Shown in pieces: positions 1-64,000 of a DNA stretch of 64,000 nucleotides. Source of the DNA: Verrucomicrobiota bacterium (lineage in GTDB: Bacteria > Verrucomicrobiota > Verrucomicrobiia > Limisphaerales > SIBE01); the NCBI GenBank assembly GCA_016209525.1, contig JACQWK010000590.1:382-64381 (forward strand). Reading direction: 5' to 3'. The notes below the pieces were generated by a model. It was given only the letters and a program-made list of their open reading frames with translations. It was not told the DNA's origin and did no database searches. Position 1 is the first letter of the stretch, and each line of letters starts with the position of its first letter. The position numbers and the translations under genes are program-made.

Positions 1-789
1 CACGTCGGGCCAGGCGGCGATCGTGGCCGCCACCGTCGCGGGATCAGCCCCGTCCGCCACGCGCACGGTGATGGCGCTGACCATCGGACGAGCGAGCGCC
101 GGAATGCCCGAGGACAATCCGCCGCCGCGCTCCAGCAACAACGGCTGCACTTGTCCGATGTCCTGCCCAACGGCCCGTTGGACGCGCGCCGCGCGCTCCA
201 GCCGGATCGCTTCGCCGGAGAGATCGAACTGAATCGCCTGCGCGTCCCGTGTGGTTAAAAACGCGATACCGTCACCCCCGGACGACACCATGCCTTTGGT
301 CACGCCCACGACCGTGTAGGGGTCCTTGCCGAGGACCAACTTCTCGCCCAAGCCTAAGCCCAGCGAGGCATCGGCAATCATTTCGTAGTGAGCCTGACCC
401 AGCGGACGCCCGGCGACCAACGTTACCCACGCGCCTTTGTCTTCGGGCCAGGCCAGACCGTGGACATTCATCCGCAGCGGCTTTCCCAGGTGTTCGCGCT
501 GGACATTGTGAGAAACGAAAGTCCGCGCACTGGCGACGCCCGGCACGGCACGCAGACGATGTTCGAGGTTGGCGGGCAGACGGGAAATCTCGGCGAACGG
601 CCCGCGTGTGCCGCGTTGCACCACCCACAAGTCCGCGCCGATGCGGTCCACCACGATGAGCGCATCGTCAATCATGCCTCGGTAAATCCCGCTCATCCCG
701 AGCACAATCATGAGCAGGAGGCCGATGCCGACGGTCGTCAAGGCGAAGCGCCCGAGGTTGTGGCGGATGTCCTGGGCCGCGAGATTCAT
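1..789 (-). CDS. MacB/FtsX-like ABC transporter permease (runs off window edge)
   Basis: Not in ORF track; manual translation from ATG 789: MNLAAQDIRHNLGRFALTTVGIGLLLMIVLGMSGIYRG...ADLWVVQRGTRGPFAE; ATGA overlap with upstream MFP stop; open to position 1. Confidence 0.85.
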   Translation of the reverse strand, partial: MNLAAQDIRHNLGRFALTTVGIGLLLMIVLGMSGIYRGMIDDALIVVDRIGADLWVVQRGTRGPFAEISRLPANLEHRLRAVPGVASARTFVSHNVQREHLGKPLRMNVHGLAWPEDKGAWVTLVAGRPLGQAHYEMIADASLGLGLGEKLVLGKDPYTVVGVTKGMVSSGGDGIAFLTTRDAQAIQFDLSGEAIRLERAARVQRAVGQDIGQVQPLLLERGGGLSSGIPALARPMVSAITVRVADGADPATVAATIAAWPDV

Positions 790-2003
790 GATTCCTTGAT
801 GCGCTGGCCGTCCTTGAACACGCCACGCCGGCCTTCCGCGGGCCTGACGACCTTGTCGCCTTCCTTGAGTCCCTCCAACATTTCGACTCTTTCTTCACCC
901 TCCAAGCCCAACTTGATTTCTTTCCACCGCGCCTTGCCGCTCGCCGCGACGAACACTCCAGGCTTTCCACTGCGCCAGACGAGGAATTGCTTCGGTAGCA
1001 GTAGTGCCGAGGACTTGCGCGCGGTTTCGAGGTAAACCTCGGCCCGCTGGCCAACCGTCCAAGTTGGCGGAAGCTCCTTCACGCTCACGTCCACGATGAA
1101 TTCCCGCGTCTCGCGGTCGGTCTCGCGCGCCAACCGCGCCACTTCGCCAGGATAATGCTTCGCGGGTTCTGAGCGGAAGACGACGCGGGCTACCTGGCCG
1201 AGGGCAAGTCCCGCGGACGCCGTTTCGTCCACCCACGCTGAAATCCAGAGTTCGTTAGTGGCGATGAGTTGCAGCAGTGAACTGCCTGGAATAACCACCC
1301 CGCCAGGATCACGGTCGCGACGCGTGACGAGGCCGTCATACGGACTCAGAATCCGCGTGAAGCCGAGGCGCTCCCGCTGGTAGGCGAGGTTTTTCTCCGC
1401 GGTGATGATTTGCTGTTGGGCTTCCACCGTGGCGGCCCGGGCGCGTTGCAGATCGGTTTCGGCCACGCGCCATTGCGCGATGGCTTTGTCCATCTCGGCC
1501 TGTGAACTGACCTTCGTGGCGAGCAGGTCGGAAATGCGTTTATGATCCTGCCGCGCTTGTTGCTCCACGGCTTGTGCGCGCGCTTCATCCACGCGCACGC
1601 GATCGGCAGTCGCCTTGGCGCTGGCGAGGGCCGCATCGGAAACCTCCGCCTGCCGCTTGAGTTCACCGTCATCGAGCCGCGCGAGCAACTGACCGGCGCT
1701 CACGGGCTCGCCTTGGTCCACGAGCATCTCGGCCAGCCGTTCCTGAATGCGCGGACTGATCGTCGTTTTCACGCGCGCCTCCAGCGTGCCCGTGCCCATG
1801 ACCTCGGCCACGACCGGTCCACGAGCGATCAGATGCGAAACCACCGGGGCGGGTGAAAATTTCAACTTGTAAACGAGCACACCGGCCAACGCGGCCGCGA
1901 CCAGGAGTTTCAGGCCGGCGCGCAACCGGCGGCGGACGGGCGGAGGCTGCTTGAGTTCACCGGGTTTGTTGGCGGTAGGCGTTGTCGTGGCGGGCATAAG
2001 CAT
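786..2003 (-). CDS. Efflux membrane fusion protein (HlyD/MFP)
   Basis: N-terminal TM, GTLEA..ISPRIQ..VDQGEPV..GQLLARLD lipoyl motif, coiled coil, ILSPYDGLV. Confidence 0.9.
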   Translation of the reverse strand: MLMPATTTPTANKPGELKQPPPVRRRLRAGLKLLVAAALAGVLVYKLKFSPAPVVSHLIARGPVVAEVMGTGTLEARVKTTISPRIQERLAEMLVDQGEPVSAGQLLARLDDGELKRQAEVSDAALASAKATADRVRVDEARAQAVEQQARQDHKRISDLLATKVSSQAEMDKAIAQWRVAETDLQRARAATVEAQQQIITAEKNLAYQRERLGFTRILSPYDGLVTRRDRDPGGVVIPGSSLLQLIATNELWISAWVDETASAGLALGQVARVVFRSEPAKHYPGEVARLARETDRETREFIVDVSVKELPPTWTVGQRAEVYLETARKSSALLLPKQFLVWRSGKPGVFVAASGKARWKEIKLGLEGEERVEMLEGLKEGDKVVRPAEGRRGVFKDGQRIKES

Positions 2004-2079
2004 AGTTGTCGTCAGCGGTTATTCGTTCTACGCGCACCGCGTTGAGCGGTGCGATGGGCAAAGACATGGTTCAGCATCA

Positions 2080-2565
2080 TTATGGTTTGTCCGCGGGTCT
2101 GATGGTGCTGAGGAACGTCCCATCAGGCTGCTGTTCGACACGCTTGGAAACCCCTTCAGGCAGCAAGTCAGATGGACAATGTTGAGGCCGCGTATCGGTG
2201 CGAATGCGCATAGTCGCCTTCCAGGGTAACAAGGCGAAGGCGTGGCAAATCTTTTCCAACGGCGGCAACGCTGGCAGTCCGCGCAGATCCAGATCGATTT
2301 CCCCGCGCTCGTTACAGACCTTGTCAGAGGTCTTGCGGACGACAATCTCCCACAAACCCGGTTTCCCGTGGATCGTGCGCTGCTCAAAGCCCATGCAACT
2401 CAGCAGGCGGAGCAAGATCGTCGGTTCGAACGGGGCGATCAGCACCAACGCGCCACCCGGAGCCATTTGATCCGTTGCAAAGACCATTTTCGAGAAAGGC
2501 TCCCAAGGCTCGGCGTTCCGTCTGTATTCTTCGCGCAAATCAAACGTCTTGATGTCAGCGCTCAT
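2080..2565 (-). CDS. Tandem DUF2249 (TusA-like) domain protein
   Basis: Two ~75 aa units: [20 protein letters not shown] and [15 protein letters not shown]. Confidence 0.7.
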
Positions 2566-5500
2566 GGCAGTTTTCTCCTTTGTTGGTCTGACTCACGCGG
2601 ACGGCTGCACCCGCAGGATGGTGCCCCTTCCGACGGGGGCGGTGCAGGCGCAGTCTTCGCGTCCTTCGCCTCGCGGATGTAAGCCATGAAGTAAAGCACC
2701 GGCACGGCGACCGGGCTGATGAGCATCGACACGATTCCGCCCGCCATCAGGGAAATGGCCAGTCCTTGGAAGATGGGATCGAACAGGATGACTGTTGCGC
2801 CCACGACCACGGCCATCGCCGTAAGCATGATGGGCCGGAAACGGATCAATCCCGCCTCCACCACGGCGTCGGCCAGCGACATGCCCTGAGCGAGTCGCAG
2901 TTCAATAAAATCCACGAGGATGATCGAGTTACGAACGACGATGCCCGCGCCCGCCATAAAGCCAATCATCGAAGTCGCCGTGAAAAATGCGTGCAACACT
3001 CCATGCGCCGGAAGAATGCCGATGAGCGAGAAAGGAATCACCGTCATCACGATGAACGGCGTGAGGAAGGAGCGAAACCAGCCAACCATGAGGATGTAAA
3101 TCAGCACCAGCACAGCCGCAAAAGCCAGCCCGAGGTCGCGGAAAACTTCGATGGTGATGTGCCATTCGCCGTCCCACTTGAGCGCCGGTTCGCGCTCGGT
3201 GAATGGGAGTACGGCATTGTAAATCCCGAGCTGCGCGCCGCGGCCGCCCAATTCGTCCGTGTCGAGTTGGTGCAGAGCCTTGTTCATTTTCAGGATGGCG
3301 TACACGGGACTCTCGATGACGCCCGCTACATCGCCGATGACGTAGGTCACGGGCATGAGGTTTTTGTGGTAGATGCTCTTGTCCGCAATGGTGCGCTCAA
3401 TGGTCACGAGCTCGCGCAACGGCACGAGCGGCGGACCGCCGGGAGCGTTACCGGGTTCGGGTAGTGCATTGGCATCGCCGGAGCGCACGCGCAACGCCAG
3501 CAGGTCCTCGGATGACGTGCGGTCCGCCAGCGGTACTTGAAAGATGATGTTCACATCCTCCTTTTCGCGCGGCTGGTGCAACAAATCGAGCGTGTCACCC
3601 GCCACGGCCAGCCGGAGCGTGGTGGAAATGTTCTCGGCGCTGACACCGTGGAGCGCGGCCTTTTCCTTGTCAATGACGAACCGGGACTTGGGCTGGTCGG
3701 CTTCGACATACCAATCCACGTCCACCACCCCGGGCGTTTGCTTGAAGATATCGCGGATCTTCTCGGCCAGCTTCAGCCGTGCTTCGTCGCTTGGGCCGTA
3801 GATTTCGGCGACCAGTGTCTGCAACACCGGCGGGCCGGGCGGAACTTCGGCCACGGCGACGCGCGCGCCATACTTCTCCGCGATGGCAGCGACGGCCGGC
3901 CGGACGCGCTTGGCGATGTCGTGGCTTTGGGCCTTGCGGTCGTGCTTGTTCACGAGGTTGACTTGCAGGTCGGCCACGTTCGCGCCGCGCCGCATGAAGT
4001 AATGACGCACCAGGCCGTTGAAGTTGAAGGGCGCGGCTGTGCCGACATGAACCTGGTAATCGGTCACCTCCGGCTCGGGGCGGATGGCGGCGGCAATTTC
4101 ACGGGCGGCGCGGGCGGTGCGTTCCAACGAACTGCCTTCCGGCATGTTGAGGATGACCTGGAATTCGCTCTTGTTGTCGAAGGGCAACATCTTCACCTTC
4201 ACCCAACCGAGGGCGACAGTCACCATCGCCCCAACCGTGAGCGCGCCAATGGTCCCCAGCGCGGTGTATCGCCAGGCGGGTTTGGCGATGAGCGGCGACA
4301 TGGCGCGCCGATACAGGCGGGAGAACAGGCTTGGAGTTGTAGCGGCAGGCATCCTGCCTGCCAGTGAGGGCGGCTTCCAGCCGCCCGGATCGGCCGTGGT
4401 ATCGTCTGAAGCGCCCGGAGATTCGCCAGCGTCTGCCTTGTTCTGGGCTTCGGCCCCGCCGAGCTGGAAGCCCGGCTCTACGGCAGGCTGGAAGCCTGCC
4501 GCTACGTCGGCTTCGCGCTGTGTGCGCCGGCGCAGGATGCGAAGGGCCGCCCACGGTGTGACGATGAACGAGACCGCCAGCGAAAAGAGCATCGCCGCGC
4601 TCGCGCCGATGGGAATAGGCCGCATGTAAGGACCCATGAGTCCGCCCACGAACGCCATCGGTAGCACGGCCGCAATCACCGCGAACGTCGCCAGAATCGT
4701 CGGATTGCCCACTTCGCCGACCGCTTCAACCGCCACGGTGATGCGGTCGCGCCCGCGGCTTTCGGGCAGATGGAAATGACGGACGATGTTTTCCACAACG
4801 ACGATGGCGTCGTCCACGAGAATGCCGATGCTGAAAATGAGCGCGAAAAGCGTAATGCGGTTGAGTGTGAAGCCGCCGAGATAAAACACGAGCAAGGTCA
4901 GCGCGAGTGTCGAAGGGATCGTGATGCCCACGATGCCGGATTCGCGCCAACCCAGCGCCAGCCAGATGAGGAGGGACACGCCGACTACGGCAATGGCCAT
5001 GTGGAAGAGCAGTTCGTTCGATTTCTCGTTGGCCGTTTCGCCGTAATGGCGGGTGATGGTCACGCCCACGTCGTTTGGGATGAGGTAGCCTTTGAGCGTC
5101 TCCACTTTGCGGAGAACTTCGTTGGCGACCGAAATGGCATTCGCGCCCGGACGTTTCGCCACGCTTAACGTCACGGCCGGTTGTTCGGCGTCGCGCAGAT
5201 TTCCAATCTGCGGTATCGCAGGTTTGTAACCTGCGGAGGCTCCGGCTGCTTCGGACGCGTCGGAGTTTTCCGCGCCCCGCCGATTAGAAATCGGCGATAT
5301 AGCAGATTGGAAATCTGCGCTACGATGCGCCGCCGCGCCGTGGCCGAAGAAAACGTATTGCACCGGTTCTTCCGCGTCCTCCACGATGTCGGCGACCTCG
5401 CGCAAGTAAACCGGTTTCCCGCCGAAGACACCCACGACTACGCTGCCGACCTCGTCGGCTGTGCGTAGAAACGCTCCGGTTTCAACCACGACTTCCTGGT

Positions 5501-6206
5501 CGTTTCCGGTCACGTTCCCGGCGACGTATTGCCGGTTGGCCTGACGCAGCATCGGCACGAGCCCGGCAGGCGTGAGATTGCGTGAAGCCAGTTTAACCGG
5601 GTCGAGCAGCACCCTCACTTGCCGACGCGCGCCACCGATAATCGCGGTTTCGGCCACGAGCGGCACTTGCTTCACCGCGTCGTCCACCTGCGCCACAAGC
5701 CGCCGGAGCATGAGATGGTCATAGCGGTCGCTGTGGAACGTCAGCGCCAGGATCGGCACGTCGTCAATGGACTTGGGCTTGATGAGCGGGAAGGAAACGC
5801 CCGGTGGAATGCGGTCGAAGTTCGCGCGCAGTTTTTCGCTCAGCTTGACGAGGCTTTCCTGCGGGTCTTCGCCCACTTTGAAGCGCACAATGACGAGCGA
5901 TTCGCCGGGGCGCGACGTGGAGTAGAGGTATTCGACGCCAGGGACTTCCCAGAGCAGCTTTTCCATCGGCCGGGTCGCGCGCTCCTCGACTTCTTTGGCG
6001 CTGAAGCCGGGCATGCCGACCATCACGTCAATCATCGGCACTTTGATTTGCGGCTCTTCCTCGCGCGGCAGCATCAGCACGGCGAACAATCCCAGCAGCA
6101 CCGAAGAGACCACGATGAGCGGCGTGAGCTTCGCGTCAATGAACGCGTGGGCGATGCGGCCGGCGATACCGAGTCCGCTGTGACCGAGTTGGCGGGCTGG
6201 TTTCAT
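2562..6206 (-). CDS. RND efflux permease (AcrB/CzcA family) with two in-frame palindromic insertions
   Basis: [60 protein letters not shown]; 1214 aa. Confidence 0.95.
4339..4505. repeat. REPIN-like palindromic element, family B, in frame in RND gene
   Basis: Arms GTAGCGGCAGGCATCCTGCCTGCC ... GGCAGGCTGGAAGCCTGCCGCTAC; related intergenic copies at 39466-39612 and 62164-62310. Confidence 0.85.
5190..5323. repeat. REPIN-like palindromic element, family A, in frame in RND gene
   Basis: Arms GTCGCGCAGATTTCCAATCTGCGGTATCGC ... GCGATATAGCAGATTGGAAATCTGCGCTAC; intergenic copies at 22110-22242 and 63845-63978. Confidence 0.9.
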
Positions 6207-7243
6207 GGTCTGATCTCCACCGGCTGGCCGTCCACGAGTGAAGCGGCGTTCTCCATCGCGACCTTTTCTCCCGGCGAGAGGCCCGAGGCGATTTCCAACT
6301 CGTCGCCGATGCGCTTGCCGGGTTTCACCAGCCGCATCACGGCATGCTTGTCCACGACCACAAAGACCATTTGAAGCTGCCCTCGCCGCACAAGGGCGGA
6401 AGCCGGCACACGCAACGCCGTGGTCTCCGCGAGCGGCACAGCCACCCGACCGAATTGGCCCGCCCGCAAGCTCGACGTGGGCGGCAGGTCAAGCTTCACG
6501 CGGAAGGTGCGGCTGTTCGGGTCGGCCACCGGGGCGATTTCGCTGACCGTTCCTTGAGACTCGCCGGCCACATTGGGCACGCGCACCGGCATGGTCGCGC
6601 CCAGTGTTACCGCGCCGATGATGGATTCAGGAATGTCCGCTTCGAGACGCAGGTGCGACGGGTCTTCCAGGTCCACGAGCGGTTTGCCCGGCGCGGCCTG
6701 GTCGCCCACGTCGGCCAGCTTGCGCGTCACCACGCCATCGAATGGCGCGACGACGTCAGCGTAGCCGAGCATGGTTTGCGCTTCTTTCACGGCGGCCTCG
6801 GCGACGCGGGCGCGGGCCTGGACCGCATCGAATTCCGCGGGCGTGGCGGCAGCGCGTTCGAGCAGAGCGGTGAAGCGTTTCAAATCACTGGCGGCCTGCT
6901 GTTGCATGGCCAGCGCCTGGTCGAGCCGGGCACGAATCTCCTGCACATCCAGCCGGGCCAGAAGTTCGCCGGCCTTCACTGACTGCCCGGGCACGGCGCG
7001 CATTTCCTGAATGCGTCCCGGCACTTTCGCCTCGAGGCGCGCCTGGAGCTTGGCTCGAACTGTGCCGACGGTTTCTTCCGACGCGACGTGTTTCTTGGCC
7101 GCGACGGTTTGCACGCGGACGCTGGCCGTGGGCAACACGGGTGCGTGAGACTTGAATTCGTCGTGACGTTTGCAACCCGCCGCCAGGGTGACAACGAGGC
7201 CCAAGGCGAGAATGGTTTGGTTCAGGAGTTTCAGGTTGTTCAT
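6203..7243 (-). CDS. RND periplasmic adaptor (MFP), probable lipoprotein
   Basis: LAAGC lipobox, [41 protein letters not shown]; stop overlaps RND start. Confidence 0.9.
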
Positions 7244-8610
7244 GGAGCCGAATTCAGTTGCGGCAAACCGAGCGCCTTGCGGAGCGCGGCGATGGCGATG
7301 CGCTGGTCGCCCTCGGCCTCAGCGCGACGCACACGAGCGGCGAGGAGCGCGGTGTCGGCGTCAATGAGCTGCGTGGAAATCATCAAGCCCTGCTCGAAGC
7401 GCGAGCGAGTCAGTTCCACGCTTTCCTGCGCCTGGGCGACGGCAGCTTCAGTGACAGCGAGCCGTTCGCTGGCTTCCTTGAGTTGCAGACGGGCCTGTTC
7501 GACTTCAAAGCCAATCGCCAGCCGGAGTTTGCGTTCCTCCTCGCGCGCGGCTTCGAGGTTCGCCTGTGCTTCGCTCACGCGGCCACGGGTCAGTTTGCCA
7601 TCCCACAAATTCCATTGCACCATCACGCCGGCCGTGTAGCTGTTGCCGTCGCCATCGCTCACCCAGCCCTGGTCATAATCGAGACTGCCAAAGGCGCTCA
7701 CGCGCGGACGATAGCCGGATTTCGCCTGCCGGACCTGGGCTTCAGCGGCGCGCTGCCCTTCTTGAACGGCAGCCAACTCTGGGCGGGCCGGGAATTTCAA
7801 ATTTGAAATTTCAGATTTCAAATCCTCGACGGGTGGGGCCACCTCGGGCGCGCTGCTTGCCACGGCGAATTCGCCAGCTTCGATGCCGAGGACGGTCCGG
7901 AGCGCCCGCTCCGAGAGTGCGTTGGCGTTGCGGTCGCGCACAAGGTCTTCGCGCGCCTGCGCCAGCCGGACCTGCATGTCGAGCATGTCGGTCTTGAGCG
8001 CCGTGCCGGTGTTCACCCGGTTGCTGGCAATGGTGAGGTTGTTCTCAAACGAACGAACGCCCGCCTCAGCGGCTCGGATGAACTCGCGCGTTTTGAGGAC
8101 CGTGTGAAACGTGCGCGCCACCTCAAACGCCAGCGTGTTGCGCACCGCCTCGGCATTGGCCTTGGCCGCGCCGGTGTTGGCCTTGGCGGCGTTGCGTCCG
8201 GCGCTGATGCGTCCGCCGGCGTAAAGCGGCATGGTCAGCACGCCGCGCACGTTGAGATTGTCCACGTCGGGCACGTCGTTGAAATTGAGCGACGGACTGA
8301 AGGCGCGCTGGTTGAGGATGCTGCCGAAGACGAACATCGGATTGTCCGTGCGCGTGTAGCTGGATTGCAGTTGCAGTTGCGGCCAGAGGGCGGAGTTGGC
8401 CTGCGCGATACCGGCGCGGGCGGCGGCGATGCGTTTCTGCGCAATGCGCGCGTCCGGACTGTTCGTGAGCGCGTGGCTGATGGCGCGTGCCAGAGTCCAG
8501 GACTCGGCGGCGTGAATCTTGCCAACAACAAATAGCACTATGGACAACGCGGCCAGAAAACGTGTCGCGGCCAACGCACCCTTGGGAAACGGAGTGGAAC
8601 GATTATTCAT
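7240..8610 (-). CDS. TolC-family outer membrane efflux protein
   Basis: Signal peptide, TLARAISHALTNSP, two OEP repeats (PLYAGGR; WNLWDGK), RFEQG. Confidence 0.9.
   Translation of the reverse strand: MNNRSTPFPKGALAATRFLAALSIVLFVVGKIHAAESWTLARAISHALTNSPDARIAQKRIAAARAGIAQANSALWPQLQLQSSYTRTDNPMFVFGSILNQRAFSPSLNFNDVPDVDNLNVRGVLTMPLYAGGRISAGRNAAKANTGAAKANAEAVRNTLAFEVARTFHTVLKTREFIRAAEAGVRSFENNLTIASNRVNTGTALKTDMLDMQVRLAQAREDLVRDRNANALSERALRTVLGIEAGEFAVASSAPEVAPPVEDLKSEISNLKFPARPELAAVQEGQRAAEAQVRQAKSGYRPRVSAFGSLDYDQGWVSDGDGNSYTAGVMVQWNLWDGKLTRGRVSEAQANLEAAREEERKLRLAIGFEVEQARLQLKEASERLAVTEAAVAQAQESVELTRSRFEQGLMISTQLIDADTALLAARVRRAEAEGDQRIAIAALRKALGLPQLNSAP
7793..7823. repeat. AT-rich heptamer tandem repeat (~AATTTCA x4) inside tolC-like gene
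   Basis: aatttca aatttga aatttca gatttca aat; encodes DLKSEISNLKF. Confidence 0.75.
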
Positions 8611-8653
8611 GGGTTGGAAAGCTTCTTTCCGTCAGTTCGATGATGTTTTTCAT
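8603..8653 (-). pseudogene. Possible thioredoxin N-terminal relic (MKNIIELTERSF)
   Basis: 16-aa ORF just downstream of promoter motif, resembling a thioredoxin start; overlaps tolC ATG. Confidence 0.35.
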
Positions 8654-8680
8654 AGCAGACTCTTTCTGGTCTCTGCCCAA

Positions 8681-8710
8681 CACTGAGCCGCGAATGGGCG
8701 AAAGGTTACA
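8681..8710 (-). promoter_or_regulatory. Putative ECF promoter TGTAAC-N15-GGCTC (copy 1)
   Basis: TGTAACCTTTCGCCCATTCGCGGCTCAGTG; same spacing in five copies. Confidence 0.7.
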
Positions 8711-8749
8711 AGTCGCCCCGACTTTGGCGGCTTGCGAGACAGTGTGCCC

Positions 8750-9136
8750 TCAATGCGGGCGAACCAAAAGCATCCCATTCCCGGCGATCAGGGCGAATCC
8801 CAGGCACACGACACACCAGGCAAAGCCGCGCCGCAACGCGGCGGCGGATAGCCGGTTCGCCAGTTCTGTTCCCGCAAACATGCCAGCCAGCGCCGCCAGC
8901 AAAAAGCCCAGCGTCAGCAGCCAGTCAAAGTTCACGTAACGCAACTGGCCAGTCAGCCCGCCAAAACAATTGACCACGATGACCAGCGCCATACCCACCG
9001 CTTGCGGCGCGGGAATCCGCGCCACATACACGAGCACTGGCAGAGTGATGATTGAACCGCCGCTGCCCAGCAAACCCAGCGACAGCCCGATCAGCACCGC
9101 CAATGCCAAAGCCAGGCCAAGCATCAACACGTCCAT
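8750..9136 (-). CDS. Half-length sulfite exporter TauE/SafE (TSUP); possibly internally deleted
   Basis: GLSLGLLGSGGSIITLPVL and LRRGFAW motifs in only 128 aa (usual ~250). Confidence 0.7.
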   Translation of the reverse strand: MDVLMLGLALALAVLIGLSLGLLGSGGSIITLPVLVYVARIPAPQAVGMALVIVVNCFGGLTGQLRYVNFDWLLTLGFLLAALAGMFAGTELANRLSAAALRRGFAWCVVCLGFALIAGNGMLLVRPH

Positions 9137-9213
9137 AGATCACCCGAGGGAAGAGCAGTTCGCAGAGTCAAAGCCAACGCCATTGGTGGATATGAAAATC
9201 CGGGAAACGTCGG

Positions 9214-9408
9214 TCAGTTTTCATTGACGGAAGCCGAACCGCTGCGTCCCGAAGCCAGGTGGAACATCAATCCGAGAAACGCGCCGTAAAGCGCGCCGCG
9301 CCACCGGTTCGCCGTCCACGGGCACGCGCCGGTGGAACACTTGCCGAAATATCCAAGCGCCGCTCCCAGGCCGCCGCCGATCAGCACACTGAGAATCAGC
9401 GACATCAT
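9214..9408 (-). CDS. DUF6132-like small membrane protein
   Basis: GGGLGAALGYFGKCSTGACPWTANRWRGALYGA (CxxGxCP motif). Confidence 0.7.
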   Translation of the reverse strand: MMSLILSVLIGGGLGAALGYFGKCSTGACPWTANRWRGALYGAFLGLMFHLASGRSGSASVNEN

Positions 9409-9875
9409 GCGCCGCCCTCCTTCTTCAAGCTTTTGAGGAAGCCTTCAAACAAGGTGCGATGCTCCTCCTCCTTGGCCAGGATGCCGATGGCAAGGTCCTG
9501 CGTCACGTGATCCTTCCCATCGCAGGCGCTGATGAGCCGTTGGTAATGCGCAATGGCTTCGTTCTCGGCCTCGAGCACGCCTTCAACCACACTCCTCACG
9601 TCCGTCGAATCCTTCGGCGGCTGAAGCGCCTTCTGGTTGCGCGCAAGCTGGAGCGAACCCGGCGGGCACCCGCCCAGTTGTTTGAGCCGGCGGGCGAGCT
9701 TCGTCGCGTGGCCGAGTTCTTCCGTCATGTCTTCCGCGAGCGATTCGGCAACTTCCTGCGCGCCCAGCCCGTCCAGCCAGACGGAATTGGCGAGGTAGTT
9801 TTCGACTGTTTCGAGCTCGGCGGCGTAGGCTTCCTTCAACCAGTCGGTTATCGTGGTGTTCGTTTTGTTTTTCAT
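9405..9875 (-). CDS. Ferritin-like (bacterioferritin/DPS-like) protein
   Basis: AYAAELETVENYL..EELGHA..EAENEAI..EEEHR di-iron ligands; own ATG 9875 downstream of promoter copy 2; also in frame with DUF302. Confidence 0.8.
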   Translation of the reverse strand: MKNKTNTTITDWLKEAYAAELETVENYLANSVWLDGLGAQEVAESLAEDMTEELGHATKLARRLKQLGGCPPGSLQLARNQKALQPPKDSTDVRSVVEGVLEAENEAIAHYQRLISACDGKDHVTQDLAIGILAKEEEHRTLFEGFLKSLKKEGGA

Positions 9876-10430
9876 ATCAGTCAGATTCAATTCATTCTTC
9901 CTCCACTGAGCCGCGAGCGGGGGGAAGGTTACAACCGTACGCTCAGGTTCGCAGAAAGCGACGAACTCCCGCTGTTCACGCGCGACGGGGCCGGCCATGA
10001 CTTCCGCCACCACGCCGCCGAACATTCGCCCCAGCAGGCCGGCGTTCATCGTGCCGACATACACCTTGCCGTTCGACTTCTCATACACCGCAATCGTGCA
10101 AGGCATCATCACGGACACGACGCGCGCCTTGTCGGTGTTGAGGATTCTGGCGGCGTGCTGCGCCTGACAGAGATTCACCAGCCGCACCGGCCGCACCTCA
10201 CCGCCGCCATGCTTTCTCACCGAGTCGTCCAAGGCCGCAACGCTGGAGACGACCCAGCCTGCGCTCACCGCGTTGGTGGTGATGTGCTGCACCGTCTCCT
10301 GCAGACCATAGGGACTGACCCGCTCGCGCAGCATCAACCGTGGCATCAAAAGCGTCCCCAGGATTGCTGCCAGAACGAGTCCGGCCAGCGTGCCACCCAG
10401 GAACATCAAGAGCGAAGCTTTAAGTTTCAT
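9876..10430 (-). CDS. DUF302 domain protein lacking its own stop (reads into ferritin-like gene)
   Basis: SPYGLQETV..GWVV..LCQAQHA..SVMMPCTIAVYEKSNGKVYV. Confidence 0.75.
9904..9933 (-). promoter_or_regulatory. Putative ECF promoter (copy 2)
   Basis: TGTAACCTTCCCCCCGCTCGCGGCTCAGTG. Confidence 0.7.
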
Positions 10431-10726
10431 GGTTTATCGTGTTCGTTTTGCGGTGTGAATGTGTCCTGCAACGCTCCCTCATAGAAAATTCCTAGTGTCG
10501 GCAGCTTGACAATGCCGTAACGCTGCGCCAGGCCGGGACACTCAGCCACGGTGACAGTCGCGAACTCGACCTCGCTACGAAAGCGGCGGCGCACGTTCTG
10601 AATCATCGGCTTGAGAGCTTCACACGGCACACATTCCGGGGAGTCAAACAGGACGACGACAGGCGTGGGGGCATTGAGCACCTCCGCCATGAAGTCGCCG
10701 GACCAAATTTCTTTGAAGCTGTTCAT
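10427..10726 (-). CDS. Thioredoxin-family protein (CVPC), C-terminus short
   Basis: F.AEVLNAPTPVVVLFDSPECVPC..LAQRYGIVKLPTL. Confidence 0.8.
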   Translation of the reverse strand: MNSFKEIWSGDFMAEVLNAPTPVVVLFDSPECVPCEALKPMIQNVRRRFRSEVEFATVTVAECPGLAQRYGIVKLPTLGIFYEGALQDTFTPQNEHDKP

Positions 10727-10752
10727 ACGCAATCGTTCTTGTCTCTCCATCA

Positions 10753-10782
10753 CACTGAGCCGCGGGCAGGCGAAAGGTTACA
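10753..10782 (-). promoter_or_regulatory. Putative ECF promoter (copy 3)
   Basis: TGTAACCTTTCGCCTGCCCGCGGCTCAGTG. Confidence 0.7.
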
Positions 10783-11063
10783 AACCAGGTTTCAGCAAGT
10801 CCACGGTTGTGCCGCTCGGATTCGGGGAGCGTTGTGCGCCCCCTGAATCACGAAGTCTTTTCCTGGTCCGGCGCGACCTGTTGCGCCACTCCACTAACAA
10901 CAGACCCGCCAACCATGAACGCGAGTCCCCTCGCCGGATTACAGTTTGTTTACCTTCGGTTGACGCGACCTTCCGCGATGACAGCGGCGAAATGAGGACG
11001 GCCCACGGCGGTCGCAGTTCGACTGCGGGGGGTGGTTTCGTTTGGAGGGAACACGGCGCGGGC

Positions 11064-11130
11064 AACTTCACCGAAGCTTAGCGCCATGAGGATGCGCAGC
11101 CGTTTGTCGCAGGCGAGGGCTTTAACGATG
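11064..11130 (-). pseudogene. ArsR/SmtB regulator N-terminal relic
   Basis: Translates IVKALACDKRLRILMALSFGEV, like KALAD.TRLRIL..L..GE. Confidence 0.45.
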
Positions 11131-11228
11131 TACAGATAGTGGCGCCTGGGTTGCCGCTTGAGTGTGTCAATTGGTTTCGTCCGAATTTCATTTCGCCTCT
11201 GGTCGCCAGTGGCGAATGCGAAGGTCGA

Positions 11229-11906
11229 TCAACTCACAGCAAGGAGAGAGGCGGCTTCATACCGATCGTTCGGCGTGCGCACAATTCCCAGGGCGCGTGA
11301 GTCCAGCACGGGCTGGCCGTCCACGAGGAACAAATAACGATAGCTCCCGTGGCGAAGTTCCAGGCGCGTCGTCCAGCACCCGTCGGGCGTCCGTTGCATG
11401 GGATGTGCCCCGGGTTGCCAGTCGTTGAAGCGCACCTGCCAGCGCGTGCCTTCGAGCAAATCAGCCGACTTGCGGGCTTCGAGCCGGACGATTTGAATCT
11501 GGTTGTTCAGCCGGCCACCGAGATAAAGCGGCAGGTCGTAGCTCACGCCGTAATGCGCCTGGCTGCGATCCCATGGCACGCCGGCAAGGCCGTTGGCCAC
11601 CAACTCGCTCGACATCGGCCGGATGATCTGGTCGTCGTTCAGGTAGGAGTAGGAACCAACAGCGTTCAACCCTCCCCAACGACCGCGCGCGGTGGCGCTG
11701 GCGTCGCCTTCGGCGGCCCGGTTCTGGTGGCCCGCCGACTTCAGACCGGGATTCGACTTGAGCGCCTCGTCAATGGCTTGCTTCAGTGACAGGGGAGGAT
11801 CCGTCGCGGCAGGGGCGTCGGCCGCCAAGGCGCTGCCAGCCAGTAGCGGGAGCTGCACGGTGGCCACGGTGGCTGCCAGCCTCATCAGACATTTCGCAAT
11901 TCTCAT
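11229..11906 (-). pseudogene. Chimera: TolC N-terminal fragment fused to CBM48/glycogen-binding domain C-part
   Basis: LSLKQAIDEALKSNP..LPLYLGGRL..RWQVRFN then DWQPGAHPMQRTPDGCW..GSYRYLFLVDG. Confidence 0.7.
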
Positions 11907-12039
11907 AAAACGTTTCGTAACTTTTTCCAGGCCCAGGTCGAAATGCTCCGGAACGAGGTCCTTCGGCCAATGGGGTGAGGTATAAACCGTAGGGCCGCCG
12001 GCCTCTTTGAGCAGGAGAATGATGCGGTTGGTGAAGGCA

Positions 12040-12369
12040 CGCGATCAATTCCTCGATGTGGAACGGTTTGGCCAGATAGCCGTCCGCGCCCAGGTTCAAG
12101 CCTTCCAGCCGCTCATTGAGTTCGTTCCTGGCCGTTAGCAGGATGACCGGCAACGCCATTTTCCGTTCGCGCAGATTCCGCAGAATGCTCAACCCATCCC
12201 GCCCCGGCCGCATGATGTCGAGGATGGCCGCGTCATAAGGGCGCGGGGTGGCCAGCGTGAAGCCCTCGTCACCGTGATGGGTCACGTCCACGATGAATCC
12301 CTGCGCCTCCAGTCCCTTGCGAACAAAGGCGGCGATCTTTTTTTCGTCTTCGACGATCAGTACTTTCAC
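12040..12369 (-). pseudogene. OmpR/CusR-type response regulator, receiver domain only
   Basis: VKVLIVEDEKKIA..ILDIMRPGRDG..PVILLTAR..GADGYLAKPF..ELIA then homology stops; no DNA-binding domain. Confidence 0.8.
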
Positions 12370-12689
12370 GGGGACCTTATGGGCTAGTCTGAGCCGAGCG
12401 CGCACTACCCATTCGAAATTCGGTACGCTGATTCTATAAGAAAGTCCCCGGACGAGGGTCTGGAATTCGACCTGGAGCGATCGCAGTGCCGTTCCAGGAT
12501 TACCCGCACCCCACCCTCCCACCGGCCAGCCGGGAGCGTGTTTCTCCTCAGGCTTTTGCCGGCGTGGAAGCCACTCGGCCATCGCTTGCCGTTCATGGGC
12601 CTGGACTCATGTTTGTCGATCTATTCGTTGAGTTCATATGTCAGTAAGCTGAGCTTGATCTTTCATAATCATTTGCCCTTTCTGCTCAG

Positions 12690-12719
12690 CACTGAGCCGT
12701 GGCAAGAGAAAAAGTTACA
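12690..12719 (-). promoter_or_regulatory. Putative ECF promoter (copy 4)
   Basis: TGTAACTTTTTCTCTTGCCACGGCTCAGTG. Confidence 0.7.
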
Positions 12720-12809
12720 TTTCTGGTTCAGCCGCTCAACCAGAGCCCCTGTATCGCGGGATACTCGCAGGTGAGTGCTGTCGTTCGAAGAGTGGCACCA
12801 GTTCGAACT

Positions 12810-12839
12810 TGTAACTTTTGGCCGTTTCGTGGCTCTAAC
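12810..12839 (+). promoter_or_regulatory. Putative ECF promoter (copy 5, divergent)
   Basis: TGTAACTTTTGGCCGTTTCGTGGCTCTAAC upstream of ATG 12859. Confidence 0.6.
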
Positions 12840-12858
12840 AGTGGGAGAAGCCCAGAGT

Positions 12859-13787
12859 ATGAAGATAACTTCACACCGCACCGGCAGATGGACTCGCAAA
12901 GGATCCCGATGGGCCGAAGCAAAACGGGTTATCGTGAGTCTGCTGGGAACGCTGGTGCTTACGCAGGGGACCTTTGGCGCTGGCGGCTCCGGAGACCAAC
13001 CTACGGCGGTGGCAATCTCACCAGGCGGACTGGCGCCTCCCGCATGGAAAAACGCGCTCTCACTCCGATGGGAAAACGATACGTTGGCCGGGCGTGACGA
13101 GAATTACTCCAACGGGATTTCGCTCGCTTACGGACGGGAAGGCCAAGGCTGGATGGGCGGCCTTTGGAATTGGTTCGGCGCGGAAGCCGACCACTATTTT
13201 CACAGTTACGAAGTTGGCCAGCTTATGGTGACGCCTTCGGACACGAACCGACCCATTCCTGATCCCAGCGACCGGCCCTACGCTGGCCTCCTTTACGTTT
13301 CGGCGTCCACTCACATGGTTCGCGAAAACGAATTCCATGGCTTCAAATTCATCACCGGTATCGTTGGTCCCTACTCGTTCGCGGAGGAAACGCAGCGGGA
13401 AGTGCATCGGCTCATCGGCAGCGATCTTCCCCAAGGCTGGGATTACCAACTGGAGACCGAACCCATCTTCAATATCGTTTACGAACACCGTCGGAAATTC
13501 AGCCTCTTCGATTCCGAATCCGGCTTCGCTTCCGAAATCATTCCGATGGCGGGCGGCATGTTGGGCAATGTGCTTGTCCAGGCGCAGGCGGGCTTGCAAT
13601 GGCGGCTCGGCTACAACCTTCCCGACGACTTCGGCACGACGCTCATGCGCGGACTGGGCAACCTGCCTTTTCCCCGGGCGAGCAATGATTCACCGAACGC
13701 CGGGAAGTTTGGCGCCTATCTGTTCGCGGGCGGCGGCGCCAACCTGGTCGCACGGAATCTTTCGCTGGATGGAAACACCTTCCGTGA
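12859..13787 (+). pseudogene. lpxR: Lipid A deacylase LpxR-family protein, 3' truncated
   Basis: WENDT..DENYSNG, GQLMVTP, DRPYAG, GIVGP, GWDYQL, RNLSLDGNTF; then runs into antisense of permease. Confidence 0.75.
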
Positions 13788-14910
13788 GACCCAGCGCGAA
13801 GGGCTCCCAAGAGAGCGCCACCGCCATCGGTGTGAAGGCGGCCAGGGTTGCCGCGATTCCCCAGCCCAGCCCACTGCCCAAGAGCATGCCCAGCAGCGTC
13901 ACCGACAGCGCTTCGGCCAGGAATTGGTGGAAAATGTCTCGCTGCGTGGCGCCGACGGCCCGGCGCAAGCCGATTTCCTTGGTGCGCTCACTCACGGAGA
14001 TGAGCTGGATGTTCATCAAGACGATCCCGCCCACCAGAAGGCTCAGGCCGGCCAACACCGTGAGCAACGTGGAGAGCGTGCCCGAAATGCCCCGCACAAC
14101 TTTGGCCACGTCAGCCGCGGTGCGCACTTGGAAGTCGTCCTCTTCCGGCGGCGTGATGCGATGCCGCTCGCGCAGGATGGCGCGGATTCTCTCCCCGGCC
14201 TCTTCCAGTTGGCTATCGTCTTTGAGTTTGAGGCGGATTTGGCTCAGGTGTTCCTGGTTGAGCAGCCGTCGCATCCCGGTGGTCAGTGGAATCAGCGCGC
14301 GGTTGTCCATATCGCTCCCCATGGGACTCGTGCCCTTGGGCTCGAGCACCCCTTTAACCTGGAAACGGACGTTATTGACCTGAACGAACTGTCCGACGGG
14401 ATCGGCATCGCCGAAGAGCGCCTGGCGGAGCGATTGACCTAGCACGCAGACCCGAGCCAGCGACGCCACGTCTTCGCCATTGATCGGATCGCCGCGCTGC
14501 ACGTCCCATTCCCAGGCGACATGCCAATCCGGCTCGACGCCGAAGACCGGGGCCTGGCTCTGGGCCGCGCCGGCTTTGAACGTCGCGCCGCGCGCCTGAA
14601 CGGCAGGTGCCATCGCCTCAATCCCGGCCACTTGGCTGCGGATGACATCCACGTCCTCGAGCCGCAGTGTGACCACGCTGTCGGCGCCGGACGGCGGAAA
14701 GGTTTTGCCCCCGCCGGCCATCACCATGATGGCGCGGAAGCCGAAGACACTGACGCGTTTCATCACGGCGCGCTCGGTGCCGGCGCCCATGGCCATGATC
14801 ACGGTCAGCGCGGCAATGCCGATGAGCGTGCCGACCATCATGAAGAACGTGCGCAACTTATGGCTGCCCAGGGCCTGGATGCCTGCTTTGACGAGGCGAA
14901 TGAGTTTCAT
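13785..14910 (-). pseudogene. MacB-like ABC permease, last TM/C-terminus lost
   Basis: HKLRTFFMMVGTLIGIAA..ISVSERTKEIGLRRAVGA..QFLAEA; lacks terminal PARRAA..P..ALR. Confidence 0.8.
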
Positions 14911-16472
14911 CGTCCCTCCTGTTGGGTTGAGGCGGCCGCCGCAGATTCCGGTGGCAACAGTTCCAGTTCCTGCGCGGCATCGCGTGGTCTGGGCACGGGA
15001 CGATCTTCGGCAATCTGACCGTCGCGCATCAGCAGGACGCGATCCGCGTGCTCGGCGATGTCCTGGTCGTGCGTGACCACGATAATCGTGCGGCCTTCGC
15101 GATGAAGCCGCTGAAAGATGGCGAGGATTTCCAGCCCGCTGCGGCGATCCAGATTGCCGGTCGGTTCGTCCGCCAGAATGATGGCCGGATTGGTCATCAA
15201 GGCGCGGGCGATGGCCACACGCTGCTGTTGGCCGCCGGACAGTTCGCTGGGCCGATAATGAATGCGGTCTGCCAGCCCCACTGACCCCAGCGCTGCTTTG
15301 CCCAGATGCTCGGCGTCTTTGGGATAAACGTCCGCATAAATGAGCGGCAGCAGCACGTTCTTCAACGCGTTCGCGCGGGCCAGCAGATGGAACTGCTGGA
15401 ACACGAAACCGATCTTGCGGCTGCGCAGGTGCGACAAGGCGGCATCGTCGAGGTTCATCACCTCCGTGCCGTCCAGTCGGTAGCGTCCACTCGTCGGTTT
15501 GTCCAGGCAGCCTAGCAGGTTCAACAAGGTGGACTTGCCCGTGCCGGACGCACCCATGATGGCGGCGAACTCGCCGGCCTGGACGCGGAAGTTCACCCCT
15601 TTGAGCACCGGGGTCGTCATCGTTCCGGTGGCATACGTTTTCTCCAGGTTTTCTTGAATGACGGCCTTCGGGTAGATCGCCGCAACCTTGCCCTCGAATT
15701 CCTTGCCGGGAAAGGCATCCATCGTAAACAGGGCATGTTGGCCCAAGCCCACCTTGCCGATGTCCACCTCGTCCACGAACGCATCCACCAGCAACCGGTT
15801 GAGATCAATGAGCGTGACAAACGTGGGCGCGCTCAAACCGGCGGAAACGGTTTCACCCTCCTGAGTGGACACCGAGTCGATCACACCGGAGATGGGCGCG
15901 GTGATGGTGGCGTAAGACAGCCGCGCCTCGGATTCCTGGAGGGCCGCTTGGGCGGCCTCGACCTGTCGTTTTGCCAATCGTAACGCCGCCTCGGCGACCG
16001 CGAACGTCATGCCGGCGCTGTCCAGTTCCTGCTGGCTGGCGATCTGGTTGGTCCGCAAAGACTGCGCGCGGTCCAGTTCCAATGCGGCAAGTTTCAGTCG
16101 CGCATCGGCGTCGGTCACGCGCGCTTCGCCCACCGCCACGTCCGCCCGGCGCTGGGCCACGACGGCCTCCAAATCCGCTTTTTTGTCCAGTTCGGCGATC
16201 ACTTGGCCTTGCGTGACGCGGTCACCAATGTTGGCGGGCAACCGCTGCAATTTCCCTGAAATGCGCGACCCGACTCTGACCTCCGCGCCCACTTGTGGTT
16301 TGACCGCGCCCGTGGCCTGGACAGCGGAGGCGAAGTCCCGCTGCGCGACCCGGGCTGTTGCCGGTCCGGCAGCCGGCTGGTGTTGCCTGGTTTTCCACCA
16401 CCAAGCCACGGTAACGGCGACACCCGCCAATACGATGACGAGGCCGACGGCAATTTTGGTTCTGCGCTTCAC
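14907..16472 (-). CDS. In-frame fusion of truncated MacA-like MFP and MacB-type ABC ATPase
   Basis: MFP up to [10 protein letters not shown], then [34 protein letters not shown]; likely start GTG 16472. Confidence 0.75.
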
Positions 16473-16565
16473 AGCATGGCCCGCGAACTGTCCTGGCCGC
16501 GTTTCATTTGTTGAGCCGTCGTCAAACGGCGGCGCAACGCGCGCCAACAGTCCGTTTCCGTTGAT

Positions 16566-16595
16566 TAAACGGGCGAACCGCGAAAAACCCCCTTG
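16566..16595 (-). promoter_or_regulatory. CnrH-like ECF promoter
   Basis: CAAGGGGGTTTTTCGCGGTTCGCCCGTTTA; twin at 23314-23343. Confidence 0.65.
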
Positions 16596-16655
16596 CGTGT
16601 GCCGATAATACTCTTACCGCGGAAAGAACAGCAAGGTGTGGGCGATTCGGCGCGG
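16590..16655 (-). pseudogene. Relic of second chrA copy (linker plus 3' end)
   Basis: 16590-16627 matches 20872-20909 at 32/38 nt; 16634-16655 identical to chrA 21491-21512. Confidence 0.7.
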
Positions 16656-16783
16656 CGGCGGAGTGCGAGGGGTGGCTGACGCGGTAACGAATCCCGATGC
16701 ACCGGGACTGCTGGGCGGGATTCTGCCGTCGGATTATCTGGGGCAATCCCGACGAGTCGGGCCGGCGGGTGGAAGTGCTCCAA

Positions 16784-16858
16784 CCTTCGCTGAAGCTACG
16801 GCTTGGCAGGCCGCGATGCCGGCCGTCAACTGCTTGTCCCGCCGTAGTCAGACGAAGG
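16784..16858. repeat. Imperfect palindromic REP-like element
   Basis: CCTTCGCTGAAGCTACGGC ... GCCGTAGTCAGACGAAGG. Confidence 0.55.
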
Positions 16859-16896
16859 CGGACGCACGTTCCACCGCGCGTGACGCAGGACAAGTT

Positions 16897-16916
16897 TATG
16901 TTGCATATGCAACATA
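16897..16916. promoter_or_regulatory. Perfect 20-bp palindrome, operator-like
   Basis: TATGTTGCATATGCAACATA. Confidence 0.55.
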
Positions 16917-16958
16917 CAGTTGGTCGTGGCAATCGTGCTGCGGTTGACTGATTGGGAC

Positions 16959-17064
16959 GGGCTGAAAGCCCGAAAGAAAATAGCCCAGGGCAAAGCGAGT
17001 CTGCGAGCGACGCCCTGGGTCAACCGTCCACAAGATTTCCAAGCCCTGAAAGGGCGGCAGAAAT
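16959..17064 (+). repeat. Left ~105-bp inverted repeat (REP-like, internal hairpins)
   Basis: GGGCTGAAAGCCC..TAGCCCAGGGC..GCCCTGGG..GCCCTGAAAGGGC; 31-nt block identical to reverse complement of right arm. Confidence 0.9.
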
Positions 17065-17101
17065 CTCGCCAACGGCAGGGTCAATGGGTAAACTCCGACT
17101 C

Positions 17102-18946
17102 ATGCCGACCGTCGAAAACATGACCACCCCAGAAAACGTGTTCAAGGGAGACGCAACACAACTGGCAGGCATCGACATTGATTCACCGCCTTCAAAGGTG
17201 AAGACGCCGACGTGTGAATACTACCTTGAGGCTTACGGCCAAGTTGCGAAAGAGGCCGAAGAGAAGGGTGAAACCCAGAAGGCGGCGGTCTATCGCTTCT
17301 TGCAGGTCATCGTTGGATTTCATCCGAGTTTCGACACGCCCTCTCAACCGTTCGTCCCGATGTGGCAGATGGAAGGCAAGCGTTCGCTCATCCCATCAGA
17401 CCTCACGGCTGCCGACATCGAAGTGGTTCGTGTTCTGGCACAACAAACGACAGACGCGGCGCTCCGCGCCCGCCTTCATGATGTGTTATGGGAACTGGCG
17501 AACGACCACGTTGCTGGCGCGGAGGCTGCCGGCTGTTATGCAGCCGCGGCGGAGAAGCTCGATGCCGCTGGTGACTGGACGTTCGCGGTGACGAGCTTCA
17601 AGCGCGCCCTTTATCTCGCCAGCAGATTCGGGCGCAACAAGCCCGTTTTCGAGGATACGGCGAAGACCGTTGTCGCGGCAGCGAAGCGTGCCGCGACCGG
17701 TGCCGACACTTTCCGCTGCTGCCAACTCATGCGCTTGATGCTCTCGGCAGGCGTCGGAGAACCGAACGAATTTGCGGCGATCGCGTCTGGAATGGCCGCT
17801 TCGGCAAAGGCAAGTGGCGACACGTGCAAGGCCAAAGCCTATTGGGAGGTCGAAGCGGAATGGCAGAGACGCGCGAAAGATGCCATCGCTGAACAGAAGG
17901 CGTGGTTGGCTGCTGCGGAGGCTGGGGTCACGGAAGCCGAGAGCCGAGCGCAGGGTAAGGGAGCGAGCTTCATGGCAGCCGCTTCGCTACTGGCAAAAGC
18001 GATTGAGGAGTTGAGACAAGCAGGGGCAGCAAAGGAGAGGATTGCGGAACTGCGTCGCTGTTTGAATGAGTGGCAAGAGCGTTCGCTTGCGGAGTTCCAG
18101 TCGTTCTCCACCGGGATGGACATTTCCAAACTGGTCCTCGGAGCGCGTGAGCATGTGAAGGGAGGCGATTTCCCCACAGCCGCTCTCAAGCTGGCGTTTG
18201 GCCAAGATTTGTCAGACCCGAAAGGAATCAAGGACGAGGTTGTCGAGAACGCAAAGCAAGCGCCACTGACGTATTTGATGGGTGCAGCCATCGTGGACGA
18301 CCAAGGGCGAACTACTGCGCGAAAGGAGAGTCTGCTCCACATCAAGGGTGAAGCAGCAGAGCAGGCCCTTGAAGCAGAAGCATTCTCTCATGCCTCACAC
18401 TTCCACTGGCCGTTGAGAGTTGATGGGTTTGTCGAGCCAGCGCGCGCACAGATTCTGAACGACCATAAACCGACGTTCCAAGACCTGCTGTTCATCGTCC
18501 GCAACAACCCGTTCATTCCGCCCGGTCACGAAGGCATCTTCCTTCGCGGGCTTCACGCCGGATTCCACGGCGACTTCGTCGTGGCGACGCATCTACTCAC
18601 GCCACAGATTGAAAACTCACTGCGCTACGTCCTCGAATCCCATGGCGTCGATGTCTCCAACCTGATGTCGGACGGCACGCAGCCGGTGAAGGTTCTCGGT
18701 GCAATCTTCGGCATGGCGGAAACGAAGCAGGTTTTCGGCGAGCCGTTGTGTTTCGAGCTTCGCGGCTGCCTCATTGAGAAAACTGGCTACGATTTCCGAA
18801 ATCGCGTCGCACACGGGTTCGTCCACGAAGGCGAATGCTACTCACACGCTGGCGTGACGGTATGGTGGCTTGTCTGGCGCATTTGCTTGACGCCAATTTT
18901 CCGAACAATTGCCGAGCAGAAAGCCTCCGCCGGGCAGTCCGCGTGA
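17102..18946 (+). CDS. DUF4209-family HEPN-domain protein (putative RNase/defence)
   Basis: C-terminal HLLTPQIENSLRYVL..GYDFRNRVAHG (RxxxxH); helical N-terminus; start 17102 or 17120. Confidence 0.8.
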   Translation: MPTVENMTTPENVFKGDATQLAGIDIDSPPSKVKTPTCEYYLEAYGQVAKEAEEKGETQKAAVYRFLQVIVGFHPSFDTPSQPFVPMWQMEGKRSLIPSDLTAADIEVVRVLAQQTTDAALRARLHDVLWELANDHVAGAEAAGCYAAAAEKLDAAGDWTFAVTSFKRALYLASRFGRNKPVFEDTAKTVVAAAKRAATGADTFRCCQLMRLMLSAGVGEPNEFAAIASGMAASAKASGDTCKAKAYWEVEAEWQRRAKDAIAEQKAWLAAAEAGVTEAESRAQGKGASFMAAASLLAKAIEELRQAGAAKERIAELRRCLNEWQERSLAEFQSFSTGMDISKLVLGAREHVKGGDFPTAALKLAFGQDLSDPKGIKDEVVENAKQAPLTYLMGAAIVDDQGRTTARKESLLHIKGEAAEQALEAEAFSHASHFHWPLRVDGFVEPARAQILNDHKPTFQDLLFIVRNNPFIPPGHEGIFLRGLHAGFHGDFVVATHLLTPQIENSLRYVLESHGVDVSNLMSDGTQPVKVLGAIFGMAETKQVFGEPLCFELRGCLIEKTGYDFRNRVAHGFVHEGECYSHAGVTVWWLVWRICLTPIFRTIAEQKASAGQSA

Positions 18947-19051
18947 TTTTCTTTCGCCCTTCAGGGCTTGGATTCATTTTGTTCGTTGACCCAGGGCTGC
19001 GCTCGTTTCACTTCGCTTGCCCTGGGCTATTTTCTTTCGGGCTTTCATCCC
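18946..19051 (-). repeat. Right ~105-bp inverted repeat
   Basis: CGCCCTTCAGGGCTTGGA..GTTGACCCAGGGC..TTGCCCTGGGCTATTTTCTTTCGGGCTTTCA; begins at the HEPN stop codon. Confidence 0.9.
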
Positions 19052-19087
19052 TTTCAGTTTGCAGCCCGCTCGCGTCGGCGGCCACGG

Positions 19088-19246
19088 TTTGAAAAGCTTT
19101 TCCACCTTCGCTTTCACGGCCTCATCATTTTGATCCGCGGCGGCCAGGGGCGTTTGAAAACCTTCGCCGGGAATTTTCTTCGTCGCGTCGATGCCGAGTT
19201 TGCTGCCGCTGGCGATTTCGCTGGTGGCGTGGTTGTCCGTTTTCAT
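19088..19246 (-). pseudogene. UbiD-family decarboxylase C-terminal tail, copy 1
   Basis: MKTDNHATSEIASGSKLGIDATKKIPGEGF..EAVKAKVEKLF, compensating +1/-1 indels; GSKxGIDAT is a UbiD C-terminal motif. Confidence 0.8.
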
Positions 19247-19602
19247 TTTTCTGGAAGCCCTCGCATGCGAATCGCGAAGTCGTCCACGACGCTGAAATGG
19301 CCGGACCAATCGTCGCGCGAAGCGAGCACGGTGGACAGTCGCTCGGCAACGGCTGCGGACGACGGCTGTGAGATGCGAAACAAAATGATTCCATGCGATG
19401 CTGTTGCGCCGCGCCGGAAAACCAATTCGCCAAAATCCTTGTCGAATGTGATGAGGAGACGCTCCTCCGCCAGAGCGCGGGCAAGCACGTCAGGATCGGG
19501 ACTTCCCGGCGCGGCTTCGCGAATCCACAAAACGGCATGCCCGCTGTTGCGCAGCCGGGTGACGCACTCCTCCGGGATATTCTCGTTGGCGCAGAGCCGC
19601 AT
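19243..19602 (-). CDS. DUF5615 PIN-like toxin
   Basis: MRLCANENIP..LRNSGH..PDPDVL..ERLLITFDKDFGELVF. Confidence 0.85.
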   Translation of the reverse strand: MRLCANENIPEECVTRLRNSGHAVLWIREAAPGSPDPDVLARALAEERLLITFDKDFGELVFRRGATASHGIILFRISQPSSAAVAERLSTVLASRDDWSGHFSVVDDFAIRMRGLPEK

Positions 19603-19611
19603 GGATGGAGA

Positions 19612-19839
19612 TCATCCGGCAACCGCGAAAACCTTTTCTTCAGTCACCCGTTCCTGGGCATACGCCACGCAGGCGCGCACCTGTTCGCTTGTGATGCGGT
19701 AATTGCGAATGATTTCCTGCTCCGGCCAGCCTTGCGCAATGAGACCGAGAATGAATTCAACGGCCAGCCGCGTGCCGCGAATCACGGGTTTGCCGACAAG
19801 CACGGCGGGGTCTGCGGTGATGTAGTCTTGCCATTTCAT
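19612..19839 (-). CDS. DUF433 antitoxin
   Basis: ITADPAVLVGKPVIRGTRLAVEFIL..GW..IIRNY.IT.EQVRACVAYA. Confidence 0.9.
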   Translation of the reverse strand: MKWQDYITADPAVLVGKPVIRGTRLAVEFILGLIAQGWPEQEIIRNYRITSEQVRACVAYAQERVTEEKVFAVAG

Positions 19840-19849
19840 GCGTAGAAAT

Positions 19850-20044
19850 CTACCCGTGCGACCGCAGGTTGTCAGTTGCGAAAAGCTTCTCCACCTTCGC
19901 TTGCACCTCTTCATCCATCTTGATGAGCGCCGGCCAGGGGCGTTTGAAGCCTTCGCCCGGCAATGTCTTCATCGCGGCGATGCCGAGTTTGCTGCCGCTG
20001 GGGATTTCGCTGATGGCGTGGTCGGGTACGTCGCAATCTTTCAT
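19850..20044 (-). pseudogene. UbiD-family C-terminal tail, copy 2 (open 64-aa ORF)
   Basis: MKDCDVPDHAISEIPSGSKLGIAAMKTLPGEGFKRPWPALIKMDEEVQAKVEKLF; direct repeat of 19088-19246. Confidence 0.8.
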
Positions 20045-20478
20045 TTTTTCACCAACGGATTGCGCACCTTGAGCTGCGGAAAGGCGGAAAAGTCGCGATC
20101 TGCCGACCACAGTTCGCTCGCGCCGTGATGCAGGCAGAGCGCGGCGATGCGCGCATCGTGAATGCGCGGGCCTTTCAATTTCGCCGCCACGGAAATCTCG
20201 CGCAGCTTCTCGAGATAGCCCGGGCTTTCGGCAAGCAAATGCAATTGCGGCGACGCGAATAAGGCAACCACAAACCCAAAAGCTTCAGACAGTGTGGACG
20301 CCGGTTTATAGATGCCGGGATGGGTAACGATGCCGATGAATTCGTGAATGCACGGCCACGGAATCGCCCACGGCGCAGGCTGATGCCGTAAGGAATCAAC
20401 TATTTGCGCAGCCGCAGTGTGGAATGGGCTGCCTTCCTTATGCGCGTAGATGAGGAGATTGGAGTCAACGGCGATCAT
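20041..20478 (-). CDS. vapC: VapC PIN-domain toxin
   Basis: MIAVDSNLLIYAH..EF..VTHP..HDARIAAL..LWSADRDFS.FP.LK..NPL. Confidence 0.9.
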   Translation of the reverse strand: MIAVDSNLLIYAHKEGSPFHTAAAQIVDSLRHQPAPWAIPWPCIHEFIGIVTHPGIYKPASTLSEAFGFVVALFASPQLHLLAESPGYLEKLREISVAAKLKGPRIHDARIAALCLHHGASELWSADRDFSAFPQLKVRNPLVKK

Positions 20479-30020: not shown

Positions 30021-32246
30021 CTATACCGCGGTAGTTTGGGTAACGTTGACAGTCACCTCACTGGTGAGAAACCCGCCGCGATCGTCATCTTTTGCCATTT
30101 CCACCAGGCTGCTGGGATTGCCCGTCTGCATCGAAAGTACCGTGTCGAAATCGATTCCATTGGTGTTGAATGCAGCGATGCCGCTGCTTGGCGCTTTCCA
30201 GGCAAACCAACTGGGTCCGCTGGCGCTGGTCAATGACTCGAGCGCAAGCGCGCGGCCCTCCGAAGGTGTGGTGCTTCCGCCGTCGAAAGTTCCGTCGCCC
30301 AATGTGATCATTTGGCTCAATGCGGGCGAGTTCGCTGACGGAATTCGTGGCAGGACAAGCGCCAAACTTGCGGGATCGCTGGTTGCTGCGCCGGCCAGGT
30401 TGTCGGCGACAACGCTGCAAGAACCGACAGGTTGGGAGCCTGTCCGTCCTCCAAAGACCAGAAGCTCAGTGCCCGTCCAGGCCGCTGTCGCGCCAGCGCG
30501 GGGTTGCGGATTCCCGGTGGTACTAAGCGGGCGCCATTTTCCGGATGCGGGATTAAAGGCTGATCCCGAAGCGGCGAACCCGAAGGAAGTTTCGCCTCCT
30601 AGGATGATCATTTCTTGTCCAGTCCAGACGGCGCTGTGAGCTCTTCGGGGTGCCGGCGCATCCAACGCAGGGAGCGGTTCCCAAGTATTGGAAACGGGAT
30701 CATAACTTGCGCCGTCGCCTAACAATTCGCCGCTGCTTTGGCCACCCCACACGATCATGCGTTGTCCGGTCCACACTGCGGTGTGCTCAGACCGGCTGGA
30801 GGGAGCGTTGGCGGTGCTGACCGAAAGCCACTCGGAGGGTGTACCGTTCGAAGAAAAGAGCAGACGCGCTCCAGAGCCGAGCACACCCCCGCTCCCTTCG
30901 CCACCCCAGATGACGGCGCTGTTACCGGTCCAAATCATGGTGGAACCAAACCGAGCGGATGGTCCGCCGGCCACACTCACTGGGCTCCACTGGTCGGCGG
31001 CGGGGTCATAAAGGAAAAAATCCCCTAGTGGTCCGTCGGCATTGCGTCCGCCCCAAATCAGCATTCGACTTCCCGTCCACACAGCCGAGTGGCCGTCTCG
31101 GCTAATCGGCGCGCCGGTGACGGACGTGGGCAGCCAATCTTGGGAACTGGAATTGAATCGCGCTCCGGTCCGCAAGTAGCCGTCAGGTGAAAAGCCACCC
31201 CAGACGATCATATCTTGTCCAGTCCAGATCGCACTGTGGCCGGCGCGAGCCGATGGCGCGCCATCGCTTGAGATCGAACTCCACTGGTTGAGGCCAGGAT
31301 GATAGACCGCTCCCGATCCCGAGAAGAGGCCTGGGCCGGGAATTCCTCCCCACACGATCAGTTCCTGGCCCGTCCAGACGGCCGAATGGGTGTGCCGCGG
31401 GGAGGCGGCGCCCGTCGGCGAGCCGCTGACCCAGCCAAACGGAGCAATCGTGGTGAACGGCTGAAATCCCTTGGAAATGAGCGCGTCACTGGCAGCGTCG
31501 GGAGAGGCCAAGGTCAGGCCCGAAGGAATCAAAGTTTCGATGGCGTTGAGTCGGTTTGAGAGAGCCGTGAGTACTTCAAGGGCTCTTGGGGCCAGCTTCT
31601 CAGGTGTGATCGCTCCATCGGGGACACCGGCTGCCATGATGGCGTATCCAACCGACGCGACTCGCTGGTCGGGCACCAGGCGCTCAAAGCCCTTGGAGCC
31701 GTCATTGAACCACACTCGGAGATAGACCGCGTTATTGTTGAAGACCGCCAAACTGAGCGGCGCCATGTTCGGCAAGCTCGTGTCTCCTAATTGCACCGAG
31801 AACAGTCCGCGGCTAACGGTCAGAGATAGCGGTTGGTCGGGTTCGCCATCCCCGTTGGCATCCGCATGATTCAGCCAATAAACCTCGGAGCCACTCGCAT
31901 TGACGAGAGCCAGTTTGAATTGCCCTTGTCCGTCAAAATCATCACGGCCTACTGCAATGCGGCCCTGGTAATTGATTAAGGCGGGCACTTGAGCGTCCGC
32001 CGTGACGCCCAGCAGCCAAATTAGCGACGCCAGAACTGTGAGGGATCGTCTCACATGAATGGCTGGATTGGGGGACTTGGCGATGACACACACGGTTTTG
32101 ATGTGACTCATCTTCCAATGAATTCGCTGAGTTGCCGACGAACTTCGCTGTGCTGCCTGGAACTGGAGTCGCTGACGTATCACAATAACCGTTTCCAGGT
32201 CAAGCCGATTCATCGACCGATTCACGGCCACAGGGCGTTTTGACAC
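30021..32246 (-). CDS. Secreted Kelch-repeat protein with chimeric/degenerate C-terminus; start uncertain
   Basis: QVPALINYQGR N-domain, ~7 x H(S/T)AVWTG..MI(V)WGG repeats; tail resembles Ig and PPC-like fragments. Confidence 0.75.
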   Translation of the reverse strand: MSKRPVAVNRSMNRLDLETVIVIRQRLQFQAAQRSSSATQRIHWKMSHIKTVCVIAKSPNPAIHVRRSLTVLASLIWLLGVTADAQVPALINYQGRIAVGRDDFDGQGQFKLALVNASGSEVYWLNHADANGDGEPDQPLSLTVSRGLFSVQLGDTSLPNMAPLSLAVFNNNAVYLRVWFNDGSKGFERLVPDQRVASVGYAIMAAGVPDGAITPEKLAPRALEVLTALSNRLNAIETLIPSGLTLASPDAASDALISKGFQPFTTIAPFGWVSGSPTGAASPRHTHSAVWTGQELIVWGGIPGPGLFSGSGAVYHPGLNQWSSISSDGAPSARAGHSAIWTGQDMIVWGGFSPDGYLRTGARFNSSSQDWLPTSVTGAPISRDGHSAVWTGSRMLIWGGRNADGPLGDFFLYDPAADQWSPVSVAGGPSARFGSTMIWTGNSAVIWGGEGSGGVLGSGARLLFSSNGTPSEWLSVSTANAPSSRSEHTAVWTGQRMIVWGGQSSGELLGDGASYDPVSNTWEPLPALDAPAPRRAHSAVWTGQEMIILGGETSFGFAASGSAFNPASGKWRPLSTTGNPQPRAGATAAWTGTELLVFGGRTGSQPVGSCSVVADNLAGAATSDPASLALVLPRIPSANSPALSQMITLGDGTFDGGSTTPSEGRALALESLTSASGPSWFAWKAPSSGIAAFNTNGIDFDTVLSMQTGNPSSLVEMAKDDDRGGFLTSEVTVNVTQTTAV

Positions 32247-32414
32247 TGAACGGGGGATGGGAAGGGACAGCGCGCCTCCGATGTCCGCGCTGCGTTCAGT
32301 AGCACAACTGGAACGCCTTTACTGGCTGCGGGAATTGAGTTCTGCCTGCTGCACGCGGACGGGGACGCTGGGAGCCCGGCGTCCCTGCTATTCGGGCATT
32401 GTCAAGATGCGCCT

Positions 32415-32921
32415 TCACGGCCGCCGCGGCGTTCGAGGGAGCGGGAGCACTTCGCCGACATTAGTTTCGGGAGGCTGATAGACACCAGGACCCACTCCAG
32501 CGAGCGGATCGCGCGTCTGGTGGTTCTGCCAGGCGCGGTAACTCCAAACGGTCAAAGTCAAAATCAAGCCGCAGCCAACGACACCAACGGCCAGCGGCCA
32601 ATTGACTTTTGAAATCCGGAGCATGAGCGTGTCCACCGCTCCCTGCTTCTTGCCCATGAGACTGGAAGGTTCCCGGAATTCTTCGATCGCGGAGAGTTCC
32701 AGATCCAGGTCGGCCATGAGTTTCGAGGCGTCCAACTTGAGAAGATTGGCATAACTCCTGACGAAACCACGGATGTAAACCGGCGCCGCGAACATTCGGT
32801 AATTGCCTTCTTCCAAGGCTCGAACATGATCGGTCCGGATCTTGGTCGCTGCCGCCACATCGTAAACCGAAAGCTTGCGCTTCTCCCGCGCTTCCCGGAG
32901 TTGATCCGCCACGGTTGGCAT
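32415..32921 (-). CDS. RodZ-like HTH membrane protein
   Basis: TVADQLREARE..LS..DVA..TKIR..ALEEG..YIRGFVRSYA..LKLD plus TM. Confidence 0.85.
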   Translation of the reverse strand: MPTVADQLREAREKRKLSVYDVAAATKIRTDHVRALEEGNYRMFAAPVYIRGFVRSYANLLKLDASKLMADLDLELSAIEEFREPSSLMGKKQGAVDTLMLRISKVNWPLAVGVVGCGLILTLTVWSYRAWQNHQTRDPLAGVGPGVYQPPETNVGEVLPLPRTPRRP

Positions 32922-33066
32922 TCGTTCGTTAGTAACGGTATTTCGGCCGGCTTAGCAATCCTCGAATTGTCCACGAAAGCGCGCCAACCGTAGAATGCTG
33001 CATTGGCTTAAGACAAGATCAAAACGGTGAAGGATGGCCCGCAACAATTCTCACCTTGGTCTGTAT

Positions 33067-33120
33067 GGAATTCCGGCTCTATCCGGTCAACGCGCGCGAG
33101 CCGACTAAAGCCGGGACTAC
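33067..33120. repeat. Short REP doublet (family D)
   Basis: GGAATTCCGGCTCTATCCGG ... CCGACTAAAGCCGGGACTAC; relative at 43978-44023. Confidence 0.6.
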
Positions 33121-33378
33121 GAAGGCTTCGCGGTTGGCGCCTGCGCCATAGCGAGGATTGCTCGATGGCCCACGAACGAGACAGGCTGCCTGTCGATTGT
33201 CCATTTTTGAGACAATGCCCGCGTCAAATACGCCCTTCTCGGCCGGGCAAGTCAGCCGGCGTAAAGCAAAGGAGACAAGTCTATTGCTGGACAGAACGGA
33301 GTCAGCCTGTTACATTGACGGCACCATAGGGAGTCGTTTGGCACTGGAGCTGCGACGTTCGGCAAGCGTTTTCGTATT

Positions 33379-35385
33379 ATGGAGAGTCCAGCAGTTATCG
33401 AGCACCCTGCTGCGCTTAGTCCTTCTGGGGAAGTGGGCACATCGGGTCAGCGAACATTAGTATTTGTCACAGGCCTTATTCGCGGGAGTAAAGCCGAAGA
33501 AAACGCCCGATCCTTCACTTACCGGCACGCCGAGCTTGTCCGCGAAATATTGGAGCAATTTGAACAAGGGAAGGAGCTTGGCCGATTCGAGAATTCGCTG
33601 CTGATCCTCTTCCCTGAGCCGGCGCTTGCGGTTCGTTTTTCACTCAAACTTCAGGTTGCTATCCGCGCGCTGGCGGACGAGGCGCATCAGCCAATCTTCG
33701 AGCAAGAGGCCCTCCTTGTCGTGCCGGCTGCGGCCGCGGAGGAACCGGACTCCGAGCCGACAGCGAGCGCCTACGAAGGGCATGTCCCAGCTTGCCGTTC
33801 CTTGGCGGGTTTGACCAAAGGCAATCAGATTTTGCTCACCGCACCGGCTTTCGACCATGCTCGCTGCCAGCTCAAGAAAGAGGAGCTTAAGGAATTCGGA
33901 GCCCTGCTCTGGCTGTCGCACGGCCTTTGTCAGGTTCCGGGGATTGAATCGCCGGTTGAGATTTGCGAAATCCGCGAGCCCGGTGATGGATCGACTAATC
34001 CTCCCGCCGGATTGGTAAAGGCCGGAGCGGAAGTTCCGGGTCAGGAGAACATCGTTTTGGGCTGGCGTCCGGCGCCGGGCGCGACGATTCCAGGGACCCG
34101 CAACGTCTTGGAAGGAAAACTGGCGGATGGCCGCTTTGGCGAAGATTGGTCGGGCGGCGATCCATCCGTGAAAGAAAAGCGGATGTTTCAATTCTGTTTC
34201 CGTTCGGACTGGGTGCGGATGCTGAAGGAGAAAGAGGCGGTCTTTCAATCCGTCAAACAAAAGTTGGGCCAGCAACGGAACGTTCTTGCAGTTCAGGCAG
34301 TGTCTTTCGATCAGCCCCCTTTCTACATCTGCTCTGAGCTCTTCGAGGGCAAGGATCTGTTGAGTTGGGCCCAAGGAGTCGGCGGCGCCCCCGCCATCCC
34401 GTTTGCGACGCGCCTGGAGATCGTCGCCCAGGCCGCCACCGGTCTGCAAGCTGCGCACGAAGGAAAATTGCTCCACCTCGATTTGAGTCCGGAACACATT
34501 CTTGTGGCAGGTTCGGGCGCTACTCTGAAAGATGTCCAGGTCAAGTTGACGAATTTCGCCGTCGGCCACGTGGGACGAACTGCGCAACCGACGGCTCCCA
34601 GCCCCTCGAGTGAAGCGCCCGCAGCACCTGCCGGTGGAACTCCGCCCGTCTCGCCGGCAGACTTGTATAAGGCTCCCGAGGTAATTGCAGGAAACCCTCC
34701 AACGGCTAAGTCGGAAGTGTACTCGCTGGGGATCATCTTGTGCCAATTGATTCTGGGCAATTTATCCGAACCCGTCGCTCCGGAGCGGATCAAGGAAATA
34801 CTGACCGGGTTGAAACGGGAAGGCATGCTTGGCTTATTCGCCGCCAATCCGCAGGAACGGGCCGAGGGAGCGGGACGACTGGCGGGCGATCTTCGAGCCG
34901 TAATTAAGGAGCGCGAGAGCCGCACCGGGCCCGCCGCCGTCACGCGGCGCCGCATGTTTCAAACGGTCGCATCGATCGTGATGGGAGTCGTATCGCTGAC
35001 GATCCTGTCGATTTACGGCCCAAAGTACTTGCGGCGGCGAAAAGCCGCGGCGAAAGAGAATTTGAACAAACCGGACAAAAAGCCCGATCCGAAGAAAAAG
35101 CGATCTGGAGAAGAGGACTCGTCCGGAAGCTCAGTGACTTCCGAAGAATCGCGTGATGCAGGCACTGAGGCCAAGGAGGGCGAAGAGGAGAGCAATGCGC
35201 TCAAGACAACCAGCCGGCCGGCGTCTGCGGTTCGTGAAAAAAAGAAGGAAGAGGTTAAGGAGTCCGCGGAGATGCTTTTTAAACTGATCATTCTTCCGAT
35301 TGCGGTCGTCGTGTTGCTTGGCACTGTGGTCCAGCAGGTCGTGCCGATGATCAAGAAACACCTCAACAAAGGCTCCTCTTCTTAG
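33379..35385 (+). CDS. Degenerate class III cyclase-like domain + Ser/Thr pseudokinase + two TMs
   Basis: GNQILLT cyclase motif; kinase motifs altered: DGRFGEDW, MFQFC, HLDLSPEHIL, TNFA, YKAPE, SEVYSLG. Confidence 0.75.
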   Translation: MESPAVIEHPAALSPSGEVGTSGQRTLVFVTGLIRGSKAEENARSFTYRHAELVREILEQFEQGKELGRFENSLLILFPEPALAVRFSLKLQVAIRALADEAHQPIFEQEALLVVPAAAAEEPDSEPTASAYEGHVPACRSLAGLTKGNQILLTAPAFDHARCQLKKEELKEFGALLWLSHGLCQVPGIESPVEICEIREPGDGSTNPPAGLVKAGAEVPGQENIVLGWRPAPGATIPGTRNVLEGKLADGRFGEDWSGGDPSVKEKRMFQFCFRSDWVRMLKEKEAVFQSVKQKLGQQRNVLAVQAVSFDQPPFYICSELFEGKDLLSWAQGVGGAPAIPFATRLEIVAQAATGLQAAHEGKLLHLDLSPEHILVAGSGATLKDVQVKLTNFAVGHVGRTAQPTAPSPSSEAPAAPAGGTPPVSPADLYKAPEVIAGNPPTAKSEVYSLGIILCQLILGNLSEPVAPERIKEILTGLKREGMLGLFAANPQERAEGAGRLAGDLRAVIKERESRTGPAAVTRRRMFQTVASIVMGVVSLTILSIYGPKYLRRRKAAAKENLNKPDKKPDPKKKRSGEEDSSGSSVTSEESRDAGTEAKEGEEESNALKTTSRPASAVREKKKEEVKESAEMLFKLIILPIAVVVLLGTVVQQVVPMIKKHLNKGSSS

Positions 35386-35390
35386 ACAGA

Positions 35391-36794
35391 TCATTGCAAT
35401 TCCTTGAGCATCGCGACGCATGCATCCGCAATCCGCTCGCCGGTGCCCGGCTCTGCAAAGCTGTGGAAACCCGTCCAGACCTGGTAGCCGCCCAGTTTGT
35501 GAGCGTCCAGGTCGGGAAGGTAGCCGATCCAATCGTTCGCTAATTCGGCGACATAGGTATGCCGGAAAGGCGAGCGGTTCTTGATGTCGAGGCCGAGCTT
35601 CGTGAAGTATTCCGCCGGAACCCCTACGATGGCGACATCCCCGATCAACATCACCTGCAGCCACGTTTCACGCTCTCGGCCTTGTTGAGGAGCCAAGGAT
35701 TTCCTCATGTCCCGAAACACTTCGATGACTCGTTCGCCATACGTCCCAACCCACTTCCGGCAATAGCGGACTACCGCTTCATCCTCCTTGGCTTCCTCGA
35801 ACGACCGGACTTTGAACTTGAACGGACGCTTCAGAGAGGCCAGCCGCAGGACCGGTTTGTGCTTGGCTTCTGCCAAGCCATCGCGGACGGCTTTCTTGAT
35901 GCGCTCGGTCATTTCGGCTCCATTTAACGTCAGGTTGTGCGTCGATCCGGAGGCTCCTTCCAGAAAACAGAACGTGCCTCCAAGCTCCGCTTCAAGATCC
36001 TGAGACGCCAGACCGTAGAACGAAGGGGATCGCTTGCCCGGCTGTCGCGGGCCAATGCTGTGCGTCGAATGATTGAAGAGGGCAGCCCGCAGTTTGTCGG
36101 ACGAATCTCGAAAGGCCAGAAGCGGGAGTTCGGGATCGAACGGTCCGGTCGGACGAACGAACTGATCGCGCGGACCCACCCAGTAAATCTGGCCGTCCGA
36201 AAGCAACTGCCGGCTGTTCTGGCCGACCGTTTTTTCCTCCCCGAGGTGAAAATAGAGCCGGCAATCCTCACGCGAAAGATTGGCATTGGCCTGCGTCACG
36301 GCCTTGACGATGCCACGCTGGACACGTTGAGCGAACGTTTTGTCCAGTCCGTAACCGTGCACCACCAAAGTGCTCGGCGCATGGTGTGTGTGCGTGGCGT
36401 TGATCAAAATATTGGATCTCGGAATACCTGTTGAGGTTTCGATTTCGATGGCAACAGGATCCAACCAGTCACGAGTGATCATCAGAATATCACAGGCGAC
36501 GATCGCAATCTTGGCTTGTTGCGGCTTTTGCAGAACCACGGCGACCGCGCGCAGTTTGCCTTCTTGTCCCGTGACCTTTCCTGGGGTGATCCCGCCCGCG
36601 ATGATCATCGAGTCGTCCGCCTCGAATTCGGCTTCGGCTGCACCCACTCTGACGCCGTCGGCGTGTGATTCGGCACCAAGGACAGCCTCCCGTCCGCTGC
36701 CAGCGAAAACCTGCCGATCGCCGGCAGAGACCGAAATCGCCAAGAACAAGAACGTGAAGCCGAGGACGATGGCGAGACGAGTGCGATGGATCAT
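35391..36794 (-). CDS. Secreted neutral/alkaline ceramidase-like protein
   Basis: Signal peptide, LRAVAVVL, INATHTHHAP, GPFDPE, VPAEYF, ELANDWIGYLP. Confidence 0.75.
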   Translation of the reverse strand: MIHRTRLAIVLGFTFLFLAISVSAGDRQVFAGSGREAVLGAESHADGVRVGAAEAEFEADDSMIIAGGITPGKVTGQEGKLRAVAVVLQKPQQAKIAIVACDILMITRDWLDPVAIEIETSTGIPRSNILINATHTHHAPSTLVVHGYGLDKTFAQRVQRGIVKAVTQANANLSREDCRLYFHLGEEKTVGQNSRQLLSDGQIYWVGPRDQFVRPTGPFDPELPLLAFRDSSDKLRAALFNHSTHSIGPRQPGKRSPSFYGLASQDLEAELGGTFCFLEGASGSTHNLTLNGAEMTERIKKAVRDGLAEAKHKPVLRLASLKRPFKFKVRSFEEAKEDEAVVRYCRKWVGTYGERVIEVFRDMRKSLAPQQGRERETWLQVMLIGDVAIVGVPAEYFTKLGLDIKNRSPFRHTYVAELANDWIGYLPDLDAHKLGGYQVWTGFHSFAEPGTGERIADACVAMLKELQ

Positions 36795-37062
36795 ATCACG
36801 GGCTTTGTAGCGCAGTTCGCACGCGGATGGAATGTCCTTTTTCTGGGCAGCGGTGTTCCGGTTCTTGGCATCCCGCTGAGTCGCCTTCGTGAATTTTGCG
36901 CAGTTTTCTGGGGGAAGAGAGTTGGCATGCCTTCTGCATCCTCGGGTAATTACACAGCGCGTTCACAGCGATACTTGTTCGAGTCGGCGGAGCGTTACAG
37001 GTGGAATGTGACGCGAGACTCGGAGCATACGCATAGAATCTCAGTAAGAAGCGACCGAAGAC

Positions 37063-37461
37063 ATGCAAAACATTCAGGACTTGCAGGAATTGACCGATTA
37101 CATACGCAAGACGCTCCCGCAATCGAACTCGATTTCCAATATCAATGCCAACCAGCAAGCCGGAGTGGTTGAGTTCGGCTGGCAGTCCCGGCATTTCGTC
37201 GTCAAACCCTCGCTCGAAGTGATGGAACTCAAAGGCAAGAGCCTCTTCATCACCGGGGCCTCGATGCTGATGCAGGCCGCCTTCATGAAACGGAGTTCGA
37301 ACGAGAAAGTGGTCGAAACCGTCGTCACCACGTTGCAGCAAGTCGAGGACACGATCCGGCGCGACCGGGAACGCGCCCTAGCGCTGCTGCAGACCGTGAA
37401 ACAGACGTTGGCCCGCTTGGCTGGAAAAGATTTGCAGCTCGCAAGAGGGCTCCGCCGCTGA
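37063..37461 (+). CDS. Hypothetical protein
   Basis: 132-aa ORF with coding-like composition filling the gap. Confidence 0.65.
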   Translation: MQNIQDLQELTDYIRKTLPQSNSISNINANQQAGVVEFGWQSRHFVVKPSLEVMELKGKSLFITGASMLMQAAFMKRSSNEKVVETVVTTLQQVEDTIRRDRERALALLQTVKQTLARLAGKDLQLARGLRR

Positions 37462-37881
37462 GTCCCAGCCGCATCTCCCACCGATTGATCTTTGTCGGTG
37501 TGTCATTTTTGTTCTCTTGTGGGACTGGTCAGCCGAAAGCCTCTTCGTTCCATTGATCTCCCGCACAAGGCTAATGCATGCTGGCTTCGTGGCGGTCAAA
37601 GGCGCCCGCGCGAAACAGGGAATAAATATGGCGATGAGCAGACAAATAACCGGAATTCCGAAAATCAGAAATTTGATGATTTTGACATACCCCGGGTAAG
37701 TCGCTTAGACAGACGTTAGCGACCTCCGTCTGACAAGGACGGTGGAGCGCAAGAACCACTCCCGAACTGCCGCCCAGCGTTGGGTGGAGAAGAGTGGCGG
37801 CGATTCTTTCGACCGATTTTGTTAGCCTGTTGATGGCTCAATACCGACTGCACAGCAACTTTTCTCTGGAGGCGTGTCGAG

Positions 37882-38481
37882 CTAAGCGAGCAGGCTGCGC
37901 GGAAGTTCTGCTAGCCGCCTGTCGTGTTGGGCGGACGCTAGGCGATACAGGTTGTTGGCGTGGGTCAGGCGGTTTCGGTTGGTGAACAAGTAAACCGAAA
38001 CGCCCTCGCGGATGGCCCAAACCAGGCCGCACTTGTGAACGCGGTAATACCACTGAACAATATAGGGAAAAAGGATCAAGCCAATACCGAGGGTAAAAAC
38101 CAACGCCAAAAGAATATAGAGGATGCAGACCACGTAAAGGCCCAACAGTCCGGGTTGATAAACGATGCCGCTGTTGTGGTGCTCCAGCAGGCCATCCTGA
38201 TACACGACTTCGCCCCAAGGGCCAACCATCATGGAGCAAATCCGCCGGTTGGTGAGGCAGGCGAAGCTGTGGCGACCAACCCACCACAAACCTTGAACGC
38301 CGAGATACTCGGCGAACAACAATTCTTCATCCACTGGGATGAATTGACGGAACATGGTTTGAATTGCCTCAGCCTCGTCCTGTTTGGCGCGGCTCAGGAG
38401 GCTAGATTCGATGCGAATCTGTCCGCCTCTAGTGTCATCCGGACCGGCTGTGGTGGATTCTGGAATGTTCGTATTGTTCAT
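37882..38481 (-). CDS. Hypothetical membrane protein (PH-like LTNRR motif, TM hairpin)
   Basis: 22 bp downstream of TIR gene; hydrophobic LYVVCILYILLALVFTLGIGLILFPY. Confidence 0.7.
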   Translation of the reverse strand: MNNTNIPESTTAGPDDTRGGQIRIESSLLSRAKQDEAEAIQTMFRQFIPVDEELLFAEYLGVQGLWWVGRHSFACLTNRRICSMMVGPWGEVVYQDGLLEHHNSGIVYQPGLLGLYVVCILYILLALVFTLGIGLILFPYIVQWYYRVHKCGLVWAIREGVSVYLFTNRNRLTHANNLYRLASAQHDRRLAELPRSLLA

Positions 38482-38503
38482 GGTTTGTTTCGTTGTGATG
38501 GGT

Positions 38504-39052
38504 TTACGGTTCTTCGGCCAGGAGTTTTCTGAGCCAAGTGACCAACCTGTTACCGCTTCGCCACCGCCACTCGTCCGGAGCGATTTCCTGGAACTGCCGC
38601 TCCGCGGTAGCCCACTGCTCGGTGGTTTCCGGTTGAGTTTCCGGTCGATCCATGCCCAGCAACCCTTGGACAGCGGCGCCCAGTTTCTGAAGGTGTTGTT
38701 CTAGCGGTGGATTGATGGCGTCCAGCCAATGCTCGGCACTCAGGAAGTATTCGAGATCCTTGTTCGGAACGATATCTTCGATCCGAAACGGGATCACAGG
38801 TACACCCTTGGCTACAGCGCGCTCGACCTCCTTGGCGACGTGACGGGACAGGTTGGCTTGGTTACTCAGGATCACCACCATGACTCGCGTATCGTTGATG
38901 GCGTGAAGGATTGCGGCACCGTAGGAAGTCCCCGGCTGAATGTCCCGCGGTGCAATCCAGCAACGCAAACCGCGCTGTTCCAGCCGTGCACACATCGCGT
39001 CAGCCACTCTTTTGTCGCGCGAAGCATGTGAGATGAACACCTCGTGGCTCAT
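38504..39052 (-). CDS. Stand-alone TIR domain protein
   Basis: VFISHASRD, CWIAPRDI.PG, SRHVAKEVERA (catalytic Glu), VIPFRIE, HWLDA. Confidence 0.9.
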   Translation of the reverse strand: MSHEVFISHASRDKRVADAMCARLEQRGLRCWIAPRDIQPGTSYGAAILHAINDTRVMVVILSNQANLSRHVAKEVERAVAKGVPVIPFRIEDIVPNKDLEYFLSAEHWLDAINPPLEQHLQKLGAAVQGLLGMDRPETQPETTEQWATAERQFQEIAPDEWRWRSGNRLVTWLRKLLAEEP

Positions 39053-39465
39053 TTCAGGAGTTTCTGATTCCAACCGTCGCCACCGTCTGGGAAGAGTCGG
39101 CGAGTGTTTTTGGGTGAGATCGCATGACGATTAAGGTGGGCTAGACAGTCTGGCTCGCCATGAAGCGAGTAAGGGTGTCTGTTCTCCGAAGGCGTGGATT
39201 ACCTCTCAACACGTGTCGGGTGGCCCAGCCGCATCTATGGTCGAGAATAACCTCAAACCGAGAAAGGAAAACAGACACCATGAAAACTTACATACTCCGT
39301 GACCCCAATCCCGTCCAGCCTCAAAACAACTCGTTGCTTTCCCGCGGTGCGTCTCCGAGTTGTTCGTAACGCCGGCTTTTGGGGCCGGCCAGTTGCGAGG
39401 TCTCTCGACCTCGTGGCCCATGCAGCCGGAATGGCTCGGATCTTTCCGACAGGAATGTCGGCGTC

Positions 39466-39612
39466 GTAGCGGTGGCCAGCCTGGCTGCCGTGGAGGGCGT
39501 GCAGCTTGCCGCCCGGTCCGCGGCGTGAAACGCTAAGATGGCCTCAGTTTCGCGCCCAAGCCCCGCCGGGCAGGATGCCCGGCTCCACGGCAGGCGAGAC
39601 GCCCGCAGCTAC
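39466..39612. repeat. Family B REPIN, intergenic
   Basis: GTAGCGGTGGCCAGCCTGGCTGCCGTGGAGGGC ... CACGGCAGGCGAGACGCCCGCAGCTAC. Confidence 0.85.
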
Positions 39613-39682
39613 GAACAAATCAGAGATGCGCCACAAATGAACCGATAACCGTTTCTTGGATTGAATTCCGCGCCGGGGATGG

Positions 39683-49902: not shown

Positions 49903-49951
49903 TCGCCAAGTCAACCGTTTGTGGCTGGGATTCACGCGTAGGTTTCCATGC

Positions 49952-52900
49952 TCACTGCCCCAGCCGGGCGCGGTAGAAGCGGCTTTGCAGGCGGGAATCG
50001 AGTGGAGCACTGAACTGGACCGATCCCGATTGGTTTTGCAGGGTGACAACGGTGGACCAAGACAAAGGCGGCGATAGACTCGCGGTCGTCTCAATGACGA
50101 TCGAACCGCCAGCCGGTCCTCGCAGCCTGAGCACGATCGAATTCAGCGAAACCGTCACCGACTCGATGATACGCTGAGCCTCCACGACCAGCGTGGCCTC
50201 ACGGCTGATCGCTATTCCTGCTGCGTTACTCACAACCACGGAATAAATTCCCGCATTCGAAGGCTGAGCGTTTCGAATGGTCAGCGAGGCGTTTGTCGCG
50301 CCGACGATATCGGTGCCGTTGAAACGCCACCGATACTGGAGCGGTTCCGTGCCTGTCGCTGCCACGCTGAAAGTGACGTCAGCGCCTGACTTTACTGTTT
50401 GGCTCGCCGGATGTGTGGTAATTCTAGGTGCCGATGCTGGGGCATTGACATTTAATAGAAAGCTCGAGTCTACTTGCCCGCCGTCCTCGTCGCGTACAGC
50501 AATGGTGATCACCACCGTTCCGGTCTGGTTCGACGCTGGCGTCACGATGACCGTCCGATTTGCACCGGACCCTCCAATCGAAATGCTCGAATTAGGGACC
50601 AACCGCTGATCATTCGACGTGCCCGAGACGACGAGTGAATTGGGCTGAGTTTCCACATCCCCTACGATAAAGGAGATCGACGGCGTCGGCGTGTTCTGCG
50701 GAACGGTCTGGCTGGGGATGGAGCTAATTGCTGGGAGATCGTTTACCGGGTTAACCGTCAGGACGAATGCCTGGCTCGCGCTGGCGGACTCGTCACTCAC
50801 AGTGAGAGTGATGGTCGCCTTGCCAAACCTGTTGGGCAGTGGAGCGATACTCAAAGTACGATTCGAACCGCCTCCGCCTAAGAGCAGGCTGGCCAGAGAG
50901 TTTGGAACCAGCAGCTCGTTTGAAGACGCTGCCTTGACGGCCAATTTGTCCACCGCTGTTTCAGCATCATCCACTGTAAAACTTACCGTGGTAGCCGTGT
51001 CCTCGTCGATGACTTGGTCGGGAGTCACGGATATCGTTGGCGCCGCGTTCGTGGCCGAAACCACCGTCAGTATTGCCGTCTCGCTTGTCGCTGAACCGCA
51101 CGTGTTCGTCACCGCAACTGAGTACCTGCCTGAATCCGTGATCTTGGCGTTCGCCAAGGTAAAGGTCGTGTTGGTCGCGGCTGGGATGTTCGCGCCATTA
51201 AAGCGCCACTGATACCTAAGTGCCGGCGTGCCCACGGCGGTTACTCTCAAGGTCGCATTGGAGCCACCGGTCACCTGCTGACTAGTCGGCTGAACTGTTA
51301 TCACCGGTGGCAGTTCGATAGTAGTCTTGGCGAATACGCTGACTTTGAAGTCATCGATCTGCCCTTTGAAGAAGTTCACGAAGTTTGGTTCATTTCCTGA
51401 ATTCTCACAGCCAATGGTAACGTGGTTCGCGCTGTAGGGCGCGGCGCCTGCCGAATTCGCGGCCTCCAGAACCCCATCGACGAAAAGTTTGACCCCAGCC
51501 GTGCGAGACAACGAAAGCGCGACATGATGCCATTGGCCGTCATTGATGGGTGACGTGCCGGCGACGAAGAGGTCGGACGCATTAAAGTAGTGGCCTACGA
51601 GGGTTCCTCTCGAACTCAATAGGATGTAATCGCCGGGACAGCATCCCCTCCACTGATCGATGCGGAACAAGCCTCCACTTTTGGCTTTCGTCTTGATCCA
51701 CATTTCGTATGTCCGCTCAGGGACCTCACCTGGAACTTGCGCGGGAACGTCCACGCGGTCATCCACTCCGTCGAAACTGAGGCTGAAGGCGCCAACGGCC
51801 GAATCCGTCGAATAAGCTGGGCCGTTCACGAGGTCGGCGTTCCGGTTCAGTATGCCCGCGTCCAACGCAACCGCACCAGTTCCCTCCTCAAAAGTGTAGG
51901 CAGCGGCGTAACCGGCGTAAGGCGTAAGCTTGATTTCCGGGTTCTCGACTCTAAGCACGACTTCCGAATATGGACCGACGCCTGGGTTCGACGGCGGGCC
52001 GACCGGGCCATCTCCGTAAAAATTCTGGATACCACGAAAAGCGTAGGTGATCCCAAGACGCAGGCGATAGACGCCCGGGATTTCGGGCGCTTTGAAACTG
52101 AATTCCTTGCGCACCAATCGAGCGCTGCCCTGGAGTTCACCGTTTTCGAGAATGACGAGCGGTGTGTCGGGCTGCCATTCTGCGTGGATACTCTTGAATG
52201 TAACGGCGTTCGGATTGAGTCCGCGTACAGTGTAAGCCAGCGACGATCTGACAGTCTGGCCCGGCAACACGACTTCCGGCAGGTTCCAATAATCCAATCG
52301 CTGCATATCCGAAGTATCGTGCTCTCCGCCGCCCGGACTGTAGTAGCTGCCATTCTGAGCGGACTGATCGAGGAAATAGTCAGCTCGCGGCGGTTTTTCG
52401 ACTCTCACCAAAACCTCCGCATAAGGGCCAATGCCAGGATTCGAGGAATCGCCTTTGGGGCCGTCGCCATAAAAATTTTGGATGCCGCGGAAGGCCCAAG
52501 TCATCGCCAGACGCATCCGATACACGCCTGGCGTGGCTGGCGCAGCAAAAGTGAAGTCCTTGCGGACGGTTCTCGGCGAACCCTGCAACACTCCGTTCTC
52601 GATCACCGCGATCGGTTTGCTCGGCGACCATTCCGCCAAGACGGTCTTATGAACGACCGCATTTGGATTGCTCGAAGTGGCTACAGTGTAGGCAAGCGCG
52701 GACTTGACCATTTGTCCGGGGGCGACAACCCTGGGCATGTTCCAGTAATCGATTCTGAAAGGCGAGCGTTCACCTGGAATGACGTTTTCTCCTCCAGAAG
52801 GATTGAAGTAGAGAACGCCTCCATCAGCGAGGGCTTCCTGGAAATAGTCCCTGTCGGGTGGCGCTTGCACCTGAAACGTGATTTCAGAATACGGCCCGAC

Positions 52901-53893
52901 GCCTGGATTGAGGGAATCTCCCTTCGGGCCGTCTCCGTAGAAGTGTTCAATGCCGCGGAAGGCCCATGTCATGGCCAGGCGCAATCGGTAAGAACCGGGC
53001 GCCAGCGGGGCGGTGAACTTGAACTCCCTTCCGACAGTCCTTCCAAACCCTTGCAACCCTTCCTCGAGTCGCAAGGGCAAGTTGGGCAGCCACTCGGGCA
53101 AGGCATTCTTGAAAACGACGCTGTTCGGGCCGCCTGAAGCCGCCACCGTAAACGCCAAGGCGGATTGGATCGTTTGCCTGGGCCCCAGCACTGGAGGCAC
53201 GTTCCAATAGTTCAGCCGGAAAGGCGATCCTTCGCCGGGAATTACGTTCTCGCCTCCATCGGGGCTGAAATACAGAACATTGGCGTCGGCAAGTTCCTGA
53301 AGAAACTGGTCCCTGATCTGATTCGTGAAAGCGACCTCATCCAGCCAACCGCGGTCCTCACCTTCGTCTGTTTCGCCGTCTTTGACGTACGTCCAGCGGA
53401 TCGTTTGGCAGCCAGGTGGGATACTTACTCGTCTCTGTTGCCAATCGACGGCGCCCGAGATTCGATTCAATTCCGTTCCGCCGATAGAAAACCGAAGCGC
53501 ATCAGCATTTCGTTGTGAGGAAACCTTCCACCAAAAAGAGAGAAATCCCGGACCGACGACAGATGTCTCGATCCATGAGTCCTGGCTGTGGCTCAGGTCG
53601 CCGCTTTCAGCCGCGTCTTCCCCATCATGCGTGGTCATATTCTGGTAAATCCATGTCGCGTTTCCACCGGAGCTCCAATTCAGCCCAATACCGTCCAAGG
53701 AGTCCGCCAGCGTAGGATCCCTAAAAGAAAAAACCTGCCCTGCTGAAAAAACTGGGACCAACGCTAGGACGACAAAAAACACAAACCGGGGAAACCAAAA
53801 ACCACATGAAAGATGCACAAGACCTCCAGAGACACCGCGAGCGCAGCGCGGTTCGAGCGTGCCAGTGTAAAGCCGATTTTGTTTCTCATGCAT
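49952..53893 (-). CDS. Large secreted protein: 3 tandem ~155-aa repeats, LamG, Ig and cadherin-like domains, C-terminal RFYR domain; start uncertain
   Basis: LSFWWKVSS domain; AFRGI..FYGDGP x3; INDGQWHHVA; ITVQP..YQWRFNG; NAAPTIS..IDED. Confidence 0.85.
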   Translation of the reverse strand: MHEKQNRLYTGTLEPRCARGVSGGLVHLSCGFWFPRFVFFVVLALVPVFSAGQVFSFRDPTLADSLDGIGLNWSSGGNATWIYQNMTTHDGEDAAESGDLSHSQDSWIETSVVGPGFLSFWWKVSSQRNADALRFSIGGTELNRISGAVDWQQRRVSIPPGCQTIRWTYVKDGETDEGEDRGWLDEVAFTNQIRDQFLQELADANVLYFSPDGGENVIPGEGSPFRLNYWNVPPVLGPRQTIQSALAFTVAASGGPNSVVFKNALPEWLPNLPLRLEEGLQGFGRTVGREFKFTAPLAPGSYRLRLAMTWAFRGIEHFYGDGPKGDSLNPGVGPYSEITFQVQAPPDRDYFQEALADGGVLYFNPSGGENVIPGERSPFRIDYWNMPRVVAPGQMVKSALAYTVATSSNPNAVVHKTVLAEWSPSKPIAVIENGVLQGSPRTVRKDFTFAAPATPGVYRMRLAMTWAFRGIQNFYGDGPKGDSSNPGIGPYAEVLVRVEKPPRADYFLDQSAQNGSYYSPGGGEHDTSDMQRLDYWNLPEVVLPGQTVRSSLAYTVRGLNPNAVTFKSIHAEWQPDTPLVILENGELQGSARLVRKEFSFKAPEIPGVYRLRLGITYAFRGIQNFYGDGPVGPPSNPGVGPYSEVVLRVENPEIKLTPYAGYAAAYTFEEGTGAVALDAGILNRNADLVNGPAYSTDSAVGAFSLSFDGVDDRVDVPAQVPGEVPERTYEMWIKTKAKSGGLFRIDQWRGCCPGDYILLSSRGTLVGHYFNASDLFVAGTSPINDGQWHHVALSLSRTAGVKLFVDGVLEAANSAGAAPYSANHVTIGCENSGNEPNFVNFFKGQIDDFKVSVFAKTTIELPPVITVQPTSQQVTGGSNATLRVTAVGTPALRYQWRFNGANIPAATNTTFTLANAKITDSGRYSVAVTNTCGSATSETAILTVVSATNAAPTISVTPDQVIDEDTATTVSFTVDDAETAVDKLAVKAASSNELLVPNSLASLLLGGGGSNRTLSIAPLPNRFGKATITLTVSDESASASQAFVLTVNPVNDLPAISSIPSQTVPQNTPTPSISFIVGDVETQPNSLVVSGTSNDQRLVPNSSISIGGSGANRTVIVTPASNQTGTVVITIAVRDEDGGQVDSSFLLNVNAPASAPRITTHPASQTVKSGADVTFSVAATGTEPLQYRWRFNGTDIVGATNASLTIRNAQPSNAGIYSVVVSNAAGIAISREATLVVEAQRIIESVTVSLNSIVLRLRGPAGGSIVIETTASLSPPLSWSTVVTLQNQSGSVQFSAPLDSRLQSRFYRARLGQ

Positions 53894-54176
53894 CTTTCCA
53901 AGGTCACTCACAGTACGGTATTGGGCTCGAAGGCTGTGAATGACCAATTTGCAGCAACCCACCGCCTCAACTGTTCCTCCATCGCAGCGAGCTGAGAGAT
54001 GGGGCTTTTCCCCACCGCTGCGGAAGGACTCTGGAGGCTCACTCAGAGCGTGCAGGGGGGCGTGATTTCGTTGCTCGGCTCTCAAATGGCGATTTCGGTT
54101 GGAGCAACGCCGCGTCTGGTATTTCGAGGATTCAAATCTGAGAATGGTATTCATTGGACATGTGCTCACATGCACC

Positions 54177-56345
54177 TCAAAACGCGTAAGTCAGCTTAAC
54201 TCGGAAGGTTCGGCCATTCTGTTCAAACCAATCCTGGAAATGGCGCGGGGTGGCTGGATCGCGATACTCCCGATCAAGAAAGTTGTAAACGCTCCCGGAG
54301 AATTCCAGGCCCTTTAACAGGTTTTGACTAAAAAGCGTGAAATTGACGACGCCGAATCCGGCCACTTCCCTATCTTTATTCCTCCACGTTTCACGTCTGC
54401 TTGTGTATTGAAATTCCAGGCCAGCCAAGACTCTGTCCAAATACAGCGGAACAGTGAGGTTCGCCTTGCCGAGATGCTTCGGCGAGTCAGGAATGGGATC
54501 ACCTGTGGTTCGGTCGTCCGTCTCCTGGAAGGTGTAGCTAAGCCTTCCGCGGAGTCCGTTCGCCCAGTGACCCTCGAGTCCCAGTTCGAGCCCCTGGGCT
54601 TCGACCTTGCTCACGTTTTGGAACGCCTCCTTCTTGAACTCGATCAAGTCATCCATCTGATTGAAAAAGCCCGACACAGTTCCCCGCAATCGTTCTCCAA
54701 CCTGCTGTTCGTAAACGAGTTCGTAGCTCGTGATCGTTTCGTGGTTGATGCCTCCGGGTCGCGCCAAGCTGAGTTCGAAGAGACTTGGGGCTCTGAAAGC
54801 TGTGCCGTAAATCGCTTTAATTGCGGAGGTCTCTACCGGGTTGTAGATCAAGGCCGCTCGCGGGCTGTCACTCGAACCTATCCCTCGAACCTCGTCGTAC
54901 CGAATGCCAGCGCTCAGGTGTAGCTTCCGATGCAATTCCGTGTCGCTGTGAATGTAGAAACCGTAGCTATGAGACCCACCTGCCCGAACTGGCGAAACAA
55001 CTGGACCAGGATCGAGCTCAAAATACAATTCCTGGCGGAAATCGTCTCGATATTCCGCCCCTGCAGAAACCGCGATCCGGTCGTTCCAGAGAGTTCGGGC
55101 GAGCTGAAGCTCACTGCCCCACCGTTCGCCTACTTGGAATTCTGTCGATAGCAAACCAGGCGATGGATAAACGGCCTTGAGATCGTTCCGATCGTAATAC
55201 ATTCGCGCCATGACATCGACGACATCGGGGAACTCATGGCTGAACTTGAAAGCGACGTAACTTCGGTCATAAGAACTCCGAGACCTTGGATCGTTAAACA
55301 CGATACCGATGGGCGCCGTGGGATCGACCTTTTCCCTATGAAGAAAACTGCCCTGCAAAGTGAAATCGCGGTAGCTCAAGCTGCTGAAGAAGCTTCCGAA
55401 CTGATCGGCGTCCCTGCCCTGTGCGATCCCATTATTCTGGTTAGGAGTATTGAAGTCCGGATAGAAAAGTCGTTCTGGCCCTTGGCTGTCGTAGACTGAC
55501 CCAGACAAAAGTAACTCCAGTCCATTCTGGAATAGGCGGCCGTAGCTCAATCTTCCTTTATAGGTGTCGTAACTCCCCGCCTCAGCGGACGTTTCCAATC
55601 CATTCCTTTGGAAATCTCCTCCTAATCGAGTGACGACGTTGATTACCCCAAAGAATGCATTGTTCCCGTAAAGCACCGAGCCTGGGCCGCGGATCACTTC
55701 CACGCGGTCGATGAGGTCAATATCCAGAGGAAACTCAGTTCCGATGAAAGCGCCGTCTGATACATTGTCGTTGACACGGTGGCCATCGACCAGGACGAGC
55801 ACGCGGTTATTGAAGTCGGCACGGCTGAATCCGCGCGCCCCAAGGTAGGAATGATTCCGGTCGTAGGAGACGTGAAATCCACTGAGGGTTCGGAGAATAT
55901 CCGACAGTGTTCGATGGCCATATTTTTGGATCTCGTCGCGCGTGACGACGGTCACCGCCGAAGGGGCTTGCAGGAGCGGTTGTTCCCACTTGGAGGCGCC
56001 ATAGACTTTCGGGAAAGCAACCTTGGTTGCCAGCAAGGCGCTGTGGTTCGTCAAAATCGATGAAGGTTCTTGAATCGTTCCGCCTGGTTCAGCTCCTCTT
56101 TCGTCCTCCGTGAGGACGAAAGCCAAGGCCACAGCGGCGAGCCTGAATACTGCATAAGTTTTTCTGCCCGCCGCGCCGGCGCGTTGGTGCGGCGCAAACC
56201 TGAAGTCTGCCGTATCGCCGACTTGTGGTCGGCACTTGGTTGCATCTGCAGGTGCATCCTGACCTCGTGCAGGAAAGAAAGCTGCCAACATGCGACTCCA
56301 CGCTGAGCTCGTGAGAATCATCTCCGCCGGGAGTTCAGCGTTCAT
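54177..56345 (-). CDS. TonB-dependent receptor; start uncertain
   Basis: APSAVTVVT..I, VLVLVDG, IDRVEVIRGPGSVLYG, GVINVVT, YGTAFRAPS, C-terminal F. Confidence 0.9.
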   Translation of the reverse strand: MNAELPAEMILTSSAWSRMLAAFFPARGQDAPADATKCRPQVGDTADFRFAPHQRAGAAGRKTYAVFRLAAVALAFVLTEDERGAEPGGTIQEPSSILTNHSALLATKVAFPKVYGASKWEQPLLQAPSAVTVVTRDEIQKYGHRTLSDILRTLSGFHVSYDRNHSYLGARGFSRADFNNRVLVLVDGHRVNDNVSDGAFIGTEFPLDIDLIDRVEVIRGPGSVLYGNNAFFGVINVVTRLGGDFQRNGLETSAEAGSYDTYKGRLSYGRLFQNGLELLLSGSVYDSQGPERLFYPDFNTPNQNNGIAQGRDADQFGSFFSSLSYRDFTLQGSFLHREKVDPTAPIGIVFNDPRSRSSYDRSYVAFKFSHEFPDVVDVMARMYYDRNDLKAVYPSPGLLSTEFQVGERWGSELQLARTLWNDRIAVSAGAEYRDDFRQELYFELDPGPVVSPVRAGGSHSYGFYIHSDTELHRKLHLSAGIRYDEVRGIGSSDSPRAALIYNPVETSAIKAIYGTAFRAPSLFELSLARPGGINHETITSYELVYEQQVGERLRGTVSGFFNQMDDLIEFKKEAFQNVSKVEAQGLELGLEGHWANGLRGRLSYTFQETDDRTTGDPIPDSPKHLGKANLTVPLYLDRVLAGLEFQYTSRRETWRNKDREVAGFGVVNFTLFSQNLLKGLEFSGSVYNFLDREYRDPATPRHFQDWFEQNGRTFRVKLTYAF

Positions 56346-59300
56346 GCAGATACCGCCTCCTTTCTTCGGGGCTCAACTGGCGGGCCGTTCTTCTGTCCGC
56401 AAGCGCGATTAAGTCATCCACAGGCGCGATAACTTCCCAAGGGTAAATCTTCGACGTCCCACGTTTTGTGACGCCAACCACCCAATTGCCGTCTGGGGTT
56501 GGAAGCAAACTGGCCAGCGGTTCGACCCCTCGAAGCGTCGCGATGATTCGCTGTTTCGCCATAGACCACCTTCGAATATGACCGTCTTCAGTGCCGGTAA
56601 CTACCGACTGCCCGTCGGGGTGGAAGGCAACACAGTTCACCGGATCCTTGTGGACAAACGGTTTCCCTAGTTGCTCTCCTGTCTGCGAGTCCCACAGCCG
56701 GGCTGTCTTGTCGGCACCGCCGGTCGCCACATGCCTTCCATCGGGACTGAACACAGCGCAGGTCACGACGCCCGCATGTCCTTGCAGGGGTGGAATGCTT
56801 CGCTCCTCAAAGACCGACCAAAGACGAGCCGTGGCATCGGCACTCGCGGTTAGCAGAAGCTGGCAGTTCGGGCTGAACACGACACTCGTCACTCCAGATC
56901 CATGCCGCTTTGGCCGTCCGATGGGCTGCCCCGTCCGTGATTCCCAGATGTGGATTGCTCCATCGATGCTCGCGCCGGCGACGAAAAGTCCGTCACAACT
57001 GAACGCAGCCGAAGTGAGGCGATGCGTGAGGCCGCTGAGCGGTGTGCTGGCTGACGAACTCACTGACTGGATTCCTGCCGTGTCCTCGCCCAGCGCCACA
57101 ACAGCAAAGCGGCGGTCTGGGCTGTCAGCCAGCTTGGATGGAGGAGGTGCACCGAATGGCAGTCTGGACGAAACGTTTGAATCGCGGGGTTTTGCAGCTT
57201 GCGTGAAATCGCTCCAGCCGGCGATGACCACCAAGTTGTTGTCCTTGGCGAAAGCCAGCGGATAAACTGGTCCTCGAAACTCCCGCACCGACTCAAGGGA
57301 GTACGGCGCAGGCGCTTCCCACAGTCGCGCTGTGCCATCGGCGCCGGCCGTGATAATGGTTTTTCCATCGGGACTGTAGGAGGCCTGATTCAGTGGACCG
57401 TCGTGTCCTTTCAGCTCCACCACGGTCTCCTTCGAGCTCAAATCGAAGATGCGTGCCGCGCCATCTTGGCCAGCCGTCAGGACAAATTGCGCATTGGGGC
57501 TGAAGACTGCGCTGAGCGAATACCCTGATGGGACCTTAAACTCAGCGACCGGTCGGCCGTTGGTTGTTCGCCAGACGCGGTTCGTCTGGTCATCACTTGC
57601 CGTCACGACAAGCAGGCTATCCGGACTGAAAGATACGTCGTTTATGAAACCCGCGTGCCCCACGAAATTCGTCAAATGCCACCATGTTTGCTCTTCCCAA
57701 AGCCTCACGATGTTGTCGTCACAGGCTACGGCCAACAACTTTCCATTGGGACTGAAGGCGATGCTCGTGACCAAATTGGTTTGGGGCGGAGGACTGCTGA
57801 ATTTCTCGCCGGTTTTTACCACCCAGAGTCGAACGGTGTCGTCCACGCTGACTGTGGCGATGTGTTCACCATCGGGGCTGAACTTTGCGGACTGGACCGG
57901 AGTCTCAAGTTTGATCGCGACAAGTTCGCGGCCAGTTCTGGCTTCCCAAACGCGCGCTGTCTGGTCGTCGCTTGCTGTCACGACTCGCTGGCTGTCCGCG
58001 TTGAAATCAGCAGAATTGATCGACCCCATATGATTCGTGAAGATAGTCACCGTCTGCCGCTGGTTTGTGTCCCAGACGCGGGCTACACCATCGGCTCCCG
58101 CGCTGACAAGGAATCGTCCGTTCGGGCTGAACACCGCGGCGTTGACGGGACCGTCGTGGCCACGCAGGACGGCGCGCTGTCGCTGAGCCATCAATGTCCG
58201 CTGCAAAGCGTCCTCTGCTTGATCGCTGCCTGAGACTCGAGCCGCTTCACAAGCTAACAGCAGACTCAGGTTCACGTCTGACGAGAGATGGCGTAGCGAA
58301 CTGGCCGCCAGTTCTCGGGACAAGGCCACGTTGCGCTGATGCCAAGCATACATGGCCAGTGATCCCAAAATGACCAAAATGAAGAGGATCAAGACCAGGC
58401 CCTTGACTGCCCGAAGAAAAGCTTTTCGCCAGTCCGTCGGCAAATTCTCCCTGATCCAGCTCCCGTCAAACACTCGCTCATAAATTACGTTGCGCACGCG
58501 CAGCTTCCCGTTCTCGCGCCGGACAATACCGGCCAGCTTGAGATGCGATTTAATCAACGATTGTTCTTCATCGACGACCGCGCGGCGGCGGCTGTGAATC
58601 TCCTTGTAGGTTTCCAAGAGCTGCCTTTTATCGACTTGACGGGGTATCCGCTTCGTTAGCATGTCGCGCACGAACTCGAGGTTGCTTTCATGCCTGCTTT
58701 TCTCTCCGAGAAAAATGCGACTTACTTCCTGGCCGACGTCCTCTGCCGTCCAGCGGTCCACGGCTTGGGCTGCAATGGCGCTGCACAGCCGCTGCGTCAA
58801 ATACGGATGCCCGCCAGTCCACTCCAGAATCCATCGAAGGATCTTGTGAGCCTGTTCCGGTGGCACGGCAAAGCCTGCTGCAAAGGGCAGTGCCTCCTCG
58901 AATGAAAAATCGGTCAACTCAATTCGCTGTCCAATATTGAAAGGCGTTCGATCGGGATCTTGAACGAGGTCCCCTGGAGTTGCCACGCCGCTCAACATGA
59001 ACGAAAGGCGTCGCAGCTCAGGGATGTGCGCTCGCGCGTTGAATAGATAACGGATTGCCGCGAAGAAGTCGTCCGTAAAATTGAGGCTCAACGTCGTGTC
59101 AATCTCGTCCACAAAAACTACCACCCGCTCGGCGATTTCGTTAAGCACGACCTCCCGAAAAAACAAGGTCAGCCGCTGAGTCATGCCGAGGTCCGCGCGG
59201 CGCCGCCACCACTCGACCAAGTTCGTCTTCAAGGTGAGTTGCTCCTCGACGGGCTCGAGTAGCCCTAAGTACCACTGTTCGGACGTGACTTGAGTCCCAA

Positions 59301-59523
59301 TTTGAGTCAAATCAACGATCACCGAGCGAACTCCTTGCTTTGCCAATTGCTCAGCCGTGTGAATCATCAAACTCGATTTGCCGCTTTGGCGAGTGTATAG
59401 AATGTAAGCGAAAGTGCCGGCGCGGCAGAGTTCCAGTAGTTCCTGATCCGCGCGGCGCGTGATATAAATTCCACCAGCAGCTTGAACGGTACCCCCCGCG
59501 GCATAGACGACGGGTCTAATCAT
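56335..59523 (-). CDS. AAA_35-like STAND NTPase + TM + WD40 repeats
   Basis: YAAGG..YITRRAD, RQSGKSS, VFVDEID, RTPFNIG, WTGGHPYLTQ; TM; many GH..V..FSP.G..ARVW repeats; start ATG 59523. Confidence 0.9.
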   Translation of the reverse strand: MIRPVVYAAGGTVQAAGGIYITRRADQELLELCRAGTFAYILYTRQSGKSSLMIHTAEQLAKQGVRSVIVDLTQIGTQVTSEQWYLGLLEPVEEQLTLKTNLVEWWRRRADLGMTQRLTLFFREVVLNEIAERVVVFVDEIDTTLSLNFTDDFFAAIRYLFNARAHIPELRRLSFMLSGVATPGDLVQDPDRTPFNIGQRIELTDFSFEEALPFAAGFAVPPEQAHKILRWILEWTGGHPYLTQRLCSAIAAQAVDRWTAEDVGQEVSRIFLGEKSRHESNLEFVRDMLTKRIPRQVDKRQLLETYKEIHSRRRAVVDEEQSLIKSHLKLAGIVRRENGKLRVRNVIYERVFDGSWIRENLPTDWRKAFLRAVKGLVLILFILVILGSLAMYAWHQRNVALSRELAASSLRHLSSDVNLSLLLACEAARVSGSDQAEDALQRTLMAQRQRAVLRGHDGPVNAAVFSPNGRFLVSAGADGVARVWDTNQRQTVTIFTNHMGSINSADFNADSQRVVTASDDQTARVWEARTGRELVAIKLETPVQSAKFSPDGEHIATVSVDDTVRLWVVKTGEKFSSPPPQTNLVTSIAFSPNGKLLAVACDDNIVRLWEEQTWWHLTNFVGHAGFINDVSFSPDSLLVVTASDDQTNRVWRTTNGRPVAEFKVPSGYSLSAVFSPNAQFVLTAGQDGAARIFDLSSKETVVELKGHDGPLNQASYSPDGKTIITAGADGTARLWEAPAPYSLESVREFRGPVYPLAFAKDNNLVVIAGWSDFTQAAKPRDSNVSSRLPFGAPPPSKLADSPDRRFAVVALGEDTAGIQSVSSSASTPLSGLTHRLTSAAFSCDGLFVAGASIDGAIHIWESRTGQPIGRPKRHGSGVTSVVFSPNCQLLLTASADATARLWSVFEERSIPPLQGHAGVVTCAVFSPDGRHVATGGADKTARLWDSQTGEQLGKPFVHKDPVNCVAFHPDGQSVVTGTEDGHIRRWSMAKQRIIATLRGVEPLASLLPTPDGNWVVGVTKRGTSKIYPWEVIAPVDDLIALADRRTARQLSPEERRRYLHER

Positions 59524-64000: not shown

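Follow-up and report, generated by a model that had tools for sequence, protein, structure and literature searches.

A DUF7380-DUF4209 gene of a verrucomicrobial genome is enclosed by two inverted arms which we interpret, with a probability of roughly 0.55, as the left (L) and right (R) halves of a REP-doublet frame that is asymmetric and belongs to the REPIN/REPtron or TIRtron type, made of the repeat family known in Rfam as Acido-Lenti-1, the gene being a passenger and the content of such frames turning over. In Verrucomicrobiota, IS200-like Y1 (HUH) transposases accompany this repeat family. That conservation lies with the frame, and that the gene occupies the transposase slot as a passenger, follows from the states in which paired frames are found, from the turnover between loci that are 93-97% identical and from the lack of arms at other loci of the gene family. 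What is new here is the diverse cargo within asymmetric frames.

Structure of the locus

The window, i.e. the whole 64,000-nucleotide stretch of DNA that was analysed, originates from a groundwater Verrucomicrobium, and the features discussed below are collected in Table 1. A repeat search of the window returned three collinear inverted segments around the gene, the 35-nt one having a single mismatch that leaves a 31-nt identical block. BLAST against the whole 10.1-Mb assembly aligned the left arm to the right arm with 81% identity over 107 nt (E 1.3e-17), and the repeat reaches about 20 nt beyond the segments, outward to 16937 and 19065. The initial annotation had described arms of about 105 nt with hairpins and such a block, a left arm ending 37 bp before the ATG, a right arm placed at the stop codon and a gene opposite in strand to its neighbours. 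The arms are confirmed by both searches, and the block by the first of them. The 37 bp fit an ATG at 17102, the first base of the right arm (18946) is the last base of the TGA stop codon (18944-18946), and the eight annotated neighbours (MacB, HlyD-ABC, DUF5615, DUF433, PIN, VapB-like, chromate transporter and ubiD fragments) are all found on the minus strand.

Table 1. Coordinates of the frame, its passenger gene and the adjoining island features in the window
Feature	Position	Strand	Remarks
Left outer flank	16652..16936	none	accompanies L arms in paralogous frames
Left (L-type) arm	16937..17067	none	core 16959-17067, three hairpins; L-specific outer extension 16937-16958
RF01687 match in left arm	16958..17019	-	42.7 bits, outward-reading
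Inverted segment 1	16959-16993/19017-19051		35 nt, 97%
Inverted segment 2	17004-17024/18985-19005		21 nt, 90%
Inverted segment 3	17038-17053/18957-18972		16 nt, 94%
Passenger gene, DUF7380 + DUF4209 (C6orf70-type HEPN)	17102..18946	+	Pfam, PADLOC PDC-S39
Right (R-type) arm	18946..19065	none	core 18946-19051; R-specific outer extension 19052-19065
RF01687 match in right arm	18990..19052	+	37.5 bits, outward-reading
ubiD' 1, 3' end fragment of UbiD-family gene	19094..19234	-	tblastn with full UbiD of C83, residues 477-523
DUF5615 (PIN-like) + DUF433 gene pair	19243..19914	-	Pfam; between ubiD fragments, outside frame
ubiD' 2, second ubiD 3' fragment	19883..20092	-	core 86% DNA identity to ubiD' 1
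PIN + VapB-like gene pair	20041..20759	-	Pfam; beyond ubiD' 2, island context

The hairpins of the left arm are designated A (GGGCTGAAAGCCC), B (CCCAGGGC and GCCCTGGG, separated by a 20-nt loop) and C (GCCCTGAAAGGGC, located at 17043-17055, with its partner GCCCTTCAGGGC at 18955-18966). Folding of the arms as single-stranded DNA gives z-scores of -4.2 (L) and -3.4 (R). Hairpin A displays 5-6 compensatory changes across 35 arms and hairpin B is nearly invariant. The tag in front of the latter is ATAG in the L and R arms and either GTAG or ATAG in sibling ones, and reads CTAT or CTAC in the Rfam orientation. The left outer flank, which contains the palindrome TTATGTTGCATATGCAACATA (16891-16922), is 73-87% identical to flanks on contigs C97, C361 and C515 and is present too in a Verrucomicrobiia MAG locus (L117). 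No direct repeat that would mark a target-site duplication was seen by eye at the arm borders of the window or of an empty doublet (L195). A sigma-70 scan of positions 16400-19400 produced 0 promoter-like sites, and the two terminator-like sites located by a consensus scan both lie inside the gene, on the opposite strand, and not in the arms. In four sequencing runs, no contig joins across 16958..19052 or changes strand, which is weak evidence on excision as Logan contigs alone were searched. Three joints, each carried by a single Logan contig (17000->19912, 19073->19881 and 19228->19892), probably derive from paralogous or variant loci.

The arms, of about 105-130 nt, are inverted around an intact gene for a protein of 614-620 aa, contained in a single open frame on the plus strand (16952-18946) with in-frame ATG codons at 17084, 17102 and 17120, the first being an alternative start. 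Pfam assigns DUF7380 (E 1.7e-36) and DUF4209 (PF13910; E 1.2e-10, 41.7 bits for a cut-off of 22.3), and residues 37-608 match positions 23-585 of the 595 of the PADLOC model PDC-S39, i.e. nearly its full length (E 2.4e-150); PDC denotes a candidate system in PADLOC. The protein contains FRNRVAHG, and RN(R/H)(V/L)AH (Rx4H) is kept in three homologues of 32-71% identity. A HEPN-family candidate defence gene with RxxxxH, as proposed by the initial annotation, is consistent with the Pfam, motif and PADLOC results. Anantharaman et al. 2013 (PMC3710099), in the part that deals with it, place DUF4209 among the HEPN families and report it from R-M related operons, and the window protein shares with this C6orf70/DUF4209 family the DUF4209 domain with Rx4H. 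The GC content of the gene, 0.583, is near that of the genome, 0.591, and thus uninformative as to a foreign origin. No sequence relative of the protein was retrieved from the PDB. A literature search for PDC-S39 returned papers that merely mention the name and no published test of its anti-phage activity.

Repeated ubiD 3' fragments mark the island in which the locus lies. One of them, whose UbiD identity is confirmed by Pfam, sits directly outside the right arm. The VapB_antitoxin match of the PIN and VapB-like gene pair scores 20.6 bits, below the cut-off of 23.4. About a third of the paired metagenome frames described below (7/19) also abut a ubiD 3' fragment, and 2 of the 20 arm loci in relatives have such fragments nearby. 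In one relative (G009:C113), a full ubiD gene and several fragments form a tandem array with an integrase at its end. An integron-like reading of the fragments as equivalents of attC sites was discarded, since they represent the 3' ends of a gene, 40-230 codons long, and the array in G009 ends with an ordinary integrase. In genomes of the same genus the region is not collinear and pieces alone match.

Repeat family and associated transposases

Both arms match Rfam family RF01687 (Acido-Lenti-1) above its gathering score of 37 bits, as long-loop variants with an insertion of 19-20 nt in the loop of the first hairpin. Acido-Lenti-1 is filed in Rfam as an sRNA, with two phyla listed, Acidobacteria being one of them. 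Genome-wide, 57 of the 99 RF01687 matches listed exceed the cut-off, and a dedicated HMM of the arms detects 110 arms on 64 contigs. Neighbouring arms up to 6 kb apart form 41 pairs, oriented (-)(+) in 36 cases, (+)(-) in 4 and (-)(-) in 1. Since the arm copies occur in inverted pairs, it is the frame that sets their orientation, and no gene. The gaps of these doublets cluster at 11-23 nt and at 65-70 nt. In viral contigs, 0 matches to the L-arm pattern were obtained.

Two Y1 ORFs of this genome (contigs C704 and C408), both matching an NCBIfam IS200/IS605 equivalog above cut-off, have arms on both sides at a distance of 1-75 nt. Of 30 Y1 loci, 29 of them in relatives, arms were detected on both sides in 10, on a single side or in another orientation in 5, and not at all in 15. 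Arms with the same stem or with a long loop surround Y1 genes in two relatives (G034:C125 and G010:C271) and, as read by eye, a Y1 gene on C306 of this genome. Y1 is the sole transposase type found between such arms. Inverted arms around Y1 genes, which the initial annotation gave as the normal setting of REP arms, are thus observed for the repeat family. The window's own frame is without a transposase gene, PF01797 has no match on the contigs of this genome that carry L/R frames (C487, C97, C361, C515, C538 and C355), and tblastn gave no Y1 match in 78 metagenome loci. The proteins of this genome closest to two Y1 proteins with related arms are 47-49% identical to them.

A GTAG tag at one hairpin end is a criterion for REPs in the sections of PMC3733652 that define them. 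The family studied here combines such a GTAG-type tag with abundant extragenic hairpins, inverted copies flanking Y1 genes and gene-less doublets of fixed spacing, i.e. the traits by which REPtrons and TIRtrons are recognised. The RF01687 scores, the outward-reading doublets and the Y1 genes flanked in the same geometry support the earlier assignment of the arms as REP-type, behaving like REP or TIRtron arms in the genome and its relatives.

Pairing and content of the frames

The arms fall into two types. In this genome, identity reaches 87-94% among L arms and 89-95% among R arms, and 78-82% between L and R. Four clear L-R pairs are observed, each L arm being paired with an R arm (4/4), in addition to the frame on C538. 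Their cargoes are unrelated: PDC-S39, a sigma70 fusion, a GmrSD_N fragment, a P-loop protein and a PDC-S37 helicase-nuclease. Arm matches were obtained in 20 of 60 relatives with identities of up to 94%, including one of 92% in a different family; coding flanks within the genus are merely 77-85% identical. Many of the arms in relatives are single, and at 3 of 13 such loci the cargo side extends for over 6 kb without a partner. Among the 78 metagenome loci, 19 contain (+,-) pairs, all of which associate an L arm with a non-L arm (19/19). Their interiors range from -2 nt to 5 kb and encode TIR proteins, DndB, Pnkp/Hen1, methylases and a helicase.

Paired frames are thus encountered in three states: empty, occupied by decayed remnants, or occupied by different conflict genes (PDC-S39, PDC-S37, methylases, DndB, GmrSD, TIR and Pnkp/Hen1). 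In the empty L-R doublets L195 and L146, the inner ends meet exactly at the position held by the cargo in filled frames. At least 12 unrelated cargoes share the inner border ...GGGCG(G/A)(C/A)AGAA, and the distance from arm to stop codon is 0-22 nt in 9 frames. The search of the genome and its relatives suggested by the initial annotation has therefore revealed arms that enclose nothing, remnants or other defence genes, and sibling arm pairs that enclose Y1 genes.

Content turnover is directly visible between two metagenome loci (L175 and L163) whose flanks and arms are 93.6-97% identical and whose interiors are unrelated. The frames on C361 and L175 are deleted remnants of cassettes of the L166 and C515 types, and the frames of this genome share their arms and 200-300 nt outside them, not their cargo. 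Conversely, no arms are present at the other DUF4209 loci (0/8), nor beside a 71% identical copy of the gene in a Gammaproteobacteria MAG. Repeated cargoes (TIR protein, GmrSD and DUF4209) always occur in the same flanks and in the same orientation relative to the L arm, and no whole arm-gene-arm unit was seen copied into a second context. The initial annotation had proposed a REP-bounded cassette with REPIN-mediated mobility. Its REP-type frame, the gene in the transposase slot and the varied cargo are retained; the mobility of the unit finds no counterpart in a second context. A constant frame or slot whose content changes accounts for the evidence better than a cassette that jumps.

Alternative explanations and proposed mechanism

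The geometry of the locus is the same as that of transposase-bearing frames, and the whole arm-gene-arm unit could accordingly be a non-autonomous element, excised and reinserted as single-stranded DNA by a Y1 (RAYT-type) enzyme acting in trans, as proposed for REPINs. In favour of this, the L and R ends are distinct and conserved across genomes, like the left and right ends of IS200/IS605, no target duplication is visible, as expected of Y1 elements, and the arms are met in many unrelated flanking contexts and at up to 92% identity in other families. We nevertheless regard it as unlikely, since no unit with the same cargo occurs in two contexts and repeated cargoes keep their flanks, copies in this one genome have their arms and outer flanks in common and differ in cargo, and the assembly yielded no cognate transposase. 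Cargoes of 4-6 kb are moreover long for single-strand 'peel and paste' transposition, and the missing joint across 16958..19052 points the same way, weakly, as it concerns contigs only. Somewhat more doubtful still is an incidental flanking, in which REPs gather in intergenic DNA just behind stop codons as terminators or mRNA stabilisers and the gene came with an integrase-driven ubiD island, the arms having no role. The strict L/R pairing here (4/4) and in metagenomes (19/19, L with non-L), the exact meeting of the inner ends in empty doublets, the scarcity of ubiD fragments near arm loci of relatives (merely 2/20) and the absence of terminator-like sites from the arms in the consensus scan all argue against it. 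The ubiD fragments beside the R arm here and in 7/19 metagenome frames, the array with integrase in G009:C113, the 0-22 nt between arms and stop codons in 9 frames and the location of REPs mostly downstream of coding regions, reported in the relevant part of PMC3733652, argue in its favour. Given the shared outer flanks and the ubiD fragments, part of the pattern may stem from integrase-driven island accretion at ubiD and not from the arms.

It is highly improbable that the arms are structured small RNA genes which regulate or neutralise the enclosed toxin-like gene. Rfam files the family as sRNA, hairpin A covaries and the right copy would fall in the 3' UTR of the gene; the same arms, however, enclose unrelated genes, a transposase gene or nothing, DUF4209 genes elsewhere are devoid of them (0/8), and 36 of 41 neighbouring pairs are (-)(+). 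We give hardly any credit to arms that would be ends of a DDE-type MITE or mobile insertion cassette, integron attC sites or recombination sites of an inversion switch, even though all three share inverted repeats around a single gene and the cargo resembles that of integron cassettes. The DDE elements were rejected on the Rfam and Y1 results; no target-site duplication is seen, and the only transposase type between such arms is Y1. The integron cassette was rejected as well: attC sites are direct, one per cassette, and adjoin IntI, whereas the arms are inverted, two per gene, and none of the 22 Phage_integrase matches of the genome is on the window's contig. As for an inversion switch, the orientation of the cargo relative to the L arm is constant and no strand-changing joint was seen in the contigs.

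Under the preferred reading, that of an asymmetric REP-doublet frame with a passenger gene, Y1 transposases would seed and maintain the frames by recognising the (A/G)TAG-tagged hairpin B on single-stranded DNA. In a gene-bearing frame, the arms of about 130 nt may act as portable homology; since arms are about 90% identical across families, arm-cargo-arm units could replace one another by recombination. Termination or stabilisation of the transcript is a further probable role of the outward hairpins right behind the stop codon. The gene most likely encodes an RNase that brings about abortive infection as a single-gene system, with its HEPN Rx4H site at the C-terminus and DUF7380 as a putative N-terminal sensor. 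Recombination between arms accounts for the swapping of cargoes, not for the first entry of at least 12 unrelated ones at the same exact border. A tentative and rather improbable extension is that the L/R frames constitute a gene-capture and exchange device (a 'REP-integron') served by HUH Y1 transposases. Cutting at the inner border of the arms, such an enzyme would insert genes one by one, most of them anti-phage, at the centre of the doublet, and the cassettes would then be traded among Verrucomicrobiota via their shared arms.

Comparison with known systems

Transposon-derived inverted repeats bound a non-transposase gene in the mobile insertion cassettes of Bacillus cereus, in MITE-bounded integron mobilisation units and in TIMEs. 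These passenger elements possess DDE-type terminal repeats, generate target duplications and move as whole copies; the present frames are made of hairpin REPs of a Y1 system, without duplication, and a constant frame holds varying cargo. Integron cassettes are single tight genes rich in toxin-antitoxin and defence functions, followed after the stop codon by an imperfect palindrome that folds as single-stranded DNA, and their content varies at a fixed site. The frames resemble them in their single tight genes, the post-stop single-stranded DNA hairpin, the defence-rich cargo and the variable content at a fixed site. An integron cassette nevertheless carries one attC, in direct orientation and next to the IntI gene, whereas each cassette here has two inverted arms, no IntI is found beside the frames and the arms are related to repeats of Y1 transposases.

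REP/REPIN repeats and their Y1 transposases are usually viewed as core-genome repeats without genes, either selfish or domesticated. The REP-type frame described here is a recurrent package for horizontally acquired defence genes, with exact borders and a content that changes at a fixed locus, in one genome, 20/60 relatives and dozens of metagenome contigs. Should capture or exchange involve the arms, the frames would represent a new route by which defence genes move. Scans for L...R arm pairs could find new defence genes of Verrucomicrobiota independently of gene sequence.

According to the part of PMC3390384 devoted to them, 'REP deserts' are where the recently acquired genes of Pseudomonas are located. 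In TIRtrons, tyrosine transposase genes (TIRYTs) lie between long TIRs, which are double-palindromic in some cases (Di Nocera et al. 2013, PMC3733652, in the sections on these elements). They share with the present frames RAYT-like genes between long inverted repeats and moderately abundant families, including in Acidobacteria. The same sections describe them as transposase-bearing and gene-less forms, without equating their TIRs with Acido-Lenti-1 and without other enclosed genes. A full-text literature search found no paper describing REPINs with passengers. The REPtrons and REPINs of E. coli and Pseudomonas fluorescens, with their RAYT (TnpA-REP), have in common with the frames abundant extragenic hairpins with a 5' (G/A)TAG tag, inverted copies around a small IS200-like Y1 gene, and gene-less inverted doublets at fixed spacing without target duplication, as covered in the corresponding parts of PMC3390384 and PMC3733652. 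The frames differ from them in that the arm is a three-hairpin module of 105-130 nt, compared to REPs of 20-40 nt, in that the two halves are of distinct L and R types, and in that the slot holds defence-type genes of 0.3-6 kb in place of the transposase.

Arms around the DUF4209 gene and their repeat family

The DUF4209 gene (open frame 16952-18946, + strand) is enclosed by three collinear inverted segments identified in a repeat search (Table), and the right arm was recovered by the left arm in a search of the whole assembly (81% over 107 nt, E 1.3e-17). The initial annotation had described an identical block of 31 nt shared by the arms, hairpins of the form GCCCTGAA(A)GGGC, the spacing of the left arm to the ATG at 17102 and a right arm beginning at the stop codon, all of which were found again. 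The gene does run opposite to its surroundings, as 8 of 8 annotated neighbours are on the - strand. Upon folding as single-stranded DNA, both arms perform better than shuffled sequences (z of -4.2 and -3.4).

The arms make up a REP-doublet frame, as its L (left) and R (right) halves, and belong to the Acido-Lenti-1 family, defined in 2010 (PMC2864571). They match Rfam RF01687 with 42.7 and 37.5 bits (cut-off 37 bits), both matches reading outward from the gene and each carrying an insertion of 19-20 nt in its first loop. Genome-wide, 57 of the 99 matches listed exceed the cut-off, and an HMM built from the RF01687 matches of this genome retrieved 110 arms on 64 contigs. Among 41 pairs of neighbouring arms at most 6 kb apart, 36 are (-)(+), with both arms reading outward, 4 are (+)(-) and one is (-)(-); the gaps within pairs are concentrated at 11-23 nt and 65-70 nt. 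In the Acido-Lenti-1 arms of this study, an ATAG or GTAG stands ahead of hairpin B, GTAG being described as the mark of REPs (PMC3733652). Hairpin A displays 5-6 compensatory changes among 35 aligned arms and the stem of hairpin B hardly any variation, a pattern that suits recognition of sequence plus shape.

In sibling frames, the slot between the arms carries the gene of a Y1 (IS200-like HUH) transposase. Y1_Tnp (PF01797) gives 24 matches in the assembly, 7 of which are short IS200-like ORFs. Two of these (contigs C704 and C408) have arms on both sides, 1-75 nt from the ORF ends, and two (C662 and C730) have an arm on one side. The HMMs detect no arm at the ORFs of C89, C306 and C707; long-loop arms composed of a AGCCCAGGGT stem, a 15-nt loop and ACCCTGGG are visible by eye at the C306 ORF. 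Similar Y1 proteins are present in 39 of 60 relatives. The 30 Y1 loci examined comprise 10 with arms on both sides in (-)...(+) geometry, 5 where an arm is present on a single side or the orientation differs, and 15 in which the arm models detect none. The Y1 genes G034:C125 and G010:C271 of two relatives are flanked by arms that resemble those of the window in their CCCAGGGC stem or in having a long loop.

Constant frames with changing content

The window arms are members of a small subfamily, in which two types can be told apart. In this genome the L arms of five contigs (C487, C97, C361, C515 and C538) are 87-94% alike and the R arms of the first four 89-95%, compared with 78-82% between L and R. 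The partner of the L arm is a weaker arm on C538, and C355 carries a solo R-like arm. The inverted L...R pairs enclose unrelated content (Table). In the subfamily as a whole, the slot is either empty or occupied by remnants or by conflict genes of diverse kinds.

A 226-nt query (arm plus palindrome) was matched in 23 of 60 relatives, 3 by the palindrome part only, which leaves the arm in 20. Arm identity reaches 94%, one match at 92% being in a different family; the coding DNA around the window is just 77-85% identical within the genus. The 20 arm loci fetched from relatives display inverted pairs in 5 cases (1.6-6.4 kb inside), two arms of the same orientation in 2 and a single arm in 13. On the cargo side, 10 of these 13 loci run into a contig end within 3.7 kb, and the other 3 continue for more than 6 kb with no partner arm. 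The cargo in relatives includes two methylases, one of them a methylase-specificity fusion, and a nuclease-helicase.

A scan of metagenomes with an L-loop pattern returned 78 loci, 19 of them with (+,-) arm pairs, some being duplicate records; in every pair, one arm is of the L type and the other is not. The inner arm ends of the empty doublet L195 join exactly at the point where cargo starts in filled frames. The inner border is invariably ...GCCCTGAAAGGGCG(G/A)(C/A)AGAA, and the cargo stop codon lies 0-22 nt from the arm in 9 frames. Outer arm ends often adjoin arrays in which units such as GCTGATGAAC or ACGGATGAAC are repeated in tandem.

Near-identical loci differ in slot content. L175 and L163 are 93.6% identical through the left flank and L arm and 97% through the R arm and right flank, and have unrelated interiors of 314 and 731 nt. 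The C361 frame is the GmrSD cassette of L166 with an internal deletion, and the C515 cassette is represented in L175 by its 3' junction.

Table. Location of the features described (C, contigs of the assembly; L plus a number, fetched loci, distinct from the L arm type; plain coordinates refer to the window)
Feature	Location	Detail
Inverted segment 1	16959-16993 / 19017-19051	35 nt, 97% complementarity
Inverted segment 2	17004-17024 / 18985-19005	21 nt, 90% complementarity
Inverted segment 3	17038-17053 / 18957-18972	16 nt, 94% complementarity
Frame cargo	window (C487)	DUF4209 gene
Frame cargo	C97	554-aa sigma-70 fusion
Frame cargo	C361	108-aa GmrSD_N fragment
Frame cargo	C515	746-aa P-loop protein
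Frame cargo	C538	1565-aa helicase-nuclease (PDC-S37, E 2.7e-192)
Metagenome frames, empty doublets	L195, L146	interior -2 and 28 nt
Metagenome frames, remnants	L121/L186, L158, L175, L169, L143	interior 203-451 nt
Metagenome frame, gene		436-aa TIR protein
Metagenome frame, gene		DndB, 347 bits (cut-off 328)
Metagenome frame, genes		Pnkp and Hen1, each above cut-off
Metagenome frame, gene		MAD2-like methylase
Metagenome frame, gene		SF1 helicase
Metagenome frame, gene		GmrSD-like protein
RNA-repair operon between L and R arms	L187:532-5474	whole Pnkp / 278-aa / Hen1 operon, metagenome contig
Arm-adjoining tandem arrays	L120, L124, L127, L144, L180, L183, L188-L190, L050, L060; C538:9690-9726
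Palindrome TTGCATATGCAA	16891-16922; C97:501; C515:14411; C83:45011; L117, L160, L177, L191
ubiD 3' fragment	19094-19234	directly outside R arm
ubiD 3' fragment	19883-20092	800 nt farther
ubiD 3' fragments	C9, C97, C355, C361, C515, C272, C742, C764
Diverged arm-like element	C83:44900-45000 (in L032)	AGCCCAAGGT, 15-nt loop, ACCTTGGGCT
Palindromic repeat, ~135 nt	22098-22267; 20799-20865
Summed contig depth	20652-21000	600-1850 in best runs
HlyD/ABC ORF	14907-16547	546 aa

The passenger protein

Pfam identifies DUF7380 (E 1.7e-36) and DUF4209 (E 1.2e-10) in the passenger protein, which is matched nearly end to end by PDC-S39, a PADLOC candidate single-protein system (E 2.4e-150). The HEPN survey annotates DUF4209, which overlaps the C6orf70 HEPN family, as 'occurs in R-M related operons' (PMC3710099). 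The FRNRVAHG motif is conserved as RN(R/H)(V/L)AH both in a C287 paralogue (32% identical) and in a Gammaproteobacteria MAG homologue (71% identical). The protein, for which no sequence relative was found among solved structures, would act as a putative abortive-infection RNase.

Its distribution is patchy: no match was found in the 60 relatives searched, and a sample of 400 genomes of the phylum yielded homologues of 27-46% identity in 7. The arms are absent at other DUF4209 genes (0 of 8 loci) and at the Gammaproteobacteria copy. A truncated copy in a Verrucomicrobiia MAG (76% identical) still has the left flank with the palindrome, and a portion of the L arm.

Genomic context

The UbiD-family fragment outside the R arm and the second one are separated by a DUF5615/DUF433 pair, and a PIN/VapB-like pair lies beyond the second. 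About ten other contigs also carry such fragments. The assembly has a single full-length ubiD (Pfam UbiD), on C83, followed by a small ORF, the diverged arm-like element and the palindrome; this arm-like element shares its type with the arms of the C306 Y1 gene. In a relative (G009:C113; L047 and L111), a full ubiD precedes 4-5 fragments of 40-230 codons, with an L/R frame inside the array and an integrase and DUF1376 gene at its far end. Tandem recurrence of the 3' fragments, with small gene cassettes in between, resembles the outcome of successive integrations at the 3' end of ubiD; given the fragments that it contains and the G009 array, the window lies in an island of the type that such integration builds. 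The arms are not tied to this context: among arm loci, ubiD fragments are nearby at 2 of 20 from relatives and 8 of 78 from metagenomes, and the outer flanks are very diverse.

The palindrome and its conserved surroundings stand about 40 nt outside the L arms of several frames, and in the relative G016 it is also solitary at no fewer than 7 places; it may be a putative regulator binding site. Single Logan contigs (runs X1 and X2) fuse the ubiD fragments, bypassing DUF5615/DUF433 (19073->19881 and 19228->19892), and one contig fuses the L arm to 19912 (17000->19912). These joints may represent population variants or paralogous loci.

The different repeat of ~135 nt matches dozens of contigs as well as same-genus genomes, and the ORF with HlyD-type membrane-fusion and ABC ATPase domains is upstream of a MacB-type permease gene. 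The assembly (764 contigs, 93% complete, 4.8% contamination) totals 10.1 Mb, compared with 5.6 and 6.7 Mb in two same-genus genomes. For many loci studied, other contigs carry diverged paralogues, some of which may originate from a co-binned relative despite the contamination estimate.

Mobility and comparison with known systems

Frames of this kind would be made and maintained by Y1 transposases, and recombination via the shared arms would allow cassettes to replace one another; the arms might also end or stabilise transcripts. The initial annotation had made the stronger claim that the whole arm-gene-arm unit jumps. This is possible, but no copy in a second context was found: among the frames compared, no arm-cargo-arm unit occurs in two contexts, the repeated cargoes (TIR, GmrSD and DUF4209) each residing in the same flanks only. 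Likewise, no cognate transposase was found in the assembly and no excision joint was seen among the Logan contigs of four runs.

A full-text literature search for RAYT or REPIN with 'cargo' or 'passenger' returned nothing relevant, and no link of the motif to transposases was found in those papers naming Acido-Lenti-1 that were consulted. REP, REPIN and RAYT systems and TIRtrons are already known, and the architecture published for the REPtron/REPIN with its RAYT, and likewise for the TIRtron with its TIRYT, is that of the Y1 genes between Acido-Lenti-1 arms (PMC3390384, PMC3733652). The asymmetric L/R frame, taken together with its exact borders and wide defence cargo, is a new form within these known systems.
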